Positions 1-64,000 of a stretch of DNA of 64,000 bases are shown here, in pieces. The stretch lies in NCBI GenBank assembly GCA_965367295.1, contig CBDUHN010000010.1, positions 2,906 through 66,905 on the forward strand, in the 5' to 3' direction. The notes beneath the pieces are model-generated. The model saw only the letters and a list, made by a program, of their open reading frames with translations, did not search any database and was not told where the DNA came from. Made by a program: the position numbers and the translations under genes. Within the stretch, counting starts at the first letter, position 1, and the number at the start of each line of letters is the position of its first letter. This DNA is from an uncultured Gammaproteobacteria bacterium (GTDB lineage: Bacteria; Pseudomonadota; Gammaproteobacteria; DSM-19610).

Positions 1-399
1 CCAATTACTGGTATGAGGAAAGGCGGGGATTGGGCCTTTCGATTCTGTCGCCGCCGGTTTTCCGTCAGGAATATGCAGGCAGTGCGACATCCGCCGCAGG
101 GGCGACGGCCTTCCTATCGTCCGCACCCGAACAAACCTTAGTGCGGAACTCAACTATTTCTGGCCGGTCTTGCTGATCCCGGGATCATCCCGATCGGATC
201 GCCAAAAACCCGGCAGGCATAAACCAAAGCAAAATGCATTCCACAATTTTTGGCTGGCGCCGTGCATCACTAACCAATGCGGATTGCCGGGGTATTCCAA
301 AAAAACACCTCTGCCTGCCAGTGCACGCCATCCTGTGACGGGATCCCGTTTATGAAGGTACCAATCCCATCCGCCCGGGCATTTGCCGCCAAGCAGTTT

Positions 400-428
400 T
401 TGTTTCGCTCGCAGCAGCCACCTATAAT
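400..428 (+). promoter_or_regulatory. Candidate sigma-70 promoter for ettA (TTGTTT, 17-nt spacer, TATAAT)
   Basis: TTGTTT lies at 400..405 and a perfect TATAAT at 423..428, about 35 nt upstream of the ettA ATG at 463. This is a sequence match only. Confidence 0.3.
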
Positions 429-462
429 GGCCCGCTTCGTACCTCCGCATATGGGCACAGCA

Positions 463-2130
<1,668 letters not shown>

Positions 2131-2140
2131 GGGATAGTGG

Positions 2141-2165
2141 ATGTCCGAATAAATTCGGACCTACA
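2141..2165. repeat. REP-like palindromic element, copy 1 (GTCCGAATAAATTCGGAC core)
   Basis: atgtccgaataaattcggacctaca lies in the 67-nt gap between ettA and the next gene. It belongs to the family listed at 16683, 18946, 18988, 19050, 35319 and 38098. Confidence 0.7.
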
Positions 2166-2197
2166 ATCACCGAAACCTTCTCACAGAGGCATCCATC

Positions 2198-2995
2198 ATG
2201 GCAGAGCCGGTATTTCAAATGCGTGACAGTTTTCGCGCCCGCGCCGTACTCATCGGCGAACGCCTCGACCTGCGCGCCCTGGAAATCAGCGACCGGCTGG
2301 CGAGCACCCCGCTGACCCTGCGGGTGGGCGACCATGGCTGTGTCGTCCTGTTCCGCTATGGCGTGGCCGTGTTCTACGACGTGCCCCCCATGGAAGAGAC
2401 CGCCTTCCTGCAGCAGTTGCAGAGCTTTGTACATCTGCCCTTCACGACCCCGGAAACCGAGCATCTGGATTTCAAGGTACAACCGGAAGCCCGTGAACAC
2501 CTGGCTGCCGGTATACTGACCATCAGCGATACCCGCATTGAACGCCTGCAGATCGTGGCGGACATCCTGGCCAAGAGTGTGGTGCTGGCGGAATATGAAA
2601 AACGCATTGCCGCCGCCTTCGACCGTGCCGAACCGATCGCCGCCGCCATGGAGGCCCGGGGCGCCACCGGCCAGTCCTCCCGGGAACTGATCCGCCACAT
2701 CGGTAGCGGACTGCTCAGCCTGCACCGCATGGTTGGCCGGGTGGAGGTGGGCGAGAAACCGGAACTGCTGTGGGAACGTCCGGAACTGGAGATCCTCTAC
2801 CTGCGCCTGGTGGACGAATATGAACTGAACGAGCGCCAGATTGCCCTGGAGCGCAAGCTTGATGTCATCACCCGCACCGCTGAAACCCAGCTCGACCTGC
2901 TGCAGACGGCCCGTTCACTGCGGGTGGAGTGGTATATCGTGATACTGATCGTGGTGGAGATCCTGCTGACCCTGTATGAAATGTTCTGGCACTGA
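2198..2995 (+). CDS. RMD1/DUF155-family protein with a C-terminal TM helix
   Basis: The 265-aa ORF has an overall pattern that recalls the RMND1/YagE DUF155 family: ..AVLIGERLDLRAL.. then ..CVVLFRYGVAVFYDV.. and a single C-terminal hydrophobic helix WYIVILIVVEILLTLYEMFW. This is recognised from memory, not from an alignment. Confidence 0.65.
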   Translation: MAEPVFQMRDSFRARAVLIGERLDLRALEISDRLASTPLTLRVGDHGCVVLFRYGVAVFYDVPPMEETAFLQQLQSFVHLPFTTPETEHLDFKVQPEAREHLAAGILTISDTRIERLQIVADILAKSVVLAEYEKRIAAAFDRAEPIAAAMEARGATGQSSRELIRHIGSGLLSLHRMVGRVEVGEKPELLWERPELEILYLRLVDEYELNERQIALERKLDVITRTAETQLDLLQTARSLRVEWYIVILIVVEILLTLYEMFWH

Positions 2996-3085
2996 GGAGA
3001 CAGAACAAACCCCTTCTCCACCGCCACTCACTTTTCCTGAACAGGTAAACCTCGTACCCTGACGCAGTATTTTCATCACCAAGGA

Positions 3086-3973
3086 ATGCGCATGGAAGGA
3101 CTTGCCCGGTTTCTCAATCGTGCCGAGGCGCTGCTGGCAAAACTGGAACCCCTGCTGCCTCTCCCGGCAGCGGAGTTCGACTGGCGCGACACCCTGGCCT
3201 GCCAGTGGCGACGCCGTGGCATGCAGGCCGACCTCTACCCGGTTTCCCGTCCGCACCTGCTTTCACTGGCCGACATCCGCCAGGTCGACAAGCAAAAGGA
3301 ACGCCTGCGCCGCAACACGCAGCAGTTCGTCCAGGGACTGCCGGCCAATAATGCCCTGCTCTGGGGTGCGCGCGGCACCGGCAAGTCATCGCTGGTAAAA
3401 GCCCTGCTCAACGAATTCGCCCGGGACGGCCTGCGCCTGATCGAGGTGGACAAGTTCGATCTGCAGGACCTGCCCGATATCGTGGCCCGCATCACCGATC
3501 GGCCGGAACGCTTTCTGTTGTTCTGCGATGACCTGTCCTTCGAGGAGAACGATGCCCGCTACAAGACCCTCAAGGCAGTGCTGGAGGGCTCCGTCAGCGC
3601 ACCGCCCGATAACCTGCTGGTCTATGCCACTTCCAATCGCCGACACCTGCTGCCGGAACAACTCGAAGAAAACCGGCATGCCATCCAACGGGATGGCGAG
3701 ATCCATCCCGGCGAGGCCATCGAGGAAAAAATCTCCCTGTCCGACCGTTTCGGCCTGTGGCTGTCATTCTATCCCTTCAGCCAGGATGAGTACCTGGACA
3801 TCGTCGATTACTGGCTGGCACAACTGGGCATGCGCATCGATGAGCTGGACACAGTGCATACCGAGGCCATCCGCTGGGCACTGGCACGCGGTAATCGCAG
3901 TGGTCGTACCGCCTGGCAGTTCGCCCGCGACTGGGTCGGTGCGCAGAATCCTGCAGCGCCGTTACCGGAATGA
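3086..3973 (+). CDS. AAA-type ATP-binding protein (DUF815-like)
   Basis: The 295-aa ORF has a Walker A motif GARGTGKSSLVKALL and a Walker B-like motif FLLFCDDLSF. Its length and layout are typical of the DUF815 ATPase family. Confidence 0.7.
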   Translation: MRMEGLARFLNRAEALLAKLEPLLPLPAAEFDWRDTLACQWRRRGMQADLYPVSRPHLLSLADIRQVDKQKERLRRNTQQFVQGLPANNALLWGARGTGKSSLVKALLNEFARDGLRLIEVDKFDLQDLPDIVARITDRPERFLLFCDDLSFEENDARYKTLKAVLEGSVSAPPDNLLVYATSNRRHLLPEQLEENRHAIQRDGEIHPGEAIEEKISLSDRFGLWLSFYPFSQDEYLDIVDYWLAQLGMRIDELDTVHTEAIRWALARGNRSGRTAWQFARDWVGAQNPAAPLPE

Positions 3974-3991
3974 AGCAACGGCCTGGCGCGT

Positions 3992-4978
3992 TCATGCCAC
4001 ACCATCTCCTCCGCCTGCCTGGCCCTGCACTACCCGGCTTTCACCCCGCAACCAGAACGCCGCCCGCTTGCTCAGGAACTCATCGACACTGAGGTAATGA
4101 CTGCCGTCACAGGAAAAGGTCAGCCCCACCCGACCATTCATCAGGTTCAGGGAAGCGGAACGCAGATATACCGTGTCATCCGCGTTGCGCAACTCCACGA
4201 ACTGCTGCAATACCAGCTCGATCTGTGACCGCTTCACCCTGGATTTATCCGCATAGGTGCACGCGGTATAGACCAGACAGATGTCCGGATTGATGATCTC
4301 CTGCAGGCTGTGAATACGATAGTCGAAGGGATCACTATGCAACCACAGCGTGACCCGCGCACTGGAGTAATGTAATTTGACGTGAAACACCCCATGCTGC
4401 GCCATGAGGACTCGAACCACGGCATGCACCGCATCGATATGGGTATCCATTTCGCTCGCGCTGCGTTGTTGCTGAAACAGCAGGCCGCGTATGGACGGGT
4501 CTCCCTTGTACTGATTCCACTCCAGCACCCTTTCCTGATGCGGAGCCGGCAACGGCAGATCCCTGACCGGAAAATCCGCCACCACAAACCCCAGCAGGCC
4601 ATCATCGCCCTGAATCGCGTGCAGCCCCGAGATACAGGGCTCCAGGCTGCGGTTACTCAAATACACCGATGACAACACCAGTCCACGATAGGGCAGCAAC
4701 CCCTGCAGGTAAGGCCGTGCACTCAGATCCTGGCCGCGCCATTGCGCCTCCACCGCAAGTGGCCCGACGTTGGAGGAACATTGCCGGAAATCACCATTGA
4801 GCACATACAGCAACTGGCAATGCGGCAGCCGCTGCAAACCCTGCTTCAAAGTCACATCCAGGTCTTCGGAAAAGGACCAGCGATCCGCACATTCCTGTGC
4901 CAGGTGGGCGAGTTCCGCCTCAATACGGTGCGCCAGCCAGCGCTTCCGATGCGAGACGATTTCCTGCAATGGCTTCAT
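3992..4978 (-). CDS. Hypothetical cytoplasmic protein. The N-terminal half looks PDC/Cache-like; the C-terminal half is unknown.
   Basis: This is the long ORF 3992..5041, with the start preferred at ATG 4978 (MKPLQEIV...). That ATG overlaps the stop of the upstream small ORF as ATGA. There is no TM segment or signal peptide. Third-position GC is lower than in the neighbours. Confidence 0.6.
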   Translation of the reverse strand: MKPLQEIVSHRKRWLAHRIEAELAHLAQECADRWSFSEDLDVTLKQGLQRLPHCQLLYVLNGDFRQCSSNVGPLAVEAQWRGQDLSARPYLQGLLPYRGLVLSSVYLSNRSLEPCISGLHAIQGDDGLLGFVVADFPVRDLPLPAPHQERVLEWNQYKGDPSIRGLLFQQQRSASEMDTHIDAVHAVVRVLMAQHGVFHVKLHYSSARVTLWLHSDPFDYRIHSLQEIINPDICLVYTACTYADKSRVKRSQIELVLQQFVELRNADDTVYLRSASLNLMNGRVGLTFSCDGSHYLSVDEFLSKRAAFWLRGESRVVQGQAGGGDGVA

Positions 4979-5202
4979 TCTACGAAAGATCCCCTGTACT
5001 GCAGACGGTATCGAGGCGGAGCCGGTCCGTCTACCAGGCAAGGAGCAATTTCCATACCACGAAAACCATTGGGCAGAATCAATTCATAACAGCCTGCGAT
5101 CCGGGCAATAGACAGGGACAGATACTGCGTGGACAGTGCCAGGGCCAATCCAACGGTTTCCCGGAATACCGCCTCGGCAGTGGCCGCATGACCAGCCTGC
5201 AC
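4975..5202 (-). CDS. Small hypothetical protein (75 aa, GTG start), apparently translationally coupled to the downstream ORF
   Basis: Its stop TGA overlaps the ATG of the 328-aa ORF (ATGA at 4978..4975). A weak AAGG lies 5 nt before the GTG. I counted third-position GC at only about 52%, so coding status is uncertain. A competing + strand ORF exists (see findings). Confidence 0.3.
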   Translation of the reverse strand: MQAGHAATAEAVFRETVGLALALSTQYLSLSIARIAGCYELILPNGFRGMEIAPCLVDGPAPPRYRLQYRGSFVE

Positions 5203-5417
5203 CGGCGCCTTACGGTGCGCTTCCGTTCCTTTCGCGCCGAGCCTTTTGAAGCAGGCCCAGACGATTACAACAACCTGGAACTGTATCTCAATACCCGCGG
5301 CAATGGCCTGACCATCGAGACCCCGACGGTTCGGTACTGGTATTCAGCCTGGATTAAGCTTACCCCCTTACACTGGTAGCCAACATAGGGAAACTGGCTG
5401 CGCCAGGAGGTGTGAAG

Positions 5418-5522
5418 ATGGCAATTTGGGATGGATTAACCTGGATTGGGTTGCTGACGGTAGCGGTGTTCATGGTGGCCATGATCAGCCTTTGCCGCCA
5501 CCAGGGATGCAGGTTGCGCTAG
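5418..5522 (+). CDS. Candidate 34-aa single-pass membrane peptide
   Basis: AGGAGG lies 7 nt upstream of the ATG at 5418. The product is MAIWDGLTWIGLLTVAVFMVAMISLCRHQGCRLR, a hydrophobic helix with a basic tail. It is too short for the ORF track and is convergent with msrQ. Confidence 0.3.
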   Translation: MAIWDGLTWIGLLTVAVFMVAMISLCRHQGCRLR

Positions 5523-5527
5523 CGCCC

Positions 5528-6133
5528 TCATCCCCGCTGCGGTTGCGCGAATGCATTCATGCGCCAACGTAACCGCAACCCCAGCAGTATGATCAGCACG
5601 ACAGCATAGATCAGCGGCTCGCGTACATCGGCTTTCACCAGCCACCAGAAGTGCACCACACCCAGCACCGGCACCAGGTAGGCAAGCCGGTGCAGGCGTT
5701 TCCAGTCACGACCCAGCCGTTTCATCATGCGTTGCGTCGACGTCACCCCCAGTGGAATCAACAGCAGGTAGCCCAGCATGCCAACGGTGATAAAGGGCCG
5801 GTCGAGAATGTCATAGCCTATCTCCTGCCAGTCGAAAAACTGGTCCAGCCATAGATAGGTAAACAGGTGCAGGGTGCCATAAAAAAATGCAAACAAACCC
5901 AGCATACGCCGCACCCGAATGGGCCAACCCCAGGAATACCATCGCCGCAAGGGTGTCATCAGCAGGGTCACCAGTAACAGCCGTAGCGTCCATTCACCCG
6001 TGCCATGAGTAATGGCTTCAATGGGGTTCGCACCGAGCTGGTCCTGATATCCAAGCCATACCAACTGCGCCAGTGGCAGCAGGCAAACCACGAATAAACA
6101 GGCTTTCAGCAATGTAATGGGCCGTATGGGCAT
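5528..6133 (-). CDS. msrQ: Protein-methionine-sulfoxide reductase heme-binding subunit MsrQ (YedZ)
   Basis: The 201-aa polytopic membrane protein begins ..LLKACLFVVCLLPLAQLVW.. then GANPIEAITHGTGEWTLRLLL, with conserved His residues. It lies directly downstream of msrP, as in E. coli. Confidence 0.9.
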   Translation of the reverse strand: MPIRPITLLKACLFVVCLLPLAQLVWLGYQDQLGANPIEAITHGTGEWTLRLLLVTLLMTPLRRWYSWGWPIRVRRMLGLFAFFYGTLHLFTYLWLDQFFDWQEIGYDILDRPFITVGMLGYLLLIPLGVTSTQRMMKRLGRDWKRLHRLAYLVPVLGVVHFWWLVKADVREPLIYAVVLIILLGLRLRWRMNAFAQPQRG

Positions 6134-6188
6134 GTATTGCTCCGATCCTCTCCCCGAGAAGAACTGAAGAGCGGTTTTCAGTAGCCAC

Positions 6189-7136
<948 letters not shown>

Positions 7137-7345
7137 GACTGGGCTACCCGGTGGCGGTATCTTGACCAATATGACCATGACCTGGCATGGAGGTTCCCCG
7201 CCCTGCCCGCCCACCCCCTAAAGTTCCACGCCGTCGCAACCGATATTTTCTCCAGGCGGCGTAAAGCGGTGTTGCGCCAGGCCAGGCCCGGGGAGGGTCT
7301 GTGTTATTGCCAGGATTGGCGCAACCATTTCACCAATAAGGGGGC

Positions 7346-7555
7346 ATGATGCGTACGCATATTCCCGTAGATGATGAAGTGCTGGCCCGGGCGGCGGAAG
7401 CCGCTGAGAAGGAAAAGGGCAGCCGACTGAAAAAGGTCACCAGCGAACGGCTCAACCATCGCCAGGCGATGCGTTCCCTGGAACGCAAACGCGAACTGGA
7501 AGAACTTCGCCGTAACCTCAGTGACTTCGAGGACTACTGGGCCGACGAGGAATAA
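7346..7555 (+). CDS. VapB-type (Rv0623-like) antitoxin homologue, apparently orphan
   Basis: The 69-aa ORF MMRTHIPVDDEVLARAAE...ELRRNLSDFEDYW has the MRT-x-I-x-(L/V)-DDEL opening and the C-terminal charged, aromatic tail typical of this antitoxin family. No intact PIN gene follows it. Confidence 0.5.
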   Translation: MMRTHIPVDDEVLARAAEAAEKEKGSRLKKVTSERLNHRQAMRSLERKRELEELRRNLSDFEDYWADEE

Positions 7556-7834
7556 TCGTTCCGGACAAGCAGGGCAAAAGGCGCCTTTCGGCCTAGGCAT
7601 TGCCCAAAACGGTTGCTGAATCACCCCAGCATCCACTACCCCCTGTAGCCTACACAGGTTGCAGGGGTTTTTTGTGCCGACAGGACCAATGATTCATCAC
7701 ATGGCACCTGTGTTGACAACGGATCTGGTGTTGGCTGAAACCCTGTGGACACTCAAAGGAAAAGAGTGCAGCGCTCAGCACAGTTTATATATTTGACCTC
7801 GCTGTACAGATTATCCCCGCTACAGCAACTCCAT

Positions 7835-7861
7835 AAAAAAGGGAGGCATCAGCCTCCCTTT
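7835..7861 (-). terminator. Rho-independent terminator downstream of purL
   Basis: The stem is gggaggc(7841..7847)/gcctccc(7852..7858) with loop atca. On the minus strand it is followed by TTTTTT (the complement of the A-run at 7835..7840). Confidence 0.6.
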
Positions 7862-7994
7862 GAATCGATACCCCAAGCTCTCAGCAACATTTCCGGGCAA
7901 CAGCCAACCCATCCGACAGCCATTCTTATACAACAAGCCCCCTGTATTCCTCTGCATCCATGGCTGTTCCAACAGCCATGCGAATAAAGCTGGT

Positions 7995-10900
7995 CTAGCC
8001 TACCGCCACCCGCGCATTACGAAACATGCGCAGCCAGGGTCCATCCTCGCCCCATTCTTCCGGGTGCCAGGAATGCTGCAGGGTACGGAATACCCGCTCC
8101 GGGTGCGGCATCATGATAGTGAAGCGCCCATCGGTGGTGGTTACACCGGCGATGCCCAGCGGTGAGCCATTGGGGTTGGCAGGATAACGCTCGGTGGGCT
8201 GCCCCAGGGAATCCACGTAGCGCAACGCCACAGCCTGCCGCTCCAGCGCCTGCCGCGCACCGTCCTCGTGATCGAAGCGGGCCTGCCCCTCACCATGGGC
8301 AACGGCGATGGGCAGCCGCGAACCGGTCATACCAGCAAGCAGCAGCGAAGGCGATTCGGGCACATCCACCAGGGTGAAGCGAGCCTCGAACTGTTCGGAG
8401 CGGTTGCGTACGAACGCGGGCCAGGCCTCGGAACCGGGGATCAGTTCCTTGAGGCCCGACATCATCTGGCAACCATTGCACACGCCGAGCCCCCAGGCAT
8501 CGGGGCGGGCGAAGAAGGCTTCGAACTCGTCGCGGGCCCGGGCATTGAACAGGATGGACTTGGCCCAGCCCTGCCCGGCGCCCAGCACGTCGCCGTAGGA
8601 AAAACCGCCACATGCGGCCAGGCCGCTGAAATCCCGCAGGGACACGCGCCCGGCGATGATGTCACTCATGTGTACGTCATGGGCGGCGAAACCGGCGGCA
8701 TGAAAAGCGGCTGCCATTTCGATCTGGCCATTGACGCCCTGCTCACGCAGGATCGCCACCGCAGGCCGCGCCCCGGAATTGATAAAGGGCGCCGCCAGGT
8801 CCTCCGCGGGATCAAAAGACAGGCGCGGTTGCATACCCGGATCATCGACCTGCAGCAGGGCATCGAATTCCTGTTGTGCACAATCGGGGTTGTCACGCAG
8901 GGCCTGCATGCGATAGCTGGTCTCTGCCCAGGCCCGTTGCAGATCGACACGCTCCTCGATAAACAGGGTCTGTGAACCCTGGGTGATGATCAGCCGATCC
9001 TGTTCATTCAGCGTGCCGATCACATGACTGTGTTTACCGAGACCCGCCTCGCGCAGGGTCTCCAGCACCGTGTCGGTGTCGCAGTGGCGTACCTGCAGCA
9101 CCGCCCCCAGTTCCTCGCAGAACAGGGCCGCGGTGGCATCGCCGCCGAGATCGTCCAATTGCACCGTCACCCCGACATGGCCGGCAAAACTCATTTCGCA
9201 CAGTGTGGCCAGCAAACCGCCGTCGGAGCGATCGTGGTAGGCCAGCAGCAGATCATCGCGATTGAGATCCTGTATGGTCGCAAAGAAATGTTGCAGCGCC
9301 TCGGCATCCTCGATATCCGGTGCATGATGCCCTACCTTCCGGTACACCTGGGCCAGCGCCGAACCGGCCAGCCGGTTACGGCCCTTGCCCAGATCCACCA
9401 GTACCAGATCCGTATCGCCCTGGTCGGTGCACAGCTGCGGGGTGCGGGTACGACGCACGTCGACCACCGGCGCGAAGGCGGTGATGATCAGCGAGAGCGG
9501 CGCCGTCACGGAACGGGACTCGCCCTGTTCCTGCCACACGCTCTTCATGGACAGTGAATCCTTGCCGACGGGAATGGCCAACCCCAACCGCGGACAGAAT
9601 TCCTCACCCACCGCCTTCACGGTATCGAACAGGTTGGCGTCCTCCCCGGGATGCCCGGCCGGCGCCATCCAGTTGGCGGACAGGCGCACCCGGCGCAGCT
9701 CGCCGATGTCGGCGGCGGCGATGTTGGTGATCGCCTCGCCCACGGCCATGCGGCCCGAGGCGGGAGCGTCCACCAGCGCCACCGGCGTCCGTTCGCCCAT
9801 GGCCATGGCCTCACCGCGATGGCCTCGGTAATCGGCACAGGTCACCGCCACGTCCGCTACCGGCACCTGCCAGGGACCGACCATCTGGTCGCGCGCCACC
9901 ATGCCGGTGATGCTGCGATCACCAATGGTGATCAGGAATGACTTGCTGGCCACGGCGGGCAGGTGCAGCACACGGTACACCGCCTCTTTCAGGTCGATGG
10001 CCGCGGTATCGAATTCGGGTTTGTGAAAGGTCTGATGATGCACGTCGCGCAACATCTTGGGCGGCTTGCCGAGCAGCAGCGACAGCGGCATGTCGATGGG
10101 GCTGTTGTCGAAGTAGCCGTCACCCAGCACCAGGTCCTGCTCCTCCGTGGCCTCGCCCAGCACTGCATAGGGGCAGCGCTCGCGATCACACAGGGCAATG
10201 AAGGTATCCAGGCGGGTGCTGTCCACCGCCATCACATAACGCTCCTGCGATTCGTTGCACCAGACCTCCATGGGCGACATACCGGGATCGTCATTGGGGA
10301 TCGCGCGCAGTTCGAAACGACCACCGCGGCCGCCGTCGTTGACCAGCTCCGGCAGGGCATTGGACAGGCCACCGGCCCCCACGTCATGAACGGAAAGAAT
10401 GGGGTTCTCCGGGCCCATGGCTGCGCAACGATCGAGCACTTCCTGGCAGCGGCGCTGCATCTCCGGGTTGCCGCGCTGCACCGAGGCGAAATCAAGGTCC
10501 TCGGCGCTGGCGCCGCTGGACACCGACGAGGCCGCACCACCACCCAGGCCGATGAGCATGGCCGGACCGCCGAGCACAATGATCTGCGCGCCGGGCGGGA
10601 TCGGCAGCTTGTCCACCTGACCGTCGCGGATATTGCCGTAGCCACCGGCGAGCATGATGGGCTTGTGATAACCGCGCAGCTCCGCGCCGGCCGGTCCGGG
10701 TACCCGTTCCTCGTAGGTGCGGAAATAACCACACAGGTTGGGACGGCCGAATTCGTTGTTGAAGGCGGCGGCGCCGAGCGGCCCCTCGATCATGATGTCC
10801 AGGGCGGAGACGATGCGCGACGGTTTGCCGTGATCCTCTTCCCAGGGCTGCTCGAAGTCGGGAATTCGCAGGTTGGATACCGAAAAGCCACACAGCCCGG

Positions 10901-11888
10901 CCTTGGGCTTGCTGCCGCGGCCGGTAGCGCCCTCGTCGCGGATCTCGCCACCGGAGCCGGTAGCTGCGCCCGGGAAGGGTGCGATGGCGGTGGGGTGGTT
11001 GTGGGTCTCCACCTTGATCTGGATGTGCGCCGGCTCACGCTGTTCGCCATACAGCGAACTGCCCGGCAGCGGGAAGAAACGCTGCACCTCGCCGCCTTCC
11101 AGCACTGCAGCGTTATCGTGATAGGCTGACAGTACTCCGTCCGGACTGGCTTTATAGGTAGTGCGGATCATTTCGAACAGCCCCTTGTCCTGCGGCTTGC
11201 CGTCGATGATCCAGCTGGCATTGAAAATCTTGTGGCGGCAGTGCTCCGAGTTTGCCTGGGCGAACATCATCAACTCCACGTCGGTGGGATTGCGATGCAG
11301 CGCGGTGAAACTATCCACCAGGTACTGGATCTCGTCTTCGGAGAGTGCCAGACCCAGCTCGCGGTTGGCCTGTTCCAGTGCCACACCGCCACCACCGATG
11401 ATATCCACCGAGCGGAAGGGAGTGGGTTCGGCATGCCGAAAAATCTGTTCCCATTCGTCTTCACTGACCAGCACCGATTCGGTCATGCGGTCATGCAGCA
11501 GCGGGATCAACTGTTCGCGCTGGGACGGGGTCAGGGGGTGGCCACTGCCCAACGTGAGCTGGTAGGCGATGCCTCGCTCGATGCGCAGCACCTTGTCGAG
11601 ACCACAATTGTGAGCAATGTCCGTGGCCTTGCTGGACCAGGGCGAGATGGTCCCGAAGCGTGGCACCACCAGAACCGGCTCGGCACCGATCTCCACCACC
11701 GGGCCACCATGGCTCAGCAGCCGCTGCAGGCGCTCCTGCTCGCTGGCATCCAGGTGCTGCTCGAGGTCGATGAAATGCACATAACAGGCCGTAACCGCAC
11801 CGATTTCTGGCAGTCGGGTGCGCAATCGGGCAAGCAGTTTCTGGGCACGAAAGGAGGAAAGGGAGGTACTACCGGGGAGCTGCAACAT
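7995..11888 (-). CDS. purL: Phosphoribosylformylglycinamidine synthase (single-chain, large PurL)
   Basis: The 1297-aa ORF has the typical N-terminus [25 protein letters not shown]-synthase-like repeats and a C-terminal glutamine amidotransferase domain (..GVCNGCQMM..). Confidence 0.97.
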
Positions 11889-12033
11889 GAGCCTCTCTCA
11901 GCGTTTTGGACGGGTGCCGGGAAACGGGGAATGATACTGGAATGTACCGGGTGCCACCAGCAGAGGGGACGCTGGTGCCGGGATTGCCTGGACCGGGGAA
12001 GTACCGGAATCGCCCCCGATAATCCCCTGACGG

Positions 12034-12810
12034 CTATGCCGGCGCCGTCACCACGCGCCAGCCAAACCCCTGCTGCTGGTCAGCGATGCAGAGCCAGTCC
12101 GCATCATGACCGATTACGGCCTGCAGCGCCGCCCGGGCCAGCTCCGGGGTATTGTTCTTGTCACTGAGATGGGCGGCCACCAGATGCTGCAACCTGCGGG
12201 TATCCATGCGCTGCAACAGTTCGGCGGCCTGACCGTTACTGAGGTGCCCCAGATGACCACCGACCCGGTCCTTGAGGCGGGGCGGATAGGGGCCGGCGGC
12301 CAGCATGCGGGGATCGTGATTGCATTCCAGCAGCAGGGCATCGCAGCCATCGAGACTGCGCACCACGTGTTCGGTGATGCTGCCCACGTCGGTCAGCAGT
12401 CCCAGCCGCGCCGCGCCGTTGGAGAATACGAACTGGCAGGGCTCACGGGCGTCGTGTGGCACGGGGAAAGGATGGACTTCCAGGTCACCGATATCAAAGG
12501 CCTCGTGGCCATTGAAGCAGTGCAGCTGCGGTACCTCGCCATCACGGTGCATGCTGCAGGTACCCGCCGTCATCCATACGGGAATGCGGTATTTGCGCGC
12601 CAGGCGCGCCACGCCGCCGATATGATCGGTATGTTCGTGGGTCACCAGGATGGCGCTGATCTGCTCCGCAGTACGGTCAAGGCGCTGCAGACGACGCTCG
12701 ACTTCCACACAGGAAAACCCACAGTCGATCATGAGCAGGGTATCGCCCTGCTCCACCAGAGTGGCATTACCGCGGCTGCCGCTGCCCAGGGAGGCGAAGC
12801 GCATGCTCAC
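12034..12810 (-). CDS. MBL-fold metallo-hydrolase
   Basis: The 258-aa ORF begins MRFASLGSGSRGNATLV..LMIDCGFS and carries the HxHxDH motif (THEHTDHIGG). Confidence 0.85.
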   Translation of the reverse strand: MSMRFASLGSGSRGNATLVEQGDTLLMIDCGFSCVEVERRLQRLDRTAEQISAILVTHEHTDHIGGVARLARKYRIPVWMTAGTCSMHRDGEVPQLHCFNGHEAFDIGDLEVHPFPVPHDAREPCQFVFSNGAARLGLLTDVGSITEHVVRSLDGCDALLLECNHDPRMLAAGPYPPRLKDRVGGHLGHLSNGQAAELLQRMDTRRLQHLVAAHLSDKNNTPELARAALQAVIGHDADWLCIADQQQGFGWRVVTAPA

Positions 12811-12827
12811 CGGGATCGCCCCTCCCG

Positions 12828-13967
12828 CTACTGGAGCTGTTCGTGAAGCAGCGTCAGGATACGTTCCGCGGTTTTCGATGCATCGGGCTTGCCATCCCCG
12901 GTGAGCACGGTGATTTCCGTCGCAGCTCCCCGGGACGTCAGCTTGATCTGGTACTGGTTCTCTTCGTCCGTCTTATCACCGCCGAAGCCCAGCTTGGACA
13001 ACCAGCCACCCTTCTTCGACTCACGGTCCGGATCGATGTAGCGCACAAAGTACACTCCATCCGTACGGTTGCGATCCTCGACGGCGAAGCCAACCCGGTC
13101 CAGTGCCACCCCGGTACGACGCCAGGCGCGGGAGAAGTCCTCGAGCAGGGTCAGGCTGGACTGGCCTTCGTTCTTCACCAGCTGGGCACGGGCGGGGGTA
13201 TCCTGCGCGGATGCCGACAGGGTTTCGGCGCGCTGCTCCTGTACGCCCAGGTAGAGCATCAGGCGCTTGAGCATTTCGATTTCCAGTTCGGGATCATTGG
13301 GGCGCGGCTGCCAGACCGTGGTCTGGGTTTCCGTCGGCCCACCGCGCAGGGTTTCCTCCATGCCGCGGTGGGTCAGGTAGATTTCCGTGGTACCGGGTTG
13401 CTCGCCCCGTTCCAGCCGCACGCGGAACTTGTCACGGGTGGCGGCGGAATACAGCGGGTCGAGCACCTTGCCGAGCACGCGACGGATGGGATCATCGGCG
13501 ATATCGGCACGGTTTTCCGCCCAGCTGGTTTCCATGATGCCGACGCGTGGATCTTCCTTACTGAGCAGGAAGCCATTCTGCAGCCAGAACTCGCGCACCT
13601 TGGACCAGATGGCCTCCGCATCGCCGGAGGTGATCAACCAGCGTTTATCACCATCACGCACCAGCTGCATGCCCTCCGGCGTCGGCAGCACACCACTGCC
13701 GGGGCGCGCGGTACCAGGCTGGCGTTCGCTGCTGTAGTCAGACAGGGTGGCGGAACTGGCGGGGGTGTACTCAGGCACCACCAGGGAATCATCCAGCGTC
13801 GAAGAGGTAAGATCCGGCGGTACCTCCAGGGTCTCCACCGGTTTGGCGGTCTTGTAGTCCGGGCGTTTGTCCGGCACCACGGAATCCAGCCAGCTGCAAC
13901 CCGACAGCAGAACGCCTGCCGCCAGTATCATTACCCAGTTGCGCAGCGCGCGCTTCATTTCACCCAT
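12828..13967 (-). CDS. bamC: Outer membrane protein assembly factor BamC (NlpB)
   Basis: It has a lipoprotein signal with lipobox LLSGC and lies immediately downstream of dapA, as in E. coli. The start could instead be the ATG at 13958. Confidence 0.8.
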   Translation of the reverse strand: MGEMKRALRNWVMILAAGVLLSGCSWLDSVVPDKRPDYKTAKPVETLEVPPDLTSSTLDDSLVVPEYTPASSATLSDYSSERQPGTARPGSGVLPTPEGMQLVRDGDKRWLITSGDAEAIWSKVREFWLQNGFLLSKEDPRVGIMETSWAENRADIADDPIRRVLGKVLDPLYSAATRDKFRVRLERGEQPGTTEIYLTHRGMEETLRGGPTETQTTVWQPRPNDPELEIEMLKRLMLYLGVQEQRAETLSASAQDTPARAQLVKNEGQSSLTLLEDFSRAWRRTGVALDRVGFAVEDRNRTDGVYFVRYIDPDRESKKGGWLSKLGFGGDKTDEENQYQIKLTSRGAATEITVLTGDGKPDASKTAERILTLLHEQLQ

Positions 13968-14003
13968 GGAGGACTAACCTGTTTCGATTGTGCGTTGAAA
14001 AAT

Positions 14004-14879
14004 TCACAGTACACCGGCCGCGCGCAGGGCGGCCCGTACCGTATCATGATAGGCGACCGACAGGGGCGTGAGCGGCAGGCGGATGCCAGCCGGGATCAGC
14101 CCCATTTCGTGTAATGCCCATTTCACCGGGATCGGATTCGCTTCCACGAACAGATCCCGATGCAGCGGTATCAGTTTTTCATTGATGGCGCTGGCGGTCG
14201 CGCGGTCGCCGGCAAGCGCGGCGGCACACATGTCGTGCATGGCCTTCGGTGCCACATTGGCGGTCACCGAGATATCGCCTTTGGCGCCGAGCAGAATGCA
14301 CTCCATCGCCGTGGCGTCGTCACCGCTGAAGACATCCAGACGGTCGCCGCAGCGCGCCAGTATGTCCTTCGCCCGGTCCAGATTACCGGTGGCATCCTTG
14401 ATGCCGACAATGTTGGACACCGACGCCAGCCGTTCCACGGTTTCCGGCAGCATGTCCACGGCGGTACGACCGGGTACGTTGTAGAGGATCTGGGGGATCG
14501 GCACTGCCTCGGCAATGGCTTTGAAATGCAGGTACAGGCCTTCCTGGGTCGGCTTATTGTAGTATGGAGTCACCAGCAGGCAGGCATCGGCACCGCCCTT
14601 CATGGCGCAGCGGGTCAGGTCGATGGCCTCGCGTGTGGAGTTGGCTCCGGTACCGGCAATCACCGGGATGCGCCCTGCCGTCATCTCCACCATGCGGCGG
14701 ATCACGTAGCAGTGCTCTGCCTCATCCAGGGTGGCGGATTCGCCGGTAGTGCCCACGGCCACGATGGCATCGGTGCCCTGCTCGATGTGGAAGTGAATCA
14801 GCGCTTCCAGACTCGCTTCATCGACCGCACCGTCCTCCATCATGGGGGTAACGAGCGCCACCATACTGCCGTGAAACAT
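14004..14879 (-). CDS. dapA: 4-hydroxy-tetrahydrodipicolinate synthase
   Basis: [13 protein letters not shown]... aligns with the E. coli DapA N-terminus MFTGSIVAIVTPM. The product is 291 aa from the second ATG; the first ATG is at 14882. Confidence 0.95.
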
Positions 14880-15143
14880 CAAGATCTCCGAAGAAGACGA
14901 AAATAATACGCCATGGTACTTGGGCCACCGGTGACTGACAAGGCCGTAACCCTGCGCGGGAGCTGAATTTCCGGGCCCGGAACCACGCCTTTTTCAGGCT
15001 GGCGCCCGATCGCCCCCCTGCCCACCCGACCGGTTTCGCCACCATTCCCGGGACTGGACAGAACCACTTTACCGCCCCGTAAAAAACTTGTGCGGCAGTA
15101 TGCTTGGCGACTGATCACTCCCCCGACCGGCAGCGGCGAAACC

Positions 15144-16042
15144 ATGGACGACGATACCCCGTCCATCCGCGAAGCCCGCATCAACCCCATTGTGCCCAGT
15201 TAATCCGCGCTGGTCTCCACGGCCCGCGGCATCCAACCGCGCAAGACCGAGGACCCGGCACCCCGCGATACCCGCAAACATAACGAGGCCATGCCCCCCC
15301 TCTACCGCGGCCTGGCCCGGGAACCGGCCTGGCAGGTGCGCGCGGTGGAAAACCTCTACCCGGTGCTGGGCGACAACAGTACCGCATCGAACCTGGTATT
15401 CGGCCTGCAGCAGGCCATCGACGGCTACGGCCACCACGAGGTACTGGTGGATCATGCTGAACACGGTATTGCCCTGCGGGAGATGTCGCAGGCGCATATC
15501 ACCCTGCTGATCGGCGCCTGCCACGAACGCATGGCAGCCCTGTACGGAGCCGACCCACGTATCCAGTATGTGCTGGTATTCAAGAACTTCGGCCCGGCCG
15601 CCGGCGCCAGCATCCATGATCGCGCATCTGGTGCCGTGCGGCACCGGATCGACGTCGGCCAGTACGTGGTGAAGTGCGGTGAAAAATTCATCGCCATCAA
15701 GCCCTTTGCCAGCCGCCACGAATGGGAAGTGCACATCCTGCCGCTGGAACACCGCCACGATTTCCTGTCCATCACCCCCGAGGAGATCGAAGACTTCGCC
15801 CGCGGGCTGCTCAATACCATGGCGCGTCTGAACGCCGCCATCGGTGGCACCCAATCCAATTTCTTCCTGCACTCCCTGCCCATTCACCGGATTTCGACAA
15901 CTGCCAGAACAGCTATCACTGGCACCTGGAGATCTGCCCGCGCACCAGCATCCCCACCGGGTTTGAACTGGGATCAGGACTGTATGTGAGCACCATCAGC
16001 CCGGAAGAGGCTGCCCAGCGGCTGCGCGATGTAACGCTGTAG
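15144..16042 (+). pseudogene. Decayed galactose-1-phosphate uridylyltransferase-like (GalT/HIT superfamily) gene
   Basis: Family-like segments are present: WQVRAVENLYP, GYGHHEVLV, FKNFGPAAGASI, PFASRHEWEVHILP and YHWHLEICPR..GFELGSG. The reading frame has an in-frame TAA at 15201..15203 and a frameshift near 15885..15892. The catalytic HxHxQ is replaced by HDRAS, and about 25 aa after it appear to be deleted. Confidence 0.5.
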
Positions 16043-16105
16043 GCGTATCACCGGAAAATGATACACTCGGCGCAAGGATCCACTTTCGCCGATAAGAAGG
16101 CATAC

Positions 16106-16642
16106 ATGAGCAATATCCATTACCTGGTCATCTCCGCCCTGGGAGAAGACAAACCCGGCCTGATTCACGGCCTTTCCCGACAGATTCTCGAAAGTGGCTG
16201 CAACGTGGAAGACAGCCGCATGACGGTGCTGGGCGGCGACTTCGCCATCCTGATGTTGGTTACCGGCAACTGGAGCAATATTGCCAAGCTGGAAGCCCAA
16301 CTGCCCAATATCGAAAAAAGCCTGGGCATGACCATCAATTCGCGGCGCACCAGCAAAAAGCCCCCCAGCCAGAAACTGCTGCCCTACATGGTCGAGGTGG
16401 TGTCCATGGACCACCCAGGCATCGTACACAGCCTGGCGGACTTCTTCTCCACGCGGCAGATCAACGTGCAGGACCTGGTGACCAGCAGCTACAGCGCCGC
16501 TCACACCGGCACCCCCATGTTCACCGTACATATGACGGTGGGTGTGCCCGCTGACACTCACATCGCCAGCCTGCGCGAGGAGTTCATGGATTTCTGTGAT
16601 CAATTGAATCTCGACGCCGTGATCGAACCGGTGAAGATCTGA
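16106..16642 (+). CDS. gcvR: Glycine cleavage system transcriptional repressor GcvR (tandem ACT domains)
   Basis: MSNIHYLVISALGEDKPGLIHGLSRQILESGCNVEDSRMTVLGGDFAILMLV matches the GcvR pattern. It sits between dapA and bcp, as in E. coli. Confidence 0.85.
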   Translation: MSNIHYLVISALGEDKPGLIHGLSRQILESGCNVEDSRMTVLGGDFAILMLVTGNWSNIAKLEAQLPNIEKSLGMTINSRRTSKKPPSQKLLPYMVEVVSMDHPGIVHSLADFFSTRQINVQDLVTSSYSAAHTGTPMFTVHMTVGVPADTHIASLREEFMDFCDQLNLDAVIEPVKI

Positions 16643-16682
16643 GCCGGGTTGTCATCGCACCCGATCCGTTTAATCTATCACC

Positions 16683-16710
16683 TGTAGGCGCAAATGAATT
16701 CGCACCTATA
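16683..16710. repeat. REP-like palindromic element, copy 2 (imperfect)
   Basis: tgtaggcgcaaatgaattcgcacctata lies in the gcvR-bcp gap. Confidence 0.65.
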
Positions 16711-16753
16711 ACAAAAACCGTACCCCCCATGGATCAATGAGGCAACCGGCACC

Positions 16754-17230
16754 ATGACCACCGTCACCCCGGGCAAGAAAGTACCGAACTTCAGCGCACC
16801 TGCCACCGGCGACCAGACCATCAAACTCAGCACCCTCAAGGGCAGCAAGCTGATACTCTATTTCTACCCCAGAGACAGCACCCCCGGCTGCACCAGGGAA
16901 GGCCAGGATTTCCGCGACCAATATGCGAAATTCAAGCGCAACAGGATCCAGGTGTTCGGCGTCTCCCGTGACAGCCTGCGTTCCCACGAGAATTTCAAGA
17001 CCAAGCAGTCCTTCCCCTTTGACCTTATCTCCGACAGCGACGAAACACTGTGCTCACTGTTCGGTGTCATCAAAGAGAAAAACATGTATGGCAAAAAGGT
17101 GATGGGCATCGAACGCAGCACCTTCCTCATCGACGAGAAGGGTGTACTGCGCCAGGAATGGCGCAAGGTCAAGGTGCCCGGCCACGTCGACGAAGTGCTG
17201 GCGGCCGCCAAGGCACTGGACAAGTCCTGA
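16754..17230 (+). CDS. bcp: Thioredoxin-dependent peroxiredoxin Bcp
   Basis: The 158-aa ORF contains ..LYFYPRDSTPGCTREG.. (the peroxidatic Cys motif PxxxTxxC). Confidence 0.93.
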   Translation: MTTVTPGKKVPNFSAPATGDQTIKLSTLKGSKLILYFYPRDSTPGCTREGQDFRDQYAKFKRNRIQVFGVSRDSLRSHENFKTKQSFPFDLISDSDETLCSLFGVIKEKNMYGKKVMGIERSTFLIDEKGVLRQEWRKVKVPGHVDEVLAAAKALDKS

Positions 17231-17525
17231 GCAAGCGGAGTACAAAAGAGTCATTCGGTTCCGCAGTATCCAGACAGGTTCGTTTTGCACTCTGACGACG
17301 CAAAGTACACCGGGAAAACTGAAGCCCTGCATTCCAGGATGCGGATTGAGGCGCTGTTGCCAACAGACAATCGAGATGCATCCGTACCTCCCTTTGAATC
17401 AGTCCGCCACACCATTATTCCCGGCTTTGCGCTTCCTGCGTCTATACAGTTAACCGATTTTCCAGCCCACGGCACCGGCCCGGCCGGTACCTTCCGCCCA
17501 TCACCAACACTGACAGCAGGTGACC

Positions 17526-18950
17526 ATGGCACGCAAAGAAGTTCTCGGTAAGCGCCTCTTCGTTCTCGATACCAACGTGCTGATGCACGACCCCACCGCC
17601 CTGTTCCGTTTTCACGAACACGACATATTCCTGCCCATGGTGGTGCTGGAAGAACTTGATGCCGGCAAAAAGGGGCTCTCGGAAGTGGCGCGCAATGTGC
17701 GCCAGGTCAGCCGCTTCCTCGACGAACTGGTCAGTGGCCGCAGTTCGAAGGACATCGAAAAGGGCCTGCCACTGCAAAGCGGCCGTCCGGAAATGACCGA
17801 GGCCCCCGAATCGGCCAGGGTCGCGGGACGCCTGTTTTTCCAGACCCGTAGCCTGGAGGCGGAACTACCCGACGCCCTGCCCGGCAACCGCCCTGATAAC
17901 AACATCCTCGGCACCGCGCTGGCATTGCAGAACACGCACCCCGATGCCGCCATCACGCTGGTGTCCAAGGACATCAACCTGCGCATCAAGGCCACCGCCA
18001 TCGGCATCCATGCCGAGGATTACTACAATGACCAGGTGCTCGATGACGTCAACCTGCTGTATTCCGGCACCTATGAACTGCCCGCCGATTTCTGGGACAG
18101 CCATAGCAAGGATATGGAATCCTGGCAGGAAAACGGTCATAACTACTACCGCCTTACCGGCCCCCTGGTAAACAAGTGGCATCCGAACCAGTGCGTACAT
18201 ATGCCCGGTGATGGCAACTTCGAAGCCATTGTGCACAAGGTGCAGGGGGAGACCGCGGAACTACAGGTGGCCATTGACTACCGCAGCAGCATCCACACCG
18301 TGTGGGGCATCAATGCCCGTAATATGGAGCAGAACTTCGCCCTCAACCTGCTGATGAACCCGGAGGTGGATTTCGTCTCCCTGATGGGCACCGCCGGCAC
18401 CGGCAAGACCCTGCTCACCCTTGCCGCCGGCCTGGCGCAGACCCTGGAGGAAAACCGTTACAAGGAAATCATCATGACCCGCGTCACCGTACCGGTGGGC
18501 GAGGACATCGGCTTCCTGCCCGGTACAGAGGAAGAGAAGATGACCCCCTGGATGGGGGCACTGATGGACAACCTGGAGGTGCTGACCAAGTCCGATAGCG
18601 GCGGCGACTGGGGCCGCGCCGCCACTAACGACCTGCTCGCCAACCGCATCAAGATCCGCTCCCTGAACTTCATGCGCGGCCGCACCTTCCTCAACAAGTT
18701 TCTCATCCTCGACGAGGCGCAGAACCTGACCTCCAAGCAGATGAAGACCCTGATCACCCGCGCCGGCCCCGGCACCAAGGTGGTTTGCCTCGGCAACGTG
18801 GCACAGATCGATACCCCGTATCTGACCGAAACCAGTTCCGGGCTGACCTACGTGGTGGATCGTTTCCAGAACTGGGAACACAGTGGACATATCATCCTGA
18901 AGCGCGGTGAACGCTCCCGGCTGGCGGATTTCGCATCAGAGGTATTGTAG
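17526..18950 (+). CDS. PhoH2-type protein (N-terminal PIN domain fused to a PhoH ATPase)
   Basis: The N-terminus FVLDTNVLMHDP is a PIN acidic motif. The C-terminal half carries a Walker A motif GTAGTGKTLLTLA and the PhoH-like segment FLILDEAQNL. Confidence 0.9.
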   Translation: MARKEVLGKRLFVLDTNVLMHDPTALFRFHEHDIFLPMVVLEELDAGKKGLSEVARNVRQVSRFLDELVSGRSSKDIEKGLPLQSGRPEMTEAPESARVAGRLFFQTRSLEAELPDALPGNRPDNNILGTALALQNTHPDAAITLVSKDINLRIKATAIGIHAEDYYNDQVLDDVNLLYSGTYELPADFWDSHSKDMESWQENGHNYYRLTGPLVNKWHPNQCVHMPGDGNFEAIVHKVQGETAELQVAIDYRSSIHTVWGINARNMEQNFALNLLMNPEVDFVSLMGTAGTGKTLLTLAAGLAQTLEENRYKEIIMTRVTVPVGEDIGFLPGTEEEKMTPWMGALMDNLEVLTKSDSGGDWGRAATNDLLANRIKIRSLNFMRGRTFLNKFLILDEAQNLTSKQMKTLITRAGPGTKVVCLGNVAQIDTPYLTETSSGLTYVVDRFQNWEHSGHIILKRGERSRLADFASEVL

Positions 18951-18968
18951 GTTCGAATTCATTCGAAC
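18946..18968. repeat. REP-like palindromic element, copy 3 (overlaps the phoH2 stop codon)
   Basis: tgtagGTTCGAATTCATTCGAAC. The TAG stop of the PhoH2 gene is part of the left arm. Confidence 0.65.
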
Positions 18969-18987
18969 GATTTCGCCGCTTGAGACC

Positions 18988-19013
18988 GCGTCTGAATGAA
19001 TTCGGATCTACAG
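18988..19013. repeat. REP-like palindromic element, copy 4
   Basis: gcgtctgaatgaattcggatctacag. Confidence 0.6.
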
Positions 19014-19049
19014 GGTATGTTTTTCAGCGTATGGGGAGGGATTTTTGGT

Positions 19050-19071
19050 GGGTCCGAATTCATTCGGACGC
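19050..19071. repeat. REP-like palindromic element, copy 5
   Basis: The core GTCCGAATTCATTCGGAC lies at 19052..19069. Confidence 0.65.
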
Positions 19072-19137
19072 TGTATACCCGCGATGGCAATATCCGCTAC
19101 GCGCAACCATGGAATCAGCGGCCCGACCGATGACCGC

Positions 19138-20223
19138 TTACTTTGCGGACAGCTCCGGTCCCGGCGCCACCACCGCATCCCGCTCCCGCGGCCACACCTT
19201 CAACACCGCTTGCACCAGGGTCGCCAGCGGAATGGCGAAGAACACTCCCCAGAATCCCCAGATGCCACCGAACACCAGTACGGCGACGATGATCGCGATG
19301 GGATGCAGGTTCACCACCTCCGAGAACAGCAACGGCACCAGCACATTGCCGTCCAGTGCCTGAATGATGCCGTAGGCGATCATCACGGAGGCGAAATCGG
19401 CATTCCAGCCCCACTGGAAATAGGCGATCAGCGCGATGGGCAGGGTGACCACCGCTGCGCCGATATAGGGAATAATCACCGACAGCCCCACCAGGGTGGC
19501 GAGCAGCATGGCGTATTGCAGCCCCATGAAGGCGAAGGTGATGTAGGTCACCACGCCGACAATGACAATTTCCCAGACCTTGCCACGCACATAATTGGCG
19601 ATCTGGGCATTGACGTCATGCCATACCTCGGTGGACAAACCCCGGTCACGGGGCAGGTAATTGGTCATCCAGTGCAGGATACGTTGCTTGTCCTTCAGGA
19701 AGAAGAACACCAGCACCGGTACCAGGATCACATATACCAGCACGGCGATGATGTTGATCACCGAGGCGAGGGACATGGAAAACACCGCCTGGCCGAGGTT
19801 GGCGATTTCCCTGCGCAGACCGGCCATGATATCGCCAACCTGCTGTTCATTGATAAAACCCGGATACTGTTCCGGCAGGTGCACCAGGCTGGCCTGCCCT
19901 TTGCTGATCATGGCCGGCAGTTGCTGGAATAACTGGGTAAGCTGCTGGGACAGCTGCGGTACCAGCCCGAAGATGATCAGCAGCACCGAAAGCAAAAAAG
20001 CCAGGAACACCACCGTAACCGCCATGATGCGGGGGATGCGCCAACGCTGCAGGCGTTCCACCAGGCCGTCGAGCAGGTAGGCCAGCACCACACTGGCCAA
20101 TACCGGTGCCAGCATATCGCCCATGGTCATCACTACCGCGAAGCCGGCAATCAGCAACAGCGCCAGTATGACCACCTGGGGATCAGTGAAATAACGCCGG
20201 AACCACTGGCGGACAATTTCCAT
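19138..20223 (-). CDS. perM: AI-2E family transporter (PerM/YdiK-like permease)
   Basis: The 361-aa polytopic membrane protein has the family-typical ending ..LHPIAIIVAVLVFGGIWGFWGVFFAIPLATLV... Confidence 0.88.
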   Translation of the reverse strand: MEIVRQWFRRYFTDPQVVILALLLIAGFAVVMTMGDMLAPVLASVVLAYLLDGLVERLQRWRIPRIMAVTVVFLAFLLSVLLIIFGLVPQLSQQLTQLFQQLPAMISKGQASLVHLPEQYPGFINEQQVGDIMAGLRREIANLGQAVFSMSLASVINIIAVLVYVILVPVLVFFFLKDKQRILHWMTNYLPRDRGLSTEVWHDVNAQIANYVRGKVWEIVIVGVVTYITFAFMGLQYAMLLATLVGLSVIIPYIGAAVVTLPIALIAYFQWGWNADFASVMIAYGIIQALDGNVLVPLLFSEVVNLHPIAIIVAVLVFGGIWGFWGVFFAIPLATLVQAVLKVWPRERDAVVAPGPELSAK

Positions 20224-20368
20224 CAGGAGCCACTCGTATCGGGTTGGCGGACCATGAGCCGCGGGAAATCCAGTCCTGCCATAGTAGTGCCATGAAAGGC
20301 CTGGCAGCCGGGCAGGATAGTAGGGCTAGTGTGCGGAAACAGGAAGATTTTTTCCAGTATACAGAAGA

Positions 20369-20761
20369 TTATTCGGGGGCCTGCGATTTGAGCTCATCAT
20401 ATTCCTGGCGGAACAGCATCTCCAGTTCGTCGATGACCTCAACCGCATCGCGGCCTGCCATGATGTGTTGAGTCATAAGACCGGAGGTGTGACCGAGCAT
20501 GCGGGTTTTGTCGAGCATGAAATAGGTCTGCGACAGGCGCTTGATGGCCGCCACCACCTTCTCGGATTCGGGGCGTTCGATGGCTTTCGGTTCCGGCAGC
20601 GGTTCGGGCTTCTTGACCGGGACCGAAACAGACAAGGGATTCAGCAACGGTGCCGAACCACCACGCTGGGCCAGAAACTGGGCAAAGTCCACCAGGCTCC
20701 GCTGATCCTCGGCAGAGAGCTTCTCAAACCAGCCGAGCAGTTGTTCCTGGGAGGTAGTCAT
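20369..20761 (-). CDS. Hypothetical protein (130 aa) with an N-terminal DUF2281-like helix
   Basis: The ORF is taken from ATG 20761 (MTTSQEQLLGWFEKLSAEDQRSLVDFAQFLAQRG...). An upstream ATG at 20809 would overlap the LysR gene's 3' end. It lies 26 nt downstream of the LysR gene on the same strand. Confidence 0.5.
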   Translation of the reverse strand: MTTSQEQLLGWFEKLSAEDQRSLVDFAQFLAQRGGSAPLLNPLSVSVPVKKPEPLPEPKAIERPESEKVVAAIKRLSQTYFMLDKTRMLGHTSGLMTQHIMAGRDAVEVIDELEMLFRQEYDELKSQAPE

Positions 20762-20787
20762 CGTGTACGTTGAATCCTGTGACGGGC

Positions 20788-21690
20788 CTATTCGTTGTGT
20801 TCCTTGCAATAGCTCTGCGCAAAGGCCAGTAATTCATCCATGGCCCGTTGACGGAACTTCTGCTTCTGGTGCACGAAGGAGAAGGGGCGCTCCAGGGTCG
20901 GGGCCAGGGTCAGCGCCGCCAGGGTACCCAGCTTCAGCTCCTTGTGGATGGTGGCGCGGGAAATGATGGAAACCCCCATGCCTGCTTCCACGGCTCCTTT
21001 CACGGCCTCGGGACTGCCCAGTTCCATGGACACATTGACACTGTCGGTGAGCACTCCCGACGACTGCAGGTATTCCGCCACCACTTCCCGGGTGCCGGAC
21101 CCTTCCTCACGACAGATGTAGGGATATTCGAACAGCTCCTCGACATGGATTCTGCCCTTCTTTGCCAGTGGATGCTTGGTGGACACGATGGCCACCAGTT
21201 GGTCCATGCGGCACACATCCACCACCAGGTTCTTGTTCATCACCGGGGATTCCACCACGCCCAGGTCGATGACATTGTTTTCCACCATGCTGACGATGCC
21301 ATCGGAATTGGACACCTTCAGATGAACATTCACATCCGGATACTTGTGTTTGAAATCGCCAAGCAGGGCCGGCAGCATGTACTCGGCGATGGTGGTACTG
21401 GCACCAATGATCAGTACACCGCTGATCTCGCCGGTCATCTCCCGCACCGCATTTTCCATCTCGCTATACAGATCGAAAATCCGCGCGGCATACTCGTACA
21501 CGCGGGTACCGGCATCGGTAAGGCTGATGCGATTATGGGTGCGGTCGAACAGGCGGGTGTTGAAATGTTCTTCCAGCTGCCGAACCTGGAAGGTCACGGC
21601 GGGCTGGGTCATGTGCAGGCTTTCCGCTGCCTTCGTAAAGCTCAGCAGGCGGGCTACAGTATGAAAAACTTGTAAGCGGCGATCGGCCAT
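20788..21690 (-). CDS. LysR-family transcriptional regulator
   Basis: It has an N-terminal wHTH (FHTVARLLSFTKAAESLHMTQPAVTFQVRQLEE) and a C-terminal substrate-binding domain. It is 300 aa. Confidence 0.9.
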   Translation of the reverse strand: MADRRLQVFHTVARLLSFTKAAESLHMTQPAVTFQVRQLEEHFNTRLFDRTHNRISLTDAGTRVYEYAARIFDLYSEMENAVREMTGEISGVLIIGASTTIAEYMLPALLGDFKHKYPDVNVHLKVSNSDGIVSMVENNVIDLGVVESPVMNKNLVVDVCRMDQLVAIVSTKHPLAKKGRIHVEELFEYPYICREEGSGTREVVAEYLQSSGVLTDSVNVSMELGSPEAVKGAVEAGMGVSIISRATIHKELKLGTLAALTLAPTLERPFSFVHQKQKFRQRAMDELLAFAQSYCKEHNE

Positions 21691-21856
21691 GGGACTGCTA
21701 CCGTCGAATTGTACGCCCCCTTCGAAATACCATCTTCGGGGCCATGATTAATTTGTTCGATTATAAAATAATCTGATCAGGGAGCGTACCATACAGCAGA
21801 TCACCAGCGGTTTCATGTAATTTATGCACCGCCAGAGACCGCTGGTCAGCACCATA

Positions 21857-21886
21857 ACAAAAAGGCCCGCCGAAGTGGCGGGCCTC
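21857..21886 (-). terminator. Rho-independent terminator after the MCP gene
   Basis: The stem is aggcccgcc/ggcgggcct with loop gaagt. On the minus strand it is followed by a T-run (the complement of the A-run at 21858..21863). Confidence 0.6.
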
Positions 21887-21909
21887 TTGCTGGCAACGAG
21901 ATGGCAGCA

Positions 21910-23088
21910 CTACATTCGGAACTGGGCCATGAGGGCCTGCTGCTGCGACGACAGGCGGGCCAGTTCTTCACTGGCACTGGCGGTCTGTTGCGCACCGGCA
22001 GCCACCTGATCCGACACCTCGCGAATGCTGGCAATGGAATTGCTGATCTCCGCCGAAACGGCACTCTGTTCTTCCGCCGCACTGGCGATCTGGGCATTCA
22101 TATCGTTGATGCCCGACACCGAACCAGCGATATACGCCAGCGACTCCGCCGCCTTTTCCACCTGGTCGACGCTGTTCTGAGCCTGGGAACGGGCCTGCTC
22201 CATGACCTGCACCGCATCCACGGCACCCACCTGCAGGCGCTCGATCATCTGCTGGATTTCCTGGGTGGATTTCTGGGTACGGCTGGCCAGGGTACGGACC
22301 TCGTCGGCCACCACGGCAAAACCACGTCCCTGCTCGCCGGCACGGGCCGCCTCGATGGCCGCGTTGAGCGCCAGTAGATTGGTCTGTTCGGCAATTCCGC
22401 GGATCACATCCAGCACCATGCCGATGTTCTCGGTTTCCTGTTCCAGCTTCTGGATAACCTTGGCAGCCTTCTCGACTTCACCGACCAGCGAGTCAATGCC
22501 CCCAATGGCCTCGGTAGCGACCAGGGCGCCCGCCTTGGCTTCGCTGTCGGCCTCGCTGGCTGACTCGGCGGCCACCGCCGCGCTGCGCGCCACGTCCTGT
22601 ACCGAAGAGCTCATTTCACTCATGGCCATGGCCACCTGCTCCACATCGGCCTGCTGTTTCTGAACACCCCGGTTGGCCTCGTCGGTAATGGCCGACATCT
22701 CTTCCGCGGCGGCCGCAAGCTGGGTGGTGGAGCCGCTGATCTGCCCCATTATGTTACGCAGGTTCTCGGCCATCAGATTGAAGCTGGTCACGATCTCGCC
22801 AATCAGGTCATGACTTACCATGCTGCAATGATGAGACACATCGTGATTGCTGATGGCCGTGGCGATCTCGGAGATGCGCCGCAGCTTGCGCAGCAGAATC
22901 ACATTCACCAGCCAGTAATTGGCCGCCCCCAACGCGACACCCGCGGTCAGCGCACCAACCGTGAACCAGCCGAACATGCCCTCTTTCCAGTCGACAAAGA
23001 AGCCGGCGAAGAAGGGAAACACCACCCCCATCAACAGCCCGAAGCCGATGGATGCCAGCATCAGATTTCTCAATATACTCGGTTTCAT
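21910..23088 (-). CDS. Methyl-accepting chemotaxis protein with a TM hairpin and HAMP domain but no periplasmic ligand-binding domain
   Basis: The conserved signalling hairpin is present (..[37 protein letters not shown]..). Two N-terminal TM helices are joined by a loop of about 6 residues. Confidence 0.9.
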
Positions 23089-23561
23089 TTCACACCTTCA
23101 TTATTGGGTAGCACGCCCAGAGATAACCCCACACCCCTGACCATCACCTTTTCAGCATTCCCGACACATTTGCGAACGCATTGCAATTCTTGCGCCCACA
23201 CCAGAAACATATTTATAAATCATGCAATTAAAAATCAGCCCAACCTCAAGCAACGCCACCACCAACCACAACCGCTACTAAATTGGCGCCTTCCATGGCT
23301 ATCCACCGAAGAAACCGCACCGATGTATCCTGTTTTTCGGTCACTCGGCGGATTTCTGAACCCATTGCCCCATATGGCCTTCACTCACTGGCGATATTCA
23401 CAAAGATGCCGGCCCCGCGTTCTTCCGGATCGATCCCGGACACCGCTCCGCGCGTCCTCCGTGGATTTTGTTCCCGGGCGCCTGTAGCGGCCAGGCATGT
23501 CAGGAATTAACACGTCATGCCTGCAAGGGAGGCGGTATTTCCGCAAACCGGGTCCACAAAC

Positions 23562-23592
23562 AAAAAAACCCCCGGGGCTACCGGGGGTTTTT
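23562..23592. terminator. Bidirectional rho-independent terminator
   Basis: aaaaaaaCCCCCGGggctaCCGGGGGttttt has a 7-bp GC stem flanked by an A-run and a T-run. It lies 24 nt past the stop of the 23616..24536 gene. Confidence 0.7.
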
Positions 23593-23615
23593 GATATTGC
23601 CGAAACCGGCTGCGA

Positions 23616-24536
23616 TCAGGAGGCGTCGCCACCTACTGCTTCGGCCAGTGATTTCCGAATGGCTTCCGGGCTGGACATCAGTTTCATGAAACTATGATCA
23701 CCCATCATCTTGAGGCCCGGGAAGTGCACGGCCATGCGGAAACGCATGTGCTGTGCGACCACCTTGTTGCCGGTGACCATGACTTCATAGGGCAGATAGG
23801 CATTCTGCTTCAGTTCTTCGAAGTCCACCACGCCCATCTGGAAAGCATCATCCATATGCTCGTCCCCGTCCGCGGGGGCCTTCATGGATACGCCGATAAT
23901 CGACTCATCCTTGCCGGGCACATCAATCCGGTACAGCTTGCGGACACCGGCGGCGTTGCTGGCCAGGTTCTTTTCCACGGCGGCCAACGCTTCCTTGTGG
24001 CTGCCATACTCCGCCAGCACATAGGGGTCATCGAAATATTCCATACCGAAGGTATAGTGGTATTTCTTGAGCTTGCGCTCCGTCATCTCCTTGGAGCCGA
24101 ACTCCTGGATCATACCCAGGCTTTTTTCCAGTGCGGCACGGGTATTGGCGAGATCGCTTTTCATCCGGTAGGCATAGGCCAGGTATTGCGGGTTCACGAA
24201 AGCCACCTGGATTTCGCTGCCGACCTTGTTGATGGAGGCCCGCATGGCGGTACCGAAACCACCCATTTCCGACTGGGCCGCAACCTTACGCAGGGCATCG
24301 CTGGTGAAGATAACGATATGTGCGTTTTCATACGGCACATAGTCGCCCACGACATTGAATCCGGCGCCTTCGATCTTCTGCTTCACTTCCGAGATCTTGG
24401 CCTCGAAATCACCAGGTCCCTTGTAGGCCAGAATGAACGGCAGGATCTTATCCGCCGCCATGGCACCGGTGGTCGGCAGCAACATGACGGTAAAGGCCAG
24501 TGCACCGATCGTCCATTGCATCAGTTTTTTAATCAT
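23616..24536 (-). CDS. Exported hypothetical protein (306 aa) with a Sec signal peptide
   Basis: The signal is MIKKLMQWTIGALAFTVMLLPTTGAMA/AD. I cannot name a family with confidence. The two halves loosely resemble DUF302-type alpha/beta modules (impression only). Confidence 0.7.
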   Translation of the reverse strand: MIKKLMQWTIGALAFTVMLLPTTGAMAADKILPFILAYKGPGDFEAKISEVKQKIEGAGFNVVGDYVPYENAHIVIFTSDALRKVAAQSEMGGFGTAMRASINKVGSEIQVAFVNPQYLAYAYRMKSDLANTRAALEKSLGMIQEFGSKEMTERKLKKYHYTFGMEYFDDPYVLAEYGSHKEALAAVEKNLASNAAGVRKLYRIDVPGKDESIIGVSMKAPADGDEHMDDAFQMGVVDFEELKQNAYLPYEVMVTGNKVVAQHMRFRMAVHFPGLKMMGDHSFMKLMSSPEAIRKSLAEAVGGDAS

Positions 24537-24690
24537 CTTCCCCTAACCTCCTAGTTTTTGGTCGTGCCGATTCTATGTCATTTCCACAGCAAGTACGAAC
24601 AGAACCTGCACACAAAGAAAAAGGGTCATGTCGCCACGACCCTTTTTCCGTCTTTACTTCATACAGAACCGTTCTGGCTCAGATACACAC

Positions 24691-26166
24691 TCAGAACTTC
24701 CATGCGTAGCTGACTTCCAGGGCATTCTGATCCATCCCGATCTCGGTATCGTAGGTCGGAGTACCGAAACCCGGGAACGGCGTGCTATAGCGGTAGGTCT
24801 GGTCCACATTGAAGGCACGCATATAGGCTACCGTGACTTCGTTGTTCTCGGTCGGACGATAGCTGAAGCCCAGGGTCAGGTGGGTTTCCACCACACCGGG
24901 TGCCAGGATGTTGAACAGGTTTTCCTTGTCATCAATCGGGTTGTCACCATGATTGATCCCGGCACGCAGAGTCCACTTGTCGTTGTATTCGTAGTTGAAG
25001 CCCAACTTGTAGATGGTGATGTCATCCCAGCCGAAACCCCAGCCACTGCTGGTACCCAGCGGATTGCTGACCCCGAATGCGGTGCCGCCATTGAACATGG
25101 CACCGCCGTCGGACGTCTGCGAAGTCAGCACCGCCGCGAAGGCTTCCAGAAACTCGGCTGCCGTCGGACCCGGATTGGAGATGGAATTGACGCCACTGTA
25201 GAGGATCCGCTGCACATCGAAGGCCACGGTCAGTTTGTCATTAGGCTGGAATGCGATACCGATGGCGTAATTGGCCGGGATATCAAAATCACCATTCTCG
25301 GCGAACAGGCCCGCGTAATTGTCGAATTCCTGCATGTAGATCTTGGATGCTGCACTGGCACCCACGGTCAGGGTATCGGTGACCTTGCCACGCCAGCCGA
25401 TCTTCACACCGGCACCGTAGGATTCGTCATCCCCGTTGTTGGTCACATTCGAGGGGTCGCTGGAGAAGCCCTTGAACATGCCCAGGCCGTAGGCGCGGAA
25501 ACGCTGTGCTGCGATCTGCAACGAAGCACCGATGGCGTGGTTTTCGCTCAGCTTGTAGGACACCGTGGGTGAAAGAATCAACTGGGAGAGGTTCACACCC
25601 AGAGTGGATGCCAGACTGCCATCCACTGCCGGATTGAAACCAGCCGCGACTGCAGCAACCGCATCCGCATCAGGATCACCAGGACCACCGTAGCCCGCTA
25701 CGAAGGCTGGCACGAAGGCTGTACCCAGTGCGGGAGCAAACGCATTGAAGTAATGATTGTCGTTGTGGCGGGTATTCATCCCACCGTTGGCCGCCATCGT
25801 AAGGCCAACCGCCATTTGCGGTGAAAACTGCATCACCATGCCACCATGCGGGATCGCGAACAGTGTTGCCGCGCTGTCACCGCTGGAGGCAGCCCCCCCC
25901 ATCAGGGTCGCATCCAGGGACGCATCACGATTCGGGTTAAACAGTTCGATACCGGCATCGGCACGATTACCCACGTCGATGATGGTAGCCGGGTTTACCA
26001 CGCCCGCCATGGCATCCTGACCGTAGGCCACACCGGCACCGGCCATACCCCGGTTGTGCGAGCCATAGCCGATCTTGAAATATCCATTGGTGGCATGGGC
26101 CGCCGGGGCCACCAATGCCGCTGAAACTGCCATCGTGGCCAGCGAACGCTTGAAAGTGCGATTCAT
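24691..26166 (-). CDS. FadL/TodX (OMPP1) family outer-membrane channel, long form, paralogue A
   Basis: It has a signal peptide ending AHA. The mature N-terminus TNGYFKIGYGSHNRGMAGAG is typical of the family, and the C-terminal barrel signature is ..LEVSYAWKF. It is clearly paralogous to 55901..57268. Confidence 0.85.
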   Translation of the reverse strand: MNRTFKRSLATMAVSAALVAPAAHATNGYFKIGYGSHNRGMAGAGVAYGQDAMAGVVNPATIIDVGNRADAGIELFNPNRDASLDATLMGGAASSGDSAATLFAIPHGGMVMQFSPQMAVGLTMAANGGMNTRHNDNHYFNAFAPALGTAFVPAFVAGYGGPGDPDADAVAAVAAGFNPAVDGSLASTLGVNLSQLILSPTVSYKLSENHAIGASLQIAAQRFRAYGLGMFKGFSSDPSNVTNNGDDESYGAGVKIGWRGKVTDTLTVGASAASKIYMQEFDNYAGLFAENGDFDIPANYAIGIAFQPNDKLTVAFDVQRILYSGVNSISNPGPTAAEFLEAFAAVLTSQTSDGGAMFNGGTAFGVSNPLGTSSGWGFGWDDITIYKLGFNYEYNDKWTLRAGINHGDNPIDDKENLFNILAPGVVETHLTLGFSYRPTENNEVTVAYMRAFNVDQTYRYSTPFPGFGTPTYDTEIGMDQNALEVSYAWKF

Positions 26167-26412
26167 ATCTCCATTCCTCTCGATTTTTGATGCGGAAGCG
26201 CTTTTTGTTGCAAAATAACAACAACCCCTGTGGCGCTCACCACAGCATGGCGATGCGCCTGAAAATTGTCAATATTTCATGGATAAGCAACAGCCATGCC
26301 AATTTGACATGAAGAATGCCCAAGTCCGCGTATCAGGAATACAACAACAGCTGACCTTTCGCGACAGGTGTGCTTGAATGGGCCCGCCCCACTATAGAAT
26401 GAGGAAAGCACA

Positions 26413-27750
26413 GTGAGAATCTCAGGAGCCCTTTTCCGCCTCACCGCCAAACATTTGACTATTGCCAGTCTGGCCTGCCTGACAACCCCCGGCTACGGTG
26501 CCGGGTTTGCCTTGATTGAACAAAGTGGCAGCGGTCTTGGAAATGCCTTCGCCGGTGCCGCCGCCAGCGCGGAGGATGCCACCACCATTTTCTTCAACCC
26601 GGCGGGCATGACCCGTCTGCGCGGCAGCCAGTTCATCGTGGCCGGCCATCTCGTCAAACCATCGGCTGAATTCAACGGCAGTGCGGCCGATCCGCTCGGT
26701 AACCCTATCTCCGGCGGCAATGGCAGCGATGCCGGTCACCTCGCCCTGATTCCGAATCTCTACTACAGTCGAGAACTATCGAACCAGCTGCGCTTCGGCC
26801 TGGGCATCAATGCCCCCTTCGGGTTGAAGACCGAATATGATGCCGACTGGGTGGGCCGCTATCACGCCATCGAATCCGACCTGAAAACCGTCAATATCAA
26901 CCCTGCCCTCGCCTTCCAGGCCACGCCGAAGCTGTCACTGGGTTTCGGCGTCAATATTCAGTACATCGAAGCGACCCTGAGTCAGGCCGTCAACCAGGCC
27001 ATTTCCTGCGGTGGTCTGGTGCTGGCAAGTGTATTGACGCCAGCCAATTGCGCCGGTGTGAGCGGCGACCTGACCGCAGAAGTGAATGGTGATGACTGGG
27101 GTTACGGTTATAACTTCGGCTTGCTGTATGAATTCAGCCCTGAAGCACGACTGGGTTTTGCCTATCGCTCCAAAATTACCCAGACGCTGGAGGGGGATGC
27201 ATCCTTCTCTGGAACCAATGCGGTTTTTACCGCCATCGGCTTCTTCACGCCAACCAGCGTAACGGCTGGCATCAGCTTGCCGGAGAGTGCTTCGTTGAGC
27301 CTGTATAAGGATCTCAATTCACAATGGGCTCTACTCGCCGATGCCACCTGGACCCGCTGGAGCCGTTTCCAGGAACTGCGCATCGATTTCGCCTCGAACC
27401 AGCCGGACAGCGTCACGATCGAGGACTGGGATGACAGCATGCGTTACTCGATCGGCGTGAACTACCGCCATAACAGCAGCTGGCTGCTCCGCGCAGGGAT
27501 TGCCTATGACGAAGAACCCATCCCCAGCGCAGCACGCCGCACCCCACGCATCCCCGGCAATGACCGTACCTGGCTGGCTGTGGGCGCCAATTACCGGTAT
27601 TCCTCACGCCTGTCATTCGATGCGGGATATGCACACCTGTTCGTGGATGACACGTCCATCGCCCATGCCAGCACCACCGCCGGCACCATCACCGGTGAGT
27701 ATGACAACTCCGTGGATATCCTGAGCGGACAGGTGAACTGGACTTTTTAA
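26413..27750 (+). CDS. FadL/TodX family outer-membrane transport protein (canonical length)
   Basis: It has a GTG start with GAGGA 7 nt upstream. GAGFALIEQSGSGLGNAFAGAAA is the family N-terminal hatch motif. The C-terminus is ..SGQVNWTF. Confidence 0.85.
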   Translation: MRISGALFRLTAKHLTIASLACLTTPGYGAGFALIEQSGSGLGNAFAGAAASAEDATTIFFNPAGMTRLRGSQFIVAGHLVKPSAEFNGSAADPLGNPISGGNGSDAGHLALIPNLYYSRELSNQLRFGLGINAPFGLKTEYDADWVGRYHAIESDLKTVNINPALAFQATPKLSLGFGVNIQYIEATLSQAVNQAISCGGLVLASVLTPANCAGVSGDLTAEVNGDDWGYGYNFGLLYEFSPEARLGFAYRSKITQTLEGDASFSGTNAVFTAIGFFTPTSVTAGISLPESASLSLYKDLNSQWALLADATWTRWSRFQELRIDFASNQPDSVTIEDWDDSMRYSIGVNYRHNSSWLLRAGIAYDEEPIPSAARRTPRIPGNDRTWLAVGANYRYSSRLSFDAGYAHLFVDDTSIAHASTTAGTITGEYDNSVDILSGQVNWTF

Positions 27751-27786
27751 ACCACGCCTGTTTCCGTCCGCATGAAATCCAGGCAA

Positions 27787-27838
27787 TAAAAAACCCGCTG
27801 GTTCGACTCAACAGGTCATGCCAGCGGGTTTTTATTTT
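27787..27838. terminator. Bidirectional terminator between the FadL gene and tusA
   Basis: The stem is acccgctgg(27792..27800)/ccagcgggt(27821..27829), flanked by an A-run and a T-run. Confidence 0.6.
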
Positions 27839-27940
27839 CTGTTTCGCATCATCCGGACACCGCCCGAAGATGCAGCGCCACTGCCAAAACAGGGCAAACT
27901 ACACTGGACCCGCCCCGGAGGTTCGGCTCCAGTTGCAGTC

Positions 27941-28171
27941 TTAGGACTTCTTGATCAGGAATTCAAACTTTCCGCCTGCTTCCTTGGATTCCAGCAACGT
28001 GTTGCCGGTCTGCTTGGCAAAGGCTTCAAAATCCTTCACTGAACCGGGGTCAGTCGCGATGATGCGCAGCACCTTGCCACTGTCCAGGGCGTTAAGTGCC
28101 TTTTTCGCACGCAGGATGGGCAGGGGGCAGTTCAGACCGGATGCGTCCAACTCGTCGTCGTAGTTCGCCAT
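27941..28171 (-). CDS. tusA: Sulfur carrier protein TusA (SirA family)
   Basis: The 76-aa ORF carries the LDASGLNCPLPILRAKKAL motif (CPxP active-site Cys). Confidence 0.9.
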   Translation of the reverse strand: MANYDDELDASGLNCPLPILRAKKALNALDSGKVLRIIATDPGSVKDFEAFAKQTGNTLLESKEAGGKFEFLIKKS

Positions 28172-28346
28172 TTTATAAAGCTCCTGAAATCTGTATTTGT
28201 AGTTGCTAGCGGCAGCTGAACAGGCTGACCGAGGTTGTTAGTATACAGCACTATGCTTATATGATAACAACCCGAAATATGCAGGTACTTCGCCGTCCGC
28301 CTCCCTGTATCGACAGGCATGCCAGTATCCTGAGCAGTGCGTAGCC

Positions 28347-28694
28347 CTACCCCCCCGCGATGGCACGTTCCGAATGGACCAGGGGAAGCCCGTTCCGCAC
28401 CCAATCCAGTACACCACCTCGCAGATTGACTACCTGATCATGGCCACGCGACATCAGATAGGCACAGGCCTGTGCGGAACGTGCTCCGGAACGGCAGTAA
28501 AAGACAATCGGCTTCTCATCCTGCCATTGGTCCAGCTGTAATGGCACTACATGTAGCGGCACCAGCTCGGCGCCCTCGATCACGCCCTGCGCCCATTCCC
28601 CGGGGCCGCGCACATCGATCAGCCGGTATCGGGAAGGGTCCGCCTGCAGCTGTTGCGCAAGATTCAGGCTATCGGTTTCCGGTACACCAAACAT
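28347..28694 (-). CDS. Single-domain rhodanese (thiosulfate/persulfide sulfurtransferase)
   Basis: The 115-aa ORF contains ..LIDVRGPGEW.. and the active-site loop CRSGARS. Confidence 0.9.
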   Translation of the reverse strand: MFGVPETDSLNLAQQLQADPSRYRLIDVRGPGEWAQGVIEGAELVPLHVVPLQLDQWQDEKPIVFYCRSGARSAQACAYLMSRGHDQVVNLRGGVLDWVRNGLPLVHSERAIAGG

Positions 28695-28851
28695 GGGAAA
28701 ATCACCTGCCAGGAGGTTAATTAATTAGCTTTTCATTATATACTTATTCAAAGGATGCCCTCAAGAACACGGTGGCCATCATGTTCTGGCAACGGAACCC
28801 TGCGCCCGGTATCGTGGTCCTAGCTGCAGCCACCCCAACCCCAGACCCGGA

Positions 28852-30300
28852 ATGAAGCGACTTATCAGTATCCTTATCAGCTGCGCCCTGCTCAGCAGCC
28901 TCCCGCTGGCCAACGCCAACCCGGATTTCACCGATTTACCGAGCATCGGGGACACTGCGGGCCGGTTGATTTCACCGGAACAGGAAAAGCAGTTTGGTGA
29001 ATCCTTCATGCGCCAGATCCGCCGTACGGGCAAGCTGGTGCAGGATCCGGAACTCAATGATTACCTGCAATCCCTGGGGTATCAGTTGGCCGCCGCCAGC
29101 GACACACCCCGCTACGGCTTCACTTTTTTCCTCGTCAACGATTCATCCATCAACGCCTTTGCCGGTCCCGGTGGTTACATTGGCGTCCATACCGGTTTGC
29201 TGCTGGCGGCCCGCAATGAAAGCGAGCTGGCCGGCGTGCTGGCCCATGAAATCGCCCACGTCACCCAACGCCACCTGCTGCGTGCCTATGAAGCAGCTGA
29301 ACGCATGAGTCTGCCCACCGCCGCGGCGCTGATTGCCGCCATCCTGATCGGCACCCAGGACGGCGAAGCCGGTCAGGCCGCCCTGGTAGGAGTACAGGCC
29401 GCTAGCGCCCAGTACCAGATCAATTTCACCCGCTCCAACGAAAACGAGGCCGACCGGGTGGGCATTCAGACCCTGGTCCGTGCCGGCGTGGACCCCATGG
29501 GTATGCCAGCATTTTTTGAACGTCTGCACCAGCAGACCCGCCTGTATGGCAGCCAGCTACCGGAGTTCCTGAGCACCCATCCGGTCACTACCAACCGGAT
29601 CGCGGAAACCACCGCCCGCGCCGAATCCTTCACCGGTCAGAAGGGCCGTAAGGATACCCTCAGCTTTCAGCTGGCCCGCACCAAACTGATCGTGCTGAGC
29701 AGCAACCAGTTACGGGATTTACTGGCCGACTATACACAGCGATCCCAAAAAGGCACGCTCAGTGAGGCCGACCGCTTCGGCTACGCGCTGGCCCTGTGGC
29801 GTAGTGGTGACCGGGATACCGCCCAGCACGAACTCAGCCGACTGCATAAACAGGACCCGGATCGACTCACCTTCCCCCTCAACCTCGCCAAGCTGGAACT
29901 GGAGCGCAACCGGCCTGCTGAGGCGATTACCCTCTACGAGGAGATGCTGGCGCTGTACCCCAGGAATCCCACACTCACGAGCGCCTATGCCAGCGCCCTG
30001 ATCAACCAGCAGCAGGCTGCCAAGGCAAGGAGCCTCCTGCAGGGCCTGATTCAACAGGGGGACACCCAGAACCCGGAACTCTACCGCCTGCTGGCCGAAG
30101 CCGCCGGCCAGACGGGACGCCAATGGGAATCCCACGAAGCCACAGCGGAATACTATTATCTGAACGGCCAGACCCACGAGGCCATCGACCAACTGGAGCT
30201 GGCACTCAAAACCCCGCAACTGAGTTTCTATGACAATGCGCGCATCAATGCCCGGCTGCATGCGCTGCAGAATGAGGCCCGCGAGGAAGACGCGCGCTGA
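28852..30300 (+). CDS. bepA: Periplasmic M48 metalloprotease/chaperone BepA (YfgC) with C-terminal TPRs
   Basis: It has a signal peptide, the HEIAHVTQRH zinc motif and a TPR-like C-terminal half. Confidence 0.88.
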   Translation: MKRLISILISCALLSSLPLANANPDFTDLPSIGDTAGRLISPEQEKQFGESFMRQIRRTGKLVQDPELNDYLQSLGYQLAAASDTPRYGFTFFLVNDSSINAFAGPGGYIGVHTGLLLAARNESELAGVLAHEIAHVTQRHLLRAYEAAERMSLPTAAALIAAILIGTQDGEAGQAALVGVQAASAQYQINFTRSNENEADRVGIQTLVRAGVDPMGMPAFFERLHQQTRLYGSQLPEFLSTHPVTTNRIAETTARAESFTGQKGRKDTLSFQLARTKLIVLSSNQLRDLLADYTQRSQKGTLSEADRFGYALALWRSGDRDTAQHELSRLHKQDPDRLTFPLNLAKLELERNRPAEAITLYEEMLALYPRNPTLTSAYASALINQQQAAKARSLLQGLIQQGDTQNPELYRLLAEAAGQTGRQWESHEATAEYYYLNGQTHEAIDQLELALKTPQLSFYDNARINARLHALQNEAREEDAR

Positions 30301-30486
30301 ATATCCCTATGGTATAACCATTCCGGAATAAAACCCGAAGCCCCTGCGTCCAAGCAATCACGGGCTGGTCGTAATGACCACAAATGGCAATTTGCAACCC
30401 AACGAAAACCCGGGAACGCCACTGGTATGTTACAAAACACTAATATAGAAGACATGGCATATTTTTCCCCGGCCGGCATTCCGGTT

Positions 30487-30515
30487 TTGACTACGAGGAA
30501 GCAGACAGCTATATT
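30487..30515 (+). promoter_or_regulatory. Candidate sigma-70 promoter of the sox operon (TTGACT, 17 nt, TATATT)
   Basis: TTGACT lies at 30487..30492, followed by an exactly 17-nt spacer and TATATT at 30510..30515. It sits in an AT-rich 355-bp gap and would give a leader of about 135 nt before the soxX ATG at 30657. Confidence 0.4.
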
Positions 30516-30656
30516 TTTGCGTGGTAACTGGATGACCTCAAAGGCACTAGGCAGTACACGTGCAATACTTACGAACCGCCCGCTATACACGCCGTTGACA
30601 TGCAGATGTCACGGAAACCACCACCTGACCTAATCTCAAAAATATAGGAGGAAACG

Positions 30657-31037
30657 ATGCGGCAATCCCCCAGCATCATTACCATGGCCACTTCCATCGC
30701 TGCACTACTGGGCAGCCTGGCGCTGGCGCCGGTAACCGCCGTATCTGCAGCAGAAGAGGCTGCATCGGCCGCAGACCAGGGCAAGCAAGTTGCCTTCGAC
30801 CGCAAGAAGGGCAACTGTCTTGCCTGTCATCAAATTGAAGGTGGCGACCTGCCGGGCAACGTCGGACCACCCCTGATTGCCATGAAAGCCCGTTTCCCCG
30901 ACAAGGCGAAGCTACGCGCACAGATATGGGATTCAACCAAAGCCAATCCGAACAGCATCATGCCGCCCTTCGGACGCAACAAGATCCTTTCCGAAAAAGA
31001 AATCGATCAGGTTGTAGAATTTATTCATACGCTGTAA
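30657..31037 (+). CDS. soxX: Monoheme cytochrome c SoxX
   Basis: AGGAGG lies 7 nt upstream. The product has a signal peptide and a single CLACH heme site, followed by ..PPFGRNKILSEKEIDQVVEFI... Confidence 0.9.
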   Translation: MRQSPSIITMATSIAALLGSLALAPVTAVSAAEEAASAADQGKQVAFDRKKGNCLACHQIEGGDLPGNVGPPLIAMKARFPDKAKLRAQIWDSTKANPNSIMPPFGRNKILSEKEIDQVVEFIHTL

Positions 31038-31068
31038 TTCACGCTACAGCAGATTAGGAGAAACACAC

Positions 31069-31542
31069 GTGAATAGTTTGAAACGCAGAACGTTCCTGAA
31101 AGGCACTGCCGCGGTCGGAAGCCTCAGCATTGCAATGAGTGCCGGCCTGTTGACTCCCCGCATGGTACTGGCGGCATGGCCGAAGGCGGCCTTTGATGCC
31201 AAGTCCGTCGATGAAGCCCTCAGCGCCCTGATGGGAACCACTACCCTCGAAGGCAGTGACAAGATCAGTATTCGTGCCCCGGATATCGCGGAAAACGGCG
31301 CCGTGGTACCAGTATCGGTCACCACCGACATCGCCAACATCGAGTCCATCAGCATTATCGCGGAAAAGAACGCCACCCCGCTGACCGCCTCCTTCCAGCT
31401 GGGTGCCGGTGCCGAAGGCTTCGTATCCACCCGCATCAAGATGGGCAAGACCTCCAGCGTAATCGCCGTTGTCAAAGCCGGCGGCAAACTCCACAGCACA
31501 GGCAAAGAGGTCAAGGTCACCATCGGTGGTTGCGGCGGTTAA
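31069..31542 (+). CDS. soxY: Sulfur-carrier protein SoxY
   Basis: It has a GTG start, a Tat signal (RRTFLKG) and the diagnostic C-terminal GGCGG swinging-arm motif. Confidence 0.95.
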   Translation: MNSLKRRTFLKGTAAVGSLSIAMSAGLLTPRMVLAAWPKAAFDAKSVDEALSALMGTTTLEGSDKISIRAPDIAENGAVVPVSVTTDIANIESISIIAEKNATPLTASFQLGAGAEGFVSTRIKMGKTSSVIAVVKAGGKLHSTGKEVKVTIGGCGG

Positions 31543-31590
31543 GCCTCGACTCAAACGTGAATGTGACCAGACTGTAACGAGGAAAGAAGC

Positions 31591-31905
31591 ATGTCAAAAT
31601 CAATCAAGATGCGCGCCAAACTGGAAGGTAACGTAACCACCGTAAAGGCACTGATCAGCCATCCCATGGAAACCGGCCAGAGCAAGGACAAGAAAACGGG
31701 TCAGCTCATTCCTGCCCACTTCATTCAGGAAGTCACCTGTGAGCACAATGGTGCAGCGGTATTGACCAGTCTGTGGGGGCCAGCCATCTCCAAGAATCCC
31801 TACCTGTCATTCCGTTTTGCGGGTGCAAAGAAGGGCGACACCGTGAAGCTGAGCTGGGTGGACAACAAAGGTGAAAGCGATTCGGCAGAAGCCAACATCG
31901 GTTAA
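31591..31905 (+). CDS. soxZ: SoxZ (SoxY partner)
   Basis: The 104-aa ORF MSKSIKMRAKLEGNVTTVKALISHPMETG.. is a typical SoxZ. Confidence 0.93.
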   Translation: MSKSIKMRAKLEGNVTTVKALISHPMETGQSKDKKTGQLIPAHFIQEVTCEHNGAAVLTSLWGPAISKNPYLSFRFAGAKKGDTVKLSWVDNKGESDSAEANIG

Positions 31906-31962
31906 GCCACGATAACGAGTGCACCATCCAAAGCACCGAAAACGACTGGAGGCGAATCATCC

Positions 31963-32799
31963 ATGAAAAAACTGCTGACTATCGCAGCGGCTGTTGCACT
32001 GCTGGGCTCCACGCCCTTCAGTGTGCAGGCCACACCCGAGCAGGACCTGAAGGAATTCCGCGCCTATTTCCACAAGCGCTTCCCCGATACTCCGATGAAT
32101 GACTTTATCAACGGGGTTTACTCTGTTGACAAGGAATCCCGGGATCAATGGGAATCCATCGAGGAATTCCCCCCCTACGAAATCAATGTCGACAATGGCA
32201 AGCAGTTGTTCAATACCCCGTTCAAGAACGGCAAGACCTACGCCAGCTGCTTCAAGAATGATGGCATCGGTATTCGTCAGAACTACCCGTACTTCGATAC
32301 CAAGTCCGGTAAGGTGAAAACCCTGGAGCAGGAAATCAATGAATGTCGGGTGAAAAACGGTGAAGAACCACTGGGCTGGAAGAAAGGCAAGATCGCCGAT
32401 ATCTCCGCTTACATGGCCTACACCTCCCGCGGCAACAAGGTCAACGTGAAGATCCCGAACGATCCTGGTGCCCAGGCGGCCTATGAAAGCGGCAAGGAGT
32501 TTTTCTATGCCAAGCGCGGTCAGCTCAACATGTCCTGCGCCGACTGCCACGTATGGAACGCTGGCAACCGGGTACGCGCCGATATACTGAGCCCGGCCCT
32601 CGGTCATACCACTCACTTCCCGGTCTACCGGTCCAAGTGGGGCGGCCTGGGCACCCTGCACCGCCGTTATGGTGGCTGCAACGAGCAGGTACGCGCCAAG
32701 TCCTTCAAGGCGCAGAGTGCGGAATACCGCAATCTGGAATACTTCCACACCTACATGAGCAATGGTCTGGAAATCAACGGCCCCGGCGCCCGCAAGTAA
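31963..32799 (+). CDS. soxA: SoxA cytochrome (single heme-binding site form)
   Basis: It has a signal peptide, one CxxCH (CADCH) and the conserved GGCNEQ cysteine, which is the distal heme ligand in characterised SoxA. The N-terminal heme site is absent (ASCFKNDG). Confidence 0.92.
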   Translation: MKKLLTIAAAVALLGSTPFSVQATPEQDLKEFRAYFHKRFPDTPMNDFINGVYSVDKESRDQWESIEEFPPYEINVDNGKQLFNTPFKNGKTYASCFKNDGIGIRQNYPYFDTKSGKVKTLEQEINECRVKNGEEPLGWKKGKIADISAYMAYTSRGNKVNVKIPNDPGAQAAYESGKEFFYAKRGQLNMSCADCHVWNAGNRVRADILSPALGHTTHFPVYRSKWGGLGTLHRRYGGCNEQVRAKSFKAQSAEYRNLEYFHTYMSNGLEINGPGARK

Positions 32800-32821
32800 G
32801 CCCAGCTGTTGTTGCTACCGC

Positions 32822-32849
32822 AAACCCGGCTTGACCCCAAGCCGGGTTT
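32822..32849 (+). terminator. Hairpin (possible attenuator or terminator) between soxA and soxB
   Basis: The stem is aaacccggctt/aagccgggttt, an 11-bp perfect stem with loop gacccc, followed by gttacttct (only weakly T-rich). Confidence 0.4.
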
Positions 32850-33051
32850 GTTACTTCTGGCCCCCTATTTGTAACCGCCATCACGGAAGAAATCGGACTA
32901 CGCTTATGGCTCTTGCATCCGGAATATTAGAAGCGGGGCCCGCGTCCCTTACAAAGCGGCTTGCCACCTATGAATGCCCGCAGGTTCCCCTACCCCTATT
33001 CCGTGGCAATCCGATTGCAACCCGACTGTCAACGATCAGTGGAGAAGACAG

Positions 33052-34773
33052 ATGAGCATTTCCCGTCGTGAATTCCTGCAAATGCTGGCGGTAGCCAGCG
33101 CCGCCGGAGTGAGCTTTTCCGGCCGTGCGCTCGCAGGCACCGGCAAACCATCCCAGCTATACGAAATACCCACCTTCGGCAATGTATCATTCCTGCACTA
33201 CACCGATTGCCATGCCCAGTTGCTGCCCATCTGGTTCCGCGAACCCAATATCAACCTCGGTATAGGGGATATGAAAGGCAATCCGCCGCACCTGGTCGGA
33301 GAGGCGTTCCTGAAGCACTATGGGATTGCCCCCGGTACCCGTCAGGCCCATGCCTTCACCTACCTGGATTTCATTGAAGCCGCCAAACAGTACGGCAAGA
33401 TCGGCGGTTTCTCCCACCTCAGCACCCTGGTGAAGAAGATCCGTGCCCAGCGTCCCGGTTCCCTGCTGCTCGATGGTGGAGACACCTGGCAGGGGTCCGC
33501 TACCTCCCTATGGACCAATGCCCAGGACATGGTGGACGCACAGCTGCTGCTGGGCGTCGATATCATGACCCCGCACTGGGAGATGACCTATGGCGCCGAG
33601 CGTGTCATGGAGATCATCGACAACGACTTCCAGGGCAAAATCGACTTCGTGGCCCAGAACGTCAAGGACAACGACTGGGGTGAAGCGGTGTTCAAGCCCT
33701 ATGTGATCCGTGAACAGAATGGGGTGCCTACCGCCATTATCGGCCAGGCCTTCCCCTACACGCCGATCGCCAACCCGCGTTTCATGGTGCCGGACTGGAG
33801 CTTCGGCATTCGTGACGAAAACATGCAGGCCATGGTGGATCAGGCCCGCGAGGAAGGGGCCGAAGCGGTCATCGTACTGTCCCACAACGGCATGGACGTG
33901 GACTTGAAGATGGCCTCCCGCGTCAGCGGCATCGATGCCATCATGGGTGGCCACACCCATGACGCGATTCCCGCCCCGGTGCTGGTCACCAATGCCGGGG
34001 GCAAGACCCTGGTTACCAATGCCGGCTCCAATGGCAAATTCCTCTCGGTACTGGATCTGGAAGTAAAGAACGGCAAGGTGCGCGACTACCGCTACCACCT
34101 GCTACCGGTATTCTCCAACCTGCTGGAAGCCGATGCCGAGATGGAGCAGCACATCAAGTCCGTGCGCGCGCCCTACGAAGAAAAACTCAACGAAAAGCTG
34201 GCGGTCACCGACGACCTGCTCTATCGCCGCGGCAACTTCAACGGCACCTTCGACCAGCTCATCTGTGACGCCATGATGGAAGTCCAGGGTGCCCAGATCG
34301 CCTTCTCTCCCGGTTTCCGCTGGGGCGTAAGCGTATTGCCAGGCGAGGCCATCACCATGGACCACGTAATGACCCAGACCGCCATCACCTATCCCACGGT
34401 GACGTTGAACAACATGAGCGGCGAACGCATCAAGGAAATCCTCGAAGATGTAGCCGACAACCTGTTCAATGAAGACCCCTACTACCAGCAGGGCGGCGAT
34501 ATGGTGCGCGTCGGTGGCCTCAAATACGCCATCGACCCAACCAAGAGTATCGGCAATCGCATCTCCGACATGGAACTGGATGGCAAACCCCTGTCCGCCA
34601 CCAAGGAATACTCGGTGGCCGGCTGGGCAAGCGTTGCCCAGCCCCTGGAGGGCAAGCCCATCTGGGACGTGGTTGCGGAATACCTGCGTGATGTGAAGAC
34701 CGTACACATCAGCGACCTCAATACGCCCACCATCAAGGGCATACGCAACAACCCGGGCCTGGCCGACTCCTGA
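33052..34773 (+). CDS. soxB: Thiosulfohydrolase SoxB (dimanganese 5'-nucleotidase-fold enzyme)
   Basis: The start is at ATG 33052 (GGAGAAG SD), which gives the Tat signal MSISRREFLQMLAVASAAG. The product contains metallophosphoesterase motifs (..LHYTDCHAQL.., ..GGDTWQGS..). Confidence 0.95.
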   Translation: MSISRREFLQMLAVASAAGVSFSGRALAGTGKPSQLYEIPTFGNVSFLHYTDCHAQLLPIWFREPNINLGIGDMKGNPPHLVGEAFLKHYGIAPGTRQAHAFTYLDFIEAAKQYGKIGGFSHLSTLVKKIRAQRPGSLLLDGGDTWQGSATSLWTNAQDMVDAQLLLGVDIMTPHWEMTYGAERVMEIIDNDFQGKIDFVAQNVKDNDWGEAVFKPYVIREQNGVPTAIIGQAFPYTPIANPRFMVPDWSFGIRDENMQAMVDQAREEGAEAVIVLSHNGMDVDLKMASRVSGIDAIMGGHTHDAIPAPVLVTNAGGKTLVTNAGSNGKFLSVLDLEVKNGKVRDYRYHLLPVFSNLLEADAEMEQHIKSVRAPYEEKLNEKLAVTDDLLYRRGNFNGTFDQLICDAMMEVQGAQIAFSPGFRWGVSVLPGEAITMDHVMTQTAITYPTVTLNNMSGERIKEILEDVADNLFNEDPYYQQGGDMVRVGGLKYAIDPTKSIGNRISDMELDGKPLSATKEYSVAGWASVAQPLEGKPIWDVVAEYLRDVKTVHISDLNTPTIKGIRNNPGLADS

Positions 34774-34779
34774 GTCCGT

Positions 34780-34809
34780 CACCCCTCGTCGCAGCTACGG
34801 CGAGGGGTG
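34780..34809 (+). terminator. GC-rich hairpin just after soxB (no T-run)
   Basis: cacccctcg pairs with cgaggggtg (9 bp). It begins 7 nt after the soxB stop. Confidence 0.35.
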
Positions 34810-34940
34810 CTCTCCCCCATCCCCCTCCCCGCATGCGAAGCATCCTGTCTGCGAACAGTCACGGATGAGCATGGATACCACCGGAACCTTTGAATACATT
34901 TGCCTCCTGCCAACACATAACAGGAAACGCAGATTCAGTC

Positions 34941-35026
34941 GTCATTGCGAGGAGTCGCGCGACGAAGCCATCCTGAACTGAATAATACCGTTGTAATAGA
35001 TTGCCGGGCTTTTCGCTCGCAATGAC
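34941..35026. repeat. Inverted pair of short GTCATTGCGAG elements (arms face outward)
   Basis: gtcattgcgag at 34941..34951 and ctcgcaatgac at 35016..35026 form an 11-bp perfect inverted repeat about 64 nt apart. Each arm extends into a GC-rich tail. The pair lies between soxB and tRNA-Lys. Confidence 0.5.
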
Positions 35027-35155
35027 TAAAACGGCCAATGGACGGGGATTCCAGAGGCTTTTGCCCGTGCGCATACGTGACCAGTTCTGCTCCTTGGGAA
35101 CAGCACTATACCGGCAAAAACCGGGGCGGGGAGGGAACAACCAAAGGGGGAAAAA

Positions 35156-35231
35156 TGGTGGGTCGTATAGGATTCGAACCTATGACCAATTGGTTAAAAG
35201 CCAACTGCTCTACCAACTGAGCTAACGACCC
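35156..35231 (-). tRNA. tRNA-Lys (anticodon UUU)
   Basis: The reverse complement is GGGTCGTTAGCTCAGTTGGTAGAGCAGTTGGCTTTTAACCAATTGGTCATAGGTTCGAATCCTATACGACCCACCA. It is 76 nt with an encoded CCA and is nearly identical to E. coli tRNA-Lys. Confidence 0.97.
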
Positions 35232-35318
35232 GTAAAGTGAGCCGGCAATGATACCGAAACAGGGAAAAATGACAACCCTGGACCATGCCAGGCGTGGTGC
35301 GGAACACCATCAACAGAC

Positions 35319-35343
35319 GGGTCCGAATGAATCCGGACCTGCC
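35319..35343. repeat. REP-like palindromic element, copy 6
   Basis: gggtccgaatgaatccggacctgcc lies between tRNA-Lys and the yeeE stop. Confidence 0.65.
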
Positions 35344-35374
35344 CGCCGCCCCTGTGGGGCGGCGCCATGAAGCG

Positions 35375-36580
35375 CTAGACCGCCTCGAGCTTGCGCATGC
35401 CCCTGGGCAACAGGCGCAGGTCCACCAGGGCCGTGACCAGACTCTTGGCAATACTGGCCTCATCTTCATAGACCAGTTTGTAGTACTGCGTCTTCATGGT
35501 CAGAGCGCTACCCAGCACAATGGCACCGAAGGTCATGAAGGAACCCATGGCCAGGGTGGAAATCCCGGTCACACCCTGGCCGATGGTGCAGCCCATGGCC
35601 AGCACGCCACCGATGCCCATCAGGGTTGCGCCGATCATGTGGGTGATGAAGTCCTTCGGTGACGAAAACCACTCAAAGCGGAATTTGCGGAAGATCACCG
35701 CATACAGCAGCGAGCCTACGATTACCCCCGCCACCGACATCACCCCAAAGGTGATCAACAGCATATTGGACGGGTCCATGGTATAACCGACCGTCTCCCC
35801 CATGGGATTGATGAAGGTAAAGGACTGGGTACCGACGCTGAGCGGCTTGCTGTCCATCCAGTCCACATCCTCGATCCACTTCTGGCCCAGGGCGGCACCG
35901 GTGACATACCAGGCGGCGATCACGCCGCCACCGATGACAAGCCCACCCAGGATGTTGTCCAGGTTGCGAAACGGTGCCCAGCGAAACACGATTACCAGCA
36001 GGGCCAGTACCAGCGCCCCACCCAGCCAAGCGCGGATCTGTTCCGGCTCCATGCCGATACCAAGGCCATTGAGTACGGTGCCAAGATCCTGGGCCCGGAT
36101 ACCGGACGCGGAGAGATCGATAGTGGTGGCCTGCACCCAGGGATGGAACAGAACGGCATAGAAATTGGTCTTGGTCATCAGGTAGGCGAAGATCCCTGCC
36201 ACAATGAGCACAAACACCGATTTCAGATTACCGCCGCCGATACGGACCAGAGTCTTGTTACCGCATCCGCTGGCCAGGGTCATGCCGATGCCGAACACCA
36301 GACCACCAACCAGATAGCGCAGCCAGGCGAAACTGCCGGTGCGATACGGTGGCAGGGTTTTGTCGACACTGGCAACACCATAGGCCTCCAGTACCAGCAC
36401 GCCGGTGAGGGCCACGGCAATGGCGAACAACCAGGCGCCGAAACGCCCCTTGTCGCCCATATTCACCCAGTCGGAGACAGCTCCCATGGTGCAAAAATTG
36501 GTCTTGTTGGCGATCGCGCCCATGACGGCGGCGATCGCGAATACATACAGCAAAACGGTTTGATGAGAAGTCAGTTCCAT
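35375..36580 (-). CDS. YeeE/YedE family sulfur-compound (thiosulfate-type) transporter
   Basis: The start is at ATG 36580 (MELTSHQ...). The polytopic protein has the family's conserved Cys-containing loops (NFCTMGA, ASGCGNK, AMGCTIGQG). Confidence 0.87.
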   Translation of the reverse strand: MELTSHQTVLLYVFAIAAVMGAIANKTNFCTMGAVSDWVNMGDKGRFGAWLFAIAVALTGVLVLEAYGVASVDKTLPPYRTGSFAWLRYLVGGLVFGIGMTLASGCGNKTLVRIGGGNLKSVFVLIVAGIFAYLMTKTNFYAVLFHPWVQATTIDLSASGIRAQDLGTVLNGLGIGMEPEQIRAWLGGALVLALLVIVFRWAPFRNLDNILGGLVIGGGVIAAWYVTGAALGQKWIEDVDWMDSKPLSVGTQSFTFINPMGETVGYTMDPSNMLLITFGVMSVAGVIVGSLLYAVIFRKFRFEWFSSPKDFITHMIGATLMGIGGVLAMGCTIGQGVTGISTLAMGSFMTFGAIVLGSALTMKTQYYKLVYEDEASIAKSLVTALVDLRLLPRGMRKLEAV

Positions 36581-36650
36581 GGGGGCACCACCAGTTGGGA
36601 AGTACATGAAAAATTATAGCCTGTGGTCGCCGAGGCGTACCGGAGGCAGC

Positions 36651-37337
36651 TCAATGGGTCGAACCGGCCTGATAGCGGGTAGGATCACTGATCCCCGCCG
36701 CCGCAAAGCCCGCCGCCCGCAACCGGCAGGAATCACAGCGCCCGCAGGCGTGACCCTGCTCGTCGGCGGCATAGCAGGACACCGTGTCCTCGTAGGCTAG
36801 CCCGAGCCGCGTGCCGGTCAGGATGATCTCCGCCTTGCTCATACTGATGAGCGGCGCATGAACATGGAACTTTCCACCCTCCACCCCGGCACGGGTTGCT
36901 AGGTTGGCTAGACGCTCAAACTCGGCAATATATTCCGGCCGGCAATCAGGATAACCCGAATAATCCACGGCATTGACCCCGACGAACAGGTCCCAGGCCT
37001 CCAGTACCTCGGCCCAGCCCAGGGCCAGCGCCAGAAATACCGTGTTGCGCGCCGGTACATAGGTGACAGGGATCCCTTCGGTGGGGGTTTCCGGTACGGC
37101 GATATTCCGGTCGGTCAATGCAGAACCGCCGATATCCCCCATATCCAGGCGAATGACCTTGTGTTCGACGGCTCCCTGCGCCCTGGCCACCCGGCTGGCA
37201 GCTTCCAGTTCGGCCGTATGCCGCTGGCCATAATCAAGGCTGAGCGCATGGCAGTCATACCCCTGCTCGCGGGCCAGTGCCAGGCAGGTGGCGGAATCCA
37301 GTCCACCGGAAAGCAGGATAACGGCCTTTTTCGTCAC
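36651..37337 (-). CDS. queC: 7-cyano-7-deazaguanine synthase QueC
   Basis: [19 protein letters not shown] is a PP-loop. The C-terminal zinc cysteines are C..C..C..C. Confidence 0.95.
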
Positions 37338-37352
37338 GATGTCCGCCGCGAC

Positions 37353-38033
37353 CTAGTGGCCCGGCGTATCCCCCCACAGGTATTTGTGCAGTTGCAGCTG
37401 AAAACGCACCGGCAGGTGGTCGGCCAGCATCCATTCAGCCAGCTGCCGGGGTTCCAGCCGGCCATGACAGGGGGAAAACAGCACTTCACAGCGGGTAGCA
37501 AGGTCGTACGCAGTCAGCTGTTCCCGGCTCCAGTCATAATCGGTGCGGTCACAGATTACGAATTTCACCTGGTCCTGCGCGGTGAGCTGTTGAATATTGT
37601 CCCACCGGTTGCGCTCACATTCACCAGAGCCCGGCGTCTTGAGGTCCATGACCTTCACCACACGCGGGTCCACCTCGCTCATGTCCAACGCTCCACTGGT
37701 CTCCAGCGAAACCTCATAACCCGCGTCGCAGAGTTGTGTGAGCAGCGGCAGGCAGGCCTTCTGTGCCAACGGCTCGCCCCCGGTCACGGTGACGTAGCGA
37801 GGGTGGTAAGCGGACACTTCGGCCAGCAGCTCACCAATGCTCATTCTGTGCCCCCCCTGAAAGGCGTATTCGGTATCGCAGTAACCACAACGCAGCGGGC
37901 AGCCCGTCAGGCGCACGAACACCGTGGGCAGACCGACAGTACGGGTTTCGCCCTGCAGGGAATAGAAGACTTCCGTGATCCGCACCGGTTGTGCCAGCAC
38001 ATCGGGCGTCACGGGGACGGGGGATACAGACAT
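37353..38033 (-). CDS. queE: 7-carboxy-7-deazaguanine synthase QueE (radical SAM)
   Basis: ..EVFYSLQGETRTVGLPTVFVRLTGCPLRCGYCDT.. contains the CxxxCxxC cluster. Confidence 0.93.
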   Translation of the reverse strand: MSVSPVPVTPDVLAQPVRITEVFYSLQGETRTVGLPTVFVRLTGCPLRCGYCDTEYAFQGGHRMSIGELLAEVSAYHPRYVTVTGGEPLAQKACLPLLTQLCDAGYEVSLETSGALDMSEVDPRVVKVMDLKTPGSGECERNRWDNIQQLTAQDQVKFVICDRTDYDWSREQLTAYDLATRCEVLFSPCHGRLEPRQLAEWMLADHLPVRFQLQLHKYLWGDTPGH

Positions 38034-38097
38034 GGCGTAATGGTACTACAGGCGGGGGGCTGTCAGCACCGTGCGGTCATGGTGAATATGCAGCCCC

Positions 38098-38127
38098 CTG
38101 CAGGTCCGAATGAATTCGGACCTGCAG
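38098..38127. repeat. REP-like palindromic element, copy 7 (perfect 14-bp arms)
   Basis: ctgcaggtccgaat-ga-attcggacctgcag is the best-preserved copy. It lies between cpoB and queE. Confidence 0.8.
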
Positions 38128-38150
38128 ATACACCGTTCCCGGGACCGGGC

Positions 38151-38963
38151 CTAGTGCCCTTCCTTGGTCATGCGTTCAAGACGATCATTGGACAACCGGG
38201 CCGCCGTGGAATCAGGGAAGCGCGCCACCACCGACTCCAGAGTCTTCCTGGCCTCGGCCCAGTCCTTGCGTTCATACTGGATGAAACCCCGTTTGAGCTG
38301 CGCATCGGCCACCTTGGAGCTGCCTGGAAACTCCTCCACCACCTTGGTGAACTCCTGCAGCGCGGTATCGAAATCGCGGGTCACATAGTAGGCCTCACCG
38401 AGCCAGTACTGGGCGTTGGCGGCATAGCGGCTGCCCGGATAGCTGGAACGGAACACCCGGAACGCCTTGGCCGCCTCGCCATAACGCCCCTCCTTGAGGA
38501 TATCCAGGGCATGTTCGTAGGCATCGCGTTCCTTCATCGTATCCAGCGGATCCACGCTGGCGGCATCGGACGGGCCACCCATGGCATCCGGGGACGACGG
38601 TGCCGGCGCAACGTCTGCCGGAGGCATGGCCGGTTCCAGCGACTGCGTCCCGGGCGCGGCCTGGACGCCGCCCACCTCGAGCCGGTGCAGGCGGCGGTCG
38701 ATATCCAGGTACAGCTCCCGCTGGCGCTGTTGCAGGCTGTTCAGGCTGTTGGTCTGCACCTCGAGATCGCCTCGCAGTTGCTGCACTTCGCGCTGCAACT
38801 GGTCGATGCGCTTGAGCATCTCCAGCATGGAGCCACTGTCCAGTACCCGCTCCATACGCTCGACGCGCTGGATCAGGGCCGGGTCATCGCGTGCCACGGC
38901 ATTCGCCGTGGCCATCAACAGCGCCACGGCGGACAGGGCCCAGAGCCCCTTGCGCCCATTCAT
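38151..38963 (-). CDS. cpoB: Tol-Pal system protein CpoB (YbgF)
   Basis: It has a signal peptide from ATG 38963, an N-terminal coiled coil, C-terminal TPRs (..AQYWLGEAYY..) and is the last gene of the tol-pal cluster. Confidence 0.88.
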   Translation of the reverse strand: MNGRKGLWALSAVALLMATANAVARDDPALIQRVERMERVLDSGSMLEMLKRIDQLQREVQQLRGDLEVQTNSLNSLQQRQRELYLDIDRRLHRLEVGGVQAAPGTQSLEPAMPPADVAPAPSSPDAMGGPSDAASVDPLDTMKERDAYEHALDILKEGRYGEAAKAFRVFRSSYPGSRYAANAQYWLGEAYYVTRDFDTALQEFTKVVEEFPGSSKVADAQLKRGFIQYERKDWAEARKTLESVVARFPDSTAARLSNDRLERMTKEGH

Positions 38964-38964
38964 A

Positions 38965-39513
38965 CTACTGGCCTCCATAGACCAGTTCGACACGGCGGTT
39001 CATGCGCCAGGCCGATTCATCATGACCATCCACGGCAGGGCGTTCCTCGCCATAGCTGACCACACGGATCTGCTGGGGTGCCACACCCTGGAACTCCATC
39101 TGGCGACGTACGGACTGGGCGCGGCGGTCACCGAGACCAATATTGTATTCCCGGGAACCCCGCTCATCGGCGTGTCCTTCCAGGGTCACCGTCAAATCGC
39201 TGTGTCCGGCCAGAAAAGCGGCATGGGCCGCCAGGACTTCCCGGTCCGCCTCGGCGACGTCACTGCTGTCGAGTTCGAAATACACCACCCGCTGCGACAG
39301 CAGGCTACCCGGATCCTGCAATGCTTCAATACCCAGGCTGCCGTAATCCTGCGCCCCCATGGTCTGCACACCCGCAGTATCCGCACCCTCCATCATGCTG
39401 GTGCCGCGATCCTCCACCGCCACTTCACCGCCGGTCTTGCTGCCCGTAGTGCTACAGGCCGTAACCACCAGCATCAGCACCACACCAAACCACATTTTCA
39501 TTTGCTGTTTCAT
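38965..39513 (-). CDS. pal: Peptidoglycan-associated lipoprotein Pal
   Basis: It has the lipobox VVTAC and an OmpA-like C-terminal domain (..FELDSSDV.. and ..LEGHADERGSREYNIGLGDRRA..). Confidence 0.93.
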   Translation of the reverse strand: MKQQMKMWFGVVLMLVVTACSTTGSKTGGEVAVEDRGTSMMEGADTAGVQTMGAQDYGSLGIEALQDPGSLLSQRVVYFELDSSDVAEADREVLAAHAAFLAGHSDLTVTLEGHADERGSREYNIGLGDRRAQSVRRQMEFQGVAPQQIRVVSYGEERPAVDGHDESAWRMNRRVELVYGGQ

Positions 39514-39571
39514 TGCCCTCTCCTTAAGTGAGGATGTTGTATCAAAACTTCTTTGGATTTCGTACCCAGTT

Positions 39572-40873
39572 TCAATGCCGCACTACCGGCGACCAGGCCG
39601 GTTCACGCACATCACCTTCGCTCAGCGTCAGGCGCTGCCGAAAACGTCCATCGGACGATACCGCTGCCAGGACACCGCGCTTACCGGCACCGGTGGCATA
39701 GATGATCATGCTGCCATTGGGCGCAAAGCTCGGTGACTCATCCTGACTGCCGTCGCTCAGCACCCGCAGCAGCTTGCTGTCCAGGTCCAGCACGGCAATA
39801 CGATAGGCACCGTCCACCCGGTGCACCAGCGCCAGGCGTTTACCATCCGGGGACAGGTCCGCCCCGGCGTTATAACTGCCTTCAAAGGTAAGCCGCTCGG
39901 CCCGCCCGCCGCGTACATCCATACGATAGATCTGCGGCGAGCCGCCACGGTCCGAAGTAAAGATCAGCTGGCGGCCATCCGGGGTCCAGGTCGGCTCGGT
40001 ATCGATACCGCTGCTGAAGCTGAGCCGCTGCAGCTTGCCGTCGGCAATATTCAGCAGGTACAGCTCCGGGTTGCCATCGCGGGACAGGGTGAGCGCCAGC
40101 TGACGGCCATCAGGTGACCAACTCGGGGCACCGTTGATGCCTTCAAATGCCGCCACTTCACGGCGCGCACCGGTGCCGACATTCTGCACATACACCGCCG
40201 CCTTGCGACCCTCAAAGGAAACATAGGCCAACTGCTGGCCATCGGCGGACCAGGCCGGTGACATCAGCGGCTGCGGGGAACGCAGCACGGTCTGCGGGTT
40301 ATAGCCATCGGAGTCCGCCACCTGCAGGGAGTATTGCTTACCGGCGGCGGACTTTTCCGCCGTTATGTAGGCAATGCGGGTATCAAAGGCACCGTTCTCG
40401 CCGGTCAGCGCCTTGTAGATCAGGTCACTGACGCGGTGGGCCACGCGACGCAGCTCACTGCCCCGTGCCGGGATGCTGTAGCCGACCAGCTGCCGGGCAC
40501 GAAACACGTCAAACAACTGGAACTGCACCTCATACTGATCCGGCCCCGTGGCCTGTACGCGGCCGATCACCAGGTCGCCGACCCCGAGCACGCGCCAATC
40601 CGGAAACCGTACGTCATTGCCCTGGTAGGGACGCGAAATGAGGTCCTGCTCCGGCAGCGGCGCGAAGCGGCCGCTGCGACGCAGGTCCGCCGCAACAATG
40701 GCCGCCACATTTTCCGGCGGCTGCGCGCCACCCATATTTGCGAACGGCACAATGGCGATGGGGGATGCTCCCTCCATGCCCTGGGTGATTTCGATGGTCA
40801 GGACTGCCCACGCCGCGCGGCTGCCGCACAGCAGCGACAACGACATCAGGATCAGAAAAAACTTGGCTCGCAT
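39572..40873 (-). CDS. tolB: Tol-Pal system beta-propeller protein TolB
   Basis: The 433-aa ORF has a signal peptide and repeated ..PAWSPDG.. / ..PSWSPDGRQLA.. propeller blades. Confidence 0.95.
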   Translation of the reverse strand: MRAKFFLILMSLSLLCGSRAAWAVLTIEITQGMEGASPIAIVPFANMGGAQPPENVAAIVAADLRRSGRFAPLPEQDLISRPYQGNDVRFPDWRVLGVGDLVIGRVQATGPDQYEVQFQLFDVFRARQLVGYSIPARGSELRRVAHRVSDLIYKALTGENGAFDTRIAYITAEKSAAGKQYSLQVADSDGYNPQTVLRSPQPLMSPAWSADGQQLAYVSFEGRKAAVYVQNVGTGARREVAAFEGINGAPSWSPDGRQLALTLSRDGNPELYLLNIADGKLQRLSFSSGIDTEPTWTPDGRQLIFTSDRGGSPQIYRMDVRGGRAERLTFEGSYNAGADLSPDGKRLALVHRVDGAYRIAVLDLDSKLLRVLSDGSQDESPSFAPNGSMIIYATGAGKRGVLAAVSSDGRFRQRLTLSEGDVREPAWSPVVRH

Positions 40874-40876
40874 TCA

Positions 40877-41869
40877 TCAACTCCTGTTGGGGTCGAACGT
40901 AAATTGAAATTCGCGGAACGCGTCAAACAGCTGCGGGTCCGAGGGTACCGGCAAGGGAGCGGCCTGAAACACCGCCGACTCCACCGAGCGGTCGAACACA
41001 GGGTCACCGCTGCTGCGCACGATGCGTACACTGACCACGTCACCGCCCGGGATCAGCTTCACACTCACGGTGCAGGACAAGCCCTTCCAGTTGGCCGGCA
41101 GACGCCAGTTGCGGCGCACCTTGTCCTGGATGGGCCGCGTATACTGGTTGACCGCTGCCGCCATGGCCCGCCGCCGTTCGGCATCGGCACGCGCCTGCCG
41201 CTCCGCCGCCAGCTCCGCCTGCAGGGCCTCCTCGGCCGCCTTGCGCCGCGCCTCTTCCTCGGCCTTGCGTTTGGCCTCGGCGGCTGCCTTTTGCCTGGCG
41301 GCCTCTTCGGCCTTGCGCCTGGCCTCTTCCTCGGCCTTGCGTTTCGCTTCTGCTTCCGCCTCCGCCTTGCGTTTGGCCTCGGCGGCTGCCTTTTGTCTGG
41401 CGGCCTCTTCGGCCTTGCGTTTGGCCTCAGCCGCCTCGGCCTTGCGCTTCGCCTCCTCGGCCAGGCGCTGTTGACGGACCTCTTCCTGGCGTTTGGTCTC
41501 CTGGGCCGCCTGTTGCTTCACCTGTTCCAGTCGCCGGGCTTCTTCGGCCTGCTTGCGCTTGATATCCGCCAGCCGCTGCTCTTCCTGCTCCCGTTGCTTG
41601 CGGGCCTGCTCGGCCTGCGCTTCCAGGCGCCGCTGCCGCTCCGCTTCTGCGGCACGCTTGTTATCCTCTTCCTGCTGCAGTCGCTGCACTTCCTGATCCA
41701 GCTGCGATTCGTCCACCACCGTCGCCTGCACCGGGGCGCTGCTATGCTGCGGTGCCATCTGGGTCATCTGGCTCCAGTCGACATTGATCACCAGCAACGC
41801 CAGCAACAGCAGATGGACCAGCACGGCATACAGTACCGCACGCGGATTTTCCTTCAGCATACCCCACAT
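40877..41869 (-). CDS. tolA: TolA (N-terminal anchor, long Ala/Lys/Glu-rich helix, C-terminal TonB-like domain)
   Basis: Its position is between tolR and tolB. It has the anchor VLVHLLLLALLVINV, repeats such as AKRKAEEEARRKA, and a C-terminal domain ..SGDPVFDRSVESAV... Confidence 0.85.
   Translation of the reverse strand: MWGMLKENPRAVLYAVLVHLLLLALLVINVDWSQMTQMAPQHSSAPVQATVVDESQLDQEVQRLQQEEDNKRAAEAERQRRLEAQAEQARKQREQEEQRLADIKRKQAEEARRLEQVKQQAAQETKRQEEVRQQRLAEEAKRKAEAAEAKRKAEEAARQKAAAEAKRKAEAEAEAKRKAEEEARRKAEEAARQKAAAEAKRKAEEEARRKAAEEALQAELAAERQARADAERRRAMAAAVNQYTRPIQDKVRRNWRLPANWKGLSCTVSVKLIPGGDVVSVRIVRSSGDPVFDRSVESAVFQAAPLPVPSDPQLFDAFREFQFTFDPNRS
41262..41419. repeat. Near-perfect 56-nt direct repeat with 102-nt period inside tolA
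   Basis: gccttgcgtttggcctcggcggctgccttttgYctggcggcctcttcggccttgcg occurs at 41262..41317 and 41364..41419 with one mismatch. This is a 34-codon duplication in the helical domain. Confidence 0.8.
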
Positions 41870-41877
41870 AACGAGTG

Positions 41878-42306
41878 CTAACGCCCCCCGTCGGGCAGGT
41901 CTGTGACCAGCCCGACGCTGGCCGCACCGGCTCCCTGCAACAGCACCATGGCGTTGACCACGTGCTCATACGCCGCGCTACGATCACCCCGCACCATGAC
42001 AGCAATATCCGGACGGCGACGCAACACCGCCGCGGTGCGCAGCTGCAGATCGCCGGCACTCACCGGCTCCTCGGGATCACCGCCGATGTTCAGGTACATC
42101 GTGCCCTCGGCATCCACCGTCACCACCAGTGGGTCCACCTGCTCCGGGGCAAGCGGTTTGGCGGAAGCCGTCGGCAGTTCCACCTCCACCCCCTGGTTGA
42201 GCAGCGGTGCCGTCACCATGAAGATGACCAGCATCACCAGCATGACGTCGATATAGGGCACGACGTTCATCTCGGCGACGGGACGTTTGCGAATTCGATG
42301 GCGCAT
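41878..42306 (-). CDS. tolR: TolR (ExbD/TolR family)
   Basis: The 142-aa ORF begins ..MNVVPYIDVMLVMLVIFMVTAP... Confidence 0.9.
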   Translation of the reverse strand: MRHRIRKRPVAEMNVVPYIDVMLVMLVIFMVTAPLLNQGVEVELPTASAKPLAPEQVDPLVVTVDAEGTMYLNIGGDPEEPVSAGDLQLRTAAVLRRRPDIAVMVRGDRSAAYEHVVNAMVLLQGAGAASVGLVTDLPDGGR

Positions 42307-42336
42307 GCGGTCAGCCCTGCTGTTCCCTGCCCGGCA

Positions 42337-43011
42337 TTACTGGTGTGCCTGACGTTGCAGAATGGTGGCGAATTCCTCCGTGAAGGCCTCATAGTGCGCG
42401 ATGAGCCGTTCCACCTCGTTGGCGTAGCGGTTATAGGCCACCACCGCCGGAATGGCGGCGAACAGCCCCATGGCGGTGGCGATCAGCGCCTCGGCAATCC
42501 CCGGTGCCACCATGGCCAGTGTCGCCTGCTGTACATTGGCCAGGCCGCGAAACGCGTTCATGATGCCCCACACGGTGCCGAACAGACCGACATAGGGGCT
42601 GGTGGAGCCCACGGTGGCCAGAAAGGACAGGTGCCGCTCCAATTCATCCACTTCCCAGGACAGGGACACGCGCATGGCCCGCTGGGCGCCTTCCACCACG
42701 TCCATAGGTTCCATGCCCTTCTGGCCTCGCAGCCGGGCATATTCCTTGAAACCAGCCAGAAACAGGCTTTCCAGGCCACTGGCTTCCTCCTCGCGGCCGG
42801 ACATGTCCCGAAACAGTTTGGCAAGATCGCCGCCGGACCAGAAGCGGTCCTCAAAGGCCTTGGCCTCGGCCCGGGCCTCGCGCAGGGAGGCGCGCTTGCG
42901 GAAGATGATGGTCCAGGACACCAGCGAGACCAGCAGCAGCAACAACATTACCAGCTGGACAATCAAACTGGCGTTGGTAATCAGATGGGTAAAGGACAGG
43001 TCAGCGGCCAC
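42337..43011 (-). CDS. tolQ: TolQ (MotA/TolQ/ExbB proton channel)
   Basis: The GTG start at 43011 (VAADLSFTHLITNASLIVQLVMLLLL..) aligns with the E. coli TolQ N-terminus. The longer ORF to 43128 would overlap ybgC by about 130 nt. Confidence 0.88.
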   Translation of the reverse strand: MAADLSFTHLITNASLIVQLVMLLLLLVSLVSWTIIFRKRASLREARAEAKAFEDRFWSGGDLAKLFRDMSGREEEASGLESLFLAGFKEYARLRGQKGMEPMDVVEGAQRAMRVSLSWEVDELERHLSFLATVGSTSPYVGLFGTVWGIMNAFRGLANVQQATLAMVAPGIAEALIATAMGLFAAIPAVVAYNRYANEVERLIAHYEAFTEEFATILQRQAHQ

Positions 43012-43414
43012 GGGAAAGTTCCTGGAAAATGAAATCGGGGATGGAATGCGGGCGAAGGGTTGCGGCGTCCAGGCAGGCAATACGCACCGATGCGGTGCAG
43101 AATACGCGCCCGGGATCGTCGGCATCATAGACCGACTGGGAAAACACCAGGCTGGCGCGGCGGCATTCTGCCACTTCCGCGGTCACTAGCAAAGCATCAT
43201 CCAGTCGCGCGGGTTTGAGAAACTCCGTCTCGGCCGATCGCACGGCAAACAAAACCCCCTGTTCGCGGCTCAGGGCATGCTGTTCGACGCCCATACTGCG
43301 CAGGCGCTCGGTACGTGCCCGCTCCATGAACCGCAGGTAATTGGCGTAATACACCACGCCGCCGGAATCCGTGTCTTCGTAATACACGCGCACCGGCCAT
43401 GTAAAAATCGACAC
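43001..43414 (-). CDS. ybgC: Tol-Pal-associated acyl-CoA thioesterase YbgC
   Basis: ..FTWPVRVYYEDTDSGGVVYYANYLRFMERARTE.. closely matches E. coli YbgC. The GTG start at 43414 is preferred; an ATG at 43489 is possible. Confidence 0.85.
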   Translation of the reverse strand: MSIFTWPVRVYYEDTDSGGVVYYANYLRFMERARTERLRSMGVEQHALSREQGVLFAVRSAETEFLKPARLDDALLVTAEVAECRRASLVFSQSVYDADDPGRVFCTASVRIACLDAATLRPHSIPDFIFQELSRGR

Positions 43415-43499
43415 CTTGCTGTGTATCCCTGTCAATGACCGCAAACCTGCGGAAAAATTCCCGAAATATCGGGGGATGGACCGCACCAAGGGCTATAGC

Positions 43500-43766
43500 T
43501 TACCGTTGCGCAGGCGGGGCATCCAGCGCTGCTTGAAATTCCAGGGAATTGAGTTGTCCATCACGGTCATGATCGGCATGCTGGAAAGACCTCCTGCTTG
43601 CCACCCGGCCGTCCAGCTCACCTGCGGAAATATAGCCATCCCGGTTGTAATCCAGAATATCGAAACGCGCCTGGGGAAACCCGTCATCGGATTGCTGAAA
43701 TAACGGCACGGCCAGGGTCCCAACGGCCAACACCAGGATCAAATGGAAGCTACGAAGACTGCGCAT
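43500..43766 (-). CDS. Secreted EF-hand calcium-binding protein (two EF loops), copy 2
   Basis: It has a signal peptide (MRSLRSFHLILVLAVGTLA) and two canonical 12-residue loops, DYNRDGYISAGE and DHDRDGQLNSLE. Confidence 0.75.
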   Translation of the reverse strand: MRSLRSFHLILVLAVGTLAVPLFQQSDDGFPQARFDILDYNRDGYISAGELDGRVASRRSFQHADHDRDGQLNSLEFQAALDAPPAQR

Positions 43767-43903
43767 GCTGATAAATTCCGTTATCCGTCAGAAAAAGGCT
43801 CAAACAAAAAAAAGCGTGGCAAGCGCCACGCAGAAAATCCCATTGGGATTCAGAAGGTACAAACAACGCACAAACACAGGAGAAGAATTTCACTCGGACG
43901 GAA

Positions 43904-44167
43904 TTATTCTCCGCCGACTTGCGGCAGTGCCGCGGCGAGTTCTGCCGGATTCAGCTGACCATCCCGGTCCCGGTCGGCAGCATCAAAGCCCTGCACCAGT
44001 CCCGTAATGGATCGCGCCTCAGCGCGGCTCACCGTGCCGTTCTGATCGCTGTCGAGCTGCTTGAACACCATGGGATCCCGTGCGGGATCCATACCCCACA
44101 TACCGGCCCAGGCAGCATTGGCAACGGTCATCAGACTCAACGCAGCAATACCAAATGGTTCTTTCAT
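43904..44167 (-). CDS. Secreted EF-hand calcium-binding protein (two EF loops), copy 1
   Basis: The ATG at 44167 has GGAGGTG 5 nt upstream. The product has a signal peptide (MKEPFGIAALSLMTVANAAWA) and the loops DSDQNGTVSRAE and DRDRDGQLNPAE. Confidence 0.75.
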   Translation of the reverse strand: MKEPFGIAALSLMTVANAAWAGMWGMDPARDPMVFKQLDSDQNGTVSRAEARSITGLVQGFDAADRDRDGQLNPAELAAALPQVGGE

Positions 44168-44336
44168 CGCACCTCCTTCACGGGACTCCCGCATTGGAAA
44201 ATAGAAGGCGGTAGTCCCGTGCCGGCCTTGGGCGCCATTCCGTCGGCTCTCCGTTCGGCGCGGCCCGGGGTACCGCTGGAGGGAATAGAGCAAGGGCTAT
44301 GCCAGCCGTCAGCTAAGTAATAGTAAACAGTGTATT

Positions 44337-44352
44337 AGCGGGAAAATTGCCA
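44337..44352 (-). promoter_or_regulatory. Candidate sigma-54 (-24/-12) promoter reading toward the EF-hand genes
   Basis: The minus-strand sequence is TGGCAATTTTCCCGCT. The GG and GC sit at the spacing of the consensus TGGCAC-N5-TTGCW. The element lies about 170 nt upstream of ATG 44167 and downstream of a sigma-54 activator gene. Confidence 0.45.
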
Positions 44353-44380
44353 TTCAGGCGGCAGCCGAACCGGACCAATC

Positions 44381-44398
44381 TGTCACTCCCTGGCGACA
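44381..44398. promoter_or_regulatory. Perfect TGTC-N10-GACA palindrome (GlrR-type activator site), with two further CGACAG half-sites upstream
   Basis: TGTCactccctggcGACA lies at 44381..44398. CGACAG is repeated at 44461..44466 and 44480..44485. Confidence 0.4.
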
Positions 44399-44561
44399 GA
44401 CAAAAAGGGGATTGGAAGGGAAATGTAATCCTTGCAGGAAGTTAGCACGTTGCCATTCGCCGACAGACTTGGAAACAACCGACAGGGGCATTCGCGCAGA
44501 ACTGACAAGACAGGGTACGCACATCAAATGACGCGCCGGCAAGGGCCGGGCGGCCGCTACT

Positions 44562-45926
44562 CTAGCCGCGCGCCTCTTTGAACTGCGCAGGCTGCAGGTG
44601 GTGTTTGTGCAGCAGTTTGTAGAACTCGGTACGGTTGCGCTTGGCGATGCGGGCGGCATGGGTCACGTTGCCATTGGTGATCTGCAGCAACTGGGTGAGG
44701 TAATCGCGCTCGAACTGGCTGCGGGCATCGGCAAAGGCCATGATCTCACCGGACTTGTCACGCAGCGCCCGCTGCACCAGGCTGGCGGGGATCAGCGGCG
44801 TGGTGGAAAAGGCCACCGCCTGCTCCACCACGTTGTAGAACTGGCGCACGTTGCCGGGCCAGGGGGCCGCCAGTAGCAGTTCCATGGCCTCCGGCGCAAA
44901 ACCCTTGATGCGTTTCCGGCCGGTGCTGGAGATCTGTTCCAGAAAATAACTGGCCAGGAGCGGAATATCTTCGCGCCGCTCCGCCAGGGTCGGCAGTTCC
45001 AGCGTCACCACATTGAGGCGATAGTACAGGTCCTCGCGGAACTCACCCTCTTCCAGGGCCTCGTCGAGATCGCGGTGTGTGGCGGAAATGATCCGCACAT
45101 CCACCTCCACGGAATGGGTCGAACCCACCGGCCGCACCGTGCGCTCCTGCAGGGCACGCAGTAATTTCACCTGAAAACTGAGCGGCATATCGCCGATCTC
45201 ATCCAGGAACAGCGTGCCGCCATGGGCGGCCTGAAACAGCCCCTTGTGCTCACGGTTGGCGCCGGTAAAGGCCCCCCGGGCATGCCCGAACAGCTCGGAT
45301 TCCATCAGGGATTCGGGGATAGCACTGCAATTCACCGCCACAAACGGCCCTTCGCTGCGCGGACTCGCCTTGTGCACCGCCCGCGCCAGCAGTTCCTTGC
45401 CGGTACCACTCTGGCCATGAATGAATACGCTGGCATCGCTCTCGGCGATCAGCCGCGCCTGCCCCAGCAGGTCTTCCATCACCGGGCTGCGGGTCACAAT
45501 ATCGCGGCGCCACTCGGCATGCAGATCCTGTTGTCCGCCCAACCGGGTTTCACCACTCACCTTCAGCGCACGATCCACCTGGGTCAACAGCACCTGGCTG
45601 TCGAAGGGTTTGGTGAGAAAACTGAACACCCCCTTGCTGGTGGCATCCACGGCATCGGGAATAGTGCCATGGGCAGTGAGAATCACCACCGGCAGGGCCG
45701 GACTGCGGGCATGAATCATGTCAAACAGGGTCATACCGTCCATGCCGCCCATGCGCAGGTCGGTAATCACCAAGTGAGGGCGAAACACCGACAGCTGCGC
45801 CAGCGCCTGTTCGCCGCCTTCCACCGCCGCCACTTCATAACCCGCTGCCGACAGACGCATGGACAGCAGCCGCAACAGGCCACGATCGTCATCTACCAAT
45901 AGAATTCGGTACCTGGAGGCACTCAT
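44562..45926 (-). CDS. Sigma-54-dependent response regulator (NtrC family, GlrR/QseF-like)
   Basis: It has a receiver domain (ILLVDDD.. and ..VITDLRMGGMDG), an AAA+ domain with GESGTGKE-like GQSGTGKELLA and the GAFTGA motif, and a C-terminal Fis-type HTH. Confidence 0.9.
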   Translation of the reverse strand: MSASRYRILLVDDDRGLLRLLSMRLSAAGYEVAAVEGGEQALAQLSVFRPHLVITDLRMGGMDGMTLFDMIHARSPALPVVILTAHGTIPDAVDATSKGVFSFLTKPFDSQVLLTQVDRALKVSGETRLGGQQDLHAEWRRDIVTRSPVMEDLLGQARLIAESDASVFIHGQSGTGKELLARAVHKASPRSEGPFVAVNCSAIPESLMESELFGHARGAFTGANREHKGLFQAAHGGTLFLDEIGDMPLSFQVKLLRALQERTVRPVGSTHSVEVDVRIISATHRDLDEALEEGEFREDLYYRLNVVTLELPTLAERREDIPLLASYFLEQISSTGRKRIKGFAPEAMELLLAAPWPGNVRQFYNVVEQAVAFSTTPLIPASLVQRALRDKSGEIMAFADARSQFERDYLTQLLQITNGNVTHAARIAKRNRTEFYKLLHKHHLQPAQFKEARG

Positions 45927-46456
45927 GGCTTCACTCCCTGCAGCGCCTTCTGGCGCTGTTTGATGCTTTGTTCGATGGAGGTCACTGCCTCCAGCTGGGT
46001 TTCCAGTTCCTGAATGCGGCTGTCCCGCTCGGCCACGACCTTGCGTTCATCACGCAACTGCCCCAGCGCCCATTGTTTTTCCTGCAACTGCTGCTTCAGC
46101 AGTTTGACCAGTACCGCCGCGTCAGCGCCCATGAGCAAGGGGTCGATTTCGTCCAGCAGTGCCAGCGCCGCCGTATCATTGCGCACCTCCTCGCCCCCCA
46201 GGGCGCGTACCAGCGCCAGGCGCAGCCGGGTAACGGTCGTGGCCTCGTTGCGGTAGGCATGCTGCCGGGCCCGCAGGGCCGCAGCCTGCTCCTCTGCGGG
46301 CAGCTGCTGTACCTGGCGCACCTCGTCCAGCCAGTCCGGCCCACTAATGCGTCCGGACAGTTCTGTCAGTGTTACCGGGGGCCGCGGCTGCCATTGGGCA
46401 CAGCCCGCCATGGCCAACAACAGGCCGCCGGCCATCACCACGCGCAAGCCGATCAT
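45923..46456 (-). CDS. Lipoprotein encoded between the kinase and regulator genes (positional equivalent of QseG/YfhG)
   Basis: It has the lipobox LLAMAGC and a C-terminal coiled coil. ATGA start/stop overlaps join it to both neighbours. No sequence family was recognised beyond its position. Confidence 0.6.
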   Translation of the reverse strand: MIGLRVVMAGGLLLAMAGCAQWQPRPPVTLTELSGRISGPDWLDEVRQVQQLPAEEQAAALRARQHAYRNEATTVTRLRLALVRALGGEEVRNDTAALALLDEIDPLLMGADAAVLVKLLKQQLQEKQWALGQLRDERKVVAERDSRIQELETQLEAVTSIEQSIKQRQKALQGVKP

Positions 46457-47898
46457 CCCGTTGCCTTTTCCTTGGGCAGGGTAATGCGCAGACAGGCACC
46501 GGGAGCACCACAGTCGACCACTTCGATCCGGCCACCATGGGCCTGCACAAATTCCTTGGCGATAGAAAGTCCCAATCCTGTTCCCCTGATATGACTGTTA
46601 CTGCTGTGTTGCCCTTGATAAAAGGCCTCGAACACCCGCTCGCGGTCGGTATCCGGTATCCCTGCGCCGGTATCCATCACCTCAAGCTGCGCGGCAGAAC
46701 CGGTATCCTCGAGCGCGACAGTTACGGTACCACCCTCGGGCGCGAATTTCGCCGCGTTGGACAACAGATTATCCACCACGGTACGAATTTTCTCCTCATC
46801 CCCCGCCACTTCCACCGCTTCCAGGTGGCACTCCAGCCGCAGGTGACGGGCCAGCAGGGCCATTTTATGGTCTGCCAGCACCTCTTCCACCAATGGCTTC
46901 AGGGCTACGGGACGATACATCATCACCGCACTGCGTGCTGTAGCCATGCTCACATTCAGCAGATCCTCGATGAGTTTCTGCAGCTGCACGGTGTTTTCCT
47001 GCAGGATCTCGGCGATCTCGCGCTGCTGGGCATTGAGCTTGCCCACCACTTCTTCGCCCAGCAGCCCCGCGCCCTCGCGGATGGCGGTCAGCGGGGTCTT
47101 GAGCTCGTGGGAGATATGGCGCAGGAATTTGGTCTTTTCCGCCTCCAGCTCCTGCAGCCGTACCCGCAGCCACTCCAGCCGTTCACCCAGCTGTTCCAGG
47201 TCCCGCGGGCCACGAATGGTCAGCGGCGCCGCCAGTTCCTCGTTGCCCAGTCGCCGGATGGCATGATCCAGCTGGCGCATGGGGCGTGCGATCAGGGCTG
47301 CGAAGATACCGGTCAGCAGCAGCGCCGCCGGCACCAACGCCACCGCCTGCAGCACCAGTACCCGCTGGGTTTTCTGGGCGGTACTCTGCATGGCTTCCAC
47401 CTCGCGCTGGATGCCCTTTTGACTCTGGGATAAAAACTGCTCCGCCAGCACGGCCAAGGCCGCAAACCGTTCCACATCCACAGTGGTTTTCGGTTCCTGG
47501 GCGACCTGATCGGCCAGCTGCCGATACATGGTCCACTCCTCCACTTCCAGCTGATCGAGCAGGGTGCGCTGGGGCACGGACAGGGGCAGATCCTGGAGAA
47601 TCTTCACCGTGCTCTGGAAGATCTCGTGATTTTCCGCATACACCTCGTACAGCGCCGGTTCGCCCAGCACCTGGTACTGGCGCGCATTGCGCTCCATGGC
47701 GGTGATAGCCTCCACCAGTCCCTGACTGTTCTGGGTCGCCTGTACCGCCTGGTAGACCGCCCGCTGGCTCTGGTTTGCAAGCCGGTCAACGGACAGGGCC
47801 GCATTCACCAGTGCCACCATCAACGGTACCGCGACCAGACCAAAGCCGATCAGGATCAGACGCAGAATGGATTTGGGTCGGTAGAGTCGCACACGCAT
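46453..47898 (-). CDS. Sensor histidine kinase (two TM, periplasmic helical domain, HAMP, HisKA, HATPase; GlrK/QseE-like)
   Basis: The H-box is FLRHISHELKTPLTAI. The N and G boxes are ..NLLSNAAKF.. and ..DTGAGIP.. with ..GTGLGLSIAKE... Confidence 0.88.
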   Translation of the reverse strand: MRVRLYRPKSILRLILIGFGLVAVPLMVALVNAALSVDRLANQSQRAVYQAVQATQNSQGLVEAITAMERNARQYQVLGEPALYEVYAENHEIFQSTVKILQDLPLSVPQRTLLDQLEVEEWTMYRQLADQVAQEPKTTVDVERFAALAVLAEQFLSQSQKGIQREVEAMQSTAQKTQRVLVLQAVALVPAALLLTGIFAALIARPMRQLDHAIRRLGNEELAAPLTIRGPRDLEQLGERLEWLRVRLQELEAEKTKFLRHISHELKTPLTAIREGAGLLGEEVVGKLNAQQREIAEILQENTVQLQKLIEDLLNVSMATARSAVMMYRPVALKPLVEEVLADHKMALLARHLRLECHLEAVEVAGDEEKIRTVVDNLLSNAAKFAPEGGTVTVALEDTGSAAQLEVMDTGAGIPDTDRERVFEAFYQGQHSSNSHIRGTGLGLSIAKEFVQAHGGRIEVVDCGAPGACLRITLPKEKATG

Positions 47899-47951
47899 GA
47901 CCGGCGGTGACAGGCATCAGAACCTGGCGAAACTCCTGTCTTCCACCTGGC

Positions 47952-49010
47952 TCACGCCAGGCCTTCCTCATCCAGCAGGGGCAGGGATTCGCCCTCTCCG
48001 GCAGGCCGGGCCGGCGGATTCAGCCCCAGTTGCAGATAGGCATTGCGGGTCGCCATGCGGCCACGCGGCGTGCGCATGATGAATCCCTGCTGGATCAGGT
48101 AGGGCTCCAGTACATCTTCGATGGTACCGCGCTCCTCGCCAATGGCCGCCGACAGGTTGTCCACCCCCACCGGTCCACCGCCGAATTTCTCGATAATGGC
48201 CCGCAGCAGCTTGCGGTCCTGGGCATCGAAGCCCTGCTCGTCCACCTCCAGCATATCCATGGCGCGCGCCGCCACCCCGGCATCCAGATGGCCGTTGGCC
48301 TTCACCTCGGCATAATCCCGTACCCGGCGCAGCAGGCGATTGGCGATACGCGGCGTACCACGGGAGCGGCGCGCCAGTTCCAGGGCGCCGGAGGCGTCCA
48401 TGTCGATACCGAGGATGTGCGCCGAACGCTGCAGGATGGAACCCAGATCGGCGGGATTGTAGAACTCCAGCCGCTGCACGATACCGAAACGGTCGCGCAA
48501 GGGCGAAGTCAGCAGGCCGGCCCTGGTGGTGGCACCCACCAGGGTGAAGGGTGGCAGGTCGAGTTTGATGGAACGGGCCGCAGGCCCCTCACCGATCATG
48601 ATATCGAGCTGATAGTCCTCCATGGCGGGATAGAGAATCTCCTCCACCACCGGGCTGAGGCGGTGGATCTCGTCCACGAACAGTACGTCACCGGCCTCCA
48701 GGTTGGTCAGCAAGGCGGCCAGATCGCCGGCCTTTTCCAGCACCGGCCCGGAGGTATGGCGCAGGTTGGCGCCCATTTCATTGGCAATGATGTGTGCCAG
48801 GGTGGTCTTGCCGAGGCCCGGCGGGCCGAAGATGAGCACATGATCCAGGGCATCACCGCGGGCACGTGCCGCCTGGATGAAGATCTCCATCTGCTCGGAA
48901 ACCTTGGGCTGGCCCACATATTCGGCCAGGGTCTTGGGCCGGATGGCACGATCCAGTGCCTCGTCCTCCCGGGAGCCTGTGGCGGTTATGAGTCGATCCG
49001 GTTCAATCAT
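47952..49010 (-). CDS. ruvB: Holliday junction branch migration helicase RuvB
   Basis: ..[40 protein letters not shown].. matches RuvB. The start is at ATG 49010. Confidence 0.96.
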
Positions 49011-49323
49011 GGGGGCTAGTGTCGAGGGAATGCCGGAGGGATTCAAGCCCGGCCATCACAGGCAATTCCTGCCAGTCGGCGATAAAGCGCAGGGAACGGA
49101 CACGACACCTGAGAAAGGAAGCGGATCGCCGGTCCGGTAACCGGGCACGGCAGCTGCTTTCTGCAAGACACCGAACGGATGCTCGCCAAGAGATTGTAAA
49201 AAAATAAAAAACACAACATAAACCGCAAATTAACCAGATTTCATTAATGCCATTTCCGGCCGATAAACACACTGATAGCGCCGATAATCATGGTTCACAT
49301 CAGGATGTAATCGCGAGCCCACT

Positions 49324-50388
49324 ATGCAGAAGTTGCTTACCCCCGTAGTACTGGTAACCCTTTCCCTGTTGTCCCTGCTGTCCCTGTCTCCCACGCATGC
49401 GGACACCGGAAATCCTCCCCGTGAACTGGTATTCCTGACCTGGTCCGAATACATGGACCCCGAACTGGTGGCCGAGTTCGAAGCAAAATTCGATGCCAAA
49501 GTGCGCTTCGTGTATTTCGAATCCGACGAAACCCGCACCGATATGCTGATTGAAACCGATGGTCAGGGTTTCGATCTGATTATGGTCAACGAGTACGCCC
49601 TGCCCACCTATCAGGCGCGGGGCTGGCTGGCCAAACTCGACCTGGAACGCATTCCCAATCACCGCTACATCAACCCACGCTGGCAAAAGGCCGCGGCTGC
49701 TCAGGGCATCGGCATCCCCTATTTCTGGGGCACCGTGGGCATCGCCTACCGGGCGGACCTGGTTGATGCACCGATCACCCGCTGGGCGGATTTCTTTCAG
49801 CCTCCCCCTGCCCTGCAGGGCAAGATCGTCATGATCAAGAACATGACCGACGTCCTCGGCATGGCGCTCAAGGCCCAGGGCTACTCGGTCAACAGTATCG
49901 ACCCGAAGGAACTGCAACAGGCCGGGGAACTGCTGCAAGCACAAAAACCCTACGTCCACACCTATTCCTATATCTCGCTGGGAGCCGAATCGGCGCTGGT
50001 TACCGGCGAGGCGGTGGCCGCAATGGTCTACAGTGGTGACGCCCTGATGGTCGGTGAACATCACCCCGAGATCCGCTATGTGGTCCCCGAGGAAGGCTCC
50101 TCCATCTGGGTCGATTTTTTCACGATCGCAGCATCATCCAAACAAGCGGCACTGGCGGCGGATTTCATCAATTTCATGAATGAACCCGAGATCGCCGCGC
50201 GCCAGGCGGAATATGTGTACTATGCCACCCCCAACCAGGCCGCGGAAAAATTCCTGCCAGAGGAATACTTTGCCAACCCGGTGATCTATCCCAGCCGGGA
50301 AACGCTGGAGAAATGCGAATTCTATACCCAGTATCCACCACGCGCCCTGCGCATGCGCAACCTGATCTTCAACCGATTGTTGAATTGA
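49324..50388 (+). CDS. Periplasmic PotD/PotF-family (polyamine-type) solute-binding protein with no cognate ABC permease or ATPase nearby
   Basis: It has a signal peptide, and the length and pattern of the polyamine SBP family (..FLTWSEYMDPELV..FEAKF.., ..IPYFWGTVGIAY..). The stop lies 18 nt before the GGDEF-EAL gene. Confidence 0.8.
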   Translation: MQKLLTPVVLVTLSLLSLLSLSPTHADTGNPPRELVFLTWSEYMDPELVAEFEAKFDAKVRFVYFESDETRTDMLIETDGQGFDLIMVNEYALPTYQARGWLAKLDLERIPNHRYINPRWQKAAAAQGIGIPYFWGTVGIAYRADLVDAPITRWADFFQPPPALQGKIVMIKNMTDVLGMALKAQGYSVNSIDPKELQQAGELLQAQKPYVHTYSYISLGAESALVTGEAVAAMVYSGDALMVGEHHPEIRYVVPEEGSSIWVDFFTIAASSKQAALAADFINFMNEPEIAARQAEYVYYATPNQAAEKFLPEEYFANPVIYPSRETLEKCEFYTQYPPRALRMRNLIFNRLLN

Positions 50389-50406
50389 TACCCGGCCATT
50401 CGAATC

Positions 50407-52881
50407 ATGCGCATCCGGCTACAGCACAAGTTCCTTATGGTGGTGACGCCACTGATCGTAATGCCGCTGTTGCTGCTCGGCTGGTTCGCCTACGACCAGT
50501 TGGAACAGACCACCCGGGAAAAAACCCTCACCCAGATCAACACCCTGTTGCAGCAGGTCAATCTGCAGGTGCAGGACCGGATCCGTACCACCCGGGCAAA
50601 CGCGGAACTGTTTTCCAATGCAATGCTGGTACAGAAATACATGCTCAGTGATGAGGCGGAACGCTACCGCCTGATGCAACCTACCCTGCTCAGGCAATTC
50701 GCCAGCTACCTGGATGCCTATCCCGAATACAATGATATCCGTATCGTCCTGCCAGATGGTTATGTCGATAGCAGCCTGTCCGCGAAGGGATACGCAGACG
50801 ACCGCATGAGCATCAGCGAGATGCCTTATTTCCAGACAGCGCTGACCCAACAGGACACCATCAACTGCAGCTTCATCCCCACCCCCGACCACCAGGGCAT
50901 GATGATGCTGGCCTCGAAACGCATCGAATTGATCGATCGTTCTATCGACCCCATTCTGTCAAAAACCCTGCTGCGGGGCTTTTTGCTGATTACCGCCAAT
51001 CTCTCCTTCCTCCAGGAACAAATTGAAAAAAGCGCCATAGGAAAACGGGGCTTTCTGTTCGTAACCGATCGCAGTGGCCGCACCCTGTACAGTCATGGCA
51101 ATGAACTGTCCGGTATCCACATAGACGGCAGCCATATACCGGCGCATCCTGCCCCGGCATCCGACACCCAGACCAGCACCCTTGTGCTCAATGGCGAGGA
51201 ATACCTGCTGAAGGGTTATTCGCTGGACGAGCATCTGAAACTATTCGCGGCACTCCCGCGCAGTGAATTGCGCTATAACAGTAGTCGCCTCGGCATGGCC
51301 GTCGCCACCGTTACCCTGATCACGATTCTGCTCACCATATCGATGGTGTACTTTGCGGTACGACGCCATTTGATCCGGCCGATCGAGGCCCTGAGTCTGG
51401 TGGCAAACGAAATCGGCTCCGGTAACCTGGACATCACCGTGCCACCTGGATCGCGCGACGAGCTCGGCGAGCTTGCCAACGCATTTGGCGAGATGAAAAA
51501 CAGCCTTCAGCACAGTCATGAGCAGATTCGCTATCTTGCCTATCACGACAATGTTACCGGACTGCCCAATCGCACCATGTTTCGCGAATATCTCCAGGAT
51601 GTCCTGCTGAAGGCCAAGTGCGATGATCGGGAAGCGGCGCTGCTATTCCTGGACCTGGACAATTTCAAACGGGTGAATGACACCCTGGGCCATCAGGCGG
51701 GCGATGAACTGCTGCAGGAGCTGGCGCGAAGGCTGTCCAAATGCGTTCGCCAGGGCGACCATCTGAGCATCACCGGCAAAGAGCAGACCCCTGAACTGGT
51801 TGCGCGGCTTGGGGGTGATGAATTCATCATCCTGCTACCAGATATCCAGGACCCGCATACCCCCGGCCTGGTGGCAGAACGGATCCTGGAGGCATTCAGC
51901 ACCCCGGCTGTGATCCGGGAACAGGAACTCCACATCAGCACCAGCATCGGGATCACCCTGTATCCCAGGGACGGGAATGATGTCGCCACCCTGATCAAGC
52001 ACGCCGATATCGCCATGTACCATGCCAAGAGGCGCGGCAAAAAGAATTACCAGTATTACTCCAGTGATCTCGATGAGAGCACCAGCCGACAGCTGGCACT
52101 GGAAAACAAGCTGCGGCGAGCCATCACCAATGGCAACCTGGTACTGCATTTCCAGCCCCAGCTGGATGCCGCCTCCCAGCAGGTGATCGGTGCGGAGGCC
52201 CTGGTCCGCTGGCAGGATGAAGAACTGGGTCTTCTCTACCCGGATACCTTCATCGGTCTGGCGGAAGAAACCGGGCTCATCGTCCCCATGGGAGAATGGG
52301 TATTACGGGAAGCCTGTGCCCGTTGCGTGGCATGGCATGACATGGGGTATACACACTTATCGGTGGCCGTGAACCTGTCGCCGATACAGGCGCGTCTGCC
52401 CAACCTGCCGGCACTGGTTGACTCCATTCTGAAGGAGACCGGACTGCCAGCCCGGCATCTCGAACTGGAGATCACTGAATCGACCCTGCTGGATCTCGAG
52501 GGGGATACCAATCAGACCCTGAACCAGCTGATCGAACAGGGTATTGCGCTTGCCATCGACGATTTCGGCACCGGTTATTCCTCGCTGGTATATTTGAAGC
52601 GTTTCCGCTTCGACAAGCTGAAAATCGACCGCAGCTTTGTGCGCGACCTGGAAAACGATCAGGATGACGCCGCTATCTGCGCGGCCATAATCGCCATGGC
52701 GCATAAACTCGGGGTACGGGTCACGGCGGAAGGCGTGGAAACACCAGCCCAGATGCAGCAACTGGTGGACTGGTCGTGCGATGAATTGCAGGGTTACCTG
52801 TTCTCCAAACCCGTGGAGGATGCCTTGTTTCTCGATTACCTCAGCAGCCGCATACCCAGAGTCCAGACGCGCCGCAATTAG
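50407..52881 (+). CDS. Membrane-bound dCache-like/HAMP/GGDEF/EAL c-di-GMP signalling protein
   Basis: TM1 spans residues about 7-29, followed by a periplasmic domain of about 260 aa, TM2 and a HAMP domain. The GGDEF motif (RLGGDEFIILL) and the EAL motif (GAEALVRW, ..DDFGTGYSSL..) are both intact. Confidence 0.9.
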   Translation: MRIRLQHKFLMVVTPLIVMPLLLLGWFAYDQLEQTTREKTLTQINTLLQQVNLQVQDRIRTTRANAELFSNAMLVQKYMLSDEAERYRLMQPTLLRQFASYLDAYPEYNDIRIVLPDGYVDSSLSAKGYADDRMSISEMPYFQTALTQQDTINCSFIPTPDHQGMMMLASKRIELIDRSIDPILSKTLLRGFLLITANLSFLQEQIEKSAIGKRGFLFVTDRSGRTLYSHGNELSGIHIDGSHIPAHPAPASDTQTSTLVLNGEEYLLKGYSLDEHLKLFAALPRSELRYNSSRLGMAVATVTLITILLTISMVYFAVRRHLIRPIEALSLVANEIGSGNLDITVPPGSRDELGELANAFGEMKNSLQHSHEQIRYLAYHDNVTGLPNRTMFREYLQDVLLKAKCDDREAALLFLDLDNFKRVNDTLGHQAGDELLQELARRLSKCVRQGDHLSITGKEQTPELVARLGGDEFIILLPDIQDPHTPGLVAERILEAFSTPAVIREQELHISTSIGITLYPRDGNDVATLIKHADIAMYHAKRRGKKNYQYYSSDLDESTSRQLALENKLRRAITNGNLVLHFQPQLDAASQQVIGAEALVRWQDEELGLLYPDTFIGLAEETGLIVPMGEWVLREACARCVAWHDMGYTHLSVAVNLSPIQARLPNLPALVDSILKETGLPARHLELEITESTLLDLEGDTNQTLNQLIEQGIALAIDDFGTGYSSLVYLKRFRFDKLKIDRSFVRDLENDQDDAAICAAIIAMAHKLGVRVTAEGVETPAQMQQLVDWSCDELQGYLFSKPVEDALFLDYLSSRIPRVQTRRN

Positions 52882-52949
52882 GGTCTGCTCACCCCGGCCG
52901 CGCCGAGGCCGCGGGATCAGGACAGGCCCCGACCCCGCACACTGACGAG

Positions 52950-53684
52950 CTACTGCAGTACCGGACGGGCGTTGTGCGATTGCAGTGGACGGTTGTTGTG
53001 GCCATGAACCGCATGGGAAAAGTGCTCGACCTGCTCTTTGGAAAGAGTGAGTGGAGTCTTCATCACCTGCCACCAGACACCCTCGCTGCAAGGCGGGGTG
53101 GTGAGCGAACCGTTGAAGCGGTAGTAGTCGCGTTCCGCCGGCAGCATCGCGAGCGGACTCACCTTTACGTTCAGCGCATGCCGTTCGCCGCTCTTCATGG
53201 GCATGTCTTTCCATAAGCGTGCCACAGCCGCATTCTCCCTGCCTTCCTCGAACATCACGGCGATCACAGCCAGATTGCCCTCGGCATCGGCATGCACGAA
53301 ATGGGCTTCCAGCGGGTATTCCCTGCCCTCGATACGATTCTCGCTGGGGGTATGGAAATGCACCTGTTTCAGCTCGAAGCGGTGGCCTCCAAGCATAAGA
53401 AAATTGCCCGCCGGGAAATTGGCCTGCACGGTATGGCCATTGTTGAGAATCTCGCTGGCATCGCGGGGATAGTCGATTTCCAATGCCGGCAGGTCCGCCT
53501 CGATCACATCCACCACATCGATGGGCGACTGATTCTTGCCCGTCGCACAAAGTCTGTAGGAGGGATCCAGCTCACCCCAGTTTTCAGGCCCTTCATGCCC
53601 CGTATAGCCCCAGTGCGTGCCCGTTCCGGCATGGGCAAGCGGTGCGATCAGCGATAACGCCACAACGAATATCGTTTTGTTCAT
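52950..53684 (-). CDS. Periplasmic alpha-class carbonic anhydrase
   Basis: The start is at ATG 53684. The signal peptide is MNKTIFVVALSLIAPLAHA. The product contains HWGYTG..GPENWG, QSPIDV and the zinc histidines in HFHTPSE...AHFVH. Confidence 0.9.
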   Translation of the reverse strand: MNKTIFVVALSLIAPLAHAGTGTHWGYTGHEGPENWGELDPSYRLCATGKNQSPIDVVDVIEADLPALEIDYPRDASEILNNGHTVQANFPAGNFLMLGGHRFELKQVHFHTPSENRIEGREYPLEAHFVHADAEGNLAVIAVMFEEGRENAAVARLWKDMPMKSGERHALNVKVSPLAMLPAERDYYRFNGSLTTPPCSEGVWWQVMKTPLTLSKEQVEHFSHAVHGHNNRPLQSHNARPVLQ

Positions 53685-53867
53685 CCATACACTCCTTGTC
53701 GATCGAAAAATACAACGGGCAACCCCTGGTGCGGATGCACCGGCAGACAGCCCACCCAAATCCTGGACAACGGTCGAGCGGAAATCACGTTTCCGGTGCC
53801 CCTGGCTATTGGATTCGAATCATATGGGCGCTCTCGTAATCAGCCCGAATGAGCAGGCAGGCAGTGG

Positions 53868-54473
53868 CTACTTCACCGTCGCCTGCAGGGCGCGGCGAAT
53901 GATCTCTTCCGCGGCCAGATCCTGGCAGTCGATGCCACGTACCATCTTGCTGGCCTCCGGTGGTTTGTAGCCCAGGGCGATCAGGGCACCGACGGCCTCT
54001 TCAACCGGGTTGGCCGGGGCCGCGAGCCCCGGCTTCGCGCCACTGACGGAGGGCCGGTCCGCCGGCTGCCAGTCATCGAGCCGATCGGCCATTTCCACCA
54101 CCAGCCGTTCAGCGGTCTTCTTGCCCACACCGGGCAGCCGCACCAGGGAGGCGACATCCTTTTCCTGTACACAGCGCACGAAGGCATGGGTATCCATGCC
54201 GGAAAGAATGGTCAGCGCCAGCTTGGCACCGACGCCATTAACCTTGATCAGGGCCCGGAACAGGGCACGGTCCGTTACCTTGCCGAAGCCGAACAGGGTA
54301 TGGGCATCCTCACGCACCACCAGGTGGGTGTAGAGAATCACCTCGCTACCCACGGCGGGCAGGTCGTAGAAAGTGGTCATGGGGGCATGGACTTCATAGC
54401 CCACGCCCTGCACGTCGAGCAGCAGCTCCGGGGGCTGTTTTTCCAGCAGCGTACCGCGCAGTCTTCCGATCAC
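53868..54473 (-). CDS. ruvA: Holliday junction DNA-binding protein RuvA
   Basis: The N-terminus is [28 protein letters not shown]. The GTG start overlaps the ruvC stop as GTGA. Confidence 0.95.
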
Positions 54474-54997
54474 CGCAGGCGTCCTCCTCGACTGGCCACC
54501 GCCTGGGGTATGCGATTCAGGGTCTGGCCCATGTGACCGTGACAGACCGCCACCGCCAGGGCATCGGCGGCATCCTCCTGCGGGGTATCGGGCAGCTTGA
54601 GCAGGACACGGATCATGTGCTGCACCTGGGCCTTGTCGGCACCACCCTTGCCCACCACCGCCTGCTTGATCTCGCGTGGCGAATATTCCGCCACCGGCAA
54701 GGACTGGGTGACGCCGGCACAGATGGCGGCACCGCGCGCCTGGCCGAGTTTGAGGGCGGAATCGGCGTTGCGGGCCATGAATACCCGCTCGATGGCCATT
54801 TCATGGGGCTGGAATTCGCGCATCAGTTCCGACAGGTCGGCAAAGATCATGCCGAGCTTTTCCGGCAGGTTTTCACCACTGACCCGCAGGCAGCCACTGC
54901 TGATATAGCGCAGCTCGCGACCCCGCTGTTCGATGATACCGTAGCCGGTGAGACGGGAGCCGGGGTCGATCCCGAGAATGCGTAGCGTGGCAGTGAT
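54470..54997 (-). CDS. ruvC: Holliday junction resolvase RuvC. The frame is intact but has no canonical start codon (ATC at 54997 proposed).
   Basis: The frame reads (ATC)[54 protein letters not shown]... and aligns along its length with E. coli RuvC. The first ATG/GTG/TTG is only at 54850, which is codon 50. GAGGGG lies 7 nt before the ATC at 54997. Confidence 0.8.
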
Positions 54998-55024
54998 GGT
55001 CGTACCCCTCGTGGCCGGCGGCCG

Positions 55025-55771
55025 TTACTGGATGTTCGCATACACCTCTTCGGAGATGTCGGCGTTGGAATAGACGTTCTGCACGTCATCGAGGTCTTCC
55101 AGACGGTCCAGCATGCGCAGCAGCTTTTCCGCGTCTTCCGCCTCCAGCGGCGAAAGGTTCTCGGCCCGCATGGTGACCTCGGCCTGCTCCGGCTCCAGGC
55201 CGGCGGCGACCATGGCCTCCTTCACGACCATGAAGTCGGCGGGTTCGACCAGCACATCCACAGAGCCGTCATCATTGGACACGACATCATTGGCGCCAGC
55301 CTCCAGGGCGGCCTCCATGATTGCATCCTCGTCACAGCCGGGGGCGTAACTGAGTACTCCGGTGTGGGTGAACTGGAAGGCCACGGAACCGCTGGTGCCC
55401 AGGTTGCCGCCGGCCTTGGTAAAGGCGTGGCGCACCTCGGCCACAGTACGATTGCGGTTATCGGTCATGCAGTCGACCATCACCGCCACACCGCCGGGGC
55501 CATACCCCTCGTAGCGGACCTCTTCGTAGTTCTCGCCTTCCTGGGCACCAGCGCCGCGCTTGATGGCGCGCTCGATGGTGTCCTTGGACATGTTGGCGGT
55601 CAGGGCATTGTCCACCGCCAGGCGCAGCCGCGGGTTGGCGTTGGGATCGGGATCGCCCATGCGGGCCGCCACGGTGATTTCACGAATGAACTTGGTGAAG
55701 AGCTTGCCGCGTTTCGCGTCCTGGGCCTTCTTGCGGTGCTGGATATTGGCCCATTTGCTGTGTCCTGCCAT
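55025..55771 (-). CDS. yebC: YebC/PmpR family DNA-binding regulator
   Basis: [27 protein letters not shown].. from ATG 55771 is the family-diagnostic N-terminus. Confidence 0.95.
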
Positions 55772-55900
55772 AGTCGTCTCGCTGAAAAAATACTCTGGGC
55801 GGGATTCTAACATTCCGCGCCCGTTCAGGGCACGCACCATACCCCCCACGGCAAAACGGGGCCCACAGGCCCCGTCCGTACCACACCTTCAGATGATCCT

Positions 55901-57268
55901 TCAGAACTTCCAGGCGTAGCTGAACTCCAGGGCGTACTGGTCCATGGCGATATCGGCCCGATAGACGTCCTGCACACCGCCACCCAGGTCAGCCTGGTAA
56001 ACGAAACTCTGCTTTTCTTCCGGTACCCACATGGCAGCCACGGTGATCTCGTTGGTATCGTTGGGCGTATAGGTGAAACCCGCGGTCAGGTGTTTCTCCA
56101 CCACGGCCAGCGAGATGATGTTGAACAGGTTCTGGTCTTCCTCGATGGGGCTCTTGCCGTAGTTGAAACCCGCACGCCAGGTCCACCTGTCGTTGTACTC
56201 ATACGCCACGCCCAGTTTGTATACGGTCTGGTCACCCCAGCCGAAACCGAAGCCATTGTCGTTACCGAGCGCCCTGGGGATGCCCGACGGACCTACACTC
56301 AGCGCGGCCCCCAGCGAGTCCACGAATTCCTGGCCGGTCGGCCCCTTGTTGCCCGTGGTTTTCACCTCACTGTAGAGGATACGGACCACATCGAAGCCGA
56401 CCATGACCCTGGGCGATGCCTGGAAAGCAATCCCGATGCCGTAATTGGCGGGGATATCGAAGTCACCCTGCTCGGAGAACAGGCCCGCATATTGGTCGAA
56501 TTCCTGCATATAGATCTTGGAGGCTGCGGTGGCACCCACCGTGACCGCATCGGTCAGGTGACCCGTCCAGCCCAGGCGCACACCGGCACCCCAGGCATCA
56601 TCATTGCCGTTGTTGGTGACGTTGGCGGCATCACTGGAGAAGGCGGTAAACAGACCCATGCCGTACGCGCGGAAAGTCTGGTAACCGACCAGCAGCGAGG
56701 CCCCCACCGCATGGTCTTCGTTGATTTTGTAGGCTACGGAAGGCGCCAGAATCAATTGCGCCAGATTGACACCGAGCGTGCCGGTATTCGGGAAGCTGGG
56801 CGGTGGATTGGGTGCCGTGAAATTCGCGGCGGCCGGTCCGAATGCCTGGGCAAATATATTGGTACCGTAACGGGTATTCAGACCGCCATTGGCATAGGCC
56901 ACAAAGCTGTAGCTCAGGTCATCATCCTGCTTGACGATGCCGGCATGGGGAACGGCGAAGAGCGTGGCACCACTCCGGTCTGCCGAAACCGCCCCACCCA
57001 TGCCAGTGGCATCGAGCGTGGCATTGCGATTCGGATTGAACAATTCCATCCCGGCATCTGCCCGGTTTCCGACGAAGGCGATACCCGCGGGGTTTGCCGA
57101 TGCCGCGGTGGCATCCTGGGGAAGTGCAATGGCGACACCTGCCATGCCCCGCGACTTGGACCCGACACCAATGCCGAAAAACCCGTTAGTGGCCCAACTG
57201 CTGGTGGAGACTCCAAGGGTTGCTCCCAGTACCAGCGTGGTGGTGGCGGACTTGATGGATTGCTTCAT
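55901..57268 (-). CDS. FadL/TodX family outer-membrane channel, paralogue B of 24691..26166
   Basis: The ATG at 57268 has GGAGATG upstream. It has a signal peptide and ATNGFFGIGVGSKSRGMAG. It shares long identical blocks with paralogue A (AASKIYMQEFD, GDFDIPANY, FSYAWKF). Confidence 0.85.
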   Translation of the reverse strand: MKQSIKSATTTLVLGATLGVSTSSWATNGFFGIGVGSKSRGMAGVAIALPQDATAASANPAGIAFVGNRADAGMELFNPNRNATLDATGMGGAVSADRSGATLFAVPHAGIVKQDDDLSYSFVAYANGGLNTRYGTNIFAQAFGPAAANFTAPNPPPSFPNTGTLGVNLAQLILAPSVAYKINEDHAVGASLLVGYQTFRAYGMGLFTAFSSDAANVTNNGNDDAWGAGVRLGWTGHLTDAVTVGATAASKIYMQEFDQYAGLFSEQGDFDIPANYGIGIAFQASPRVMVGFDVVRILYSEVKTTGNKGPTGQEFVDSLGAALSVGPSGIPRALGNDNGFGFGWGDQTVYKLGVAYEYNDRWTWRAGFNYGKSPIEEDQNLFNIISLAVVEKHLTAGFTYTPNDTNEITVAAMWVPEEKQSFVYQADLGGGVQDVYRADIAMDQYALEFSYAWKF

Positions 57269-57535
57269 TACTACATCTCCTGCAACAGCCAGGCCCTGCC
57301 CTGCAACTGCATTGAAAAAATCATTGGTGGATTGGAAACACTCGACTCGCTGCTTCATGCAGGTCTGGGGCCGCTCCCGCAGCCGACCAGGTTACATGTG
57401 GGGAAATTCATCCCCTACATGGTTCAAAGTAGCCCCTCGATTGCCACTCCTAGACATCGGCTGCCCAAAACCCGACTTAAGCCTGAATCTTTCATTCACC
57501 GGCAACTGCTGAATGATTCTCCACACCCGGCCCCT

Positions 57536-57979
57536 TCAGTATTGCGGCACGAAGTGGAGAATCGCATGCCGGTTTGTTTCGGAGCTCGCCCGGGTTGCCG
57601 CCACCTCCCGCGGCAGCCACAGATACTGCGTATGCTCTGCCAGATGCAGGCGGATATCCGGCCGGGTGTCATATTCCAGCCGGAATACATGTTCGGTGTT
57701 TTCACGGATATCCGGTGCATAGCGTGACCGCCAGGCCGGGTGGATGGGGAAGTGGTTGATCTTGCCGCAATCCACCAGCCCTCTGCCCGCCGCAAGCCCC
57801 GTCTCCTCTGCCACCTCGCGCCGGGCAGCCTGGAGCGGGGCTTCCCCCCACTCCAGGCTGCCCGTCACCGACTGCCAGTAGCCCGACGGCTGGCAGCGCT
57901 CCAGAAGCAGCACCTCGCCGGACCGGGTGTAAATGACCACCAGCACCGACTCGGGGCGTTTGTAGGGCTGTGCCTGCAT
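57536..57979 (-). CDS. nudB: Dihydroneopterin triphosphate diphosphatase NudB (Nudix)
   Basis: ..YKRPESVLVVIY..WQSVTGSLEWGEAPLQAARREVAEETG.. aligns with E. coli NudB. It is adjacent to aspS, as in E. coli. Confidence 0.8.
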   Translation of the reverse strand: MQAQPYKRPESVLVVIYTRSGEVLLLERCQPSGYWQSVTGSLEWGEAPLQAARREVAEETGLAAGRGLVDCGKINHFPIHPAWRSRYAPDIRENTEHVFRLEYDTRPDIRLHLAEHTQYLWLPREVAATRASSETNRHAILHFVPQY

Positions 57980-58017
57980 GGCGTAACACCCCGGTGAACC
58001 GGGGCATGTGCGGCGGC

Positions 58018-59805
58018 CTAGTCGGCCTTCGGCTCCGAAACCGGTTTGCGCAGGCGAATCGACAGCTCGCGCAACTGTGCCTCACCCACTTCCGAGGGCG
58101 CATCGGTAAGCAGGCAGGCCGCGGTCTGGGTCTTGGGAAAGGCCATCACTTCGCGGATGGAAGCGGCACCGGTCATCAGCATGACCAGGCGATCCATGCC
58201 GAAGGCGATGCCGCCGTGGGGCGGACAGCCATACTGCAGGGCGGTGAGCAGGAAGCCGAACTTCTCACTGGCCTCCTCATCGCTGATACCCAGCAGTTCG
58301 AATACCCGGGTCTGCACCTGGGAGCGGAAGATACGCATGGAGCCACCGCCCAGTTCGGTGCCGTTCAGCACCATGTCATAGGCGCGCGATTTGCAGGCGG
58401 CCGGATCGCTATCGAGCAGCGGCAGATCGGATTCGCGCGGCGAGGTGAAGGGATGATGCAGGGACACCCAACGGTTGGCGCCCTCGTCCCATTCGAACAT
58501 GGGGAAGTCCACCACCCACAGGGGCGCCCATTCACCCTGCAGCAGGCCACGATCATGGCCCAGCTTCACACGCAGAGCACCGAGCGCCTCGTTGACGATC
58601 CTCGTTTTGTCGGCGCCGAAGAACACCAGGTCACCGGACTGGGCACCGGTGCGCTCCATGATGGCGCTGACCACCTCGTCGGGCAGGAACTTGAGGATGG
58701 GCGACTGCAGTCCGTCACGACCGGCGGCGGCATCATTGACCTTGATATAGGCCAGTCCCTTGGCACCGTAGATGCCGACAAACTTGGTGTAGTCGTCGAT
58801 CTCCTTGCGCGACAGCTCGCCACCCTGGGGCAGACGCAGCGCCGCCACCCTGCCATGGGGATCGCAGGCCGGACCGGAAAACACCTTGAACTCCACACCC
58901 TGCATCAGGTCGCCCACGTCCACCAGCTCCAGCGGGATGCGCAGGTCGGGCTTGTCGGAACCGTAGCGCAGCATGGCCTCGTCGTAATCCATGCGCGGGA
59001 AGGGGTTGGGCAGTTCCACGTCGAGCACGTCCTTGAACAGACCGCGCATCATGCCTTCCATCAGCCCCATCAGGTCATTTTCATCCAGGAACGAGGTCTC
59101 GATATCGAGCTGGGTGAATTCAGGCTGGCGGTCGGCGCGCAGGTCCTCGTCGCGGAAACAGCGCACGATCTGGTAGTAACGATCCATACCGGACATCATC
59201 AGCAGCTGCTTGAACAGCTGCGGCGACTGCGGCAGGGCGAAGAAGGTACCGGGATGGGTGCGGCTCGGCACCAGGTAGTCGCGGGCACCTTCCGGCGTGG
59301 CCTTGGTGAGGATCGGCGTCTCGATGTCGAGGAACCCTTCGGCGTCCAGGTAGTTGCGCAGGAAACGGCTCACCTGTGAGCGCAGCCGCAGCCGCTGCTG
59401 CATCTGCGGCCGGCGTAGGTCCAGATAGCGATAGCGCAACCGGTGTTCCTCGGAGACGCTGTCATCATCGAGCTGAAAGGGCGGGGTTTCCGAGGCATTC
59501 AGAATGATAAGTTCGAGTCCCAGCACTTCCACCTGGCCGGTGGCCAGTTCGGGATTCTCGGTGCCGGCCGGACGACGGCGCACCCGGCCTCTCACCTGCA
59601 GCACGTATTCATTGCGCACCCGTTCGGCGGTGGCGAAAGTGGCCTCGGCATCGGGATCGAACACCACCTGCACCAGGCCCTCGCGGTCCCTCAGGTCGAC
59701 AAAAATCACCCCGCCGTGATCACGGCGCCGGTTGACCCAACCCGCCAGAGTAACTTCCTGGTCCAGAAGGGATTCGTTGACTTCACCACAGTACAGACTA
59801 CGCAT
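58018..59805 (-). CDS. aspS: Aspartate--tRNA ligase
   Basis: The 595-aa ORF begins [43 protein letters not shown].. and contains class II synthetase motifs. Confidence 0.97.
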
Positions 59806-60048
59806 GGAATGGATCCGGTATCAATTTGGATGCTGGGCGCGACCGACGCCGCGTCGAAAGGCGGGAATGGTACGGCCTGGAACGAGGGGGCGCAAGGCTG
59901 CGCGGAGGGTGGCTACCCCCTCCGAGCGCAACAAGGAAAGCGCTACGGACCCCCGCAGGGGGGCAAGCCCCCCCTCTTCCAGCCCTGCAGGCGGCCTTCT
60001 CCCCCGGGAAGACGGAAATCCGGGTGGCCGCCTTCGGCAGCCCTGGAC

Positions 60049-60327
60049 CTAGCTGCAGCCGCCGCAACCACCGGAGCCACAACCGCCACCCGAATCCGAT
60101 TTGGGCGGGGATTTTGGCTCGGCACCGGCGATATTCTTGCGGCCGGATTTCTTGAAGTCGGTCTCGTACCAGCCACCGCCCTTGAGGCGGAAACCGGCGG
60201 CGGAGATCAGCTTCTGCAAGGCGGGCTTGCCGCATTCGGGACAATCCTTGAGCGGGTCATCGCTCATTTTCTGGATAGTCTCCAGCTCGTGGCCACATTC
60301 AGTGCACTGATACTCATAGATTGGCAT
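60049..60327 (-). CDS. FmdB-family zinc-ribbon protein
   Basis: MPIYEYQCTECGHELETIQKMSDDPLKDCPECG.. has two CxxC pairs, and the product ends in a Gly/Cys-rich tail. Confidence 0.85.
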   Translation of the reverse strand: MPIYEYQCTECGHELETIQKMSDDPLKDCPECGKPALQKLISAAGFRLKGGGWYETDFKKSGRKNIAGAEPKSPPKSDSGGGCGSGGCGGCS

Positions 60328-60459
60328 ACATAAACCCTGGTGAAGATACTGGATAAGCGCCGATATGGGGCCTGGCCACGGCGGCTTCAAGGCGGCCGTG
60401 CGAGGCGGAGTATACTGGAATGCCCGCCCCGCGGCTCCACGGGACCAGGAATTTTCGAC

Positions 60460-60735
60460 TCAGCCCAACCCCAGATCGTCTTCCTCCTGCTCCCGCTCCC
60501 GGGCCTCTTCCGCCTTGGCGTGCTCCAGCACCCGGATCAGGCGGGCATGTTCCGCCTCGGCCAGGCCGAAGTGCACATAGCGCTCGGCGGCCTCCTGGAC
60601 CTTCTGCAGGTATTCGCAGCGGTGCATCAGGTACAGAAAGGCGTGGCCGAGGCTGTTCACGTCCTGCCCCGCATCCCGCAACTGCCGCGCATGGGTCAGG
60701 GCGGTCTGCATCTGCTCATCACTGGGTCGTTTCAT
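60460..60735 (-). CDS. Small hypothetical helical protein (91 aa) with an acidic C-terminus
   Basis: This is an ORF with GGAG upstream of its ATG. No family was recognised. Confidence 0.45.
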   Translation of the reverse strand: MKRPSDEQMQTALTHARQLRDAGQDVNSLGHAFLYLMHRCEYLQKVQEAAERYVHFGLAEAEHARLIRVLEHAKAEEAREREQEEDDLGLG

Positions 60736-60778
60736 GGAATCTCCTTAGCTTGTGTTCCGGTCTGTCCCACGGGGCACC

Positions 60779-60809
60779 CGCAGGTGCGAATTCATGGGCA
60801 TTACCTGCG
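60779..60809. repeat. Degenerate REP-like element, copy 8
   Basis: In cgcaggtgcgaattcatgggcattacctgcg the outer arms gcaggt/acctgc and the central GAATTCAT are retained. Confidence 0.4.
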
Positions 60810-61003
60810 CGGACAATCCGTGCGTCTGTCTCGAATCCCGCCGGGGAGCTCGATGTTCCTTACACCTGCCCAGGCCCGGGCACCCGGCGGCATTGCGAAT
60901 GCAATCACACCTGCAAGCACCCGCTCGCCCCGGCCATCGAATTCCCCGATATCCATGGGGCCAATCCATCATATCCGTTTTCCCTCCAGAGGGTTTGGGT
61001 ACA

Positions 61004-62869
61004 ATGACCCGCTCCAGTATCTCCGGACCCGACCCCGAACGCATGAACTTCTACGGCCACCACACCTCCCTGCCCAATACCCGTTCCAGCGACACAAAGA
61101 CCCTGCGTTCCCTGGCCCCCTTTCTGTGGGACTACCGTGGCCGGGTCATCCTTGCGCTGGTGGCACTGGTACTGTCCAAGGTGGCCAACGTCGGTATCCC
61201 GCTGGTACTCAAGGATATCGTCGATGCACTGGATGCCAATGGCAAGGAAATCGCCCTGGTACTGCCGCTGGCCCTGCTGCTCGGCTACGGCGCCCTGAAA
61301 TTAACCGCCTCACTGTTCAACGAGCTGCGCGATGCCCTGTTTGCCCGGGTGCGACACGGCGCCATGCGCAAGATCTCGCTGCGCGTACTGAATCACCTGC
61401 ACCGGCTGTCTCTGCGCTTTCACCTGGAACGCAAGACCGGTGGCATCTCCCGCGACATCGAACGCGGCACCCGCAGCGTCAGCTCACTGCTCAACTACAT
61501 GGTGTTCAGCATCCTGCCCACGCTGGTGGAGGTCACCATGATTGCCGGTATCCTGCTCACCAAATACAGCGCCTGGTTTGCCGTCATCGCCGCCGGCTCG
61601 GTGGTGATCTACATCGCCTTCACCTTCTACATCACCGAGTGGCGCATGCAGTACCGGGTGACCATGAACCGCCTCGATTCCGAGGCCAATACCCGGGCCA
61701 TCGACAGCCTGATCAACTACGAAACGGTGAAATACTTCGGCAATGAACAGCACGAACTCAACCGCTACAACCACAATCTGTCCGAGTGGGAAGATGCCGC
61801 GGTCAAGAGCCAGACCTCGCTTTCGACGCTGAACTTCGGTCAGGCCGGTATCATCGCCACCGCCGTTACGCTGATGATGATCCTGGCGTCTCAGGGCGTG
61901 GTCAATGGCACACTCAGCATCGGCGACCTGGTGCTGATCAACGCCTTCCTGCTGCAGCTGTTCATCCCGCTGAATTTTCTCGGCGTGGTATACAGCCAGC
62001 TCAAGCATGCGCTTACCGACATGCAGCTGATGTTCGATGTACTGGAACAGGAACCGGAGATTCAGGATCGCCGGGATGCGCCCGAACTGGTGGTGGGCGC
62101 CGGAGAGGTGGTATTCGAGGAAGTGGGTTTCGCGTACGACCAGGACCGCCCCATTCTGCATCAGGTCAGCTTCCGTATCCCGGCCGGCCAGAAGGTCGCG
62201 GTGGTGGGTGCCAGCGGTGCCGGCAAATCCACCCTGGCGCGCCTGCTGTTCCGCTTCTACGACGTCAACCAGGGCCGCATCCTGATCAACGGCCAGGATA
62301 TCCGCACAGTTACCCAGCAGAGTCTGCGCGCCGCCATCGGCATCGTGCCCCAGGACACGGTGCTGTTCAATGAAAGCATCTTCTATAACATTGCCTATGC
62401 CCGCCCCGGCGCGAGCCACGAGGACGTGGTCGCCGCGGCGAAGATCGCCAACATTCACGGCTTCATCGAATCCCTGCCCAATGGCTATGAGACCATCGTC
62501 GGCGAGCGGGGCCTGAAATTGTCCGGCGGCGAGAAACAGCGTGTCGCCATCGCCCGTGCGACGCTGAAGAACCCGCGCATCCTGGTATTCGATGAAGCCA
62601 CATCCAGCCTCGACAGCCATTCGGAACAGGTCATACTGGAATCCCTGCGCAAGGCCGCCGCCCACCACACCACATTGGTCATCGCCCATCGCCTGTCCAC
62701 CGTCGTGGATGCCGACCAGATCCTGGTCATGGATAACGGGCGTATCGTGGAGCAGGGCACTCATCAGCACCTGCTGGGTCAACAGGGCGCCTATGCGCGG
62801 CTATGGGCATTACAACAGGAAGAACGGATTCTGGAACGGGCGGAAGACATGACGGTGCTCACCGAATAA
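61004..62869 (+). CDS. ABC transporter, fused permease/ATPase of the Atm1/ABCB7 (heavy-metal or glutathione-conjugate exporter) type
   Basis: The start is at ATG 61004. The product has six TM helices then an NBD with the Walker A GASGAGKST, the LSGGEKQR signature and the Walker B ILVFDEATS. The TMD motifs resemble Atm1-type exporters. Confidence 0.88.
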   Translation: MTRSSISGPDPERMNFYGHHTSLPNTRSSDTKTLRSLAPFLWDYRGRVILALVALVLSKVANVGIPLVLKDIVDALDANGKEIALVLPLALLLGYGALKLTASLFNELRDALFARVRHGAMRKISLRVLNHLHRLSLRFHLERKTGGISRDIERGTRSVSSLLNYMVFSILPTLVEVTMIAGILLTKYSAWFAVIAAGSVVIYIAFTFYITEWRMQYRVTMNRLDSEANTRAIDSLINYETVKYFGNEQHELNRYNHNLSEWEDAAVKSQTSLSTLNFGQAGIIATAVTLMMILASQGVVNGTLSIGDLVLINAFLLQLFIPLNFLGVVYSQLKHALTDMQLMFDVLEQEPEIQDRRDAPELVVGAGEVVFEEVGFAYDQDRPILHQVSFRIPAGQKVAVVGASGAGKSTLARLLFRFYDVNQGRILINGQDIRTVTQQSLRAAIGIVPQDTVLFNESIFYNIAYARPGASHEDVVAAAKIANIHGFIESLPNGYETIVGERGLKLSGGEKQRVAIARATLKNPRILVFDEATSSLDSHSEQVILESLRKAAAHHTTLVIAHRLSTVVDADQILVMDNGRIVEQGTHQHLLGQQGAYARLWALQQEERILERAEDMTVLTE

Positions 62870-62990
62870 GATCCTGCGAGTGTGGGGTTATGCGCAGAAC
62901 CAGGCCCATGTCGATCTGTCATTACCCGGGGAATCACTGATTAGTTCGTTGCGGAGAGCACAGCGACGTGGCGATCTCTGCACAATTGAT

Positions 62991-63016
62991 TCTGCAAATG
63001 AATTCACACCTGCAGG
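62991..63016. repeat. Degenerate REP-like element, copy 9
   Basis: tctgcaaatgaattcacacctgcagg shares the AATGAATTC core and the cctgcag arm. Confidence 0.4.
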
Positions 63017-63053
63017 GGCCAGCTTACTTCGTGTAGCGTACCTGTTCTGGCCG

Positions 63054-63647
63054 CTATCCCTTGCCATCCGCCGAGTCGCGCCGTGCACGCAGCATTTCGG
63101 CCTGCCGGGTGAGGATGTGCTTGACCAGCAGATCACGATCCGGCTCGCGAATATACTGGTATTCCACTGCCACGCGCCAGGGCATGCCCACTTCCACATC
63201 ACCACGGCGCTCACAGCAGACTACCCGGCTCACGGTCAGAATGCCGGTCAGGGACGGGAACAGTACCAGCCGCGTTTCCACCAGATCACCCACGCGCAGT
63301 TCGCGCTCGGTGTTGAAGGCCAGGCCACCGGCACTCAAGCTCACTTCGCGCATGCCTTCACCATCGATGTTGATGCTTTCAGCCACCAGCAACTGCGCCA
63401 GCAGGTTGAGTTTCTTGTCGAGCATCTGCAGACACATGGACAGGTCGGGTGATTTTACCGACAGGTTGTTCAGCAAATGATTCAGCTGGCGCGAAGTGCT
63501 GGCAAAACTGGCCGCCGCAGTAAACCGGTCCGGCACCTCATCCTTGATACGGAACAGCACACATTCCATTTCACTTTCCGTGATCACCCGGTATTCCAGC
63601 GTAACTTCATCCTCGATACGGAAATATTCCCTGCGTTCGTCGCTCAT
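63054..63647 (-). CDS. PilZ-domain (c-di-GMP receptor) protein
   Basis: It has the N-terminal RREYFRI (RxxxR) and the downstream ..VSLSAGGLAF.. (D/NxSxxG-type) motifs. It is 197 aa. Confidence 0.78.
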   Translation of the reverse strand: MSDERREYFRIEDEVTLEYRVITESEMECVLFRIKDEVPDRFTAAASFASTSRQLNHLLNNLSVKSPDLSMCLQMLDKKLNLLAQLLVAESINIDGEGMREVSLSAGGLAFNTERELRVGDLVETRLVLFPSLTGILTVSRVVCCERRGDVEVGMPWRVAVEYQYIREPDRDLLVKHILTRQAEMLRARRDSADGKG

Positions 63648-64000
63648 GGTGTCCCCTGTTGCTGATTCGATTCAGGCGCCTTGGGTACCGTCACTGCCGC
63701 ACCCACGCCGGCACTCACACCACTGCCGACAGAGGCTTTGGTTGTAGCCGGAGGTATATCCGCATCCACTTCCTGGTCGCTACCTGCCTCCACCCCAGGC
63801 AATTCGGGCCGTTTCACTGCTCCGGTACTGACGCCGGTTGCGGGCTCCTCGGGCATGGCAGGACGGGCACTGGCACTTACACCGCTGCCTTTTTTCACCG
63901 TCGCCGCTGTCCTCGCAGCCGCCTTGTCTGCGCTGCCGGCGGCCGGCGCAGGTGTATTCTTGGCGGGTGTGACGGCCGTGGGTTCCTTCTTTTCCTCGGT
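63644..64000 (-). CDS. Partial CDS (C-terminal end). Ala/Gly/Pro/Thr-rich low-complexity protein whose stop overlaps the PilZ start as ATGA.
   Basis: The minus frame stays open from 64000 to the TGA at 63644..63646. The N-terminus lies outside the window. An open frame in GC-rich DNA is weak evidence on its own. Confidence 0.4.
   Translation of the reverse strand, partial: TEEKKEPTAVTPAKNTPAPAAGSADKAAARTAATVKKGSGVSASARPAMPEEPATGVSTGAVKRPELPGVEAGSDQEVDADIPPATTKASVGSGVSAGVGAAVTVPKAPESNQQQGTP

Follow-up and report, generated by a model that had tools for sequence, protein, structure and literature searches.

A likely GlrR-type sigma-54-dependent control region for an EF-hand mRNA with a candidate 3' UTR-embedded small RNA in an uncultured gammaproteobacterium

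INTRODUCTION

Control of the glmY promoter by GlrR/QseF together with sigma-54 and IHF was reportedly described by Reichenbach et al. in 2009. Chao and Vogel are said to have found in 2016 that the sRNA CpxQ is cut from the 3' UTR of the cpxP mRNA in Salmonella and E. coli. Calcium-responsive outputs of P. aeruginosa include CarSR, with CarO/CarP, and the EF-hand protein EfhP; CarR is an OmpR-type, sigma-70-dependent regulator.

In Enterobacteriaceae, the promoters of glmY and of Yersinia glmZ are controlled by GlrR/QseF, sigma-54, and IHF (Goepel et al. 2011; PMC3045617). The E. coli rpoE P2 promoter is activated by QseF and sigma-54 (PMC6075780). The papers found on QseE/QseF (GlrK/GlrR) place the system in enterobacteria and name as its direct targets glmY, rpoE, and, in some species, glmZ. 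A literature search for GlrR or QseF paired with EF-hand returned no report.

Here we describe a locus of this kind in a 64,000-nucleotide stretch of DNA, which is referred to below as the window. The organism is apparently a non-enteric, sulfur-oxidizer-related gammaproteobacterium, as judged by DsrC neighbors and a Thiogranum relative; it is known from metagenome assemblies only. The sequence and its comparison with related loci directly show the motifs with their spacing and conservation, as well as the genes present and how the RNA folds. On that sequence evidence, the 394-bp interval past the regulator gene is likely to be a GlrR(QseF)-type sigma-54-dependent control region, and its product would be an EF-hand mRNA with a 3' UTR-embedded sRNA.

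RESULTS

A GlrK/GlrR-like operon adjoins the interval

Three genes precede the interval.

46453..47898, minus strand: sensor histidine kinase, GlrK/QseE-like, 481 aa, with HAMP, HisKA, and HATPase_c domains
45923..46456, minus strand: small lipoprotein-like gene in the qseG/yfhG position, 177 aa, with a lipobox-like ..LAMAGC in translation
44562..45926, minus strand: NtrC-type sigma-54 activator, GlrR/QseF orthologue, 454 aa, for which NCBIfam GlrR is the best model

The initial annotation had likened this operon to the GlrK/lipoprotein/GlrR architecture. The likeness was borne out, since the regulator matches GlrR better than any other NCBIfam model and shares 59% identity with the GlrR of Xenorhabdus. 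The helix-turn-helix (HTH) is nearly identical between these two proteins, and the recognition helix NVTHAARxAxRNRTEFYKLL is kept. Also present, as had been stated, are the ATGA overlaps of the kinase with the lipoprotein gene and of the lipoprotein with the regulator gene, and the 53 nt from ruvB to the kinase. The regulator consists of a receiver, a sigma-54 AAA+ domain, and an HTH, with GAFTGA at residue 218 and Asp56 within ..VITDLRM... Its GlrR score is 639 bits, which does not reach the curated equivalog cut-off of 763, and the next family scores 421; we class it as a GlrR orthologue despite the score under the curated cut-off. Relatives that are 74 to 92% identical to the regulator are named GlrR by JGI.

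The kinase encoded beside glmY in Xenorhabdus is 31% identical to the window kinase over its full length. The 177-aa lipoprotein-like protein has no Pfam or NCBIfam match. Its BLASTP comparison with Xenorhabdus YfhG gave a nonsignificant E value of 0.52, and it is weakly similar (E = 9e-6) to the gene that occupies this position in Sulfuriferula. Homology to QseG could thus not be demonstrated from the family matches or the YfhG comparison.

A predicted sigma-54 promoter lies downstream of the regulator gene

The promoter region of the interval comprises the following features.

44304..44289, minus strand: sigma-54 promoter TGGCATagcccTTGCT, with the -24 GG at 44303/44302 and the -12 GC at 44291/44290; one mismatch to the consensus
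44311..44350, no strand assigned: AT-rich spacer with an IHF-like site at 44325..44337 (one mismatch to WATCAR-N4-TTR); it encloses the earlier promoter candidate at 44337..44352
44168..44278, minus strand: predicted 5' leader of about 111 nt, with the putative transcription start site (TSS) at 44278-44276 in a conserved CCAG

On the minus strand, TGGCATAGCCCTTGCT at 44304..44289 departs from TGGCAC-N5-TTGCW at a single position and places GG and GC as expected of a -24/-12 element. Matches with at most one mismatch number five in 128 kb of strand, this one among them. This is very likely the real -24/-12 element, and it lies 48 bp downstream of the one assigned in the initial annotation. Because of the spacing from the -12 element and the conserved CCAG, the predicted TSS shifts to about 44278-44276 from the position near 44325 where it had been expected.

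No sigma-70-like promoter was found in 43300..44700. A search for a terminator from the regulator gene to the promoter also found none, so operon transcripts that run on into the interval could contribute to expression.

The spacer upstream of the promoter is 60 to 70% A+T in a window that is 60% G+C. Relatives carry AATCAG at a similar place, in the orientation opposite to that of the IHF-like site at 44325..44337. The spacer may take part in DNA bending.

An sRNA or leader function had been considered for the 5' region. This idea did not hold, since the leader has no significant structure (its fold is not significantly more stable than shuffles, z = -1.42) and no clade-wide conservation (it is kept in locus L171 and deleted in L167 and L168). 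The leader was rejected as a riboswitch or sRNA on the same grounds.

Two putative GlrR-type activator sites lie upstream of the promoter

44381..44398, no strand assigned: proximal GlrR-type activator site TGTCactccctggcGACA, a perfect TGTC-N10-GACA; top weight-matrix match, at the same position in 10/10 clade loci
44448..44465, no strand assigned: distal GlrR-type activator site, degenerate, TGTCGGCGAATGGCAACG as read on the minus strand; fourth-best weight-matrix match

The exact TGTC-N10-GACA occurs once in the 64-kb window. About 1.0 copy is expected there by chance, and so the match alone proves nothing. A weight matrix was trained solely on sites from other GlrR-orthologue loci. When the window was scanned with this matrix, 44381..44398 ranked first (16.2 bits) and 44448..44465 ranked fourth (12.5 bits). 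The palindrome that had been noted at 44381..44398 is thus present and ranks first under a matrix built from other loci. Matches at 22680 and 26206 were rejected as modules, since no sigma-54 element follows downstream on the same strand.

The distal site has two mismatches in its GACA half. Its start is 67 bp upstream of the proximal-site start, and the two sites start 161 bp and 94 bp, respectively, upstream of the promoter start. Promoters of the glmY type have two or more sites about 100 to 240 bp upstream; here, there are one perfect site and one degenerate site, in an arrangement shared by all the clade loci described below and by the glmY promoters of Xenorhabdus and Arsenophonus. The two CGACAG half-sites described earlier both exist. 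The one at 44461..44466 falls inside the distal site, whereas the one at 44480..44485 belongs to no conserved site: it scores poorly with the matrix, lacks conservation, and varies within the species at position 44480, and it was rejected as part of a site.

The module is conserved in relatives and recurs at GlrR-orthologue loci

Genome and metagenome collections supplied relatives of at most 66% identity, and closer loci came from a protein search with contig look-ups. Ten gammaproteobacterial loci, with regulators 76 to 92% identical, share a common layout of 65 to 67 bp between the sites and then 92 to 104 bp to the promoter. Measured from the proximal-site start, each of the ten clade loci has TGGCA(T/C)-N5-TTGC(T/A) where the window promoter lies. 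In a footprint of the four closest loci, islands of conservation coincide precisely with the two activator sites, the promoter, the +1 region, and the 3' element described below, and the flanks outside the motifs are unalignable. The promoter core TGGCAT-N3-CCTTGC is identical across these four loci, and the distal site is alignable and partly conserved. Locus L173, with a regulator 75% identical, has another context, and no module was seen there.

In the wider set, about 25 of the 34 GlrR-orthologue loci carry the module of sites plus sigma-54 promoter. Orthologue loci totaling 330 kb hold 32 modules, versus 20 modules in loci of other sigma-54 regulators totaling 1165 kb. In the Xenorhabdus positive control, the module precedes a GlmY match of 142.7 bits. 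These data make it very likely that the promoter module is real. The genes next to it vary among gamma- and betaproteobacteria and include genes for small secreted EF-hand proteins, BON/OsmY-like proteins, OpgG, and a conserved 55- to 57-aa protein, as well as RNAs without an open reading frame (ORF). Co-occurrence downstream of glrR orthologues, proposed earlier as a check, is thus positive: the module is present at many loci, where it repeatedly has EF-hand genes as its target. The proposal that the output is the transcript directly downstream, rather than a glmY-like gene on the upstream side of the kinase, is supported.

The first EF-hand gene is the probable direct target

43904..44167, minus strand: EF-hand protein 1, 87 aa, with a signal-peptide-like N terminus; matches Pfam EF-hand_5, EF-hand_6, and EF-hand_1
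43500..43766, minus strand: EF-hand protein 2, 88 aa, with Pfam EF-hand matches; downstream of the terminator

Both ORFs score above the cut-offs of Pfam EF-hand_5, EF-hand_6, and EF-hand_1 and have paired loops of the canonical DxDxDGxIxxxE type. The two canonical 12-residue loops of EF-hand protein 1 are DSDQNGTVSRAE and DRDRDGQLNPAE, and the two canonical loops of EF-hand protein 2 are DYNRDGYISAGE and DHDRDGQLNSLE. AAGGAGG lies 7 nt before the ATG of EF-hand protein 1, which would be periplasmic and would bind calcium. Its orthologues occupy the same position in L169, L172, L176, L177, and the P0014 locus (P0014 being without DNA), and further EF-hand targets occur in L003, L005, L089, and L093 among the wider GlrR-orthologue loci.

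The earlier proposal named both EF-hand genes as the output. The first of these is supported, and we consider it quite likely that the gene for EF-hand protein 1 is the direct target of the promoter in the window genome. The second is separated from the promoter by a strong terminator and is therefore an improbable direct target. The homologues of EF-hand protein 2 in L167, L168, and L171 are ORFs of 52 to 59 aa without loops, and L169, L172, and L175 to L177 lack the gene.

The EF-hand ORF is lost in 5 of 11 close relatives (L167, L168, L171, L174, and L175), all of which keep the sites, the promoter, and the approximately 85-nt 3' element. At least three different deletions are involved: the end points in L167, L168, and L171 differ, and L174 and L175 are separate lineages. 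For three of the five loci, the ORF-less transcripts are predicted to be 120 to 165 nt long.

A conserved, structured element ends the predicted EF-hand transcript

43806..43891, minus strand: conserved 3' element of about 85 nt, candidate 3' UTR-embedded sRNA, identified from fold, covariation, and conservation
43882..43877, minus strand: invariant CUCCUG of the 3' element
43871..43857, minus strand: hairpin A of the 3' element
43851..43835, minus strand: hairpin B of the 3' element, AAUCCC/GGGAUU
43831..43814, minus strand: terminator of the 3' element, 7-bp stem with 6 G-C pairs
43813..43806, minus strand: U-run (U8) after the terminator stem

The element folds into three tandem hairpins (z = -4.21), and the ten clade copies fold alike (z from -2.2 to -6.6). 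MAFFT alignments misplaced hairpins A and B, and manual and covariance-model alignments were used instead. These show compensatory changes at 10 of the 13 base pairs in hairpin A plus the terminator, a value reached by none of 500 shuffles. The alignments had been made to follow the structure, however, and a terminator is expected to covary in any case. The core of hairpin B is invariant across copies and hence uninformative on structure. CUCCUG is invariant and single stranded in all eight aligned copies. Identity across the element is 0.76 to 0.91, versus 0.60 to 0.69 at 4-fold degenerate sites of the regulator gene.

A covariance-model search of 42 sources recovered the element in eight loci, only at the expected place. 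Neither the rest of the window nor the distant orthologue loci yielded a further copy, and the copies in L169 and L172 were not recovered at E <= 1. An Rfam scan of 43300..44700 gave no known family, and GlmY/GlmZ (RF00128/RF00083) were unmatched even at E <= 10. When the same library was run on 11 orthologue loci, only GlmY in Xenorhabdus was found. Since Rfam returned only this GlmY and nothing for the window, the RNA is not a known family. As in CpxQ-type sRNAs, the 3' UTR ends in the mRNA terminator, has a stable fold, and is conserved beyond neutral sites. We regard the chances that the 3' element is a functional sRNA as evenly balanced.

Alternative readings of the locus

The promoter could instead be TGGCAATTTTCCCGCT on the minus strand at 44352..44337, as first assigned, with a TSS at about 44325 and the half-sites at 44461-44485 as enhancers 110 to 135 bp away. 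That sequence is present, has the correct GG-N10-GC spacing, and is suitably placed and oriented within the intergenic region. Its role as a promoter was not confirmed, however. It has three mismatches to TGGCAC-N5-TTGCW, its -12 region reads CCCGCT and not TTGCW, and the window holds 28 equally loose sigma-54 matches. It starts only 46 bp past the proximal-site start, versus 80 to 138 bp in every orthologue, and it is not conserved in the close relatives L167, L168, and L171, in which 44304..44289 is a block of identity. This assignment is scarcely credible. It is also very improbable that the motif cluster has no regulatory role and that EF-hand expression comes from operon read-through or an unrecognized sigma-70 promoter. 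The lack of a detected terminator after the regulator gene and the chance-level occurrence of a single palindrome in 64 kb would fit such a reading. Against it stand the sites, spacing, and promoter kept in all ten clade loci, the module in about 25 of 34 orthologue loci, the match of conservation islands to motifs between unalignable flanks, and the search for a sigma-70-like promoter, which found none.

If the module is real, the promoter might still chiefly feed the envelope operon ybgC-tolQRA-tolB, with the EF-hand gene and hairpins as passengers or an attenuator. The module is directly upstream of ybgC-tolQRA in 10 of 11 clade loci, and E. coli GlrKR/QseEF has a link to the cell envelope (PMC6075780). 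However, the strong terminator (7-bp stem, 6 G-C pairs, U8) closes the transcript in every locus, and ybgC may have its own promoter in GGxTGC-N17/18-CCGGTAAGCTAT, another conserved element immediately in front of the gene. In betaproteobacterial orthologue loci, moreover, the module precedes unrelated genes distant from tol, and we consider the tol operon an improbable main target. A further possibility, which we judge unlikely but deserving of more weight, is that the 3' element consists merely of a terminator and mRNA-stabilizing hairpins and that the ORF-less loci are decaying remnants. Terminators covary without any function in trans, the invariant core of hairpin B shows no covariation, the element is restricted to one clade, and the EF-hand genes of the clade are clearly decaying, as the remnants of the second gene show. 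Yet the separate ORF deletions, three or more, all spare the sites, the promoter, and the element, which is unexpected for a dead locus. The single-stranded CUCCUG without variation in 8/8 copies, the conservation above that of 4-fold sites (0.82 to 0.91 versus 0.68), and the short ORF-less transcripts in 3/5 loci also speak against simple decay.

Proposed mechanism

For a GlrR-type control region that serves the EF-hand mRNA and its 3' element, we propose the following. The phosphorylated GlrR-like regulator would bind the strong site at 44381..44398 and the weak site at 44448..44465 on the same helix face. The AT-rich, IHF-like spacer, possibly with IHF bound, would let the activator loop onto sigma-54 holoenzyme at TGGCAT-N5-TTGCT (44304..44289). 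ATP hydrolysis would then open the promoter, and transcription would start near 44278-44276. The resulting transcript would carry the leader of about 111 nt and the gene for the 87-aa secreted EF-hand protein and would end at the terminator at 43831..43814. Its last 85 nt or so would form a module of single-stranded CUCCUG, two hairpins, and the terminator with its U-tail, which we take to be a 3' UTR-embedded small RNA that may act in trans. In relatives without the EF-hand ORF, this 3' module would be the sole product of the promoter.

DISCUSSION

The same regulator, site, and promoter logic is found in gamma- and betaproteobacteria, and the adjacent targets differ. The output of GlrK/GlrR signaling here appears to differ from the enterobacterial sRNA GlmY. 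The module offers a handle on what GlrK/GlrR senses and targets outside enterics, and the 3' element is a candidate for a new family of sRNAs whose promoter and regulator are defined. With the site matrix, the regulon can be predicted in any genome that carries the operon.

We tentatively suggest, at somewhat less than even chances, that GlrK/GlrR systems outside Enterobacteriaceae carry their own nonhomologous sigma-54-dependent sRNAs beside the operon. The one here would represent a new family, 3' UTR embedded or free standing, with an invariant CUCCUG that resembles an anti-Shine-Dalgarno sequence. If this is true, then a two-component system that acts through an adjacent sigma-54 promoter on an sRNA would be the ancestral logic, and GlmY would be no more than the enterobacterial example of it. 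Through its recurrent EF-hand, BON, and OpgG targets, the system would then be connected with ion or osmotic homeostasis in the periplasm.

Among known systems, CarSR is alike in that small secreted calcium-binding or calcium-responsive proteins are under two-component control, but it has no sequence relationship to the window regulator. CpxQ shares with this locus an envelope two-component system, a small periplasmic-protein mRNA, and a conserved, terminator-ended 3' UTR as an sRNA (here a candidate). Unlike CpxQ, the locus would use sigma-54 and a GlrR-like regulator, and in some relatives the RNA stands alone behind the promoter. The rpoE P2 promoter is alike in its protein-coding, envelope-related target, regulator family, and sigma-54 promoter; however, rpoE is not adjacent to the operon, and the window target is a different gene, with no rpoE involved.

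The glmY promoters differ in several respects. The window target is downstream of glrR, whereas glmY is upstream of glrK; there are two sites here rather than three; no overlapping sigma-70 promoter was found here; and the window transcript codes for a protein and has an RNA element without detectable GlmY/GlmZ similarity. In both cases, however, an orthologous kinase-lipoprotein-regulator operon adjoins the target, and TGTC-N10-GACA sites lie upstream of a TGGCAC-N5-TTGC promoter. The promoter-proximal sites are about 63 to 67 bp apart (ABS2-ABS3, 63 bp in Xenorhabdus and Arsenophonus versus 67 bp here), and an AT-rich spacer, here with a possible IHF site, separates sites from promoter. In both, the product includes a small structured RNA with a terminator end, which is predicted for the window.

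A GlrR-like operon ahead of two EF-hand ORFs

The kinase, lipoprotein and regulator genes are joined by ATGA overlaps, and the kinase gene lies 53 nt from ruvB, as the initial annotation had read both. The top NCBIfam model for the regulator was GlrR (639 bits; runner-up family, 421); since this score falls under the curated GlrR cutoff of 763, we name the protein GlrR-like. It is 59% identical to Xenorhabdus GlrR over its full length, has a nearly identical helix-turn-helix, and contains both GAFTGA and Asp56. The kinase is 31% identical to its Xenorhabdus counterpart. Homology of the lipoprotein to QseG could not be demonstrated by family models or protein comparison.

Gene order in the window
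47898..46453, minus, histidine kinase
46456..45923, minus, small lipoprotein-like protein
45926..44562, minus, NtrC-type regulator
394-bp gap between the regulator gene and the first EF-hand ORF
44167..43904, minus, EF-hand ORF 1, 87 aa, strong SD ahead
43831..43814, minus, strong terminator
43766..43500, minus, EF-hand ORF 2, 88 aa
after EF-hand ORF 2, minus, ybgC-tolQRA

A conserved sigma-54 module in the intergenic region

All strings quoted in the initial annotation were found at their coordinates. A perfect TGTC-N10-GACA occurs once in the window (proximal site, 44381..44398); one is expected by chance, in agreement with the earlier caution that the match by itself proves nothing. A weight matrix derived from 39 sites at other loci, the window not among them (extended consensus, TGTCGCC-N4-GGCGACA), ranked this site first in the 64 kb and a distal site 67 bp away (44448..44465) fourth. 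TGGCAC-N5-TTGCW with at most one mismatch was found five times in the window, and one of these matches, TGGCATAGCCCTTGCT (44304..44289, minus strand), lies in the same intergenic region. The AT-rich spacer holds an IHF-like match at 44325..44337.

A protein search for close relatives returned regulators 74 to 93% identical, and contig look-ups gave eleven clade loci including the window. All 10 loci with DNA and this gene context carry the distal site, 65 to 67 bp, the proximal site, and then 92 to 104 bp to TGGCA(T/C)-N5-TTGC(T/A). The whole interval was aligned for the four closest loci, whose regulators are 88 to 92% identical and whose 4-fold degenerate sites are just 60 to 69% identical. 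Identity clustered solely in islands, namely the pair of activator sites, the -24/-12 promoter element, a CCAG where transcription is predicted to start (+1), the final ~85 nt ahead of the terminator U-run, and the start of the second ORF. Differences within the species fall only at 44500, 44480 and 44469, all outside these islands; the second CGACAG half-site proposed earlier contains position 44480 and is likewise outside them. AAGTT(C/T)CCG directly follows the distal site in the window (AACTTCCTG, 44440..44447), L167, L168 and L171 (L numbers denote GlrR-orthologue loci from other genomes). One clade member (L173:1-7368; regulator 75% identical) has its operon in other surroundings, near genes for DsrC, a SPOR protein and an encapsulated-ferritin-like product. 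A scan confined to the interval ahead of its kinase gene found no module, so not every locus shares the arrangement.

Using the regulator as the query on genome and metagenome collections, we obtained 33 loci (46 to 66% identity). A module was defined as a sigma-54 element (GG and GC fixed, at most two mismatches) with at least one TGTC-N10-GACA (at most one mismatch), on the same strand and beginning 40 to 260 bp ahead of where the promoter starts. Orthologue loci, 330 kb in total, held 32 modules, in ~25 of 34 loci (window included), and loci of other sigma-54 regulators, 1,165 kb in total, held 20. Orthologue modules lie directly after the regulator gene or directly before the kinase gene, typically with paired sites 63 to 68 bp apart and with the promoter starting 80 to 138 bp past the proximal-site start. 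In Xenorhabdus, the positive control, three perfect sites and a sigma-54 element precede a GlmY match of 142.7 bits.

Outputs of the modules

The modules precede several kinds of product, and the co-occurrence with EF-hand genes for which the initial annotation had proposed a check was borne out as one among them.

Predicted outputs of GlrR-type modules
Small EF-hand proteins: window, L003 (Sulfuriferula), L005, L089, L093
BON/OsmY-like proteins: L002, L101, and downstream genes in L003
OpgG: L007
Bactofilin-domain protein, divergent from the kinase gene: L010
Conserved 55-57-aa protein: L001, L088, L091
ORF-less RNAs ending in a terminator: L008, L097
GlmY: L011 (Rfam); L013, L094-L096 (only by sequence resemblance to L011)

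At the Sulfuriferula locus (L003:7584-9013), the genes after the module encode, in order, an EF-hand protein, an EF-hand and BON fusion, and a BON protein, joining both of the commonest protein targets at a single locus. Three beta-proteobacterial modules would drive the 55-57-aa ORF (L001:7573-7746, L088:6646-6816, L091:5467-5634; ..PEF..FWL...LEELAERVNAARSVV), which matches no Pfam family; the terminator loop in L001 and L088 is UUCCUCCC, CU-rich and reminiscent of the CUCCUG in the window. At L008:7427-7585 and L097:2354-2530, GlrR sites and a sigma-54 promoter are followed ~150 to 175 nt on by a strong terminator, with no plausible ORF found between. These transcripts are candidate GlrR-dependent sRNAs of Burkholderiales-type genomes; L008 had no Rfam match at gathering score, and neither locus matched the covariance model of the window's 3' element.

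An RNA element at the 3' end

The window, L169, L172, L176, L177 and the P0014 locus (a clade locus without DNA) have the orthologous EF-hand ORF after the promoter; L167, L168, L170/L171, L174 and L175 lack it there. Where the ORF is missing, the terminator lies ~120 to 410 nt past the promoter, and deletion end points vary from locus to locus. Homologues of the second EF-hand gene (43500..43766) in the closest relatives (L167:5749-5898, L168:5767-5934 and L171:2077-2256) are 52-59 aa long and keep the signal peptide and C-terminus but have lost both EF loops; decay of both EF-hand genes thus seems to be under way in this lineage.

The 3' element (43891..43806) is kept in all clade loci compared, including the ORF-less ones, and is an addition to the initial account. 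It consists of a single-stranded stretch with CUCCUG (invariant in 8/8 alignable copies), hairpin A, hairpin B (UCCC/GGGA) and the terminator. Each of 10 copies folds alone into three tandem hairpins (z, -2.2 to -6.6; window copy, -4.21). A manual structural alignment gave compensatory changes in all hairpin A pairs and 5/7 terminator pairs, and in a covariance-model alignment both sides change in 10/13 pairs, with 97.9% of cells paired; for this second alignment none of 500 shuffles reached the observed value, and slid controls were far lower. Both alignments are biased towards the structure. The covariance model matched only the expected place, with no second copy in the window, and Rfam returned no family.

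Alternative explanations

The initial annotation placed the promoter at 44352..44337 on the minus strand (TGGCAATTTTCCCGCT). This element does match GG-N10-GC, as one of 28 such loose matches; it has three mismatches and lies in an unconserved stretch, and is hardly credible as the promoter. The outline of that interpretation was right, and the sigma-54 promoter sits 48 bp from where it had been put. That the cluster arose by chance is very improbable, given its recurrence in 10/10 clade loci. Judged from sequence, the motif set forms a genuine regulatory module, and a conserved one.

The promoter might instead serve ybgC-tol, which lies downstream on the same strand, past the strong terminator; we consider this unlikely. 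Directly upstream of ybgC, 9/10 clade loci share a DNA element, GG(A/T)TGC-N17/18-CCGGTAAGCTAT, which may be a promoter or operator for ybgC-tolQRA (window 43545..43490, minus; L167:5894, L168:5930, L171:2252, L169:6024, L172:5119, L175:4260, L176:4550, L177:4482). In the window this element runs across the final codons and stop codon of the second EF-hand ORF, which would account for the conserved LDAxPxxR C-terminus of that ORF. More open to argument is a real promoter with a 3' element that is merely a terminator or stabiliser, a reading that we regard as possible but less likely than not.

Another consensus-like sigma-54 element, TGGCATGGCTGTTGCT (26286..26301, minus, intergenic), is followed 120 nt later by an SD and ATG. 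These belong to a gene (24691..26166, minus) for a FadL/TodX-family outer-membrane protein, which has a divergently transcribed paralogue at 26413..27750; the matrix scan of the window found no GlrR-type site upstream of this element.

Proposed mechanism and known systems

From sequence features, conservation and folds, we infer a path from signal to small RNA. A periplasmic or envelope signal would act on the kinase, with the lipoprotein as partner, leading to phosphorylation of the regulator. The regulator would occupy both sites, the AT-rich spacer with its IHF-like match would bend the DNA, and sigma-54 holoenzyme at 44304..44289 would be remodeled, with transcription starting at ~44278-44276. 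The mRNA would encode a secreted EF-hand protein, and its 3' end would probably be the source of a small RNA that could use CUCCUG to base-pair with ribosome-binding sites.

In the portions of the literature open to searching, QseE/QseF is treated as enterobacterial (PMC6075780), and no paper there connects GlrR or QseF with EF-hand proteins. By family-model search the window RNA falls outside the GlmY/GlmZ family. The module would function as the enterobacterial glmY promoter does (PMC3045617), and the layout of the locus is similar to that of cpxP/CpxQ.
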